64,000 nt of DNA from Macrostomum hystrix (lineage: Eukaryota > Animalia > Platyhelminthes): NCBI GenBank assembly GCA_950097015.1, contig CATNEN010000005.1:62001-126000 (forward strand). Reading direction: 5' to 3'. Of this stretch, positions 1 to 64,000 are shown one piece after another. The notes under the pieces were generated by a model, which worked only from the letters and a program-made list of their open reading frames with translations, was not told the origin of the DNA and ran no database searches. The first letter of the stretch is position 1, and each line of letters begins with the position of its first letter. Both the position numbers and the translations under genes were made by a program.

Positions 1-79
1 AATGTGGCCTCGCGGTGGAATCGAACTTAAGGACCGTGGTACGAGAGGCAAACGCGTTAACCGCTCTGCCACCGACCCC
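1..79 (-). mobile_element. tRNA-derived SINE family A, head only (cut by window edge), in the intron of the SH3 gene
   Basis: Reverse complement GTCGGTGGCAGAGCGGTTAACGCGTTTGCCTCTCGTACC...GTTCGATTCCACCGCGAGGCCACATT matches the copies at 48.9, 51.4, 53.1 and 55.9 kb. Confidence 0.8.
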
Positions 80-160
80 TTACTATTACACATACTTTTA
101 CTTTCATGCGTACTGACAAGGGCAGTACGTACTGTATGTACAGGTATGTACTGTACATAC

Positions 161-448
161 CTGGCTATCGTCCGTAGTCTGCAGGAACTGCTTGGGCGCA
201 AATCCCAGTGTGCCAGTTTCAAAGTGTCGCACCCGCCACCACCATTCGTCCTGACGGTCGAGCACCTCCAGCATGTCGCCCTGCTTGAACGACAGGTCGC
301 CGGCGCAATGGGCTTCAAAGTCGCAAACAGCACGCATCACAAGTCGATTAGAGTTGAGCTCCGACTCCGCCAGGTTGCTCCGAGAAGCCCACTTAGAGCC
401 GGCATGCCGTGACTTTGGACGCCGAAGCTTGCTGAACTGTTTTCCCAT
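161..448 (-). CDS. First coding exon of an N-myristoylated SH3-domain protein (Src-family kinase-like); gene continues off the left edge
   Basis: ATG at 448 gives MGKQFSK (Gly2 myristoylation-type N-terminus), then an SH3 pattern RAVCDF...GDLSFKQGDMLEVLDRQDEWWWRVRH...GTLGFAP. Donor CAG|GTATGT at 160. No kinase or SH2 domain is visible, so Src-family is inferred. Confidence 0.7.
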
Positions 449-935
449 TTGAGGCGCAGATTTTACTTTTAGTTGGCTTTCCCTAAGGCTAGTTCCCTGT
501 TAGAGAGGCACAGAGCAAGTTTGAGAGAAAAGCTCAAACACTGCTCTGGCTTTATAATGCTTGCTGGTAAGCCCTACTATTTTTAAACCGTTGATATTTA
601 TAAGGCTTTCACAGCCCAGGTGAAGAAGTGTATGAGACCACTTTCGAGCCATCTTTCTGCGCAAAAGAATCAAGCATGTCCTATTCTTCGCGGGCACGCA
701 TCATATAAGAACTTTTTTCTATCTTGGCATCGCTGAGCTGCTGTGTTGCAACTTTTGTTTTAGTCCATCTAAAAAATGAGTACAATGTACTCATTTGTAC
801 TCAGGGGCGTATACTATGTACGATCTAGTGAGCATTTATCTAAACCAATTTAATAATACTAGACAGACATAAGGATAGAGAGTGGGGGTTTAAGGGTTGA
901 ATTTTTATCAAGGATGTCGACAAAAAAAGCTTTTA

Positions 936-1600
936 ATGCTTTGAATGCTGAAATTCTAGCCACGACTCCTGCTGCGATTCTCGTTTCGGATCCCGCTGAA
1001 ATTTTAGCTTTGACTCCTGCTGCGATTCTGGGTTGGGATCCCGCTGAAATTTTAGCCGTGTCTCCTGCGGCGATTCTGGGTTGGGATCCCGCTGAAAGTT
1101 TAGCTACAACTCCTGCTGCGGTTCTCGTTTCGGATCCCGCTGAAATTTTAGTTTAGCTTTGACTCCAGCTGCGATTCTGGGTTGGGATCCCGCTGAAATT
1201 TTAGCCGTGTCTCCTGCGGCGATTCTGGGTTGGGATCCCGCTGAAAGTTTAGCTACAACTCCTGCTGCGGTTCTCGTTTCGGATCCCGCTGAAATTTTAG
1301 TTTAGCTTTGACTCCAGCTGCGATTCTGGGTTGGGATCCCGCTGAAATTTTAGCCGTGTCTCCTGTGGGCGATTCTGGGTTGGGATCCCGCTGAAATTTT
1401 AGCTTTGACTCCTGCTGCGATTCTCGTTTCGGATCCCGCTGAAATTATAGCTTTGACTCCTGCTGCGATTCTAGGATCCCGCTGATTTTCAAGCTACGTT
1501 TCGTGCTACGATTCTGATTAACAATGCAGCTGCGATTCCTGCTGCGATTCTAGGTTAGAATCCTGCTGCGATTCTAGATTGGAATCCTGCTGCGATTCTA
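936..1600. repeat. 48-bp degenerate minisatellite
   Basis: Unit CTCCTGCTGCGATTCTGGGTTGGGATCCCGCTGAAATTTTAGCTTTGA; decays to a shorter CTGCTGCGATTCTA unit at the right end. Confidence 0.9.
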
Positions 1601-2072
1601 GGAAACAATTACTGCAGCGATTCTAAATGTAAAGCGAAGATTGATAGCAAAAGCTAGCGGTGAAAAAAACTATAAAATGGTTAAAGTCTTGATTAAAAAG
1701 TTTCGTTTTTAATAGATGTTCTTAACCGCATAAAAACATCGAGATGTTTGTTTAACTAATAGTTTTTTAGGATAGCGAAGTGTTGCTATCGAGCTTTAGT
1801 TATATATATTATAATTAATGCTTCACAACGTGTTACATATTTTAAGGTTCTTAGCAGATTATATAAGGAGATAGCTACACAAAATAGGACTTGTTAAACT
1901 AAATAGCTTATTTTAGAAAACAGGAAACAATATTCTATCAATCTACTTTCAGTAGGCGGTTTGCATTTTTTCATTATTATTCCTATTCATAGCCGTTAAT
2001 AAGTTTCTAAAGCACAAAATGTCTATTTCTAGTTAGTTGATGAAATCAGTCAGGTTTAACGAGTCCGCATCA

Positions 2073-2423
2073 TCAATGGTACTTGCTGTGAGCTTCGGCG
2101 GCATGCTCATCGTACTTCACGATGTAGTAGATGATCATGGGGAAGCCGACCATTTGAGCAAACACTGGGGCGCCAAGATTTTTAACGCTAACCCAACGAA
2201 TCATGTAGCGCCAGTAGGCCCGGCTCATCGCCTGACAAACGGCCACCGGATTGTAGTTGCGACGTCCTAGCCAGGATGGAATATCCTTCAGCTTAGTGTT
2301 CAATAGAGAAGTGTCCGTACAGCCATAGTTGATGGACGGATTATAGAATCCGTGAACTCTGGGATTGTAGTTGCGGTGATAGCCGGCAACGCCCTGCTTG
2401 TAGAGTGCGTCTAGTAGGCCCAT
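2073..2423 (-). CDS. ATP5MF: Mitochondrial ATP synthase subunit f (116 aa, single coding exon)
   Basis: MGLLDALYKQG...YNPRVHGFYNPSINYG...KLKDIPSWLGRRNYNP...AMSRAYWRY...HSKYH matches the invertebrate subunit f pattern (YNPKVHGPYDP, WLGRR, SRAWWRW, C-terminal KYH). Acceptor TTGCAG|CCATG lies 2 nt before the ATG; the longer ORF-track start is inside the repeat. Confidence 0.93.
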   Translation of the reverse strand: MGLLDALYKQGVAGYHRNYNPRVHGFYNPSINYGCTDTSLLNTKLKDIPSWLGRRNYNPVAVCQAMSRAYWRYMIRWVSVKNLGAPVFAQMVGFPMIIYYIVKYDEHAAEAHSKYH

Positions 2424-2489
2424 GGCTGCAAGGCATTGACAATTTTGAGCGAGTGTACATTGCTCATGCAGGTTGGGAAAGGGAGTAGG

Positions 2490-3490
2490 GCCTGGAGCGA
2501 ATGTACATTTCTGGCCTGGTTGGTAAAGAGGGTTAGTCAGGGAGGGAGTGAACATTTCTGGCCTGGTTGGGAAAGAGGGTTAGTCAGGGAGGGAGTGAAC
2601 ATTTCTGGCCTGGTTGGGAAAGAGGGTTAGTCAGGGAGGGAGTGTACATTTCTGGCCTGGTTGGTAAAGAGGGTTAGTCAGGGAGGGAGTGAACATTTCT
2701 GGCCTGGTTGGGAAAGAGGGTTAGGCAGTGAGGGAGTGAACATTTCTGGCCTGGTTGGGAAAGAGGGTTAGTCAGGGAGGGAGTGAACATTTCTGGCCTG
2801 GTTGGGAAAGAGGGTTAGGCAGTGAGGGAGTGAACATTTCTGGCCTGGTTGGGAAAGAGGGTTAGTCAGGGAGGGAGTGAACATTTCTGGCCTGGTTGGG
2901 AAAGAGGGTTAGTCAGGGAGGGAGTGAACATTTCTGGCCTGGTTGGGAAAGAGGGTTAGTCAGGGAGGGAGTAAACATTTCTGGCCTGGTTGGGAAAGAG
3001 GGTTAGTCAGGGAGGGAGTAAACATTTCTGGCCTGGTTGGGAAAGAGGGTTAGTCAGGGAGGGAGTAAACATTTCTGGCCTGGTTGGGAAAGAGGGTTAG
3101 TCAGGGAGGGAGTGAACATTTCTGGCCTGGTTGGGAAAGAGGGTTAGTCAGTGAGGGAGTAAACATTTCTGGCCTGGTTGGGAAAGAGGGTTAGTCAGGG
3201 AGGGAGTGAACATTTCTGGCCTGGTTGGGAAAGAGGGTTAGTCAGTGAGGGAGTGAACATTTCTGGCCTGGTTGGGAAAGAGGGTTAGTCAGGGAGGGAG
3301 TGAACATTTCTGGCCTGGTTGGGAAAGAGGGTTAGTCAGGGAGGGAGTGAACATTTCTGGCCTGGTTGGGAAAGAGGGTTAGTCAGTGAGGGAGTGAACA
3401 TTTCTGGCCTGGTTGGGAAAGAGGGTTAGTCAGGGAGGGAGTGAACATTTCTGGCCTGGTTGGGAAAGAGGGTTAGTCAGGGAGGGAGTT
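2490..3490. repeat. 47-bp minisatellite, ~21 copies
   Basis: Unit GAACATTTCTGGCCTGGTTGGGAAAGAGGGTTAGTCAGGGAGGGAGT. Confidence 0.97.
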
Positions 3491-4101
3491 TACATAAATG
3501 GGACACTTGTTGAAAGCATACATCCCTGCCTACTTATTAATTAAACAGTTATTATTTAAACAAAATGAACAGAAACACATAAAACCTATGGCGGACACTT
3601 CAGCTAGAAACCAGTAGGAGAGAAGCTGCCAAACATGTTTTCTCGTGTTATTACTTGTATTCATTCTTTAAACAAATTTCGCACAAGTCGATACTTTTTA
3701 AGGCTAATATATAACTAAGACTCAATAGTTAAATGAAGATAAATTACATGCAACATTTTTAATAGAGAACAAGCAGCAAGAATGATTATGATTAAAAATG
3801 AATAACTGCATTCTAACGATTTTGAGTGGCTATTGATCGATAATAAGCCAAAATGGAAACTAGAAATATAATAAGAAACATGACATTTGAAAAACGGAAC
3901 TGTATTTTACCCAGCTAGTTTACCACACACAATGTCAAGAGAAATTCATTTAGCATTGAACCATAGACAGGGCATTCTGACACACTGAGTCGCACAGGGA
4001 AAATGCAAGAATAAGTGTCTAACAATGCATTTGAAATGAAATAAAACCAAACACTGGGAAAAAACAGGCACATTACTGAAGACAAACGCCAGCGTGAACT
4101 T

Positions 4102-7100
4102 CTACTTGACCAATCCTGCTTTCTTGGCTTCGGTCTCGTAGATAAGCAGGCGCCACAGTTTAACAACAAACACTTCGGCTTCATCGTCTAGAACTAGGAC
4201 CATCTCGCTGAGTATAAGGTCCGGCTTAGTGCGATCCATCACTTTACCGCAGACAAATTCAGTTAACTGCGCCTCCTCTTCGCCAATGTATTCGATAATC
4301 TTTTTATTAATCCAAGGTTTGACTCGATTCTCCATGAGTGTGGCGTCAACAATGCTCCAATCGAGATTATAGGCGAATAGTTCATCTTTGGCCGTTGGTA
4401 TGCCATCGATGAGTCGTTTAATTAGAGCCTTCTTTTCTTCTTCGTTGGCGAATGCGGATGTAGCTGAAGTTGACGGTTGAGACGTTGTTGGTCTAGTCTG
4501 AGCAGTGTGCTGCTGCTGCTGCTGCTGCTGCGTCGCTGGCGGCGAAGGTTTACGATCCTCTGCATCATCATCGTCGCCCATCGTCATAGCGTCATGATGA
4601 TCGTCGTCGTCGTCTTCATCGCGATCATCCTGACTGCGATTGTTCTGAGCTTCGATTTTATGCTGGTCGTCGGATCTGAATAAAAAACAAAATAGAAAAA
4701 ATAAATAAACTAGAAGCTATAATTTAAAGTCACAGAAATGCACATTAAGGTACGAGCCATTATGTATCGCCAGATTGTACAGAACATTTACCAAACATAA
4801 AAAGGACACCAAAAACTTTAAAAGTAAATGAGGCAGAACTATTTTGGAAGGAATAATACAAAAGCAAAAACCGAATTTCAACAAGAGATAGTCTGCTAAA
4901 GTACATCATAAATCATCCCTATAATTATAATAAATTTTATCTAAAACAGCGAAGAGTAGCCAGAAAACATCCTATATTTACACCAGTAATCATCCTAAAA
5001 GTACACCAGTAATTATTCTAAAAGAACACCATTAATCATCCTAAAAGTGCACCAGTAATCATCCTAAAAGTACACCAGTAACTATCCCAAAAGTACAACA
5101 GGAATTATCCTAAAATTACACCAGTAATTATTCTAAAAAAACACCATTAATCATCCTAAAAGTGCACCAGTAATCATCCTAAAAGTACACCAGTAATCAT
5201 TCTAAAAGTGCACCAGTAATCATCCTAAAAGTACACCAGTAATCATTCTAAAAGTACACCAGTAATCATCCTAAAAGTACACCAGTAATCATCCTAAAAG
5301 TACACTGGGAATCACCATAAAAGTACACCAGTAATCATCCTAAAAGTACAACGGGAATCACCATAAAAGTACACCATAAATAAACCCTAAAAGTACGTCA
5401 ATGAAGAACGCTGTCCAAACGCATATGAACTCACCTGGATTTGGAATTATCTCCCTCGCCATTAACAGCAACACTAGCCACCGTGGCGTTATCAGCGGAG
5501 TCAACATCAGACCTCTGATTATCAATTTTAGATTGGACGGATTTCAAATCCTGAGCTGGAGGCGGAGTCGGCGGACTGAGGAGTTTGCGCAGGTGAGCAT
5601 CTCTGGCTTCGTCTAATTCGGCGCAGATTGCTTCAACATCAGCCGGTTCGCGACCTTCGGCTAGTAGACGGCGCCTAGCTTCGCCGACCTCCTCTAGCTC
5701 ACGAGCCCTGTCTCGTTCGTCCTGCTCTCGCTCGCGATCCCGCTCTCTAAGCCGGCGACGAAATGCGTCGCCTCTGTAAAATTTTGCGTCGTCCGATTCG
5801 TCGTCGTATTCGGCTAGAAAGTTGCGCATCTCGCGCGCCTCGTGTGCCTCCTTGGCCAACCGTTTCTCCTCGCGTTCCCGCTCTCGCTCGTATTCGCGAG
5901 ACTGCGCAATGGGACAGAGTTTGTTTGGGATTTAGGAGCAACACCAATATCCCCCCATGAAGATCACTAGTTTCCCTTAACTTTTTTTGGTTGTTCCTTC
6001 CCCTCCTGAGTTCCGTTGGATGTTCCTTCCCCTCCTGAGTTTTGTAGGCTGTTCCTTCATTTCTTGAGTTCCGTAGGCTGTTCCTTCCCTTCCTCAGTTC
6101 CGTAGGCTGTTCCTTCATTTCTTGAGTTCCGTAGGCTGTTCCTTCCCTTCCTCAGTTCCGTAGGCTGTTCCTTCATTTCTTGAGTTCCGTAGGCTGTTCC
6201 TTCATCTCTTGAGTTCTGTAGGCTGTTCCTTCATTTCTTGAGTTCTGTAGGCTGTTCCTTCATTTCCTGAGTTCCGTAGTCTGTTCCTTCCCCTCTCGTT
6301 AGTTCCGTAGGCTGTTCCTTTCACTCCCCTAAGTTCCACAGGCTATTTCTTCCTCTCTCCTTAATTCCATAGGCTGTTCCTTTAAATCTCCTTAGTTTAT
6401 TAGCCCAAAAACCACCGATTGTTTACCTTCTTTTTCTCCCTCTGGTTCCAGTGCTTTAGCTCCTTCTGATAAGACTCCTCCTTATCTAGCAGTTTCTTCT
6501 CCTGACGTCGACGTTCAGCAGCCTCTTCATCAGCTTCGGCTGTAGCCTTCTCAGAAGCCGCAGTTGCCGATCTAGCCTTAGACGAGGCGCTTTCATTCTT
6601 AGATCTCTCTTCTCGCTCCTTATCCCGATCGCGTTCTCGCTCCTTCTCGCGCTTCTCGCGTCGCCGACGTTCGCGCTCTCGCTCCCTTTCACGCTCTAGA
6701 CGCTCTTCGAGTTTAGGCGAGTCGTCTCGATAGCGGGAACGGAAGATCTCGATTTCTCTATTGATAATGTCGCGCTTGTCGTTGTCTAGATCCATGTCAT
6801 CTAGGGACTGCTTGGGGCCGACCAGTTTAGGTGCCCGAACGTCCAATTCGCCGTCCTCAACTCGTTCAATTTCTGGTAGGAAGCGCTGAACAATCTGGAA
6901 GAAAATGAGCCAATTTACGTCAAAAACAAGTTTTATAACGTCAAAAGAAAAAATCATTCAAGTAAGATTAATTAGAGAGGCAGGGCTAGATAAGTTTGAA
7001 AGAGAGAAGTAGATTGAAGGAGAGTCAGGGTTGTACTTCGCTCCAAAAAGGGAGGTAGATAATGTTCAAGGAGGTATAAAGCAGTATAATAGTCTACTAT

Positions 7101-8998
7101 ATCGCATTGAAGTAGAAAAAATGTATTATTGAAGGACAACAGTGTTGAAGTGGAGAAGTAGACAGGATTGAAGTGGAGAAGTAGACAGGGTTGAAGTGGA
7201 GAAGTAGACAGGATTGAAGTGGAGAAGTAGACAGGATTGAAGTGGAGAAGTAGACAGGATTGAAGTGGAGAAGTAGACAGGATTGAAATGGAGAAGTAGA
7301 CAGGATTGAAGTGGAGAAGTAGACAGGATTGAAGTGGAGAAGTAGACAGGATTGAAATGGAGAAGTAGACAGGATTGAAGTGGAGAAGTAGACAGGATTG
7401 AAGTGGAGAAGTAGACAAGATTGAAGTGGAGAAGTAGACAGGATTGAAATGGAGAAGTAGACAGGATTGAAGTGGAGAAGTAGACAGGATTGAAGTGGAG
7501 AAGTAGACAAGATTGAAGTGGAGAAGTAGACAGGATTGAAGTGTAGAAGTAGACAGGATTGAAGTGGAGAAGTAGACAGGATTGAAATGGAGAAGTATAC
7601 AGGATTGAAGTGGAGAAGTAGACAGGATTGAAGTGGAGAAGTAGACAGGATTGAAGTGGAGAAGTAGACAGGATTGAAATGGAGAAGTAGACAGGATTGA
7701 AGTGGAGAAGTAGACAGGATTGAAGTGGAGAAGTAGACAGGATTGAAGTGGAGAAGTAGACAGGATTGAAGTGGAGAAGTATACAGGATTGAAATGGAGA
7801 AGTATACAGGATTGAAATGGAGAAGTAGACAGGATTGAAGTGGAGAAGTAGACAGGATTGAAGTGGAGAAGTAGACAGGATTGAAGTGGAGAAGTAGACA
7901 GGATTGAAGTGGAGAAGTAGACAGGATTGAAGTGGAGAAGTAGACAGGATTGAAATGGAGAAGTAGACAGGATTGAAGTGGAGAAGTAGACAGGGTTGAA
8001 GTGGAGAAGTAGACAGGATTGAAGTGGAGAAGTAGACAGGATTGAAATGGAGAAGTAGACAGGATTGAAGTGGAGAAGTAGACAGGATTGAAATGGAGAA
8101 GTAGACAGGATTGAAGTGGAGAAGTAGACAAGATTGAAGTGGAGAAGTAGACAGGATTGAAGTGGAGAAGTAGACAGGATTGAAGTGAAGAAGTAGACAG
8201 GGTTGGAAATGGAGAAGTAGACAGGATTGAAGTGGAGAAGTAGACAGGATTGAAATGGAGAAGTAGACAGGATTGAAATGGAGAAGTAGACAGGACTGAA
8301 CGTGAGAAGTTGATGAGGTTGAACGAGAGAAGGTTAAAAAAGAGAAGTGCAGGACAGAAGTAGATAAAAGTATATTTCAAATGTGGTGGCAAATAACAGA
8401 GAAAAGGACTAGCCTGATTCATTCGCCGCTTAGTCTCCTCGTCTCGCTCAGCATCTGGGGCATCTGGCAAGCCGTGCCGCTTCTTATAATTGTCCAGCAT
8501 AGCCTGACTACTGGAGTCGACGCGAACATTGAACTTCTTGCCGGCCACATCGATCTGTCCCAGCAGCCGGCCGCAGGTCATTGTGGCTACGGGGTCGGCG
8601 AATTCGCAGAAGCCAAACGACTGCAATTTACCATCGGCGCCAGTGACTCGTTTCCAATTATTGACAAAGCCGCAAACGCTGAGCAATTCGCGCATCATTG
8701 AATTCGGCGCTCGATCGCTGATGCCGCCAACAAAAACTGCGGTTGCCGGCTTCTCGCCTGATGCTGAACCAGCTGATGCAGCTCCGATGGCTCCGATAGG
8801 ATTCTGCTGCTGCTGTTCAGAAGCACATTCCTTATTGCAATCAGTTTCAGCGTCTTTGATTTTCTCTTCTTTGACTGGCGATGCTTGACTGTTAGGTTTG
8901 TCTGTTTTCTTCGTCTCTGCTGATGCAGTCGATTTAGAATCTTTTGCTTCTGGTGCAGGTGAAGCTTTCCTGTTGTCTTCCACTTTTGGTTCGGGCAT
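4102..8998 (-). CDS. RBM25: RNA-binding protein 25 (RRM + RE/RD-rich + PWI); exons 8998-8414, 6894-6427, 5901-5435, 4675-4102
   Basis: RRM (TAVFVGGISDRAP...KLQSFGFCEF), RE-rich linker, FLAEYDDESDDAKFYRG motif and C-terminal PWI (IPTAKDELFAY...VKPWINKKIIEYIGEEE...VFVVKLWRLLIYET). Splice phases 0/0/2 join into one open frame; the first intron needs a GC donor. An upstream non-coding exon is possible (acceptor ~9049, donor ~11865). Confidence 0.95.
4975..5395. repeat. 23-bp intronic minisatellite (RBM25 intron 3)
   Basis: Unit CACCAGTAATCATCCTAAAAGTA. Confidence 0.9.
5985..6395. repeat. 29-bp intronic minisatellite (RBM25 intron 2)
   Basis: Unit GAGTTCCGTAGGCTGTTCCTTCATTTCTT with degenerate edges. 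Confidence 0.9.
7140..8300. repeat. 23-bp intronic minisatellite (RBM25 intron 1)
   Basis: Unit GTAGACAGGATTGAAGTGGAGAA, ~50 copies; explains the repetitive tail of ORF 7097..8998. Confidence 0.97.
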
Positions 8999-9306
8999 TC
9001 TTGCTTGCTTCTTTCTGTTATTGTGATATCTAAAATATCTGAAAAAAATTACAAATTAAAAGACAAATTTATTTCTGTGTATAACAAATATATGAAGATT
9101 AATAATATTCTGTCATCAATACTATACTAAATCTTTTAAGTTATTTGCAAAAAAATATTAATAAAAAAAAATGTTTTCCCCTATATGAGTCAGCCATTTT
9201 GCAACATGCCTAGCACATTTCACAATTTCCTGGTGCATGTCTGTGAACTTTGGGCAAAAATTCCAAAGGATATTTATTTCAAAGCAATAAAAATATACAT
9301 GCATAA

Positions 9307-10446
9307 GTGCTGGGCGCCCCACCCTCCACTCCCTTCGAAGGCATGAATGCTTTCCTCAACGCTACACCCATTGACATTTTCATCAAGGGGGAAGCAGCAA
9401 AGTCCACCCGTCATCTCCTTGATGCGGGTGTCTCCTTCCAGAATTCGCGAGCCTTCTCGAAGCGCTCCCTTCTGCCTCACTCTGACCTCTGCCTAAAAAC
9501 TCTGGGCGAGTGCGGAGGGCTCACCATCCTTTCGGATGGGGCCCCGGCCACTTTACTCCGGAGCCACAGGTACAAAGTCAGCATCTCCCCTCGTAATGAG
9601 GTAAAGGACTGCTGGGATGACCCGGCAGTCCACTGTTACACTGATGGCTCTCTGATGAATGGTAAATTGGGATTCGGAGTGTGCGTCGCCTTGGGTGGTG
9701 AGGTCCTCTGGACCCACTCCCAATACTGTGGCAAGAGCTCTAGCGTTTTCCAAAACGAAGTGCTCGCCATCAGCTTCTGTGCGGCTGAGCTGCGCCAGAG
9801 GCAACTGGCTGGTCGGAGGATCTTTTTTCACTCCGACAGTCAAGCAGCCCTCAAGGCCCTCAGCCACTGCACCTCTTGCTCCAGAACCACCTTGGACTGC
9901 AACACCCAGTTAAACAGGCTGGCGCAGTCTAACAAGGTGGAGCTGTTGTGGATCCCTGGGCATGCCGGGTTCACAGGGAATGAGATGGCGGACCAGCTTG
10001 CTAAGGCTAGAGTAGCCAGCTCCCTGATGGGCCCGGGCCTGGAGTCCCCGATCCCTGTCTCTGTTGTCAACTCCAGCATCAACCACTGGATGGAGACCCA
10101 GCACCGGAGGAGGTGGTCCAGCACCCTGAACTGTCGCCAGTCCAGGGCTGCGGTGCCAACCCCCTCTAGTAACCTGCATAAGGCCTTACTCAGGCTTAAC
10201 CGCAGAGACCTAAGAGCAGTCACTATGGCCCTTTTGGGACATAGCTGCTTCACCAGACACCGCTACCTTCAAGGCCACTTGCCTGAGGAAACGTGTCCCT
10301 TCTGCTGCTCCGGTCGTGAAAATGCCAAGCATTTCATCTGCCACTGCCCGGCCTTCACCCGGGCTAGGCTAAAACATCTCGGGCCGGCACCAACTCTTGC
10401 CAAAGCCTGCTCGCCCGAGAACATCCCACAGCTTGCCCACTTTTAA
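9307..10446 (+). mobile_element. 5'-truncated non-LTR retrotransposon (RNase H + C-terminal CCHC zinc knuckle; I/R1/LOA-like), antisense to RBM25
   Basis: RNase H motifs YTDGS, VFQNEVLAI, FHSDSQAALKAL, LWIPGHAGFTGNEMADQLAK, then CPFCCSGRENAKHFICHC. The frame is open for 379 aa but there is no RT core; no TSD identified. Confidence 0.9.
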
Positions 10447-10509
10447 TCTTTTAAAATGGTGCCAATGACGCAGAACGACGAATGGGAGTTGTCTATGGCC
10501 CATAGTAGC

Positions 10510-10850
10510 CGCATAGAGTTGTTTGGGGCACAGAAATTCAGCTGAGTTTTATTTTATATGAGAGACTTCGAGACTCTTCTGATTTGCGAATGGCTGGGTA
10601 GCCCCCAAGATCATTGTGGATTGTGCCACCAAATGAAGTTCTGCCAGCATTGGCACTGATGGAACTAAATATGAATTCAAGGGATCTGATGGAAGTGACG
10701 ACAAGTACTGACGAGACTATGTGGCATGGCACTAGTGATGCCCTCTTTGAATTGCACATCCAAGAGTATCTATGGCAACACCTTCACCCAGGGCTTGCCA
10801 AGGCTTTTGGCAGCATTCTGTACTGGATTTGTCATTATTACCCAGTTTAG
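10510..10850 (+). mobile_element. Decayed Merlin/ISXO2-like (IS1595 superfamily) DDE transposase remnant
   Basis: Frameshifted pieces TLL-ICEWL / VAP-K-IIV-DC, IQGI*W / MEV, and HGTSDALFELHIQEYLWQH...AFGSILYWICHYYPV resemble the Merlin C-terminal pattern (TLLPIIxxWVxPG..IxSDCW; IExxW; GTS...YLxEFLWR...FxxLLxxIxxxYP). Recognised from memory; no TIRs seen. Confidence 0.5.
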
Positions 10851-13020
10851 GAATCTGAGACAGTCAGGACTGCATTGAACTGAACTTAGCAATGCTCAGT
10901 GCCATTTAAAAATGTTTCCCACCAGTTGTGTTACAAGTTGACATTATCTGCTTCATCATTCAACATTTTAAAAGAAGAAAATAATTTCGCAAACAAAATT
11001 AAATTTACGCCATTGCTTTAACTTTATTTAGCTACTATTTGTCATTATCCATTCATCATTAACCATTGTTTTAGTTTTCCTAGCTTTGCCTTTGCTTTGG
11101 GTACATGATAAGTATTGTTTATTCTAAAAATTACTACTTTCAATCATTATTAAAAATGCTTCACATTTTCTGAATGCATTATTCATTTAAATTAGCTAGA
11201 TATATATTATTGCTGACGAAATGACTACACAAGGCAAGGCAGCAATTACAATAGTTACAAGAATACCGATTTAATTGATTTAGAAATATTTACATAGGCT
11301 TTACAATACATATAAATAACACTGTCGAAGGAATAACATAAAATATTTTTTACCACCATTTGATTACGAAGTCAAAGACTGTGTACATATAAATATAAAG
11401 CCGGTAATCTAATCTATAACTAGTAGTACGCAAAATATTTGCGTGTTCGACTTGCAGAATTACACCGTAGATTTAGAAGCGACAGAGAACGTGCTTTAAA
11501 TTACAAAATAAGTACAAAATAAATTACAAAAGCAACAACGCAGTCATTAATCATCTCACTTAACTTAAAAAAATTATTTCGAGTCATTGAAATTGAATCG
11601 GTTGTTTCTTACTTCCAGTTAAACAAAGAACTACAGAAAAACTAATGAAAAAATCATTAATCAGTTTTAGTACTGTCAGTTTATGTTTTAAAAGTTGCTT
11701 ATTTGTTTCTGCTTTAAGGACAAATTGATTTTAGGCACGCTCGTAAATAGGCAGACAGACTTTTTTAACTGTGCATTAATATATTTCTAAATCTTCGCCA
11801 GCTAAAAATGTTCCCTTACTAATTAGCAGTCATTTAGTACATTAGCAGTCAAAATCAAAGCTTACCTTTGGGAGCAGTTACTTGCCTATTTACCTGATTT
11901 ACCTATCGCAAAATTTCACTCGATCTATTTCTTTTATTTTTATTGAACCAAAACTTCGGACCTTCTAAAAATTTTAAAATTCTAAATTTCTATTTTTTAC
12001 TTTTATATTTAGATTTTAATAGAAATGTTTTAATACAAGAAAATATATACAGCAGTAGAGCCCCAACAAGGGCTGACCTGCAGTCCAGATTGGACAAGGC
12101 CGTTTAACAACAACCTTTGGGAGCAAATGAGCGATGATATTTACATTCAGATGACTAAACTAAAGTTATACTTTTTGAGTAGACACAAGTTCGCTGCTTT
12201 ATTGCTTTGCGTGCATTTTCCTACGCGGTTTCACGAGTAATTAAAACATGGGAAGTTTACATTTTCATCAGAAATCGAAATAATGTCTCAACTAATTTAC
12301 ATCATGCGTACATATGTATTCGAACATATGCATATTACACGTACTACATGTTTCCGTAAAATTATTCGAAGCTCACTCTGCCAAATTGAATTGGTAAATA
12401 GTAAATTTAGACATTCAAATTATTAGTAGCGTATACATATTACTGTATTATATATAAGAAACTAAGGTTTCATTTACTGGATTAGTAAAGTAAAGTAATG
12501 ATCGGGATATAACAAAAACACAAAAGTTTTGTTACTTGTAAAAAACGAAACACAAGGATTTCGCAATATTTTATTTTATTTTTAATTGGTACAATTATTT
12601 CCCATTAAATACTCTGACGAAGAGGATTAAAAGGTTCATAAATACCAGAGGCCTTAGAAAGAGCAGTTATGCGTATTTTTAAAAGTAACAAAGTTTTTAA
12701 GATTACTCTACTAAACTTTTAGTTCAACGAGTATACATTCTTTCTAATGCATTTGTTGCATGCAGAAATTAATTCAAGTTATCGTATCGCCAACACGGTA
12801 CATGCTGTCCTTATCCAGTAAATTTAAAGTCAATTTAAATGTAAAACAATAATATCAAGTAAAAGTTACTACAAAGAATTGATAATCCAATAACAGGTTA
12901 GTCTAATATTTAACAATTTCACGAAGACAATTTCATATACAAGCACAATCTGTATGAAAATTTTTGAGATCGTGCATAGATTAGCAGTATTAGAACAGTG
13001 AGAATTTTCGAATAATTGAG

Positions 13021-13246
13021 TCAGGCCCACTGACACTGCGCTAATACCATATTAGCCGAGCAACAATCTATCTGCCATCCGTCATCTTCAATGACCAACT
13101 CGCCTGGCTGAGCAGCTGAGCTCATTGTGTCTTGAAGGCAGGATAAGTCTTCCATGGACACTGAGGGAACATCTGACAACTCGGCTGGTCTTGCCTGCTG
13201 ACACTGATCAACCTGCTGGCTAGGATAACCATGAGGAGGAGAAAAG

Positions 13247-13281
<35 letters not shown>

Positions 13282-16200
13282 ATGGTAACATTGCTGACAA
13301 GGTTGGCTTTGATGAATATTTGAGTGCGCATGCGAATCATGTGGCGGAAACTGATGATAATGCTGGGGAAAATGATGAGGCGAATCTGAAATTAAAACCG
13401 GCAGTTCGGCTGAGACTACTTACTTTAAATTAATTATAGTAGTATTGTGCGCGAATGTTTGTTTGATTATATTTTCAACTCACCAAAACTCCACGGCAAT
13501 CTCCAGGAGGTTGACAATTCGCTCTGTTCCGAGGTTTGTCGACTCTGTTGCCAGGAGTTTGACGATGGCGGCGGTGGTAGCAACGGTGGCGGTGTCGGAG
13601 CCAGAGATGATTGATGCCCACCTGCAGCATTGTTGCCATGAAAGCCGCTGCCGCTGCCCGAAGCCAACGAGCCTCGCCCAGATGAGGAGGGGCAGCAGCT
13701 CACGCTGCTAGAGCTGTCGGTGGCGGCTGAGATTGTGGAAGCTGCAGATGTATTAGCGCCGTCTTGCAGTCGATGAACGGTTTGACGATCCGATGACAAC
13801 AAAGTTGAACAGGTGGACGATAATTCCGGTTCCAACTTCAACAAGTCCTTGGATGAGACCGCTGCGGAGGGTTTGAGATGCTTGCATGTCTGTATTCTTC
13901 CTCTCATCAAACCTCATTTCTTACTCACTAGACACTTTATTTCACCACCCACACCATTCATCATTTTCCCCATTACATTCTTGTTTTCCCTATCCCAATT
14001 TGATATTCCTAATTCCTTCCTCATTTATCATGTTCCATTCCTAATTTTCCCCCAACGCTTTCCTCATTTCCGCGAATACCATTTCATATTTTTCCACCCC
14101 ATTCCTTAATTTCCCAATCACATTCCTTATTTCCCAATCACATTCCTCATTTCCCAATCACATTCGTCATTTCCCAATCACATTCCTTAATTTCCCAATC
14201 ACATTCCTTATTTCCCAATCACATTCCTTAATTTCCCAATCACATTCCTTAATTTCCCAATCACATTCCTTATTTCCCAATCACATTCCTCATTTTCCAA
14301 TCACATTCCTTAATTTCCCAATCACATTCCTTAATTTCCCAATCACATTCCTTATTTCCCAATCACATTCCTCATTTTCCAATCACATTCCTTAATTTTC
14401 CAATCACATTCTCCTTTCGCCCATCACATTTCTTGCCCATTCATGTCAGTTGAAATCATCCGTTAGCTCTCACCCGGAGCAGCGTCAGCGAAGCATTTCA
14501 ACCGGTTCTGAATGAAACAATGCTGCTCCTCTTGCTTAACAAGACTAGCAACCGCAGCTAGCTTTGTTCCCTTCCTATTAATTCTCCCCAGTCTTGGTCG
14601 CGGCTGGGCCACCATCAACAGCTGATCCACCGGGCCGGCTAAACCCGGAGCAAAATATCCCTCATCGTCAGGTTCGTCGAATTCTCCTCCGAGATCCGCG
14701 GCTTCCAGCCAGCATTGGTCCATCGCGGCCGAGAACGGCTGCCTCGGTGAATAGTCAGAATCTCCGGCTACAAGAGTCCGGCTGCCGACGCTCGCGCTGC
14801 TCACAGGCGTTCCACCTCTGCCGCCGACTCCGCCGCCTTCGCCAGCACCAGCTTTGTAACCGCCACCGTTGGATCTTCCATAGCGTCTAAGCCGATTCTC
14901 TTCCGCTTTGGAGCTCCAGCTTTCGCCTTTGAACTTCTTGGTGGCGTAGGCTTCCGCACCGTGCACCGTTTTGATGTGCTTGCGAAGCGAGCTTGGGTCC
15001 GTGTACCGCTTGCCACAGCCGCTGGCTGCTCGGCACTGGTACGGCTTCTCGGTAGAGTGAGTCCGATTCTGATGCTTCGCACGATCCGAGGCGTTTGAGA
15101 ACGCTTTGCCGCAGCCTGGAACCTCGCAAGGGTAGGGCTTCTCGCCAGTGTGTGATCGGAAGTGAGTCTTTATATTCTCTAGCCGCGAGTAGGCCTTCGT
15201 GCAGCCCGGGAACTGTGGGATCGGTTAGTAATTTGAGCATCGGTTAGTCTCAACGATGGAATATCCTGTCTCTAGGATGGAATGTCCTGTCTCTACGATG
15301 GAATATCCTGTCTCTACGATAGAATATCCTGTCTCTACGATGGAATATCCTGTCTCTACGATGGAATATTCTGTCTGTACGATGGAATGTCCTGTCTCTA
15401 CGATGGAATATCCTGTCTCTACGATGGAATATCCTGTCTCTTGGATGGAATATCCTGTCTCTTGGATGGAATATCCTGTCTCTACGATGGAATGTCCTGT
15501 CTCTACGATGGAATTTCCTGTCTCTAGGATGGAATGTCCTGTCTCTACGATGGAATATCCTGTCTCTTGGATGGAATATCCTGTCTCTAGGATGGAATGT
15601 CCTGTCTCTACGATGGAATATCCTGTCTCTACGATGGAATATCCTGTCTCTTGGATGGAATATCCTGTCTCTTGGATGGAATATCCTGTCTCTACGATGG
15701 AATGTCCTGTCTCTACGATGGAATATCCTGTCTCTACGATGGAATTTCCTGTCTCTAGGATGGAATGTCCTGTCTCTACGATGGAATATCCTGTCTCTAT
15801 GATAGAATATCCTGTCTCTAAGATGGAATATCCTGTCTCTAGGATGGAATATCCTGTCTCAACGATGGAATATCCTGTCTCAACGTTGGAATATCCTGTC
15901 TCAACGTTGGAATATCCTGTCTCAACGTTGGAATATCCTGTCTCAACGATGGAATCCACAATTTAGAACTTACCGAGCATTTGTAGGGCTTCTCTCCTGT
16001 GTGTCGTCTGACATGGACATTTAGCATATAGAGAGCTTTGAACGGCTTCAAATGGCGACTGCAGCCCTGCCAGTGACAGACAAACTCCTTGCTATCGCCG
16101 CTGCCTTTCACATGCAGTTCATTCACGTGCTGCGGGTTTGTGGCGAGTTCATAAATCCACGGCTTCATAAATTCACGAGCTCAAGTTAATTCAAGACTAC

Positions 16201-17104
16201 TCACATCGACCAGTTCAGTATTCGTCGCGAAATGTTCGCAACAGCCTGTCCAACCACATTCAGTTGCCACACTGCCGCTGCCTGTTCCATCTAGCTCATA
16301 TTCGTCCTCGGGTTCATCATTAGCCGCCTTCTTGTCCTGACTGTCCTCGGCTTCGTTGTCAAAATTGTCGGCGTTGTCTTCAGTGGACGAATTCTGTTCA
16401 TTAGGCGCTTTGTCAAAACTCGCAGAAGATGTCAGCACCGACGACTTCTGTCGATAGAAAACCGTATTTGCAGCGGCGGCTGCGGCGGCGGCGGCTGCGG
16501 CGGCGGTGATGTTTGTCGGCGGTGTCCTTGTCGGCGGGAAAAGTGGCGAGCCGCCGCCGCCGCCGCCACCGCCGCTGCCAAATGAGGCTGCCGACAGATG
16601 GCCGATAGATCCGTGGCTGCCGCGCGAGCTCGGCGACCTCTTGGATCCCAGCACCGGAATCCAGGTCAGGCAGTCGTGCGAAGCTGTCACCTGGCTGAGC
16701 TCCAAGTTGAAAGCGGAGTTGTCAACGGACGACTGGGACATTGCGCGTTTATTTGCTCCGCTGCCAAACTGATCGACAGCCGGCTGCTGCTGTTGCTGTT
16801 GAAATTGAGTCGGTGGAAACAATGGCGTGTAAGCGCCGCGAGCTGCGTAATGCGGCGAATATGGCTGCCACGGATTCGGCTGCTGCTGCTGCTGCTGCTG
16901 ATATGACAGGTGCTGCTGGTACTGCTGATAATGCTGTGGCTGCACTGTGAAGCTGGGGTTCGTTGGCACTGATCTGGCTCCATTTGGCAAGGGCTGAGAA
17001 TAGAATGCTGGATGATGCTGATAATGATGATGAAGCTGCTGCTGTTGAGGCTGCATTTGCTGCTGATACAAAGGGTGACGAAAGTTGGACGGCGTTGTTT
17101 CCAT
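13021..17104 (-). CDS. GLI: GLI/cubitus interruptus family zinc-finger transcription factor, ~845 aa; exons 17104-16205, 16129-15974, 15212-14474, 13861-13484, 13385-13021
   Basis: Five GLI-type C2H2 fingers (CGWTGC..ELVD|HVNELH; [21 protein letters not shown]; [22 protein letters not shown]; [16 protein letters not shown]; [18 protein letters not shown]) and an SUFU-type GSIGHLS motif. All four GT-AG introns join in frame (phases 0,0,1,1) to TGA at 13021. The start and the last two exons are less certain than the finger exons. Confidence 0.92.
14100..14420. repeat. 20-21-bp intronic minisatellite (GLI intron 3)
   Basis: Unit TTCCCAATCACATTCCTTAAT. Confidence 0.9.
15245..15958. repeat. 21-bp intronic minisatellite filling GLI intron 2
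   Basis: Unit ATGGAATATCCTGTCTCTACG; occupies ~710 of 761 intron bases. Confidence 0.97.
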
Positions 17105-17554
17105 GACAACTACAGACGCCGCTGACTGATTGTAAAAATAGTTTCTCGCTTTGAGATCTGTTTGAATAGAAGTCCAGTTTAGAATGACCAAGCATTAGCT
17201 AATCAATGTTTTTATAATTGATTTACTCGAAATCTTGGATAGATTTTACTGGTTATATTTATGTCCTAACATGATATGGTCTGTCTTTGCAGTGTGGGTA
17301 ATTAATCATTTAAGCATTCCTAGACACAGAATAACTCTATTAATTAATTAATTCTGATAAGCGCGCCATGAGCCAAGGCTAGAGAGACGAGCGCTAATTT
17401 GATAATTTACTATTTGTTGCAGCACCTATACAAAGTAGCAAATTTTGAGATTTTACTGTGGAAAAAAAGGAAAAAAATGCTAGAAAAAATGCAGAAGGCA
17501 AGACAAAAGATAAGATGTTTGGAAAAGTAAGGATAACGGCGAGAGCGAAAGGAT

Positions 17555-18300
17555 ATGAAGGGGAAATGGCGAGGGAGACGCAGGGGAATGGCGAGGGAGA
17601 CGCAGGGGAATGGCGAGGGAGGCATGGGAGGAATGGCGAAGGAGGCACGGGGGAATGGCGAAGGAGGCACGGGGGAATGGCGAGGGAGGCACGGGAGGAA
17701 TGGCGAAGGAGGCACGGGGGAATGGCGAAGGAGGCACGGGGGAATGGCGAGGGAGGCACGGGAGGAATGGCGAAGGAGGCACGGGGGAATGGCGAGGGAG
17801 GCACGGGGGGAATGGCGAGGAAGGCACGGGGGGGAATGGCGAGGGAGGCACGGGGGGAATGGCGAGGGAGGCACGGGGGGAATCAAGGACCACTAGTAGA
17901 TAGCACTAGTAGATACTACTCTAGCACTAGATAGCACTAGTAGATACTACTCTACTTGAGTAGTCCGTGGGGGGAATGGCGAGGGAGGCACGGGGGGAAT
18001 GGCGAGGGAGGCACGGGGGGGAATGGCGAGGGAGGCACGGGGGGGAATCAAGGACCACTAGTAGATAGCACTAGTAGATACTACTCTAGCACTAGATAGC
18101 ACTAGTAGATACTACTCTACTTAAGTAGTCCGTCGGGGGAACGGCGAGGGAGGCACGGGGGGAATGGCGAGGGAGGCACGGGGGGAATGGCGAGGGAGGC
18201 ACGGGGGGGAATGGCGAGGGAGGCACGGGGAAGGCGAGGAAGACACGGGCGAATGGCGAGGGAGGCACGGGGGGGAATGGCGAGGGAGAAAATGGGGAAG
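17555..18300. repeat. G-rich 21-bp minisatellite with a duplicated ~90-bp ACTAG-rich insert
   Basis: Unit GGGGAATGGCGAGGGAGGCAC; the block AATCAAGGACCACTAGTAGATAGCACTAG...GTAGTCCGT occurs at 17881 and ~18046. Confidence 0.9.
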
Positions 18301-19394
18301 AGGTGATGTTGCAACTAAGCACGTGTTGTGAAATAGCGATAAACAGATTCAACTTACCAACATTAATTAATAAGTTGAAAGCATTCTCACTTGGTTATTC
18401 TAGATATAGTAAATCCAAGTAAATTTATGGAATAAAAAGATAACGTGTGAAAGCATTTAAATCCTTAATTAATGTTAAACTTTCGTGCTAAACTTTAACT
18501 GATAAAGCTTTAGTTCCTACAAGCATAAACTTAGAATTTTTTTTCTAAACTGCTCAGCGACAATAAGCGAATCATAGCGAGGGTAATAAACTACGTTGTC
18601 TTGCTTTACAGTTGTTGCCATAAATTTGTGATAGTTAATATAGGAAAGGCAGACACAGATAGATGTTGAGAGAAGAGAATGGGTGGTGCATGAACTATAA
18701 ACAGACCCGTATTTTACTGGCCAGCGTGAGAATAGCTTATAGAGAATCTTGGAAAAACTGAACTCACCTTTGTCTACATTCTACGAGCTGCATGCTATAC
18801 AGCTAAAGCTTTTCAATTCTAGCGCTGTAAAACGGACAATAGAAAAGATTCTTCGCAATTTCCATGTCTGTCTCATTTTCGCCAGAATGTTCAATGTTAG
18901 TAAATGAGTAAGAAATATAGATTTAGGACAGATAGTCAGAGAGTGAGAAGACAGTCTTGTACTCGTACTGTGTAGAACTGAAAGCTTCATTCCACAGTAG
19001 TTTTGTGTGAGATTTCTTAATTATAAAAATAAATCCCATTGTTAAACAGCGTTGAAACTACGAGAGTAACTTTCATGTTTAAAGTGCTAAAAAACTATGA
19101 ATAAACCTGGGTTCTTATGTTTGCCACATTTTCCACCAGCTACAGAACATGAACTCGGTGGGGAATTAAATATCAAGCATTTTTAACTTCCTAATGTGTT
19201 AAAATTGCACTTTTCTTAAGCTTTTCGTGTAGAGAAGAATTTAGTTATATCGATCTTTACACATTCGCTACTAAGTTTTCTATAACAAAATAAATTAAAA
19301 TCCATTTTTTCTTAAAAACACACAGGCAAATTTAATCCCGACTTCAACCTGTCCTATAGGAAAATCCCAATTCCATCAATCGACATTTCAAGAT

Positions 19395-22300
19395 ACAAAT
19401 CCCAAGGATGTCAGGAAGCTACAGAAATCCAAGTCCCAACTCGGTGGGGATGTCAGGAAGCTACAGAAGTCCAAATCCCAAATCGGTGGGGATGACAGGA
19501 AGCTACAGAAATCCAAATCCCAACTCGGTGGGGATGTCAGGAAGCTACAGAAATCCAAATCCCAACTCGGTGGGGATGTCAGGAAGCTACAGAAATCCAA
19601 ATCCCAACTCGGTGGGGATGTCAGGAAGCTACAGAAATCCAAATCCCAACTCGGTGGGGATGTCAGGAAGCTACAGAAATCCAAATCCCAATTCGGTGGG
19701 GATGTCAGGAAGCTACAGAAATCCAAATCCCAAGGATGTCAGGAAGCTACAGAAATCCAAATCCCAACTCGGTGGGGATGTCAGGAAGCTACAGAAATCC
19801 AAATCCCAACTCGGTGGGGATGTCAGGAAGCTACAGAAATCCAAATCCCAACTCGGTGGGGATGTCAGGAAGCTACAGAAATCCAAATCCCAACTCGGTG
19901 GTGATGTCAGGAAGCTACAGAAATCCAAATCCCAACTCGGTGGGGATGTCAGGAAGCTACAGAAATCCAAATCCCAACTCGGTGGGGATGACAGGAAGCT
20001 ACAGAAATCCAAATCCCAACTCGGTGGGGATGTCAGGAAGCTACAGAAATCCAAATCCCAAGGATGTCAGGAAGCTACAGAAATCCAAATCCCAACTCGG
20101 TGGGGATGACAGGAAGCTACAGAAATCTAAATCCCAACTCGGTGGGGATGTCAGGAAGCAAAAGAAATCCAAATCCCAACTCGGTGGGGATGTCAGGAAG
20201 CTACAGAAATCCAAATCCCAACTCGGTGGGGATGACAGGAAGCTACAGAAATCCAAATCCCAACTCGGTGGGGATGTCAGGAAGCTACAGAAATCCAAAT
20301 CCCAACTCGGTGGGGATGACAGGAAGCTACAGAAATCCAAATCCCAACTCGGTGGGGATGACAGGAAGCTACAGAAATCCAAATCCCAACTCGGTGGGGA
20401 TGTCAGGAAGCTACAGAAATCCAAATCCCAATTCGGTGGGGATGACAGGAAGCTACAGAAATCCAAATCCCAACTCGGTGGGGATGACAGGAAGCTACAG
20501 AAATCCAAATCCCAACTCGGTGGGGATGTCAGGAAGCTACAGAAATCCAAATCCCAATTCGGTGGGGATGACAGGAAGCTACAGAAATCCAAATCCCAAC
20601 TCGGTGGGGATGTCAGGAAGCTACAGAAGTCCAAATCCCAAATCGGTGGGGATGACAGGAAGCTACAGAAATCCAAATCCCAACTCGGTGGGGATGACAG
20701 GAAGCTACAGAAATCCAAATCCCAACTCGGTGGGGATGTCAGGAAGCTACAGAAATCCAAATCCCAACTCGGTGGGGATGTCAGGAAGCTACAGAAATCC
20801 AAATCCCAACTCGGTGGGGATGACAGGAAGCTACAGAAATCCAAATCCCAACTCGGTGGGGATGACACGAAGCTACAGAAATCCAAATCCCAACTCGGTG
20901 GGGATGTCAGGAAGCTACAGAAATCCAAATCCCAATTCGGTGGGGATGTCAGGAAGCTACAGAAATCCAAATCCCAATTCGGTGGGGATGTCAGGAAGCT
21001 ACAGAAATCCAAATCCCAATTCGGTGGGGATGTCAGGAAGCTCCAGAAATCCAAATCCCGATTCGGTCGGGATGTCAGGAAGCTACAGAAATCCAAATCC
21101 CAATTCGGTGGGGATGTCAGGAAGCTACAGAAATCCAAATCCCAACTCGGTGGGGATGTCAGGAAGCTACAGAAATCGAAATCCCAACTCGGTGGGGATG
21201 TCAGGAAGCTACAGAAATCTAAATGCCAACTCGGTGGGGATGTCAGGAAGCTACAGAAATCCAAATCCCAACTCTGTGGGGATGTCAAGAAGCTACAGAA
21301 ATCCAAATCCCAAATCGGTGGGGATGACAGGAAGCTACAGAAATCCAAATCCCAACTCGGTGGGGATGACAGGAAGCTACAGAAATCCAAATCCCAACTC
21401 GGTGGGGATGTCAGGAAGCTACAGAAATCCAAATCCCAACTCGGTGGGGATGTCAGGAAGCTACAGAAATCCAAATCCCAACTCGGTGGGGATGACAGGA
21501 AGCTACAGAAATCCAAATCCCAACTCGGTGGGGATGACAGGAAGCTACAGAAATCCAAATCCCAACTCGGTGGGGATGTCAGGAAGCTACAGAAATCCAA
21601 ATCCCAATTCGGTGGGGATGTCAGGAAGCTACAGAAATCCAAATCCCAATTCGGTGGGGATGTCAGGAAGCTACAGAAATCCAAATCCCAATTCGGTGGG
21701 GATGTCAGGAAGCTCCAGAAATCCAAATCCCGATTCGGTCGGGATGTCAGGAAGCTACAGAAATCCAAATCCCAATTCGGTGGGGATGTCAGGAAGCTAC
21801 AGAAATCCAAATCCCAACTCGGTGGGGATGTCAGGAAGCTACAGAAATCGAAATCCCAACTCGGTGGGGATGTCAGGAAGCTACAGAAATCTAAATGCCA
21901 ACTCGGTGGGGATGTCAGGAAGCTACAGAAATCCAAATCCCAACTCTGTGGGGATGTCAAGAAGCTACAGAAATCCAAATCCCGATTCGGTGGGGTTGTC
22001 AAAAAGCTACAGAAATCCAAATCCCAATTCTGTGGGGATGTCAGGAAGCAAAAGAAATTTAAATGCCAACTCGGTGGGGATGTCAGGAAGCTACAGAAAT
22101 CCAAATCCCAACTCGGTGGGGATGTCAGGAAGCTACAGAAATCCAAATGCCAACTCGGTGGGGATGTCAGGAAGCTACAGAAATCCAAATCCCAACTCGG
22201 TGGGGTTGTCAAAAAGCTACAGAAATCCAAATCCCAACTCGGTGGGGATGTCAGGAAGCTACAGAAATCCAAATCCCAATTCGGTGGGGATGTCAGGAAG

Positions 22301-22890
22301 CTACAGAAATCCAAATCCCAACTCGGTGGGGATGTCAGGAAGCTACAGAAATCCAAATCCCAACTCGGTGGGGATGTCAGGAAGCTACAGAAATCCAAAT
22401 CCCAACTCGGTGGGGATGTCAGGAAGCTACAGAAATCCAAGTCCCAACTCGGTGGGGATGTCAGGAAGCTACAGAAATCCAAGTCCCAAGGATGTCAGGA
22501 AGCTACAGAAATCCAAATCCCAACTCGGTGGGGATGTCAGGAAGCTCCAGAAATCGAAATCCCAACTCGGTGGGGATGTCAGGAAGCTAAAAAAATTCAA
22601 ATCCCAACTCGGTGGGGATGTCAAGAAGCTGCAGAAATCCAAATCCCAACTCGGTGGGGATGTCAAGAAGCTACAGAAATCCAAATCCCAACTCGGTGGG
22701 GATGTCAAGAAGCTACAGAAATCCAAATCCCAACTCGGTGGGGATGTCAGGAAGCTCCAGAAATCCAAATCCCAACTCGGTGGGGATGTCAAGAAGCTAC
22801 AGAAATCCAAATCCCGATTCGGTGGGGATGTCAGGAAGCTCCAGAAATCCAAATCCCAACTCGGTGGGGATGTCAAGAAACTACAAAACA
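19395..22890. repeat. 42-bp minisatellite, ~83 copies, with 328-bp and 672-bp higher-order periods
   Basis: Unit GATGTCAGGAAGCTACAGAAATCCAAATCCCAACTCGGTGGG; 34-bp deletion units cause the frame switches seen in the ORF track. Confidence 0.98.
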
Positions 22891-23514
22891 TGAATCTTAA
22901 TTTCGTGAGAATGACAAAATCAACAGAAATCCCAATTTCCATGAAATCTGGACAGCAATAAAGAACAGAAATCTCAAATCAGCAGATTCTAAACTCACAA
23001 ATCAGAATGTCTAAAAAGCAGCAATCCCCATCCTGTACAATGTCAGCGGTCGACTCAAAGTCTTGGCCATCAGTCGCCGTTCATTCTTGCAAACAAACTT
23101 AATCTCTTTTTCTTAACCTTCCTTTTTGGCTCCAGCAAGGCAGCTAATATAAAAGCCTGCTTGTTGAAATTATGAAATGAGCAATCTGCAGTTCCTCTAT
23201 GCTCCGCTTTGTATTGCTTGCTTGCTTTACACGTGCTGTTCTGGCACTTCAAAGAAAAGCCGACAGCGAAAACGAGACCGCGGGGGAAGACGATGGAGGA
23301 GCTTGCCCTGGGTCTTAGGCTTAGGCGGTATTAAGCTCCAAACAAAGCGGGGTAATGCTTGGTCAGAAGGCGGGCGTTGTTTCAAGGAAATGATCCCCAA
23401 AAACCGCAGCACAAGCCATTGAGTCTCCCCCCGGGCCGCGGAGGAGAGAAGGGGCGATTTAGGAAATTTCTTCAAATTCTTTCCTAGATTAAACTCTCTC
23501 CGACTCTCTCTACA

Positions 23515-26500
23515 TTATCTTCATCCCAGTCTACCTCTCTACATCCCAGTCTACCTCTCAACATCCCAGTCTACCTCTCTACATCCCAGTCTACCTCTCT
23601 TCATCTTAGTCTACCTCTCTTGATCCCAGTCTACCTCTCTACATCCCAGTCTACCTCTCTACATCCCAGTCTACCTCTCTACATCCCAGTCTACCTCTCT
23701 TGATCCCAGTCTACCTCTCAACATCCCAGTCTACCTCTCTTGATCCCAGTCTACCTCTCAACATCCCAGTCTACCTCTCTTGATCCCAGTCTACCTCTCT
23801 ACATCCCAGTCTACCTCTCTACATCCCAGTCTACCTCTCTACATCCCAGTCTACCTCTCTACATCCCAGTCTACCTCTCTACATCCCAGTCTACCTCTCT
23901 TGATCCCAGTCTACCTCTCTACATCCCAGTCTACCTCTCTTGATCCCAGTCTACCTCTCTACATCCCAGTCTACCTCTCTACATCCCAGTCTACCTCTCG
24001 TCATCCCAGTCTACCTCTCTACATCCCAGTCTACCTCTCTACATCCCAGTCTACCTCTCTTGATCCCAGTCTACCTCTCTACATCCCAGTCTACCTCTCT
24101 TGATCCCAGTCTACCTCTCTACATCCCAGTCTACCTCTCTACATCCCAGTCTACCTCTCTACATCCCAGTCTACCTCTCTACATCCCAGTCTACCTCTCT
24201 ACATCCCAGTCTACCTCTCTTGATCCCAGTCTACCTCTCTTGATCCCAGTCTACCTCTCTTCATCCCAGTCTACCTCTCTTCATCCCAGTCTACCTCTCT
24301 TCATCCCAGTCTACCTCTCTACATCCCAGTCTACCTCTCTACATCCCAGTCTACCTCTCTACATCCCAGTCTACCTCTCAACATCCCAGTCTACCTCTCT
24401 ACATCCCAGTCTACCTCTCTTCATCTTAGTCTACCTCTCTTGATCCCAGTCTACCTCTCTACATCCCAGTCTACCTCTCTACATCCCAGTCTACCTCTCT
24501 ACATCCCAGTCTACCTCTCTTCATCCCAGTCTACCTCTCTACATCCCAGTCTACCTCTCTTGATCCCAGTCTACCTCTCTTCATCTTAGTCTACCTCTCT
24601 ACATCCCAGTCTACCTCTCTACATCCCAGTCTACCTCTCTTCATCCCAGTCTACCTCTCTACATCCCAGTCTACCTCTCTTGATCCCAGTCTACCTCTCT
24701 TCATCCCAGTCTACCTCTCTACATCCCAGTCTACCTCTCTACATCCCAGTCTACCTCTCTACATCCCAGTCTACCTCTCTTGATCCCAGTCTACCTCTCT
24801 TCATCTTAGTCTACCTCTCTTGATCCCAGTCTACCTCTCTACATCCCAGTCTACCTCTCTTCATTCCAGTCTACCTCTCTACATCCCAGTCTACCTCTCT
24901 TCATCCCAGTCTACCTCTCTTCATCCCAGTCTACCTCTCTACATCCCAGTCTACCTCTCTTCATCCCAGTCTACCTCTCTACATCCCAGTCTACCTCTCT
25001 ACATCCCAGTCTACCTCTCTACATCCCAGTCTACCTCTCTACATCCCAGTCTACCTCTCTACATCCCAGTCTACCTCTCTTCATCCCAGTCTACCTCTCT
25101 ACATCCCAGTCTACCTCTCTTCATCCCAGTCTACCTCTCTACATCCCAGTCTACCTCTCTTGATCCCAGTCTACCTCTCTTGATCCCAGTCTACCTCTCT
25201 TCATCCCAGTCTACCTCTCTACATCCTATTCTACATCTCTTCATCCCAGTCTGCCTCTCTACATCCTATTCTACATCTCTTGATCCCAGTCTACCTCTCT
25301 ACATTCCAGTCTACCTCTCTTCATCCCAGTCTACCTCTCTACATCCCAGTCTACCTCTCTACATCCCAGTCTACATCTCTTCATCCCAGTCTGCCTCTCT
25401 ACATCCCAGTCTACCTCTCTTGATCCCAGTCTGCCTCTCAACATCCCAGTTTACTTCTCTTCATCCCAGTCTACCTCTCTACATTCCAGTCTACCTCTCT
25501 ACATCCCAGTATACCTCTCTTCATCCCAGTCTAACTCTCTACATTCTAGTCTACCTCTCTTGATCCCAGTCTACCTCTCTACATCCCAGTCTACCTCTCT
25601 TCATCCCAGTCTACCTCTCTACATCCCAGTCTACCTCTCTTCATTCCAGTCTACCTCTCTACATCCCAGTCTACCTCTCTTCATCCCAGTCTACCTCTCT
25701 TCATCCCAGTCTACCTCTCTACATCCCAGTCTACCTCTCTTCATCCCAGTCTACCTCTCTACATCCCAGTCTACCTCTCTACATCCCAGTCTACCTCTCT
25801 TCATCCCAGTCTACCTCTCTACATCCCAGTCTACCTCTCTACATCCCAGTCTACCTCTCTTCATCCCAGTCTACCTCTCTACATCCCAGTCTACCTCTCT
25901 TCATCCCAGTCTACCTCTCTACATCCCAGTCTACCTCTCTACATCCCAGTCTACCTCTCTACATCCCAGTCTACCTCTCTACATCCCAGTCTACCTCTTT
26001 TGATCCCAGTCTACCTCTCTTGATCCCAGTCTACCTCTCTTCATCCCAGTCTACCTCTCTTGATCCCAGTCTACCTCTCTTGATCCCAGTCTACCTCTCT
26101 TCATCCCAGTCTACCTCTCTACATCCTATTCTACATCTCTTCATCCCAGTCTGCCTCTCTACATCCTAGTCTACCTCTCTTGATCCCAGTCTACCTCTCT
26201 ACATTCCAGTCTACCTCTCTACATCCCAGTCTACCTCTCTTGATCCCAGTCTACCTCTCTTGATCCCAGTCTACCTCTCTTCATCCCAGTCTACCTCTCT
26301 TCATCCCAGTCTACCTCTCTTCATCCCAGTCTGCCTCTCTACTACATCCCAGTCTACCTCTCTACATCCCAGTCTACCTCTCTACATCCCAGTCTACCTC
26401 TCTACATCCCAGTCTACCTCTCTTCATCCCAGTCTACCTCTCTACATCCCAGTCTACCTCTCTTCATCCCAGTCTACCTCTCTACATCCCAGTCTACCTC

Positions 26501-29360
26501 TCTACATCCCAGTCTACCTCTCTACATCCCAGTCTACCTCTCTACATCCCAGTCTACCTCTTTTGATCCCAGTCTACCTCTCTTGATCCCAGTCTACCTC
26601 TCTTGATCCCAGTCTACCTCTCTTCATCCCAGTCTACCTCTCTACATCCTATTCTACATCTCTTCATCCCAGTCTGCCTCTCTACATCCTATTCTACATC
26701 TCTTGATCCCAGTCTACCTCTCTACATTCCAGTCTACCTCTCTTCATCCCAGTCTACCTCTCTACATCCCAGTCTACCTCTCTACATCCCAGTCTACATC
26801 TCTTCATCCCAGTCTGCCTCTCTACATCCCAGTCTACCTCTCTTGATCCCAGTCTGCCTCTCAACATCCCAGTTTACTTCTCTTCATCCCAGTCTACCTC
26901 TCTACATTCCAGTCTACCTCTCTACATCCCAGTATACCTCTCTTCATCCCAGTCTAACTCTCTACATTCTAGTCTACCTCTCTTGATCCCAGTCTACCTC
27001 TCTACATCCCAGTCTACCTCTCTTCATCCCAGTCTACCTCTCTACATCCCAGTCTACCTCTCTTCATTCCAGTCTACCTCTCTACATCCCAGTCTACCTC
27101 TCTTCATCCCAGTCTACCTCTCTTCATCCCAGTCTACCTCTCTACATCCCAGTCTACCTCTCTTCATCCCAGTCTACCTCTCTACATCCCAGTCTACCTC
27201 TCTACATCCCAGTCTACCTCTCTTGATCCCAGTCTACCTCTCTACATCCCAGTCTACCTCTCTACATCCCAGTCTACCTCTCTTCATCCCAGTCTACCTC
27301 TCTACATCCCAGTCTACCTCTCTTCATCCCAGTCTACCTCTCTACATCCCAGTCTACCTCTCTACATCCCAGTCTACCTCTCTACATCCCAGTCTACCTC
27401 TCTACATCCCAGTCTACCTCTTTTGATCCCAGTCTACCTCTCTTGATCCCAGTCTACCTCTCTTCATCCCAGTCTACCTCTCTTGATCCCAGTCTACCTC
27501 TCTTGATCCCAGTCTACCTCTCTTGATCCCAGTCTACCTCTCTTCATCCCAGTCTACCTCTCTACATCCTATTCTACATCTCTTCATCCCAGTCTGCCTC
27601 TCTACATCCTAGTCTACCTCTCTTGATCCCAGTCTACCTCTCTACATTCCAGTCTACCTCTCTTCATCCCAGTCTACCTCTCTTCATCCCAGTCTACCTC
27701 TCTTCATCCCAGTCTGCCTCTCTACTACATCCCAGTCTACCTCTCAACATCCCAGTCTACCTCTCTACATTCCAGTCTACCTCTCTACATCCCAGTATAC
27801 CTCTCTACATCCCAGTCTACCTCTCTTCATCCCAGTCTACCTCTCTACATCCCAGTCTACCTCTCTTCATTCCAGTCTACCTCTCTACATCCCAGTCTAC
27901 CTCTCTACATCCCAGTCTACCTCTCTTCATCCCAGTCTACCTCTCTACATCCCAGTCTACCTCTCTTCATCCCAGTCTACCTCTCTACATCCCAGTCTAC
28001 CTCTCTACATCCCAGTCTACCTCTCTACATCCCAGTCTACCTCTCTACATCCCAGTCTACCTCTTTTGATCCCAGTCTACCTCTCTTGATCCCAGTCTAC
28101 CTCTTTTCATCCCAGTCTACCTCTCTTGATCCCAGTCTACCTCTCTTGATCCCAGTCTACCTCTCTTCATCCCAGTCTACCTCTCTACATCCTATTCTAC
28201 ATCTCTTCATCCCAGTCTGCCTCTCTTCATCCTAGTCTACCTCTCTTGATCCCAGTCTACCTCTCTACATTCCAGTCTACCTCTCTACATCCCAGTATAC
28301 CTCTCTTCATCCCAGTCTACCTCTCTACATCCCAGTCTACCTCTCAACATCCCAGTCTACCTCTTTTGATCCCAGTCTACCTCTCTTGATCCCAGTCTAC
28401 CTCTCTTCATCCCAGTCTACCTCTCTTGATCCCAGTCTACCTCTCTTCATCCCAGTCTACCTCTCTTCATCCCAGTCTGCCTCTCTACTACATCCCAGTC
28501 TACCTCTCTACATCCCAGTCTACCTCTCTTCATCCCAGTCTACCTCTCAACATCCCAGTCTACCTCTTTTGATCCCAGTCTACCTCTCTTGATCCCAGTC
28601 TACCTCTCTTCATCCCAGTCTACCTCTCTTGATCCCAGTCTACCTCTCTTGATCCCAGTCTACCTCTCTTCATCCCAGTCTACCTCTCTACATCCTATTC
28701 TACATCTCTTCATCCCAGTCTGCCTCTCTACATCCTAGTCTACCTCTCTTGATCCCAGTCTACCTCTCTACATTCCAGTCTACCTCTCTACATCCCAGTC
28801 TACCTCTCTTGATCCCAGTCTACCTCTCTTGATCTCAGTCTACCTCTCTTCATCCCAGTCTACCTCTCTTCATCCCAGTCTACCTCTCTTCATCCCAGTC
28901 TGCCTCTCTACTACATCCCAGTCTACCTCTCAACATCCCAGTCTACCTCTCTTCATCCCAGTCTACCTCTCTTCATCCCAGTCTACCTCTCTTCATCCCA
29001 GTCTGCCTCTCTTCATCCCAGTCTACCTCTCTTCATCCCAGTCTACCTCTCTTCATCCCAGTCTACCTCTCTACATCCCAGTCTACCTCTCTACATCCCA
29101 GTCTACCTCTCTTCATCCCAGTCTACCTCTCTTCATCCCAGTCTACCTCTCTTGATCCCAGTCTACCTCTCTTGATCCCAGTCTACCTCTCTTCATCCCA
29201 GTCTACCTCTCTTCATCCCAGTCTACCTCTCTTCATCCCAGTCTGCCTCTCTACTACATCCCAGTCTACCTCTCAACATCCCAGTCTACCTCTCTTCATC
29301 CCAGTCTACCTCTCTTGATCCCAGTCTACCTCTCTACATCCCAGTCTCCCAGTCTACCTC
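23515..29360. repeat. 20-bp minisatellite, ~290 copies
   Basis: Unit CCCAGTCTACCTCTCT(AC/TC/TG)AT; a ~1423-bp higher-order duplication is evident from near-identical ORFs 25560.. and 26983.. Confidence 0.98.
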
Positions 29361-30044
29361 TCCGTCTCCCTCGTCCTGTCTCGATTGAAACATACTTATT
29401 GAAATACATATCCACCTTCAATAAAACGAAGGACTATTTTTCGACACTTTTTATCGATAAGAAAACTAACAAACGTTTAATTTAAAACAAAGAAAATGTT
29501 TCAAAGTAATATCAACGCGTTTACAACTCTCAAGTTTAAACAAACAAGCCCCCAAAACTGTCTGTCTGGACTGAAAGCATTTCACGGATAAATTAATTTT
29601 CTTATCTCGAACAGATAAGTCCACTCCTCACCTCGCTTCAGAAATCGGCTCTATTGTTAGTTTTTATCTTAGATCCAATTCTAAAACACAATTTAGTTTT
29701 TGTTTGACTTTGTGCGTATACGAGCTATAAATAGATGTATGTGCACGATAATTTATTACCTGTTATGCCTGTGCCGCGTTTGAATTACACACTTCCCAAC
29801 ATTTTTGAAGGCTTCACTTAAGTTGATCAATTATGCTCTTAACACTCGAGTAGTCACTTGCTGTGTGCCAATTTTAGACTTTTTTATGCTTCATTCACTT
29901 AATGATAGATTGTATCTTAATTTAAACACTCGATTTGGCTTTAGTCTGTTTAGTCATTGTGCTTCAAGAGTCACTTCAACTCGATATAACTTGTTTACTT
30001 TATTGTATGGTTGTCTTACACCATATGGTTGACTTATTTTATGG

Positions 30045-32120
30045 TTGTCTCCTTCACCTTTACTCCCCTCTCCTTCCCCTTCACTCCACTCTCCTTCCCC
30101 TTCTCACCCCTCTCCTTCACCTTCACTCCACTCTCCTTCCCCTTCACTCCACTCTCCATCCCCTTCTCACCCCTCTCCTTCACCTTCACTCCACTCTCCT
30201 TCCCCTTCACTCCACTCTCCTTCCCCTTCTCACCCCTCTCCTTCACCTTCACTCCACTCTCGTTCCCCTTCTCTCCCCTCTCCTTCACCTTCTCACCCCT
30301 CTCCTTCACCTTCACTCCCATCTCCTTCCCCTTCTCTCCCCTCTCCTTCCCCTTCTCACCCCTCTCCTTCCCCTTCTCACCCCTCTCCTTCCCCTTCTCA
30401 CCCCTCTCCTTCCCCTTCTCACCCCTCTCATTCCCCTTCTCTCCCCTCTCCTTCCCCTTCTCACCCCTCTCCTTCCCCTTCTCACCCCTCTCCTTCACCT
30501 TCTCACCCCTCTCCTTCACCTTCTATCTCCTCTCCTTCACCTTCTCATACCTCTCCTTCCTCTTCTCACCCCTCTCCTTCCCCTTCTCTCCCCTCTCCTT
30601 CCCCTTCTCACCCCTCTCCTTCACCTTCTCACCCCTCTCCTTCCCCTTCTCACCCCTCTCATTCCCCTTCTCTCCCCTCTCCTTCCCCTTCTCACCCCTC
30701 TCCTTCACCTTCTCACCCCTCTCCTTCACCTTCTATCTCCTCTCCTTCCTCTTCTCACCCCTCTCCTTCCCCTTCTCTCCCATCTCCTTCACTTTCTCAC
30801 CCCTCTCCTTCCCCTTCTCACCCCTCTCCTTCCCCTTCTCTCCCATCTCCTTCACTTTCTCACCCCTCTCCTTCCCCTTCTCTCCCATCTCCTTCACTTT
30901 CTCACCCCTCTCCTTCCCCTTCTCTCCCATCTCCTTCACTTTCTCACCCCTCTCCTTCCCCTTCTCTCCCATCTCCTTCACTTTCTCACCCCTCTCCTTC
31001 CCCTTCTCTCCCATCTCCTTGACCTTCTCTCCCCACTCCTTCCCCTTCTCACCCCTCTCCTTCCCCTTCTCTCCCATCTCCTTCACTTTCTCACCCCTCT
31101 CCTTCCCCTTCTCTCCCATCTCCTTCACTTTCTCACCCCTCTCCTTCCCCTTCTCTCCCATCTCCTTCACTTTCTCACCCCTCTCCTTCCCCTTCTCTCC
31201 CATCTCCTTCACTTTCTCACCCCTCTCCTTCCCCTTCTCTCCCATCTCCTTGACCTTCTCTCCCCACTCCTTCACCTTCTCACCCCTCTCCTTCACCTTC
31301 TATCTCCTCTCCTTCACCTTCTCATACCTCTCCTTCCTCTTCTCACCCCTCTCCTTCCCCTTCTCTCCCCTCTCCTTCCCCTTCTCACCCCTCTCCTTCA
31401 CCTTCTCACCCCTCTCCTTCCCCTTCTCACCCCTCTCATTCCCCTTCTCTCCCCTCTCCTTCCCCTTCTCACCCCTCTCCTTCACCTTCTCACCCCTCTC
31501 CTTCACCTTCTATCTCCTCTCCTTCCTCTTCTCACCCCTCTCCTTCCCCTTCTCTCCCATCTCCTTCACTTTCTCACCCCTCTCCTTCCCCTTCTCTCCC
31601 ATCTCCTTCACTTTCTCACCCCTCTCCTTCCCCTTCTCACCCCTCTCCTTCCCCTTCTCTCCCATCTCCTTCACTTTCTCACCCCTCTCCTTCCCCTTCT
31701 CTCCCATCTCCTTCACTTTCTCACCCCTCTCCTTCCCCTTCTCTCCCATCTCCTTCACTTTCTCACCCCTCTCCTTCCCCTTCTCACCCCTCTCCTTCCC
31801 CTTCTCTCCCATCTCCTTCACTTTCTCACCCCTCTCCTTCCCCTTCTCTCCCATCTCCTTCACTTTCTCACCCCTCTCCTTCCCCTTCTCTCCCATCTCC
31901 TTCACTTTCTCACCCCTCTCCTTCCCCTTCTCTCCCATCTCCTTCACTTTCTCACCCCTCTCCTTCCCCTTCTCTCCCATCTCCTTGACCTTCTCTCCCC
32001 ACTCCTTCACCTTCTCACACCTCTCATTCACCTTTTATCTCCTCTCCTTCACCTTCTCATACCTCTCCTTCCTCTTCTCTCCCCTCTCCCTTCCCTTCTC
32101 TCCCCTCTCCTTCCTCTTCT
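30045..32120. repeat. 21-bp polypyrimidine minisatellite
   Basis: Unit CCCCTCTCCTTCCCCTTCTCA; 777-bp higher-order duplication (identical ORFs 30523.. and 31300..). Confidence 0.97.
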
Positions 32121-32784
32121 TTCCACTGTCCTTGGTTCGTTCCTTTAAGTTTTTCTCTAAAAGCAATTTTTTTAATTCATATACTGCTTCTCCTGCTAGG
32201 CGGAGCTTCTGTTCGTCATCAGCATGCAAAAAACAGAAGTCGCAAGCGAGAGGCTAACGAGAATCATTGGAATCTAGGATTCTTTTAAAGAATCAAAGTA
32301 AATAAATTAGTTACTTATACGAGCTACTAGCTATATTTACGCTCGCAGTCGCGGAGTATCTATTTTAAGTTTCAGCAAAAAAACTCTTTGCACAGATTTA
32401 GGACACTAAAAAAGTCTCTTTCTAAAGAAAAATTCTTCGATCAGTGTCTTTTCTCGTAATAAAAAAAATTGTTTGTAATTGACTCGTTTAAGGAAACGAT
32501 AATTAGCAGTCTAATACAGCACCTAACTGCTTTAATTGCTTCTACAGCTCATTATCAATGTGATTTTCCGAATGTACTAGGATGACTTAGCTACTAGATC
32601 AATGCACTAGTACCTGTAATACTTTCAAACTGGCTCCAAACTGGCTCCAATTGAAAAACAGCTGTTCACAGAATTACAGTTTTTAAGAAAATTTTGCCTC
32701 TTTTTTCTGGGCTACTGTGGCTATAAACATTCTTAAGTCAAAGATAATAATAAATCTATAGACCCTCCTTAAACAAAAGGCCCA

Positions 32785-35065
32785 TACAGACACTCTTAAT
32801 CTACAGACATTCCTAAATCTAAAGCCACTCCTAAATCTAAAGCCACTCCTAAATCTAAAGCCACTCCTAAATCTAAAGCCACTCCTAAATCTAAAGCCAC
32901 TCCTAAATCTAAAGCCACTCCTAAATCTAAAGCCACTCCTAAATCTACAGACACTCCTAAATCTACAGACACTCCTAAATCTACAGACACTCCTAAATCT
33001 ACAGCCACTCCTAAATCTAAAGCCACTCCTAAATCTAAAGCCACTCCTAAATCTAAAGCCACTCCTAAATCTAAAGCCACTCCTAAATCTACAGACACTC
33101 CTAAATCTAAAGCAACTCCTAAATCTAAAGCCACTCCTAAATCTACAGACACTCCTAAATCTACAGACACTCCTAAATCTACAGACACTCCTAAATCTAC
33201 AGCCACTCCTAAATCTACAGACACTCCTAAATCTACCGACACTCCTAAATCTACAGACACTCCTAAATCTACAGCCACTCCTAAATCTACAGCCACTCCT
33301 AAATCTACAGCCACTCCTAAATCTAAAGCCACTCCTAAATCTAAAGCCACTCCGAAATCTAAAGCCACTCCTAAATCTACAGACACTCCTAAATCTACAG
33401 ACACTCCTAAATCTAAAGCCACTCCTAAATCTACAGACACTCCTAAATCTACAGACACTCCTAAATCTAAAGCCACTCCTAAATCTACAAACACTCCTAA
33501 ATCTACAGACACTCCTAAATCTAAAGCCACTCCTAAATCTACAGACACTCCTAAATCTACAGACACTCCTAAATCTACAGACACTCCTAAATCTAAAGCC
33601 ACTCCTAAATCTACAGACACTCCTAAATCTACAGCCACTCCTAAATCTACAGACACTCCTAAATCTACAGACACTCCTGAATCTACAGCCACTCCTGAAT
33701 CTACAGACACTCCTGAATCTACAGACACTCCTAAATCTACAGACACTCCTGAATCTACAGACATTCCTGAATCTACAGACACTCCTGAATCTACTGTCAA
33801 TACTAAATAGAGACGCTTGTCAGTATACAAACACCCCAAACTCCACAGACACTCCTTAATCTACAGCCACTCCTGAATCTACAGACACTCCTAAATCTAC
33901 AGACACTCCTGAATCTACAGACATTCCTGAATCTACAGACATTCCTGAATCTACAGACACTCCTGAATCTACTGTCAATACTAAATAGAGACGCTTGTCA
34001 GTATACAAACACCCCAAACTCCACAGACACTCCTTAATCTACAGCCACTCCTGAATCTACAGACACTCCTAAATCTACAGACACTCCTGAATCTACAGAC
34101 ATTCCTGAATCTACAGACATTCCTGAATCTACAGACACTCCTGAATCTACAGACACTCCTGAATCTACAGACACTCCTGAATCTACAGACACTCCTGAAT
34201 CTACAGACACTCCTGAATCTACAGACACTCCTGAATCTACAGACATTCCTGAATCTACAGACACTCCTGAATCTACAGACACTCCTGAATCTACTGTCAA
34301 TACTAAATAGAGACGCTTGTCAGTATACAAACACCCCAAACTCCACAGACATTCCTTAATCTACAGCCACTCCTGAATCTACAGACACTCCTTAATCTAC
34401 AGCCACTCCTGAATCTACAGACACTCCTAAATCTACAGACACTCCTGAATCTACAGACATTCCTGAATCTACAGACATTCCTGAATCTACAGACACTCCT
34501 GAATCTACTGTCAATACTAAATAGAGACGCTTGTCAGTATACAAACACCCCAAACTCCACAGACACTCCTTAATCTACAGCCACTCCTGAATCTACAGAC
34601 ACTCCTAAATCTACAGACACTCCTGAATCTACAGACATTCCTGAATCTACAGACATTCCTGAATCTACAGACACTCCTGAATCTACAGACACTCCTGAAT
34701 CTACAGACACTCCTGAATCTACAGACACTCCTGAATCTACAGACACTCCTGAATCTACAGACACTCCTGAATCTACAGACACTCCTAAATCTACAGACAC
34801 TCCTGAATCTACAGACATTCCTGAATCTACAGACATTCCTGAATCTACAGACACTCCTGAATCTACAGACACTCCTGAATCTACAGACACTCCTGAATCT
34901 ACAGACACTCCTGAATCTACAGACATTCCTGAATCTACAGACACTCCTGAATCTACAGACACTCCTGAATCTATAGACACTCCTGAATCTACTGTCAATA
35001 CTAAATAGAGACGCTTGTCAGTATACAAACACCCCAAACTCCACAGACACTCCTTAATCTAGAGA
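32785..35065 (+). repeat. 18-bp minisatellite interrupted by five identical ~65-bp inserts
   Basis: Units CTAAATCTAAAGCCACTC grading to CTGAATCTACAGACACTC; insert TGTCAATACTAAATAGAGACGCTTGTCAGTATACAAACACCCCAAACTCCAC at ~33796, 33974, 34294, 34510, 34993. Confidence 0.95.
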
Positions 35066-35804
35066 CGATTCTTTATCTGCGATCCTTCACCTTCAGTAAT
35101 CTATAGAAAATTATACTCGAAGCAACCTATACTTGAATCTTATCAATAAATATTATACTTTCACACTAGTCTTCGAGTCAGACAAGAAAAAATGCGTCAC
35201 TAAAGAAGCAGGTTATAACTTACTCGTTTCCCTTGCGGTATAATCGTGCGTTCTTCTTCCCAATTTATTATCTGTCAAATTATCACAAAAATTTAAACAC
35301 TAGTATTTTTTCTTTTGACACTTAAGCGCGTTTGTGTTCTGTAAAATTTGGCTGTTCAATTTCCCAGTTTGTCTGGGAATTAAAAAAATATCGAACCCCG
35401 AGTCCGCAGGGTGAAAGAGGAGGCGAACAGGCCAACTTGTTTCCTCGATTAAAGGTGAAACGAACAAAGAGAGTAACATTGGACGCCATTCACATCTTAA
35501 ACCTTATCCAGTGCAATGTACTTGTTCCCTCCAGCCAACCAACACTGCAGAGAAGACACTCACCTCCACGTTTATTTGTCATTCTACCAACTCCTGCGCC
35601 TTTTTACTCCGTTTGGTCGTGACAAATGAATCGTTGAATATCTTGATGATGCCGATGTTCCGATGTTTTGTGATTCTGGAAGTTGTTTGAGCGGAAACTT
35701 TTTGCCCGTGTTCTGTAGTTTATAGGTGACGGGTTGAATATTTTAGGAAATTCAGGAAAAAATATGTGGCAGCATGAAATATCCCTGTGCTCTTTTTATC
35801 GTTG

Positions 35805-36436
35805 ATAGTCTCTGTAGATTTAGTAGTGTCTGTAGATTTAGTAGTGTCTGTAGATTAAGTAGTGTCTGTAGATTTAGTAGTGTCTGTAGATTAAGTAGTG
35901 TCTGTAGATTTAGTAGTGTCTGTAGATTAAGTAGTGTCTGTAGATTTAGTAGTGTCTGTAGATGTAGTAGTGTCTGTAGATTTAGTAGTGTCTGTAGATG
36001 TAGTAGTGTCTGTAGATTAAGTAGTGTCTGTAGATTTAGTAGTGTCTGTAGATGTAGTAGTGTCTGTAGATTAAGTAGTGTCTGTAGATTTAGTAGTGTC
36101 TGAAGATGTAGTAGTGTCTGTAAATGTAGTAGTGTCTGTAGATGTAGTAGTGTCTGTAGATGTAGTAGTGTCTGTAGATGTAGTAGTGTGTGTAGATTTA
36201 GTAGTGTCTGTAGATTAAGTAAGTGTCTGTAGATTTAGTAGTGTCTGTAGATTTAGTAGTGTCTGTAGATTTAGGAGTGTCTGTAGATTTAGGTGCGTCT
36301 GTAGATTTAGGAGTTATTGTAGATTCAGGAATGTCTGTAGATTCAGGAGTGTCTGTAGATTCAGGAGTGTCTGTAGATTCAGGAGTGTCTGTAGATTCAG
36401 GAGTGTCTGTAGATTCAGGAGTGTCTGTAGATTCAG
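35805..36436 (-). repeat. Inverted array of the same 18-bp family
   Basis: GTAGTGTCTGTAGATTTA grading to CAGGAGTGTCTGTAGATT, the exact reverse complement of AATCTACAGACACTCCTG. Confidence 0.93.
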
Positions 36437-36879
36437 GTGCGACTGTACCAGTGCAAACAAATAAATTCCAGCTTTCACAAATTCGCTTGTAAGCAAAGTG
36501 TTTCCCCTAGTAGACCTGACGCAGTGATAGTAAGGCAGCAGAATATCTATAATAAATTATGGCCATGCAATCAAATATTCCGTACCTACCAAGTTCAAAG
36601 CTACGCGATTTAAACCGCAAAGAATTTCAACATTGCACTGATTATTGCAGGCATTTATACTTACACCTAGACTAGTCGTTAACCTAGCTCCATGAAGAAC
36701 TTATCCATAAAGCATGGAGTTGTGGAACATTCTTTCCTTTAAAAATTGCAACGTGGTAGTTCCCCTATAGCTGGAGTATATACCATTTTTATGCCATTTT
36801 TGCCGTAAGGAAGTGGGATTTCAATTCCGAAAACTGTCTGGACCTTTACAAGTTAAGTAAAGGTGAGCATTCAGTAAAT

Positions 36880-37428
36880 TTAGTAAAGTGTCAGCAGTGG
36901 AAGTCAGTAAAGTGTCAGCAGTGGAAGTCAGTAAAGTGTCAGCAGTGGAGTCAGTAAAGTGTCAGCAGTGGAGTCAGTAAAGTGTCAGCAGTGGAGTCAG
37001 TAAAGTGTCAGCAGTGGAAGTCAGTAAAGTGTCAGCAGTGGAGTCAGTAAAGTGTCAGCAGTGGAGTCAGTAAAGTGTCAGCAGTGGAGTCAGTAAAGTG
37101 TCAGCAGTGGAGTCAGTAAAGTGTCAGCAGTGGAGTCAGTAAAGTGTCAGCAGTGGAGTCAGTAAAGTGTCAGCAGTGGAGTCAGTAAAGTGTCAGCAGT
37201 GGAGTCAGTAAAGTCTCAGCAGTGGAGTCAGTAAAGTGTCAGCAGTGGAGTCAGTAAAGTGTCAGCAGTGGAGTCAGTAAAGTGTCAGCAGTGGAAGTCA
37301 GTAAAGTGTCAGCAGTGGAGTCAGTAAAGTGTCAGCAGTGGAGTCAGTAAAGTGTCAGCAGTGGAGTCAGTAAAGTGTCAGCAGTGGAGTCAGTAAAGTG
37401 TCAGCAGTGGAAGTCAGTAAAGTGTCAC
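36880..37428. repeat. 23-bp minisatellite
   Basis: Unit GTCAGTAAAGTGTCAGCAGTGGA (some 24-bp variants). Confidence 0.95.
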
Positions 37429-37811
37429 GATAAGTGAACAGCGTAAGTTAAGAGCCCTAGCTTTACTATTTTTGTGAGCCGAATGCAATAAACATAGCTT
37501 CAATTAAATATTATTTCGAGGAATGTCACACAACTTAATGAGTTGTTGGGGCCATAAAAGGCAAATCAAATGTGAAAAATGAGTAAAGAAAGCTGAGGTA
37601 GGCAATGCTATGAAAATCATGGCAATAAAGTGCTTCGACAGAGAAAACAAAACACTAAACTACAAAGTGTAATAAAATTTAATATCGATGTTGATTTCCG
37701 GGATACTTTGTTCCCTTTTGTGAAGCCATATAGCTGCTATTTTTCTAAATGCCAACAAACAAGAAATATTAATGGTTGCAACCTGCAACACATCAAGAAA
37801 ATTTACTCCAC

Positions 37812-38484
37812 TTCAGTGTGACACTGAATTCCCTGCAGTGTGATACTGAATTCCCTGCAGTGTGATACTGAATTCCCTGCAGTGTGACACTGAATTCCCT
37901 GCAGTGTGATACTGAATTCCCTGCAGTGTGACACTGAATTCCCTGCAGTGTGACACTGAATTCCCTGCAGTGTGACACTGAATTCCCTGCAGTGTGATAC
38001 TGAATTCCCTGCGGTGTGATACTGAATTCCCTGCGGTGTGACACTGAATTCCCTGCAGTGTGACACTGAATTCCCTGCAGTGTGACACTGAATTCCCTGC
38101 AGTGTGACACTGAATTCCCTGCAGTGTGACACTGAATTCCCTGCAGTGTGACACTGAATTCCCTGCAGTGTGACACTGAATTCCCTGCAGTGTGACACTG
38201 AATTCCCTGCAGTGTGACACTGAATTCCCTGCAGTGTGACACTGAATTCCCTGCAGTGTGACACTGAATTCCCTGCAGTGTGACACTGAATTCCCTGCAG
38301 TGTGACACTGAATTCCCTGCAGTGTGACACTTAATTCCCTGCAGTGTGACACTGAATTCCCTGCAGTGTGACACTGAATTCCCTGCAGTGTGACACTGAA
38401 TTCCCTGCAGTGTGACACTGAATTCCCTGCAGTGTGACACTGAATTCCCTGCAGTGTGACACTGAATTCCCTGCAGTGTGACAC
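37812..38484. repeat. 22-bp palindromic minisatellite, ~30 copies
   Basis: Unit CAGTGTGACACTGAATTCCCTG. Confidence 0.97.
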
Positions 38485-39779
38485 AGTAGCATTAACATTG
38501 TTAAACTATTTATTAAACTCATTTGTGAAGAATAATACTTAAATTTCGTGCAGAATGTTTCCGAACTCATTAAATTCATAAGTTTTTTAGCTGTGGCTTT
38601 TGCTACTTACAAACTGTGCAAAGAAGCGGTCGTGATTGAACAAAAAAATTAAAAAGCATTTTTAAGTCGTTTTACTTTTTGATCTCTGCAGAACTTTGTC
38701 TTAAAATGCGATCAGATTTGGCTCAATCTAAAATCTGAAATAAAAGTAGACGGCGCAGGGCTGTGACTACATTTTTTAAGTGAGTCACGAATTAAGTGGA
38801 GCCACGTACTCGTACTTACACTGAGAAAAAAATGTGCATCTTTCTACTCTTTGAAAAAAAAAGAAAAATAAGAAGCTAAAGCCATTTCCGCAATAGCTGC
38901 TAATAGATTCTGGCTTGTGAGGTATCACCTCAACAGGCAGACAGATTGACAGACAGACAGGAACACGCCTTGGGGAAGTGAAATCTGTTCCATTTAATCA
39001 CAGCGAATATTGTGTGTGCATCCAGTACACGCACTGTTAGAATCGTTGCTAGATTTGTACACTTTGACACGCGCCCTTATGCCTAACATATAGTGATGCC
39101 ACATACTTTTATAGCCACATCTATTCATGTCAGAATCTATACAGCTATCTCTTAATGTGCAACCGAATTTATGAAACAAAACACACTTTGCTTGTCTTGC
39201 ATTAGGCAACTATAAGTTATAATGTTATGGCTCATAACCTTTAGATTTTAGAAAGACAGATACTGAATCTGAAATGCTACCACACACTGTCACAAAAGTT
39301 AATAATGCATTTTTATGTAACAGTGTTAAAGTCTTTGCTTTTAGTAAGTAAGCCGCGAAGGTAAATTGTGGCTAAATGGTTTAACGCGCTTGTCTCTCGT
39401 ACATCAAATTCCCAGCCAGGAAGAGAAGGACTCGGGACCTGTAGGGCCCAAAATTCTAAGATTCTTTTGATTATTTTGACATATAGACGCACAGGTTGGC
39501 CTCATTTTACCATAGACCATGCATTTAGGAAAGCGAACTCCGTGTCTGCCAGTTTTACCTTTTTCTATGTCTAAATGCCTCCATCTTAACGCTGCGAACT
39601 TAATGTTTTCACCTTTTATTGTTTCCTGCAGTATCCAGGGGTGATAAACATCGGAGAGAAATGCGTTGGCGTCAATGGCCAGGGATGGCTAAACACTGAC
39701 AAGGCCTTTTTATTGTTTATTTCAGCTATAGGGTATAGGGTATAACTTTTATGTCTGGGCCTTTTGAAGAACAGTAGTT

Positions 39780-40275
39780 TCTTCACTAGATACCTGTTTC
39801 TAACTGCCCGTGTCCTTTCATTAGTTACCTGTTTCTAACTGCCCGTGTCCTTTCACTAGTTACCTGTTTCTAACTGCCCGTGTCCTTTCACTAGTTACCT
39901 GTTTCTAACTGCCCGTGTCCTTTCACTAGTTACCTGTTTCTAACTGCCCGTGTCCTTTCACTAGCTACCTGTTTCTAACTGCCCGTGTCCTTTCACTAGT
40001 TACCTGTTTCTAACTGTCTGTGTCCTTTCACTAGATACCTGTTTCTAACTGTCCGTGTCCTTTCACTAGTTACCTGTTTCTAACTGTCTGTGTCCTTTCA
40101 CTAGATACCTGTTTCTAACTGTCTGTGTCCTTTCACTAGTTACCTGTTTCTAACTGTCCGTGTCCTTTCACTAGTTACCTGTTTCTACACTGTCTGTGTC
40201 CTATCACTAGTTACCTGTTTCTAACTGTCTGTGTCCTTTCACTAGTTACCTGTTTCTAACTGTTTGTGTCATTTC
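39780..40275. repeat. 35-bp minisatellite, ~14 copies
   Basis: Unit TTACCTGTTTCTAACTGCCCGTGTCCTTTCACTAG. Confidence 0.95.
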
Positions 40276-40964
40276 AAATTTTAGAAAAAAGCAGAAGAGA
40301 AACAATAAAGTCTTAGTTTAATTATCAGATATAACGTTATTAAATTAGAAAACATCTGCTAATTCATGCTTATATGACTGCGCTAATTATACAGGCATAT
40401 ATTTATGTAGAATATAATAATTATGTTTCACAAGTCTACGTAAGTAACAACGAGTGAACACACTTTGAACAATTCAAATACAATTTTAAGCAGCGTGTTA
40501 GGCAATATCGGAAACAAGTATTTTATCAAACATAAAAATGCTTGTCGCCCACATAGTTTTCTGAGAAACGTGGACTTAAGATAAAAAACTATTGAATTTC
40601 TTAAAAAGATAACATTTAATAGCTTTTACTAAATAATGTACAGAATACGAGCTTGCCCTTACGCTTGCTCGTAAAGCAAGCAGTCTGAGAAAAGCAAATC
40701 TTTTAAAATAACAAGCGTTTCAGCTATATATGATTTTGTCTAGGATAGGAAGCGAATGAAAATTTGATTCAGAATCAAATCAGATGGATTGAGAAATTTG
40801 AAAAAAAGTACATTTTAAAGCACACAAAAGAAAATACAAGGTTGAGAACTCAAAAAATTCACTTGTAGCTTAATTCCCGTTAATTCGATTTTGACCCTTC
40901 TGAAAGACACTTCAGGTCTGAGGGTTAAGAACTGAAGGTTCTGACCTGAGGGTCAGGTCTGAAT

Positions 40965-42050
40965 AAATGGGAACCTGAAGTTTGAGAACCTGAAGGTTTA
41001 GAACCTGAAGGTTGAGAACCTGAAGGTTGAGAACCTGAAGGTTGAGAACCTGAAGGTTGAGAACCTGAAGGTTGAGAACCTGAAGGTTGAGAACCTGAAG
41101 GTTGAGAACCTGAAGGTTGAGAACCTGAAGGTTGAGAACCTGAAAGTTGAGAACTATGAAATTAAAGATGAAAACTGAAGGAATAGGGAAACTGAAGATT
41201 GGGAATAGGGAAACTGAAGATTGGGAATAGGGAAACTGAAGATTGGGAATAGGGAAACGGAAGATTGGGAATAGGGAAACTGAAGATTGGGAATACGGAA
41301 ACTGAAGATTGGGAATACGGAAACTGAAGATTGGGAATAGGGAAACTGAAGATTGGGAATACGGAAACTGAAGATTGGGAATAGGGAAACTGAAGATTGG
41401 GAATAGGGAAACTGAAGATTGGGAATAGGGAAACTGAAGATTGGGAATACGGAAACTGAAGATTGGGAATAGGGAAACTGAAGATTGGGAATAGGGAAAC
41501 TGAAGATTGGGAATACGGAAACTGAAGATTGGGAATAGGGAAACTGAAGATTGGGAATAGGGAAACTGAAGATTGGGAATAGGGAAACTGAAGATTGGGA
41601 ATAGGGAAACTGAAGATTGGGAATACGGAAACTGAAGATTGGGAATAGGGAAACTGAAGATTGGGAATAGGGAAACTGAAGATTGGGAATAGGGAAACTG
41701 AAGATTGGGAATAGGGAAACTGAAGATTGGGAATAGGGAAACTGAAGATTGGGAATAGGGAAACTGAAGATTGGGAATAGGGAAACTGAAGATTGGGAAT
41801 AGGGAAACTGAAGATTGGGAATAGGGAAACTGAAGATTGGGAATAGGGAAACTGAAGATTGGGAATAGGGAAACTGAAGATTGGGAATACGGAAACTGAA
41901 GATTGGGAATAGGGAAACTGAAGATTGGGAATAGGGAAACTGAAGATTGGGAATACGGAAACTGAAGATTGGGAATAGGGAAACTGAAGATTGGGAATAG
42001 GGAAACTGAAGATTTGGAAAATAGAAGCTTTAAGATTGGGAATAGGGAAT
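40965..42050. repeat. Abutting 15-bp and 22-bp minisatellites just 3' of the TAF6-like gene
   Basis: GAACCTGAAGGTTGA (40965-41155), then GGGAAACTGAAGATTGGGAATA (41175-42050); the two units share (C/A)CTGAAG. Confidence 0.95.
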
Positions 42051-42095
42051 TGGGATCATTTTCGATATAAATTATCCTAACTCTACGCATTCTAA

Positions 42096-42737
42096 TCACA
42101 ATGGATATGCGAAGTCGGGCAGTACTGGCACAATGTCCGCATTGTGTCTATTACCATCTGGGCAGAAAACGCCGGCGCGACTGCGCGAGGCGACGGCGGC
42201 CCGACCGATGCCCCAGCCAAAGCGCCACTTCAACTGTTGAAACAGGCGATAAAATTCAGATTCAACTTGACCGGAAGACAGCGCAGTTTGAGTCTGCGCG
42301 GAATATGAAGAATTACAGCCGGCCAGTTTGATTACAATTTGTTGACGCTTCTGAGCAAGATTAAATTGGCTAGACGATTCGAAAATTGCAGTCGAATCAA
42401 CATCGGGATCGATGCTAAACAACGACGAAGTAGGCTGATGACTGGGATGAAACAGCGGGCGGTGCTTCTGAACAGGTTGATGCTGCTGCTGCTGTTCCAA
42501 AGGCGGCTGCTGCAAAGCATAACTAGAGGAAAACTGCGGTAGTGGCGGTGAAATCAGTTCAAAGATTGGCTGCTGCTGCTGTTTTTGCTCAACCGACGCT
42601 GTCATCAAGCGTAGAGGCAATTCAGAGGCCAGCGGCGGCGTCAGCGGCCGATCATTGGTGGCTGGCAGGGTGGACGCCTCAGAGCACTGGTCTATGGGCA
42701 GGGCTGGAATAGTTAACAATAAGGGCGATGCAATTTG
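42096..42737 (-). CDS. Probable terminal exon of the TAF6-like gene (or a separate small gene)
   Basis: An open frame of ~213 codons with the same Q/S/P-rich exon composition begins ~60 bp after the big exon's stop and ends ...LPDFAYPL*. A phase-compatible donor was not resolved. Confidence 0.45.
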   Translation of the reverse strand, partial: QIASPLLLTIPALPIDQCSEASTLPATNDRPLTPPLASELPLRLMTASVEQKQQQQPIFELISPPLPQFSSSYALQQPPLEQQQQHQPVQKHRPLFHPSHQPTSSLFSIDPDVDSTAIFESSSQFNLAQKRQQIVIKLAGCNSSYSAQTQTALSSGQVESEFYRLFQQLKWRFGWGIGRAAVASRSRAGVFCPDGNRHNADIVPVLPDFAYPL

Positions 42738-42797
42738 CTACTTGAACTACTGTAAGTAGGCTAGAAAGAATTTTAAGCAGTAGAGTTTACGAGATTT

Positions 42798-45023
42798 CTA
42801 ATTCAAAGTACCTTCAAACTCAAGCAAGCCAATAAGGCAAGACGACACATCCTGAGAGCCAGACGCCGGCAAGCGTCGATCAGCGCAAGCGTCGTGGCCT
42901 ACAGTTGGATCCATGTTATCGTCGTCGTCATCGTCGCCTAGCAATGGCAATTGCGACGGCACCGGATCGTCCTGCATCAATCCAAGCTGGGGCATGGCAG
43001 GCTCCAGCACCGGGGGACGAGAATTCGGCGAACCTCCAGCGGACGACGATGGATCGCCGACGATGGCTCCGCCGACAACGTCCATACCGATGACCTGGTC
43101 AACATCGCCGAGATCCATTGGCAGAAATGAGTCATGATGATGATGATGTATAGACTGCTGATTAGACTGCACAGCCTGATGCTGCTGTTGCTGCTCCTCG
43201 AGTAGCATTAAAAGGCCGTCAACATTCTCGGCGTCAACTAGTGAGCCAATAAAATCGTAGCGTTGTCGTCTGAGTGGCGACGGCGGCTGTTGAGGACAAG
43301 CGGTGTTTGCCAATAAAGATGTTCGACTGCGAAACTGATAGAGTGGCAGATCGAGTGTCGACGCGAAAGCCTCAGACGACGATACCACATCGTAGACGAA
43401 TGCGGCGATTCTCCAGTCAAAATGATGGTCTTTATTCTCGTTGCATTGTTCGTCATCTTCAACTTCCGTCAAGCCAGAATGGTCTGAGCAATGACCGTCA
43501 CGATAATTATCGTCGCTATTATCGACTAATCTGCTAGAACTTGTTGACGTAGATTCCAACGACGAACGTCGAAGATAAGCAACTAGACGACTTCGAAGTC
43601 TGGCAGCTGCAGCTACCGATTCCACATCGCTGGCACTGCCGACTGCATTGCTGCTGCAGCTACTGCAAACAGGCAAGAGGTGGGCTTGTAGGCGTGGCAA
43701 AGCACTCGATACTGTTTGCCAGGAATGTCGCAGCAGTGGCGGCATTGCTACGGCTGCCTGCAGTGCCGAAGCAGCCGCAGCTGAATCTGGCGACTGCAAC
43801 AATCTGCGAATTAGCCGAATAGAAGCCATAAAACTATTTGATTGACCGCCGCGTCTCAGACGCGAAAGAAGACTGGCGGCAAGCTCTTGGAGGTCGACTG
43901 CCTCGGCTGGACGCCAAACGGAGCAGGCGGGAGTTGAGGACAGCAAGCCGCATAACAAATCGATGGCCGCATTTGATTCGCTAGTCGACCAGTTCAGATT
44001 TGGATTAACGGCGCAGGATTCTAAACAGCGTAGACAGCGCCAGAGCAAGACAGAAGAATGACCGTAGCGTCGGCATAGACGCCCGAGAAATTGCAACAGT
44101 CGGGACAAAATTCGACCCAAAGCCGGTGTGTCTGTACTGGCCAAATGACGCAACAGATGATAAAAAGGAGGCTGGGTTGCCATAGAAACAGATGACTGCA
44201 ATATTGCATGCTTCAATATTTGCTGCGGCTGTTGTTGCTTCAATGAATTCGAGCTAGCAGTAGAAGACGGGATTATAACAGACTTTTGACGCTGAGGACG
44301 TCGTAGTAAAAGCAGGCGACGCAAGTGGGCACTATAGGCAGCTTCAGCCTGGGTCAACGGAGCCGAAGAGAAAGACGTCGAAGATGCCGACGGGCAAGAA
44401 GAATCGGCGGATGAAGCAAACGTGACGCGCAGGGCCGATAGAGAAGTCGACGGAGAACGATCGGCGTTGGCTACGCGAGTGTGACGCAGCAGAATGAGTG
44501 GATCGATGTCCGACTCGGCTAGGTAGCGCAGAGCGATGGCATCCGATTCGCCAGAAGCAATGTCTGGCGGAATGCGTACAGGGGCCGGGCAGGCTAACAT
44601 GTCCGACGGCGGTGACAGATGACCAATAAGTCGCGGAGCTTTAGAAATCGAACAGGCGACGTCAATGTCGTCGACGGCAAGACGTCGACGAGCGGAATGA
44701 CGCATTCTTTGGGCAGCCTTAGTAATCAAATGCCTAGCCTGGTAGGTGACTTCCTGGGCGAGGCAGAGCAGGGCCTCCCGACTGGCCAGTTGGACGCCAG
44801 CCGATTCGCACCATAGACGAATAGTGTCGGCGCTGAATAGGGCGAACGATTGTCGCTCCTGTTGCGACGCCGAAACAGCCGCAGCCGCCGCAGCCGAAGC
44901 GGCTGCGACCAAATTGCCGCCAATGTACTGCTGCTGCTGCTGATGCTGCAGCGGCGAGGGAGACGATTGAAAGGACGGTGAAGATGAGGTGCACGGCTTC
45001 TTACGTTTAGTTGCTGACGCCTG
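42798..45023 (-). CDS. TAF6/TAF6L-family protein (H4-like histone fold + HEAT-like region), large exon
   Basis: FALFSADTIRLWCESAGVQLASREALLCLAQEVTYQARHLITKAAQRMRHSARRRLAVDDID matches the TAF6/TAF6L histone fold; LRHLASTDTPAL..., LLWRCLRCLESCAVNPNL and DLQELAASLLSRL follow the TAF6_C pattern. Acceptor CTAAT..TCTCTTTGCAG at 45024. The paralog (TAF6 vs TAF6L) is unresolved. Confidence 0.8.
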   Translation of the reverse strand, partial: QASATKRKKPCTSSSPSFQSSPSPLQHQQQQQYIGGNLVAAASAAAAAAVSASQQERQSFALFSADTIRLWCESAGVQLASREALLCLAQEVTYQARHLITKAAQRMRHSARRRLAVDDIDVACSISKAPRLIGHLSPPSDMLACPAPVRIPPDIASGESDAIALRYLAESDIDPLILLRHTRVANADRSPSTSLSALRVTFASSADSSCPSASSTSFSSAPLTQAEAAYSAHLRRLLLLRRPQRQKSVIIPSSTASSNSLKQQQPQQILKHAILQSSVSMATQPPFYHLLRHLASTDTPALGRILSRLLQFLGRLCRRYGHSSVLLWRCLRCLESCAVNPNLNWSTSESNAAIDLLCGLLSSTPACSVWRPAEAVDLQELAASLLSRLRRGGQSNSFMASIRLIRRLLQSPDSAAAASALQAAVAMPPLLRHSWQTVSSALPRLQAHLLPVCSSCSSNAVGSASDVESVAAAARLRSRLVAYLRRSSLESTSTSSSRLVDNSDDNYRDGHCSDHSGLTEVEDDEQCNENKDHHFDWRIAAFVYDVVSSSEAFASTLDLPLYQFRSRTSLLANTACPQQPPSPLRRQRYDFIGSLVDAENVDGLLMLLEEQQQQHQAVQSNQQSIHHHHHDSFLPMDLGDVDQVIGMDVVGGAIVGDPSSSAGGSPNSRPPVLEPAMPQLGLMQDDPVPSQLPLLGDDDDDDNMDPTVGHDACADRRLPASGSQDVSSCLIGLLEFEGTLN

Positions 45024-47099
45024 CTGCAAAGAGATTATTGAAGATTAGACATTGAAGGAGTATCATTAAATAATTTCTCATAAATTCTTATTGCATAATT
45101 TCTTCTATTTGCTGCACCCTTTTCTTGTAAATTGACGGTTGGATTAGCCATATTAAATAACCTACTCCATGTTGCTTTGACACTATTTTAAGAGACTAAA
45201 TAATGAGCTAACAGCTTTTTCATGGATTGAAATAGGATAACAGATAACAGGTAACATTTAAACAAATAGGAGAACATCTAATATACATAAAATGATATGT
45301 TATCTTGCTGGTAATTGATTTTGTCCAGTGTGCAAGTTGGCTAAGGCTTTGGGTTAGTTGGGTGGGCAGTTTGTAACGAGGTTAAAGTTTAATAACATTG
45401 GAATGAAATTAAGAGCACTATTTTGTTTCAATTATATTAAATTGCTTTGAGCTTTAAGGGCCAAACTGTTAAATTTGCAAATGAGGAATGCCATTTTGGT
45501 TTTGTACCAAAATAACAAACCTAAACTCCTAGTAGAACTTTTTAATCAAATTGTGCAAAAAGGCAAAAGTACAGTAAAAATATAAAAAGTTGTTTTTTTC
45601 TCTTAGTACAAAACAATAGTAATATCTTCTCTACAAAGCAGTGTTAACAATCTCTAGTCAATATATTAGCCTAAAAGCATTTTCATTCATTCTTAAATCC
45701 CAAAAAATAATATTTTGTTTTATCATAAAATTTAGTATACTTTGACTTCATTTTTGGTACTTTTTTCAGTCTTGCACTATTTTCCTTGTATATCTTCTTG
45801 ACTTGAGCAATTAATATTATATTAATATATTTTTCTTCCCACAAACAGTTCTATAATATCATAGGTTAGCCATATTGGCTATAAAAATCTATAAATAGGT
45901 ATACATTGATATAAGCAGATATAGCAGGACCAAAAGCAAAATTGAAAGAAAAAATTGGTTGGAAATATCTGTATTAAGAATTCCATAAAACTTAGCATCT
46001 GTCAAAAACACTTGCCCACTATATACACATTTGCTATACTTTATAGCCATTGAATACATTAAAAGTCATAAAAGTCAGGCCTAGCCTAGGCTAAGTATGG
46101 GCCAAGAAAGACAAGCAGCATTTGGGAATATTGTATTATACCTACTACATAGCACTACTCATTAGAAATTGCATCTTCACTTTGTTTTTTATTTTGCTGT
46201 ACAATTGCATCATTCTAATGCAGCAATTTTTAGTGTAGCCTAGGCCTATTTATGTTTTAGTATAGTGACGTTGATTAAAACTTTCAATTGTATATAGGCC
46301 TATGTTTTGCTTTGATTCTGCTGAAAGTTTTTCCTGGTACTGATCATGGTACTGGTTCTGGTACTGGTAGTATAGACATACTACTCCTCCAATATTCAAA
46401 CTAGTATTTTCCCACACTACACTAGTAGATGTAGTACAATAGGATCCCTCTATTCTCAAATGCAGAGCTGGTCTTCCTTGGCCTATACTTAATGTGTAGA
46501 TTGCAGAATAGCATGTGGAATAGTGTGTGGAATAGCATGTGGTGAAATTTTAACACATAAAACAAAGGGAGTTGATTAAGGTAGGCTAATTTTTATAATT
46601 AAAATAGGGCCTAAGCATAGGCCTAGTAAATTTATTAAGTATGTCAAGTCAAAAAATTACCTGCTTGTTCTATAATATAATCCATACTAGACTATAGTAG
46701 CTACTAGATTTGTAAAGCTAAACATGGATCAACAAAACACAGTCCTGGGCCAGTTCTTGCTTCAGCTTCTCTAAATGCCTAGCCTATGGCTATAGGCCTA
46801 AGTATAATAGACAGAAGCTTTATCAAAACAGATGAAGGTAAACAAGTTTGTATTAACAATAAAGACATTGTTGCAAAAGTAATATTTTATCAGCATAGTC
46901 TCATCCTATTATGATGTAATAATACATTTTCACATGCATAAAGTAAAAAGCTATGGTTAATTTTAGTCTAGTTGTCTAGCTAGAGCTTAGAGCTAGGGGC
47001 TATTTTATTCTGAATAGAAATGTCTATATTACAATGAATAAATAAGAATTTGCTATGTACATTAACCTGAAAAAATAAGTAAACTAATTTTCTGCTTAG

Positions 47100-47260
47100 C
47101 CTAACACTTAACGCTGATGGCCGCATATACTTGGGACAGTCATTAGAGTTGCGCGATCGAACTGTCGTCAGTTTCCTGGAATAAACTGCGCGCGCATTAT
47201 TGGACTCGAACATGCGCTCGCAAACGTTTAAAATATTTCCACCAACACGTTTAAATACAC
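47100..47260. promoter_or_regulatory. Possible promoter region between divergent TAF6-like and peroxiredoxin genes
   Basis: Short CpG/GCGC-rich patch (GCGCGATCG, TGCGCGCGCA, ATGCGCTCGCA) in AT-rich sequence between divergently oriented genes; no stronger evidence. Confidence 0.25.
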
Positions 47261-47794
47261 AGATTTGTGCCTCATTTTAATTACCCAAGCGAATGTGGTG
47301 TTTTTATGCGCAAAAGTTTTTTAGGAACAAAACTTGATTATCTGGAAGGTTTTGAAGTAGAAAGCTAAAGCTAATCCCATGCTTTTATGCTTACTTTTGC
47401 ATTTCGTACAGACAAGTGACAGTGCTCAGATTTTTTCTGTGTAACAGCAAATTTATAATATTCGATTTTCTACTTTGTTTAACGATTTCGATTATTATTA
47501 ACATTCAAAGATTGACATATCAAATCATGACTTCAGGTAGCTAACTGAATGGAAATGTAAAGAACCCCGGCCCCAACCTTGTGAATATTTTTTCGATTTT
47601 GCTGTTCATCTCTGAGGCAGTCGATAAAAACTAGTCAAAAGACGCTATGATTTTTACATACACTTGCATGCATACACTACATACACTTTATATACACATA
47701 TGGACTATAAAAGTTGAAGTTCGAAAGCCTTTTAAAACCGCAATCGCTTCTGATTCTGCACACGCATCCTACATTAATTGATAATTGATTAAGG

Positions 47795-48180
47795 ACACTC
47801 CCTCACACTCTCCATGACACTCTCCCTCACACTCTCCCTCACACTCTCCCTCTCACACTATCCCTGCTGACACCCTTCCTCAAACTCTCCCTCGAACTCT
47901 TCCTGACACTCTCCCTCACTCTCCCTCTGTGTTTTTCTCTACTAGCACACTTTCCCCCACTCTCCCTCACACTTTCCCTCACTCTCCAACATCTCCAGCT
48001 CCCACTCTCCCACACTCCAACACACTCTCCCTCACACTCTCCGTCCTCTCCCTCACACTCTAGTACACTCTCCCACACTCTAGCACACTCTCACACTGTA
48101 GCACATTCGCAGACTCTCCCACACTCTCCCACACTCTCCCACATTCTCCCACACTCTTAAACACTCACTCGCACTCTCAA
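47795..48180. repeat. Degenerate ACACTCTCCC low-complexity repeat
   Basis: Repeated ACACTCTCCC-like motifs. Confidence 0.85.
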
Positions 48181-48570
48181 GTCGACTATAAGTTCGATTA
48201 CACGTATTTTATTATTTTTACCACATGCACGTCCTTATATTTTAAGGGTACATTTAGGGCAAGTGCACGTCTAGCCTATTTTTGTGTACTTCTTGACCAT
48301 AGAATGTAGGAAAAAATTAGAACCTGTCGAATGGCCAAGCAGCAAATAGACTTTTGGGCTATCGATTTAGAGTACTATAATTAATGTGTTCGTCATCAGG
48401 GATTGAAAGCCAGCACTTGGTGTTTTGTTTTATTCCCGTAAAATTGGCCGGCGTATGTCTTACTTAGACAATCCATACCGGAACATACTTTAGTCAACAT
48501 TTTCATTGAATAACTGCAGCAGTTGCATCACTGAGACTAGTCGAAGCCTATTTAAGGAATTCAGGCAGCG

Positions 48571-50705
48571 ATGCCTTACAACCTGCAGCCTGGCGACTTG
48601 GCGCCGCCATTCCGCACTCAAGCGGTTAAAAATGGGGAAATTTTATCGGATTTCACCCTGGAGGACGCCATGAGAAACGCTCAGTACCTGCTTCTGGCCT
48701 TTTATCCGTCCGATTTGTGAGTAATGATTCATTAAAATTCCATTGAGCATGCGTCATTTTAAACAGATATAAAAATCATGTCCAATCCAGTTGGCCGGAT
48801 GTACAGCCAGTAGTACAGCCGCAGCTATAGGCTGCATGTGTACAGCTTTCAGTCCTTGGACGATCCGAGGGGCGCCACACCCGCCCTAAAGGGCGCAAAT
48901 GGGGGCGAGTGGCAGAGCGGTTAACGCGTTTGCCTCTCACACCAATGTCCCCTGAGCTCGATTCCGCGGCGAGGCCACATTCATTTGAGGGCGCAGCCGC
49001 GGAGAGAAGGCTTGTGGGCTTGTCGTGCAATTTACACCCTTCAAGGCCAATCTCCAAGCGACAGTAAAAGTGTGCACTGCCTGACGATGAGAATGTCAGG
49101 GCAGATTTACACACCTGTGTGAGCGTGTGCCTGCTTAAAATATCTGTGCGCGCGTGTGTTCAGCGAAATGCAGAATTTTCCCCTAGCTGGCTGCGGGTCG
49201 TAGACCGTAATTTGGTAATTTGGTAACACCAAATTATGTGCCATTGCCCGCCGACCTCCTGCAATTATTTTTTATATTTAAATAAAGGGCATAAATTATA
49301 CCAGTAGAGTCGGGATTTGAACCCCTGACCATCAAGTCGTGAGTCCGACAGTCTAGCTTGCTCTTGCTCTGGCCCATTTGAGTTAGGTTTCATTTCAGCA
49401 TCCCCATTCGATTTCCTCCATTCTGCAGAACCTGAAACCCCCATTCATCCTCTAAAAAATCCTACAGTACATTTTCCTGCCCAAGCGAAGTGCTCCAGTT
49501 CGCTGAGAAAGCTGACGAGTTTGCCAGCCAGATGCAGTGTAATATAGTTTGCTGCTCAACTGACTCGGCCTATTCTCACCTGGCCTGGCTGAAGGCTCCA
49601 ACAAGCGAGCGGGGCCTCGGCTGGACTCAGCAACAGGCGGTCAGTGACGGCTCCGAGGCAGTGTTTCCAGTCTTGCTTAGCGACCAGACGCGGGAGACAA
49701 GCGAGGCATACGGCGTGCTGACGCCTGACGGAAAGGGATCCTACAGGTGTGTGGCCTTGCCCCGGTGAATTTTTGCTAAAACTTGATAAATACCAATTCT
49801 AAATGGCTGAACTTGCTACCCAATTCGCTTTTTACAGGGCCAACTTTCTGATTGGCCCCGATCGGCGCATCTGTCAGGCCACCGTCAGTGACATGCCAGT
49901 CGGTCGATGTATCGAAGAGGTTCAGCGTCAGCTTACTGAAATGCGCTCTATCGAAAGCGGTAGCGGAGGCGCCATTCGCCGATCGGCCCGTGCGACACCC
50001 GGCTGCACGCGACCGAAGATTCCTGAACAGATGCAGATACCAATGCGTTTGCAGCAGCAACAGCAACAGCATCAGCTACATCTGCCGCAGCCGCTGCGCC
50101 AGCAATTCTGTCCTCAGCATCAATATCAACCGTCTTCTGCCTCCATCGGAGTCATGACCGGTGTCACTGGCTACCAGCGTGAGCCCTTAAATATCGATCA
50201 GCCAGCCTGTTCCACTCTAGTCGTGGAGGCTGCCAACCTTGAGAAGCAGGCGGCTATGCTAAGAGTGAAGGACAGCGAAGATCGCCTGGCCTGGATGCAA
50301 GCTGAGGTTGAAAAGCTTCGAATGGAATCGGATCGGCTGAAGGTGGACACTGAGAGGCTGAAATCGGAAGCCAGACGACGCGAGGTTGAGGCTGAACGGC
50401 TGCTGTCTTGTCATTCAAACATTCAGTATGGCAAAAGCGGCGGTGGCGGCGTAGACGTTGGCGGAGTTTCCGCTAGGCTGCCAGTGGCACCCACAGCCGG
50501 TATGATCGCAGAAGATTGTAGCTGGCAAATGGCATTAAGTGCAGGAGCCAACTGCCAGGGCGGTCGACAGCCACAGCAGCAGGCGTACAATCAGTGTCAG
50601 CCCAAACAAATGGTTTTGCAGCAGCAGCAACAGCAGCTGTCTCGGTCTCATGTTTGCCGCCGTAGCAACAAAGTTGTGGCCTCCCACTTTGGGCGCAAGT
50701 GTTGA
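48571..50705 (+). CDS. AhpC/Prx1-type peroxiredoxin with ~250-aa C-terminal extension, 430 aa; exons 48571-48716, 49468-49746, 49838-50705
   Basis: MPYNLQPGDLAPPFRTQAV...YLLLAFYPSDF|TFSCPSEVLQF (peroxidatic PxxxTxxC), CSTDSAYSHLAWLKAP..RGLG, LLSDQTRETSEAYGVL, SYR|ANFLIGPD, TVSDMPVGRCIEEV. Both introns are GT-AG, phase 2. Confidence 0.92.
48785..49360 (-). mobile_element. SINE family B (CORE/MIR-like) fragments flanking an inserted SINE A in Prx intron 1
   Basis: 48785-48895 aligns with 56915-57030; 49305-49355 (GGGATTTGAACCCCTGACCATCAAGTCGTGAGTCCGAC) aligns with the tRNA head at 57120-57165. Confidence 0.6.
48901..49265 (+). mobile_element. tRNA-derived SINE family A copy
   Basis: A-box TGGCAGAGCGG, B-box-like GAGCTCGATTCC, and the shared ~330-bp body. 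Confidence 0.85.
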
Positions 50706-51368
50706 GAATGAAAATTGATGGATAAAGAAAAGAAGCAATTTTCACAAGGCCAATACAATGGAATAACAAAAGCCGTTATTTTAATTTGTATCCGCGAGTG
50801 ACTTCAATTTTATATTTGTGTTTGCCAGAATTGGTTGCTCAGTCTGTCAAACACAATTCTACATTTACACACATACGTCTAACAGCTGAGGTCAGCATTG
50901 CTACCCATTCTGTATTCGCTTTAAGCAGACGCGGACTATTTCTCGCTGCAAAATTTCGCGCCTGCCAAATACTAACAAACATAATAGTGCAAAAGTTTTA
51001 TTGCCAAATAAAATCACTTCTGCTCGAATGTACAGCAAGCTTATGCGGGCAAAATGGTCTATATGTTTGAGTTTAATTTCTACGACCGTATTCTGGCTTC
51101 GAGAATCGGCGATTTGAATTAGTTCTTGCTTTGTTACAACGAGCAGACATGTATTATGCTGTAATTCTTCACTTTTATTCTCCTATATAGGATATTTAAC
51201 CACGGGGTTAAAAATTTCGAGTACACATTCTTTCTTTTTTTCTGTATTTTCCATGAAAATCCAGAAGGCGGGCTCAAATTTTTTACTATATACGATGAAA
51301 CAACACCCAGAATCACCAAAGACATCGGCATCATCGAGATATCCAACGACTCTCATCGGGATGCCTGT

Positions 51369-51735
51369 TGGGGAGTCGGTGGCAGAGCGGTTAACGTGTT
51401 TGCCTCTCACACCAAGGTCCCTGAGCTCGATTCCGCGGCGAGGCCACATTTATTTGGGGCACAGCCGCGGAGAGAAGGCTTGGTGGCTTGTCATGCAGTT
51501 CACGCCCTTGAGGGCCAACCTCCAAGGCACAATGAATGTGTATATTACCTGACGATGAGAAAGTCGGGGCAGATGAACATACCTGTGTGAGCGTGTGCCT
51601 GTGTGCGGTATCTGTGTGCGTCTGTGCTCAGGAGTCAGCGAAATGGGCAGAATTGCCTCCTCGCTGGCTGCGGGTCTGGTGTCACCAAATGATGTGCCAT
51701 TGCCCGCAGCCCTCCTGCAGACAATTTTAATAATA
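51369..51735 (+). mobile_element. tRNA-derived SINE family A copy (near full length)
   Basis: Same head and body; ends in an AAT-rich tail. Confidence 0.85.
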
Positions 51736-52044
51736 AATAAATATGTGTCTGTTGGCCAGACCACAAATATTGGCATAGTTTTTCTGCTCACAAAATTCAT
51801 AATGTAACCATGTCGGCTATCATTCTTGAATATTTCGCAATAAAGTTTTACACAGAGCAATGTTAGTCCTCATTGTAAAAAATGTTTTTGACAAGAATTT
51901 CTGAATATCTTGACGACGCTGATGTCCGACAGATTTTGAAAGTTAGTTTATCGTAAAGGTAAGAAAAATGTAGATTCAGAATGGTGGACTTTCCCGAAAA
52001 TCGGTAATTCGGTTTGGGAGCTAACGTGAACTAGGCCTGGTCTA

Positions 52045-52215
52045 CTAGGCACCAAGGTCCTTGAGCTCGATTTCTGACCTGGATTCATATGGGGCCGCAG
52101 TCACGAAAAATAAAGGTTTGTGGGGGTTTGTTGTTCAATGTACGTCATGAACTAAGAAAACCAAGTAACAGATAGTGTGTACATTGCCTGACAAGATGTC
52201 ATGAATGCTCAGAAT
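52045..52215 (+). mobile_element. Degenerate SINE A-related fragment
   Basis: CACCAAGGTCCTTGAGCTCGATTTC...GGGGCCGCAG...CCTGACAAGATG. Confidence 0.5.
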
Positions 52216-52493
52216 TGCTCCGTTCTGCTCAATTCTGCCCCCTCTGGTTCCGATCATCGGGACTGCTTCCATGCCGTAGAGAAGGATCGGCTGCTTAATA
52301 AGCCACGCGGCATCTTGCCCTATTTCAGTTAGACTAATTTCCAAGATTGTCTAACCGCAGAGAACTCAATTCGAGTTCTATGGTAAAAGCCACCAAAGAG
52401 CTGAAGTGCAATGTGTTTATTTATTGCATTTATTTTAAGATTTCTGATCAAGATTAGCTTTGAAAGAAATTCGCTTACGAAGGCTAGCTCACA

Positions 52494-55400
52494 ATGGACC
52501 TAGCCAAGCTGCACAGGCTGGCGCTAAGAACTTCGACCTCTCTGTCCGATGCTCTTCAGTCTAGTCGCAGCATTCTGGAGGCCTTGCAGTGCACGTCAAC
52601 GTCAGAGAGGACAGAAGGTGCAAACAAGGGGCCGATGATTTCTGCCGTACGCAGCAACAGCAGCAATGGCACTCATCAGTCTGAGCCGCAGCAGCTGTCA
52701 CCTTCTGACAGCACGTGGTTAACTGGCGCGCCTCAGCCGTCAGCCCAGCCGTCGTCTTTACCAAAGGTGAGACGACAGCAGCAGCAGCAGCAGCCGCAGC
52801 AGCAAAGGAGTTCTTCGCTAGTCAGCAGGCCGCAGAGGCTCCGCAGTCACACAGCGTTTTTAACAGAGACTTCAGCAGCTCACAACAATGCCTCCAACGA
52901 GTCGCATTTAGAATCAGATGAACAGGGACTCCAAGTAAATAAGATGATTATTTCTGTTCTTGTTTTGTGGAATAAATGTCATACTCAAGGTAACATAATG
53001 CCTCCCTCGGCTAAAATTCGAACTCCCGACCTCTTGGTCACACGTGCGAAGTTCTAACCACTACAGGCTTTAAACTTTAAGTAATATTTGTGTAAACTAT
53101 GTGGCAACTCTAAGAACGTCCTTGGGGGGGTCTGTGGCAGAGCGGTCCCTGAGTTCGATTCCGCGGCGAGGCCACTTTCATTTGGGGCGCAGCCGCGGAG
53201 ACAAGGCTTGGCGGCTTGTCATGCAATTCACGCCCTTGAGGGCCAACCTCCAAGGCACAATGAATGTGTATATTACCTGATGATGAGAAAGTCGGGGCAG
53301 CTGTGCACACCGTGCGTGAGCGTGTGCCTGTGTACGGTATCTGTGTGCGTCTGTGCTCAGGAGTCAGCGAAATTAACAGAATTGCCAGAAGCACCATTTG
53401 ATGCGCCATTGCCAACAGCCCTCCTGCAGTTATCATTAGGTTGAGAACGCCCTGTAGCCTCAAATCTCAAAGGTGCCAAATGCAACTCACAATGCGCAGA
53501 TGGCGTGGGAGAAGGCCCGCAAGCGGCTGCTTCAAGTCAGAACCGGGACTGCCCTTCTTCTAACTGGCGGTGATGGCGGCAAGCTGCGCCACTCGCAATC
53601 GATGAAAACGCCAAGCGGCGACTGCTCTAACGACCGAGGCAAGTTAATTCCACAATCGTCGCAGCAGCATCGACGACGGACTGCAAAGCCGTCGCCAGCG
53701 GGGTCGTCCGCAACGGATGCTCGACCACCGCTTCCAGCTGCGACTAGTAAGAAAAAGTGCAAGCACGGGCTGGCGTCTGAAGATTCGCAGCAGAAGTCTC
53801 GTCATCAGTCGTCGACGCATTCTGCCAGCGGAGGGAAACCAGCAGGTCAAATGATTGAAACTGCAACAGCCGAGGACACCAGGTGAAGTTTTGCAATGCG
53901 CACTTCTCGATTAATAAGTTTTATGCTAGCGTGGATTTCTTATAAATAAAATTACATTCATGACGTAAGAACTTGAATTTTAGTACCTGGTTATGTTACT
54001 TATCCCTTGAGATTGTGAATTGTCCCCAGTAAAATAGCTTAACTTTCTCGCATGATCTCTTACCTCTTGATGCGCCAGTCGACGCGAGTCGTCCTGCCTT
54101 CGCTCGATCGACGGCTTGCTGCAGGCGTGTCGGCAGTCGCTGGGCCATCCATCTCTAGCTGGCGCCTACGCTGACACGGTCGTTTGTCAATCCAGAAGTC
54201 TTCTTCGTCGATTAGCCCTCTATCGAGAGCCGGAGGAGTGCCCGTTTGTGGCCTCGGCAGAGCAGCTTGACGCAGCCAGAGAGGCGGCCAGGTCCGTGAT
54301 TGCCGATGTGAAACTCTCCGGCTTGACGCAGCAACATTTTAGTCGCCTAGCCGAGGCGCTGGCACCACTGCAGACCCATTTGAAGATGCACCTCACCCCG
54401 GAGATCGCTCTGGCCGAGCTAGAGCCAGGACTTCGGCTTCGCTACTTCAGCGAGTACTGCTACCTGCTATTGGAGGACCGCAACAGGCTGCAGGTAAGAC
54501 TCGTTTATACTTTCCGTCAATATCAGACCAATCAGCTTCACTTCATGTATCATCTATCGGACCAATCAGCTTCACTTCATGTATCATCTATCGGACCAAT
54601 CAGCTTCACTTCATGTATCATCTATCGGACCAATCAGCTTCACTTCATGTATCATCTATCGGACCAATCAGCTTCACTTCATGTATCATCTATCGGACCA
54701 ATCAGCTTCATTTCATGAACTGTCTATCGTCCAAGTATCGATCGATCACGTCTATCGTACATGTACATGCTAACTTTCGTTGTACATACGTCCCTAACTC
54801 TTGGAACAGCTGTCTGCATGTTTTATCGTCGCACTCTCGCACACAGATGCAATCGTTGGAATCGTGCACTTCTAAGGCCACATCTGTGGCGGTTTGTCGA
54901 GCTAAAGTCCTGCTATGCATCGCGGCACATTTTGTCAACAGCCCCAGCTTGCTAGCCAGTATTAAATTGGATACCACTCTGCTGACGCGCTGTCATCAGA
55001 GACTTCGCCAATTGCTTCTAGATGGCTCGCCAGACAGTCGAACTGTTGAGCAACGCTTGCGCAACGGTGCCGAAGGCGTCGAGCTGGGCAACGAACTGGC
55101 TACATTGTGTGGCCAACTAATCCAAGAAGCCCAGTTGAGCACAGATGCGGCTGCAGTAGCTGCGTCAGTGGAGCAGGAAAAACATCATCAACATCATCAA
55201 CAACAACGTCAACAACATCAGCAGCAGCAGATGCAGCTACAACAGAGGTAAGAAGTGGAAGTTTTACTGATAAAGAACTGGTATTTACAATGAGAATGTA
55301 AATAACAATCAGATTTCTCCAACAGCCCAGAGTATCAGCCGCAACACAATCAGCATCAGCAACAGCAATCGCCTGACCGTCGTAGCGCATCAAGCCACCT

Positions 55401-58400
55401 GACAGGCGTCCTCGGAACAATTTGCTCAAGTGCTGATTGCGTAATACGTCATTTGAAACGCCTGGTGAATGCGACCACGTCTTGCCAGGCTCGCGCAAAC
55501 AATGAGGCCGACATTGACGACCAAGATGACGTAGAGGCTCGCGCCGCGGCAAATGCCATTGTTATCAACACCATCGGTCATCGTCTGAAACTGAGCATCG
55601 CGAATCTAACCACGGTAAGTCTTTGAAATTCAACTACAAAACTTCACATAATATTAATAATTGCAGGAGGGCTGCGGGCAATGGCACATCATTTAGTTCT
55701 GCCAATTTCGCTGACTCCTGAGCACACACGCACACAGATACTGTTGGCGAGCACACGCTCACACAGGTGTGTGCATCTGCCCTGACTTTCTCATCGTCAG
55801 AAAGTGTACACTTCACTGTGCCTTGGAGGTTGGCCTTCAAGGGCGTAAATTGCATGTCAAGCCCCCAATGAATGTGACCTCACCGCGGAATTGAGCTCAT
55901 GGACCTTGGTGCGAGAGGCAAACGCGTTAACCGCTCTGCTACCGACCACAAAGTTTCACAAGGTTTTAGTGATTTTCTAGCCGCCTTGCAAATCAATAAA
56001 ATCCCATTTGATATTGTTTCTCAGCTTCTGGAAGCGTCCGCCTGCAGTGTCCACGTGAAACCGGCTTTCCTGGCAAAGCTGGCTCAGCTCAGAGCAAGCT
56101 GCGAGTCGGATAGCCTGTCAGCTTTGCCATTCGACTTCTTCTATTCAGTGTTTACCGATACTTTACTGCTGAGGCGAAGTTTAGCCAAGAAGATGTACAA
56201 CTCGGATCCTGTCGAGGCCGGCAGCTCAGAAAACGCCGTGCCAGCCGAACAGAGCGACCAACCAACGACTGCGGCGGCTGATCGTCAGGTTCGCTGTGCG
56301 ATTATAACAAAAATAATCATGATTTCAGGGGGGGGGGTCGTGAGCACTGGCGCATCATTTAGCAGCCAGTGAATATGCAATTCTGAAAATGCCACCAATC
56401 CCTGAGCACACATGCACTCAGATACTGTACGCAGGTACACGCTCACACGCCCGGTGCTCATTCTCCTTGTGCCCTAAATGCAGTAAATTGCACGAAACGG
56501 CCGATTGAATGTGGCCTCGAGAAGCGATTCGAGCTCAGGACCTTGGTGGGAGAAAGTCTCTGACTGTCTCTGATCTATCTGATACTTAGGTACTGAATTG
56601 TATCCGTTTAAACTTTTTTAATTCTCCACATCAATGCAGAGTGCATCGGCAACGAATGCTGATGAGGTCGCTACACTGCTGGGCCTAATATCGTCCGTCA
56701 CCTGCGATCTGTACCTGGCCATCTCCGGGTCAGTTGACTCGATTGGAAATGGCAAACTTGATGACAGCGTTCTCGGTGATGCTTTTCAATCGGAGCTGAG
56801 ACAGCTCATTGCTCTGGTAGGTTGAAGCTCCAATAGCTTTGATGCAGACATTTAAAACTATTGTTATAGCTAATAGTGCAAGAAGAAAAAATAATAGATT
56901 TTACCTGATCCGATTGGACCAGATGTGCAACCCACAGCATTAACTGCAGCTATTGCGCGGCGCATCTGAAGGCTGCGTACGGCTGTTCAGTCCATGGACT
57001 GGGGGGACGCCACACCCTCCCTCAATTACCCCATGCTGGTACCCATTTGACAGCTGGGTGAACCTGAAGCAATGCAGAGTTAAGTGTCTTGCTAAAGGAC
57101 ACAAATTGTTCCAATAGGGTCGGGAATCGAACCCCCGACCTCCAAGTCGTGAGCCCGACTCTTCAGCCTAGGCTACAAGGCAGAAAATTATATGTCGATG
57201 TATCTACGTAATAAGAACGTAAATCAAGATAATATCATAATGGGTTCATATAAGGGAATTCACATTGGTTTAGGCAGTATCATCATGACGGATCCCAAAT
57301 GGGGTATTAATTACTAGTTTAATATACTAAAATTCTGCCAGGTCGCTAGCAAACACGGTTTGGCTTGCCTTGGCTCACTCAAACGTCGCCGACTTCAACA
57401 AGCCATGCTCCGACTAACTAGCTTCATGAAGAAACGTGGCGGTTGCAGCGGCGGAGGTGGCGGCGGCGGCGGCGGCGGAAGCGGTGGTTCCTCCCTGCAG
57501 GTGAAGACGGTGAAGACCCTAATTAGATTACTGCTAGAAATTCGGCTACACCTGGATAGGGCTAATCTGGCTAGCAGCGATCAACTCTGGTTAGTTGAGA
57601 AGTCTGTGTCCTTCTCTGCCTTGCCGAGGTGAGCCGTGAACTGCATTATTCACCTGTTCAAACATGCACCTACATTCTTACATCGATGCCTTATTTCACC
57701 TGATAGGTTAAGATCTTATACGATAGATTCAGATCTCACATTTTCTGACTCGGATCTCACCTGTTAGACTCGGATCTCATCTATTAGACTCGGATCTCAC
57801 CTTTTAGACTCGGATCTCACCTGTTAGACTTAAATCTCACCTGTTGGACTCGTATCTCACCACTTAGACTTGAGTCTCACCCGTATGACTCGGATCTCAC
57901 CTGTTAGACTCGGATCTCACTACTTAGACTTGAGTCTCACCCTTTAGACTCGGATCTCACCTGTTAGAGTTGGATCTCACCTCTTAGACTTGAATCTCAC
58001 CTGTTAGACTTGGATCTCAACTTTTTGAATTAAATTCCACGTTAGACTTTGATCTCACCTGTTAGACTCGGATCTCACCTCTTAGACTTGAGTCTCACCC
58101 TTTAGACTCGGATCTCACCTGTTAGACTCTATCCGGTCCCGCAGATACCTGGCTCTCCGCGGCAGCCGGGTTCTCGAGTTCACCAGCTGGTCGCAGGATA
58201 CGGCACATCTGCGTAAAATGTTGAATCCGTTCAGTAAGGATCCCGCAGTGCTTCGAATTGAACGCCAGGGCCGATGTAAAATCTCGCTCCTGCTGTCGGC
58301 GCCACATGAAGAATGCGTCAACGACTCTTCATCGGTTGGACGACGCCGTCGAATAAGGAGCTGCCAACTGGTCGTTGATCTGCGAGCCTCTAACGCAGGC

Positions 58401-58511
58401 AGCCACTCGGCATGCATCAGATTGTTGAGCAGTGCGCTAGCAGCTAACAGACTTACCCTGGAACCATTTCAGGCTACTGTACAGGTGGCTGTTAAACTCA
58501 AAGACCCGTGA
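52494..58511 (+). CDS. Unidentified ~1000-aa multi-exon protein; exons 52494-52934, 53458-53882, 54079-54493, 54847-55247, 55326-55614, 56025-56288, 56640-56816, 57342-57628, 58145-58507(+stop)
   Basis: Eight GT-AG introns chain in compatible phases (0,2,0,2,0,0,0,2) with no internal stop. The N-terminus is S/Q/K low-complexity, the middle Leu-rich and helical-looking, and the last exon beta-rich. No family recognised. Confidence 0.75.
53120..53435 (+). mobile_element. tRNA-derived SINE family A copy (intron 1), preceded by another tRNA-like head on the minus strand at ~53005-53070
   Basis: GTGGCAGAGCGG..GAGTTCGATTCCGCGGCGAGGCCAC plus the shared body. Confidence 0.85.
54515..54720. repeat. 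34-bp intronic minisatellite
   Basis: Unit TATCATCTATCGGACCAATCAGCTTCACTTCATG, ~6 copies. Confidence 0.93.
55655..55948 (-). mobile_element. tRNA-derived SINE family A copy, antisense in intron 5
   Basis: Reverse complement of head and body, with an internal deletion. Confidence 0.85.
56390..56555 (-). mobile_element. Degenerate SINE A copy, antisense in intron 6
   Basis: CCTGAGCACACATGCAC...AATGTGGCCTCG...GATTCGAGCTCAGGACCTTGGTG. Confidence 0.7.
56910..57180 (-). mobile_element. tRNA-derived SINE family B with CORE/MIR-like central block
   Basis: B-box GGTTCGATTCC on the minus strand; GAGTTAAGTGTCTTGCTAAAGGACAC...GGGAATCGAACCC resembles the antisense MIR/CORE consensus GAGGTTAAGTGACTTGCCCAAGGTCAC...GGGATTCGAACCC (from memory). 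Confidence 0.7.
57735..58130. repeat. 20-bp intronic minisatellite
   Basis: Unit GACTCGGATCTCACCTGTTA, running up to the acceptor at 58144. Confidence 0.92.
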
Positions 58512-59094
58512 GTTTGCAGGTTGAGGTTGAGATCGATTGAGTCCTTGTTCAGTTAGATGAATTGGGGTGAGATTAAACTATTTGAGGTTTTTATTAAAGG
58601 ATTTTTAGGTAAGTTAGACTGTCACATAATAGGTAAGATTACAGTTGAGATTAAAGCTTAACAGCTGAGATGGTCTTAGATTTTTAGATTTTATAATTAG
58701 TGATAGATTAAACAACTAAAATTAAATGACTTCTATAGATCTAACTTGCTAACTCACTGCTAAACTCTGGTTCTAACTGTCGGGACTAATCTAAAATATA
58801 TGAAAAGAGCTTTTTTGTTTTAATTGTTTTTACTTTAGTAAAACTAAAATTTTTCGGCGCAGTCGCTTCTTAGAAATTACAGCTTAGAAACAATGTACTG
58901 AGCATAGCATCGCGTGACACTCTCTGTGCGACAGTTTCTCTTTATGCTTTTTTCGTAGCAGCTTCTCAAACTTTAAGGGCCGCGTCAGGAAATAAAAAGG
59001 CAGGGAAGACTAGTTTTATTTGTTAGCGCGTATTTAAAGCTTTGCACAAAGCATTCGACCAAGCTGTTTTGCCGTTGCTTTTGCCTCATCTCTA

Positions 59095-60635
59095 GTTTGA
59101 CTCATCTCTCCCCTGACTCATCTCTCCCCTGACTCATCTCTCCCGTGTCTCATCTCTCCTGTGTCTCATCTCTCCCCTTACTCATCTCTCCCGTGTCTCA
59201 TCTCTCCTGTGTCTCATCTCTCCCCTGACTCATCTCTCCCCTGACTCATCTCTCGTCTGTCTCATCTCTCCCCTGACTCATCTCTCTCCTGACTCATCTC
59301 TCCCCTGACTCATCTCTCCCCTGACTCATCTCTCCCCTGACTCATCTCTCCCCTGACTTATCTCTCCCCTGACTCATCTCTCCCCTGACTCATCTCTCCC
59401 CTCACCCATCTCTCCCCTGACTCATCTCTCCCGTGTCTCATCTCTCCTGTGTCTCATCTCTCCCCTTACTCATCTCTCCCGTGTCTCATCTCTCCTGTGT
59501 CTCATCTCTCCCCTGACTCATCTCTCCCCTGACTCATCTCTCGTCTGTCTCATCTCTCCCCTGACTCATCTCTCTCCTGACTCATCTCTCCCCTGACTCA
59601 TCTCTCCCCTGACTCATCTCTCCCCTGACTCATCTCTCCCCTGACTTATCTCACCCCTGACTCATCTCTCCCCTGACTCATCTCTCCCCTCACCCATCTC
59701 TCCCCTGACTCATCTCTCCCGTGTCTCATCTCTCCTGTGTCTCATCTCTCCCCTTACTCATCTCTCCCGTGTCTCATCTCTCCTGTGTCTCATCTCTCCC
59801 CTGACTCATCTCTCCCCTGACTCATCTCTCGTCTGTCTCATCTCTCCCCTGACTCATCTCTCTCCTGACTCATCTCTCCCCTGACTTATCTCTCCCCTGA
59901 CTCATCTCTCCCCTGACTCATCTCTCCCCTGACTTATCTCTCCCCTGACTCATCTCTCCCCTGACTCATCTCTCCCCTGACTCATCTCTCCCCTGACTCA
60001 TCTCTCCCCTCACCCATCTCTCCCCTGACTCATCTCTCGTCTGTCTCATCTCTCCCCTGTCTCATCTCTCCCTGTCCAATCTCTTCCTTGTCGGATCTCT
60101 CCCGTGTCTCATCTCTCTCCTGTCTCATCTCTCCCCTGTCTCATCTCTCCCTGTCCAATCTCTTCCTTGTCGGATCTCTCCCGTGTCTCATCTCTCCCCT
60201 GACTCATCTCTCCCCTGACTCATCTCTCACCTGACTTATCTCACCCCTGACTCATCTCTCCCCTGACTCATCTCTCCCCTCACCCATCTCTCCCCTGACT
60301 CATCTCTCCCGTGTCTCATCTCTCCTGTGTCTCATCTCTCCCCTTACTCATCTCTCCCGTGTCTCATCTCTCCTGTGTCTCATCTCTCCCCTGACTCATC
60401 TCTCCCCTGACTCATCTCTCGTCTGTCTCATCTCTCCCCTGACTCATCTCTCTCCTGACTCATCTCTCCCCTGACTCATCTCTCCCCTGACTCATCTCTC
60501 CCCTGACTCATCTCTCCCCTGACTTATCTCTCCCCTGACTCATCTCTCCCCTGACTCATCTCTCCCCTGACTCATCTCTCCCCTCACGCATCTCTCCCCT
60601 GACTCATCTCTCTCCAGACTCATCTCTCCTCCGTC
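59095..60635. repeat. 16-bp pyrimidine-rich minisatellite
   Basis: Unit GACTCATCTCTCCCCT; 288-bp higher-order period (CACCC variant at 59403 and 59691). Confidence 0.97.
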
Positions 60636-61229
60636 TCCTGACAATATTGGGCCGACGATGGAAAAACGAGAATTATTAATCAAGTCTGAATAAAGCAAGG
60701 TTTATATATTTCTGCTTCAGTTTAACAGTAGTGAGACGACAAGTTAGATCAATTGCATTAGAGCAATGAAAAATCCTATGAAAAAAATAGAATCAGAAAG
60801 AAGCTATTACTTTGTTTAGGTAAGATTCTGTATGAAATAAAAAAATTGGCAATTTCTTGAACTGTAAAGTGATGAATGCTCATTTTAATTTAAATTTATT
60901 ACGGATAGGGCTCAGAGTAAAACAAAAACTTTGCTTTTAACTACTTTTAAGCGAATGAATTGTTGGTTTACCTGGTACATCGAAAGCGAAAGCGTATGTA
61001 AAAGCAGTCTTTAAGTAAAATAAACTACTTTATAGTTTTTTTACAACTTCGTTCGTTCGTTGTTTATTTTCATGGGGTCAACCCATTTGCGACTAAAAGT
61101 ACATCTGCTTTTTGAGCTGCTTGGTTAAAATTTAATTCGCAAAAAAGTTTAATTTTTACGATTGTCTCAAGTTTCAAGCTAAGTAAAAAAGTAATTGTGC
61201 AAGGAATGACAAAATCACTCTAAAAACTG

Positions 61230-62730
61230 TCACTCTAAGTCACTGTCACTCTCAGTCACTGTCACTCTCAGTCACTCTCAGTCACTCTCAGGGACTACCA
61301 GTCACTCTCAGTCACTCTCTGTCACTCTCAGGGACTACCAGTCACTCTCTGTCACTCTCAGTCACTCTCAGTCACTCTCAGTCACTCTCAGTCACTCTCA
61401 GGGACTACCAGTCACTCTCAGTCACTCTCTGTCACTCTCAGGGACTACCAGTCACTCTCTGTCACTCTCAGTCACTATCAGTCACTCTCAGTCACTCTCT
61501 GTCACTCTCAGGGACTACCAGTCACTATCAGTCACTCTCAGTCACTCTCTGTCACTCTCAGGGACTACCAGTCACTCTCAGTCACTCTCAGTCACTATCA
61601 GTCACTCTCAGTCACTCTCTGTCACTCTCAGGGACTACCAGTCACTCTCAGTCACTATCAGTCACTCTCAGTCACTCTCAGTCACTCTCTGTCACTCTCA
61701 GTCACTCTCAGGGACTACCAGTCACTCTCAGTCACTCTCAGTCACTCTCAGTCACTCTCAGGGACTATCAGTCACTCTCAGGGACTATCAGTCACTCTCA
61801 GTCACCCTCAGTCACTCTCAGTCACTCTCAGTCACTCTCAGGGACTACCAGTCACTCTCAGTCACTCTCAGTCACCCTCAGTCACTCTCAGTCACTCTCA
61901 GTCACTCTCAGGGACTACCAGTCACTCTCAGTCACTCTCAGTCACTCTCAGTCACTCTCAGGGACTATCAGTCTCTCTCAGGGACTATCAGTCACTCTCA
62001 GTCACTCTCAGTCACTCTCAGTCACCCTCAGTCACTCTCAGTCACTCTCAGTCACTCTCAGTCACCCTCAGTCACTCTCAGTCACTCTCAGTCACTCTCA
62101 GTCACCCTCAGTCACTCTCAGTCACTCTCAGTCACTCTCAGTCACCCTCAGTCACTCTCAGTCACTCTCAGTCACTCTCAGTCACCCTCAGTCACTCTCA
62201 GTCACTCTCAGTCACTCTCAGTCACTCTCAGTCACTCTCAGTCACTCTCAGTCACTCTCAGTCACTCTCAGTCACTCTCAGTCACTCTCAGTCACTCTCA
62301 GTCACTCTCAGTCACCCTCAGTCACTCTCAGTCACTCTCAGTCACTCTCAGTCACTCTCAGTCACTCTCAGTCACTCTCAGTCACTCTCAGTCACTCTCA
62401 GGGACTATCAGTCTCTCTCAGGGACTATCAGTCACTCTCAGTCACTCTCAGTCACTCTCAGTCACCCTCAGTCACTCTCAGTCACTCTCAGTCACTCTCA
62501 GTCACTCTCAGGGACTACCAGTCACTCTCAGTCACTCTCAGTCACTCTCAGTCACTATCAGTCACTCTCAGTCACTCTCAGTCACTCTCAGTCACTCTCA
62601 GGGACTACCAGTCACTCTCAGTCACTCTCAGTCACTCTCAGTCACTATCAGTCACTCTCAGTCACTCTCAGTCACTCTCAGGGACTATCAGTCACTCTCA
62701 GTCACTCGGACAATGTCAGTCACTTTCAGT
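61230..62730. repeat. 10-bp minisatellite
   Basis: GTCACTCTCA with GGGACTA(C/T)CA variant units. Confidence 0.97.
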
Positions 62731-62917
62731 TGAAGTCGTGTGGTTCTGAGTGCCAGCTAAAACAATCAAAAGTCTTGCAAAGATTTTGTCACTTCTAAGA
62801 ATGAAAAATAAACAAAATCAAAATAAATCTTGAAAATAATCCTATCAAAGCTTACCAAAAACACAGCTTAAAGAGCGCTTTCATTGAGTCATAGATTAGT
62901 GTTTGAGCTCGTCTGTT

Positions 62918-64000
62918 CTACCAGTCATTGGTCTGCCTTAGCGACTCGATAGTTGGCGAGTTCTCAGAATAGAATTGCGAGTACCAGCGCCTATGCTGCA
63001 CCATCAACGAGTCCTGGCTAGATTTGGCCAATACTGGCTTATCCTTGAACTCTTTGTTATTCCAGATCATGATGTCGCGTTCAAATTGAAATGCTTCGCC
63101 ATTCAAATAGATGGTGGCCACAATGTTAGGCACCCAGCATTGCATGTAGATACTGTGGTGTACACGAAGCAGCAGCGGCTCGACAGGGGTTACGCAATGC
63201 AGAAACACGCCCTTGCCGAATACACTGTCGAATTCCAGGTAGACAGCTGCTGGGCCAAGCTGTGAAAGAGAGTTGTTTGGTTCGGCTTCGCTTACTAAAT
63301 ATTTCAGGTCTTAATTCCTCATGGGATCTATAATGGGGATCAGGGATAATGGGGTCAATATCCCTTATAGGGATCAGGGATAATAGGGTCAAGATCCCTA
63401 ATGGGGATCAGGGATAACAGGGTCAATATCTCTGATGGGGATCGCGGATAACAAGGAGATAATCCCTAATTGGGTCAGTGAAACTGAGTCAAGATTTCTA
63501 AATGAGGATCAGGATTAACGTTGTCAAGATTTTTAATAGCTATTAAAAAGATCGTCATTGTCTGCAATAAGTCTACTCGCAGTAGGCTATGAGGACATGC
63601 TCCTAAATTGCTTGAATTCGCTTGTTGACATCCCGCGTCACATGGTTTGGATGATGCATGTCTCATATTTAGGTCATTTTCAACTGAATTTCGTAACCCA
63701 CGACAAAACAACTATTGCTAAAAATATCGTTTATTTATACTGATAGTCGTACCTAAATATAAATACATTTGTTCCCTTAGTTAGGTTAGGCTGTAGCCAA
63801 AGTTGTCAGTGCTTCAGTTTTCTAATCGAGAGGTAAGGTTTCTGCTTTCTGTACGTCTTTAGGCTATTTTCTTTTTAATCCCATTTAGAAAGAAAAACCC
63901 CATGTGTGATTTATTTCAAAGATTCCCAGATTCTCACCTGATTCGCTCTGACAGTCATTTCAACAAATTTGAGATTGTAGCCAAACAGAAATGTTTTCTC
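62918..64000 (-). CDS. nvd: Neverland/DAF-36 Rieske cholesterol 7-desaturase, 3' end; exons (>64000)-63938 and 63259-62918
   Basis: ...FLFGYNLKFVEMTVRANQ|LGPAAVYLEFDSVFGKGVFLHCVTPVEPLL...QFERDIMIWNNKEF...HRRWYSQFYSENSP matches the Nvd/DAF-36 C-terminus (QFERDxMIWNNK, RRWxSQFYSENS). Phase-0 GT-AG intron 63937-63260. Confidence 0.9.
63320..63480. repeat. ~34-bp degenerate intronic repeat (nvd last intron)
   Basis: TAATGGGGATCAGGGATAATGGGGTCAATATCCC, ~4-5 copies. Confidence 0.8.

Follow-up and report, generated by a model that had tools for sequence, protein, structure and literature searches.

The window, a stretch of 64,000 nucleotides from a Macrostomum hystrix contig, contains an expressed five-exon gene of the GLI/Ci family on the minus strand, which also carries all features located below. 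The coding part of exon 1 (16205..17104) starts with the ATG at 17102-17104 and encodes a Q-rich N-terminus, a SUFU-binding motif and the first half of zinc finger 1. Exon 2 (15974..16129) contains the end of finger 1, finger 2 and the start of finger 3, and exon 3 (14474..15212) encodes fingers 3-5, then an 18-residue stretch, the acidic motif DDEGYFAP and a tail that varies. Exon 4 (13484..13861) consists of 126 codons and is in phase 1 at both ends. The coding part of exon 5 (13021..13385) encodes a polyQ tract and conserved C-terminal motifs and ends with the stop codon at 13021-13023; a conserved 10-residue motif lies at 13144-13173, and the C-terminal motifs recur in M. lignano, Dugesia and cestodes.

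Searches were run exon by exon or with database proteins as proxies. Exon 2 matched the Pfam family zf-C2H2_15 (PF23561) at 1.5e-16, and exon 3 gave a nearly identical alignment over 85 residues to 2GLI, the structure of the five GLI fingers (E = 4.1e-42). The five tandem C2H2 fingers of GLI type are present, with finger 1 divided between exons 1 and 2. A large representative search with exon 3 was dominated by poly-zinc-finger proteins, with two GLI relatives among the best 150 matches. In the N-terminal part, S-I-G-H-L-S (16592..16609) is a SUFU-binding motif of the SYGHLS type in which Y is replaced by I. Every GLI/Ci protein compared contained GS[YI]GHLSAAS, with I for Y in macrostomids and triclads, including M. 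lignano and the planarians. The N-terminal motif is kept in M. hystrix GLI, where it is predicted to bind SUFU, and so is an acidic motif in the C-terminal part.

The exon joints were defined by transcripts, with 16205|16129 seen in runs X1-X4, followed by 15974|15212. Contigs from X2, X3 and X4, which belong to one study, join 15212|14474, 13861|13484 and 13385 onward, with GT..AG introns and 100% identity to the genome. Contigs extend to about 17158, beyond the ATG of exon 1, and the 3' UTR continues below 12900; only one spliced form was found. The first-pass annotation had asked whether exon 4 is in the mRNA, and it is: the exon is spliced into contigs of three runs (joints 14474|13861 and 13484|13385) without mismatches.

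To place the gene, we inferred a tree from 127 columns, in which M. hystrix GLI grouped with Mlig027262 (99/90). Mlig021779 joined this pair next (100/100), and the three fell in a flatworm group of weak support (82/84). We regard M. hystrix GLI as the orthologue of M. lignano BOX15_Mlig027262g5 (PAA84734.1); its place in the tree is with the flatworm clade to which planarian GLI-1 belongs. The M. lignano gene has the same five-exon layout, no RRxS, and 86% identity over fingers 3-5 and 65% amino-acid identity over exon 3; a 25-residue stretch and a C-terminal 12-residue stretch are the same in both species. It differs in a near-saturated synonymous divergence and in an exon 4 that lacks the 12-residue and proline stretches discussed below. 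A word search with the tail of the M. lignano protein P0135 returned only the protein itself and a fragment.

The organisation of the protein resembles that of Drosophila Ci, where the SUFU motif and the five fingers of GLI type recur and a Ser-rich cluster lies about 200-260 residues beyond these fingers, and that of vertebrate GLI3 and GLI2, in which the domain order is as in M. hystrix GLI. In Ci, the PKA sites S838, S856 and S892 prime CK1/GSK3 (PMC8855225). Ci has RRDS, RRSS, RRSS and RRQS and the vertebrate proteins have six RRx[ST], whereas M. hystrix GLI lacks both these sites and the third cluster. We found no RRx[ST] after the fingers in the translation of exons 3-5, which bears out the earlier claim that RRxS is absent C-terminal to the fingers. 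The sole basic-basic-x-S/T motif there ([RK][RK]x[ST]) is RKGT in exon 3 (14565..14576), where M. lignano has RLRQGKV.

A PKA-primed cluster was taken to be at least three RRx[S/T] located about 180-380 residues C-terminal to the fingers; M. hystrix GLI has none. Of the 22 flatworm GLI proteins in the sample, Schmidtea GLI-1 among them, not one had RRx[S/T] at the cluster position; planarian gli-2 and gli-3 and any further GLI genes of the M. hystrix genome lie outside this set, and one of them might keep PKA sites. Full-length GLI/Ci proteins of 17 other spiralians contained 3-6 RRx[S/T] each, as did the insect, crustacean and vertebrate examples, while two chelicerates had only 1. For the other spiralians, insects, crustacean and vertebrates with 3-6 sites, amino-acid composition predicts about 0.2-0.6, and in no flatworm tail were basic-basic-x-S/T motifs in excess of expectation. 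The RR pairs are gone, as had been noted, but their loss is common to the sampled flatworms and not special to this gene. From this distribution, the RRxS priming sites appear to have disappeared before the macrostomids diverged from the remaining flatworms in the sample, and an escape of M. hystrix GLI from PKA priming is plausible. In the literature searched, from which the founding planarian papers are excepted, we found no statement that flatworm GLI lacks PKA sites, although an earlier mention is possible, and no binding, phosphorylation or processing data on any flatworm GLI.

The peptide GANTS...GRGSLAS, a putative remnant of the Ci/GLI phosphorylation cluster, is encoded at 13659..13760, as the first-pass annotation had it, in a reverse-strand reading frame of 13913..13470, and corresponds to residues 34-67 of exon 4. 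Its description as eroded suits a 12-residue stretch that is not conserved even in M. lignano, but not the 15-residue core (13650..13694). The core is under purifying selection, as judged from the comparison with the M. lignano orthologue, since 15 of 15 residues are kept despite changes in 10 of 15 codons; the rest of exon 4 is only 46% identical. Its heart, SSG-R-GS-L in M. hystrix and SSG-x-GS-[LM] in general, is conserved phylum-wide, from macrostomids to schistosomes, within the motif V-S-S-G-[L/I/V/R]-G-S-[L/M]-x-S. Planarian GLI-1 (Schmidtea mediterranea D2ILS3 and Dugesia japonica D0VYP4), which falls in the same tree group and also lacks RRx[ST] after the fingers, shares a 14-residue motif with M. 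hystrix GLI and has the motif S-E-V-S-S-G-I-G-S-L-S-S at +165. It differs in having I for the macrostomid R and in a Glu that stands three positions ahead of the SG serine.

The earlier alignment of the Ser-rich stretch to the GLI3 cluster, RRDS-STISSAY-SRRSS-...-SSRRSSEAS, was recovered by profile alignment. Using a profile of 121 non-flatworm clusters without composition correction, the score was 23.0 bits as compared with 9.8 +/- 3.0 for shuffles of the exon, none of which (0/1000) reached the observed value; when the 34-residue peptide alone was shuffled, 19 of 2000 shuffles did so (about p = 0.01). This profile of canonical clusters aligned a 19-residue stretch of M. hystrix GLI to STSTvSSAY..., and the M. 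lignano and Schmidtea tails scored no higher than shuffles with the same profile. A MAFFT alignment of four full-length flatworm proteins left the motif unaligned in their low-complexity tails, and motif-anchored segments were used instead. The hhalign comparison of the flatworm with the canonical alignment picked out St.Ss.Y.S.rs, a result reached by none of 300 column shuffles but with a P-value of 0.21 by the program's own estimate, and located the conserved core between the first and second PKA sites, where Ci has its primary Slimb contact. The position is also similar, about +192 to +219 residues after finger 5 as compared with +182 to +257 in other animals. By contrast, when exon 4 was compared by BLASTP with a GLI3 and with the GLI of a brachiopod (Lingula), there was no significant match at the cluster (best E 0.14-0.18, elsewhere), and HMMER with composition correction gave negative scores that were no better than those of shuffles. 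The claim that the Ser scaffold aligns to the GLI3 cluster is modestly supported, by position and by the profile and hhalign shuffle tests but not by BLASTP or corrected HMMER.

Slimb makes its primary contact with Ci at pS-pT-Y-Y-G-pS, a stretch similar to D-pS-G-x(2-4)-pS (PMC3567827). This stretch is the best candidate counterpart of the M. hystrix S-S-G-R-G-S, which fits the same pattern with S for D; the flatworm form is nearer to this consensus than the Ci site itself. Based on hhalign, there is modest support for homology of the flatworm motif to the Ci Slimb site.

We give about an even chance to the following reading: flatworm GLI/Ci has lost its PKA priming sites, and the core of the Ser-rich remnant is the flatworm form of the Slimb contact, a phospho-switch without PKA priming. 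SSGRGSLAS would then be a flatworm version (V-S-S-G-Phi/R-G-S-L/M-x-S) of the Ci contact stretch by descent, and the motif would still serve SCF-Slimb/beta-TrCP as a phosphodegron, or work as an equivalent switch that depends on phosphorylation, but its priming by PKA would have ceased. A conserved upstream acidic residue could let CK1 begin the cascade unprimed; the contexts are D-D-A-S-x-V-S in M. lignano, T-D-S-S-S-S-V-S in M. hystrix, S-E-V-S-S-G in planarians and D/E-x-L-S-x-T-S-S-Q-V-S-S-G in parasitic flatworms. GSK3 could next use the S-x-x-x-S spacing, and Hedgehog control might act mainly through SUFU or another kinase step.

It is conceivable, if rather unlikely, that the Ser-rich stretch is generic low-complexity disorder that resembles the PKA cluster by chance and that SSGxGS[LM] is a flatworm-specific linear motif with another role. 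The blank results of BLASTP and bias-corrected HMMER, the hhalign P-value and the poor conservation of the 12-residue half are all as expected from such a stretch, while its position after the fingers and the two independent shuffle controls that were exceeded are not. A rival alignment places the motif on a pre-cluster motif, SSGVGELSQRITELK in a crayfish Ci, where SSGVGELSQ upstream of the cluster resembles it; yet parasitic flatworms carry both a pre-cluster-like SSGVGSGLTNLTQ and QVSSGLGSM, and the order of the two is that of the canonical proteins. Other roles could be a Cul3-SPOP/HIB-type Ser/Thr degron, a docking site or that of a pre-cluster motif homologue. Ser/Thr-rich SPOP/HIB degrons do occur in Ci/Gli (work cited in PMC3567827), but the core has no clear match to the SPOP-type pattern nonpolar-polar-S-S/T-S/T.

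An unlikely alternative to the loss of PKA priming is that PKA still controls M. hystrix GLI through non-consensus sites, namely GRGS-L, RRYG[RK][ST] or RKGT. PKA tolerates R-x-S, and the macrostomid GRGS-L, in which R occupies -2 and the +1 residue is hydrophobic, is half of R-R-x-S-Phi. GRGS[LM] is kept in both macrostomid paralogues, and RRYG, just after the fingers, is conserved in all three macrostomid proteins. However, the R is replaced by I, L or V in planarians, cestodes and trematodes, RKGT is not conserved, the Ser of RRYGRS is not at the consensus distance, and the flatworm tails show no enrichment of basic-basic-x-S/T. The R of GRGS need not descend from an RR pair: the profile alignment supports such an origin, whereas the flatworm alignment in hhalign puts a hydrophobic residue at this place.

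The first-pass annotation had further proposed rewired or Hedgehog-independent signalling. A GLI that had left the Hedgehog pathway altogether would be comparable to Caenorhabditis elegans TRA-1, a GLI-family protein with regulation off the canonical Hedgehog-PKA route. The canonical pathway is absent from nematodes, but flatworms have retained hh, ptc, smo, sufu and a GLI-1 that responds to Hedgehog. We consider such an exit unlikely, even though the PKA sites are absent and a macrostomid-specific duplication could have freed one copy for a new role: M. hystrix GLI has kept its SUFU-binding motif, purifying selection acts on the candidate degron core, and the planarian GLI-1 clade shows the same loss although GLI-1 is needed for hh- and ptc-dependent outputs. 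In Schmidtea, knock-down of gli-1 phenocopies that of hh, and GLI-1 acts below ptc (PMC5055395). The role of planarian GLI-1 as Hedgehog effector has thus been shown by RNAi (PMC5055395), whereas M. hystrix GLI is known from its sequence and transcripts. Because the site loss is shared with this proven effector, Hedgehog independence is unlikely, and "rewired" is the better word. Finally, a pseudogene or an unexpressed exon was rejected, given the spliced, 100% identical transcripts and the purifying selection on the core.

In Hedgehog signalling, PKA phosphorylation of Ci/GLI is regarded as the conserved hinge. According to current models, Smoothened keeps GLI unphosphorylated by restraining the catalytic subunit of PKA (PMC8096101). 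Extending the reading of an unprimed Slimb contact to the whole phylum, we tentatively suggest, as possible but not probable, that flatworms relay Hedgehog signals to GLI without phosphorylation of GLI by PKA. The sites would have been lost in the common ancestor of the sampled lineages, the Slimb/beta-TrCP contact would have been sharpened to S-S-G-x-G-S, with either acid-primed CK1/GSK3 or constitutive use, and SUFU would be the regulated step. If true, the Smoothened-PKA-GLI axis, widely treated as part of the bilaterian core, would be dispensable in a lineage with a functioning Hedgehog pathway. A Hedgehog-responsive GLI without PKA consensus sites, but with a selected degron-like core and a SUFU motif, would amount to a phylum-wide natural experiment on which part of the relay is essential, testable in the laboratory flatworms Macrostomum lignano and Schmidtea mediterranea. 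Taken by itself, the M. hystrix window gives a modest result: an orthologue of GLI that is expressed and ordinary and has a lineage-wide trait.

Exon 4 also encodes a 10-residue proline run (13575..13604), which had been likened to GGPPPTPLP of GLI3. We rejected this homology; the run is probably a low-complexity chance feature because it has no counterpart at that place in the M. lignano orthologue, other flatworms or other spiralians, and its 7-residue identity with Drosophila Ci (LPPPPSS) is probably of the same kind. The two M. lignano relatives in the tree point to a GLI duplication specific to macrostomids. The PAA84734.1 model is a 493-aa fragment that misses exon 1 and part of exon 2, both of which are present upstream in its locus (L001).

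The serine-rich peptide at 13659-13760 is encoded by a minus-strand open frame at 13913..13470, and constitutes residues 34-67 of exon 4 of a five-exon gene. A second frame (15224..14466) spans fingers 3-5; its match to the five-finger GLI crystal structure 2GLI (E = 4.1e-42) and that of a third frame (16180..15842) to the Pfam family zf-C2H2_15 (1.5e-16) agree with the first-pass annotation of the gene as a GLI. In a run search of 12900-17300, roughly two thirds of the words sampled were recovered in four runs of one study and a small share in one run of a second study. We compared contigs from three of the four runs (X2, X3 and X4) and from the second-study run (X1). The X2-X4 contigs were 1.7-1.8 kb in size, 100% identical to the window and omitted 16130-16204, 15213-15973, 13862-14473 and 13386-13483, each with GT..AG on the minus strand; X1 supported the first junction only. 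The splicing of the contigs shows that the runs, of unrecorded library type, derive from RNA; since X2-X4 come from one study, they represent a single line of support.

The contigs define exons on the minus strand at about 17158-16205 (exon 1, whose 3' end encodes the first half of finger 1), 16129-15974 (exon 2), 15212-14474 (exon 3), 13861-13484 (exon 4) and from 13385 downward (exon 5), with the ATG at 17104, the stop codon at 13021-13023 and compatible reading frames over all four junctions. Exon 4 is present in the spliced, identical contigs of all three first-study runs and is thereby confirmed as part of the mRNA; the gene is an intact, expressed GLI. Introns 2 and 3 are nearly filled with minisatellites (15247-15955 and 14100-14434; 21-bp units in ~34 copies and 20/41-bp units in ~16 copies), both cleanly removed by splicing in the contigs. 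The polyQ tract of exon 5 is encoded by a perfect (TGC)n run at 13247-13281, 11.7 copies long on the plus strand, at which the contigs of all three runs are interrupted.

Database searches were run with single exons or database proteins as queries. The representative search with exon 3 yielded mostly poly-zinc-finger proteins, and the two relatives among the matches listed were both from M. lignano: BOX15_Mlig021779g1 (917 aa) and BOX15_Mlig027262g5 (a 493-aa fragment). In a tree built on fingers 3-5 the window gene grouped with the latter (99/90) and then with the former (100/100), nested in a flatworm group of weak support; the duplication that gave the two Macrostomum genes is specific to their lineage. 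The exon layout of the M. lignano locus is that of the window gene. Synonymous sites are near saturation, about half of the conserved residues having a different codon, so the window derives from a macrostomid species other than M. lignano. At 5055-6111 of the M. lignano locus (NIVC01000363.1), the 493-aa protein PAA84734.1 proves to be a truncated gene model: exon 1 (SIGHLS and the beginning of finger 1) and the initial part of exon 2 are both intact just upstream in the same locus.

The absence of RRxS C-terminal to the fingers, as previously annotated, was confirmed: exons 3-5 contained no RRx[S/T] after the fingers, and the sole basic-basic-x-S/T there, RKGT in exon 3, is absent from M. 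lignano. We counted RRx[S/T] C-terminal to finger 5 across animals, with the sample enlarged by a profile built from four flatworm GLI proteins. None of the 22 flatworm GLIs (two macrostomid genes, Dugesia GLI, Schmidtea GLI-1, cestodes, trematodes and one monogenean; planarian gli-2 and gli-3 and further GLI genes of the window's genome not included) had a site at the cluster position, the only occurrence being an isolated RRCT at +690 in a single trematode. The 17 full-length proteins from other spiralians (molluscs, brachiopods, an echiuran, a nemertean and a bryozoan) had 3-6 sites, at about +200, +235, +275 and +355, as did seven from insects, a crustacean and vertebrates (3-6 sites), while two chelicerates had one. 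From composition alone, non-flatworm tails should have ~0.2-0.6 sites each and flatworm tails no more than 0.8; the sites are therefore strongly enriched outside the flatworms and not inside. This split indicates that the loss, within the sampling, characterises the phylum rather than the window gene, which is an ordinary GLI orthologue; it is the phylum-wide pattern that is of interest. No report of such a loss was found in the literature searched, which excluded two founding planarian papers. In the chelicerates, Limulus (P0341) and Dermacentor (P0302), only the first site remains (RRDS or RRGS, ~+220); the later RRxS sites are gone, the adjoining serines and a SPYDPIS motif are retained, and the pattern looks like a partial, independent loss.

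An anchored alignment of 17 flatworm proteins identified one common motif: [D/E]..L-S-[A/T]-T-S-S-Q-V-S-S-G-[L/V]-G-S-M-x-S-S in cestodes and trematodes, A-L-S-E-V-S-S-G-I-G-S-L-S-S in planarians and D-D-A-S-x-V-S-..-S-S-G-R-G-S-[L/M] in M. lignano. Its core, S-S-G-x-G-S-[L/M], is present in the window GLI. All 15 residues of the core block are identical to the M. lignano orthologue although 10 of the 15 codons differ, as compared to 46% identity in the alignable remainder of exon 4, which indicates that the core is under purifying selection. The first 34 residues of exon 4 have no M. lignano counterpart, and a 12-residue half of the flagged peptide and the proline run are unconserved there. 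The proline motif, previously likened to GGPPPTPLP, had no counterpart at its position in M. lignano or in the other flatworms and spiralians compared, and is therefore taken as a chance resemblance. In four cestode and trematode GLIs (P0186, P0273, P0283 and P0285), a canonical D-S-G-Y-P-[D/E]-S motif directly follows the first SSG[V/I]GSG motif, a second degron-like site absent from macrostomids and planarians.

In spiralians the canonical cluster reads RRDS-NTSTISSYLSSMRSDASP..., followed by a further 11-residue stretch; in insects it reads RRDS-NSTVSSYYGSMRS. The proposed alignment of the serine scaffold to this cluster stood in part. Neither BLASTP nor HMMER with composition correction matched the exon to it, but an uncorrected profile of 121 non-flatworm clusters reproduced the alignment at 23.0 bits, compared to 9.8 +/- 3.0 for shuffles of the exon, none of which reached that score (0/1000). 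Shuffles of the 34-residue peptide alone reached the observed score in 19 of 2000 cases, and with this profile the M. lignano and Schmidtea tails did not score above shuffles. When the flatworm and canonical alignments were compared with hhalign, S-q-V-S-S-G-x-G-S-M was placed on S-t-x-S-s-x-Y-x-S-x-r-s, between PKA sites 1 and 2, with a P-value of 0.21 and a score above all 300 column shuffles. The same stretch in Ci, pS-pT-Y-Y-G-pS, is the primary Slimb contact and resembles D-pS-G-x(2-4)-pS (PMC3567827). In free-living flatworms the core lies roughly +165 to +220 residues past the fingers, a position that agrees with that of the cluster. Parasitic flatworms have a second motif upstream, SSGVGSGLTNLTQ, resembling a motif that precedes the cluster in other animals (S-L-T-D-L-S-N-R-M-T-Q-I-K), and this motif and the core come in the right order. 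For a Ser-rich stretch of this kind the homology statistics are modest; the core is probably homologous to the cluster, and with somewhat less confidence to the Slimb site specifically.

The proposed mechanism is that the core still forms a phospho-dependent contact for SCF-Slimb/beta-TrCP, with priming shifted from PKA to an acidic residue directly usable by CK1 (D or E at position -3 relative to a serine, with further serines at +3 or +4), and with GSK3 using S-x-x-x-S. Hedgehog control would be exerted mainly via SUFU, the motif for which is present in the window sequence, or another step. The macrostomid lineage might also have a weak PKA input, as its arginine (R at -2, hydrophobic at +1) provides half a PKA site; in other flatworms the position is occupied by I, L or V. 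The first-pass observation of lost sites was confirmed and its interpretation partly supported; a Hedgehog-independent GLI is the least likely reading, since the loss is shared by planarian GLI-1, whose knock-down phenocopies that of hh and which mediates ptc-dependent gene expression (PMC5055395).

Upstream of the gene, further long minisatellite arrays (17400-18350 and 19390-21000) give repeated peptides in several frames, such as ...SPPSWDLDFCSFLT... from a 42-bp unit. At 9307-10446, a 379-aa plus-strand open frame resembles part of a non-LTR retrotransposon protein, namely its RNase H and C-terminal portion.
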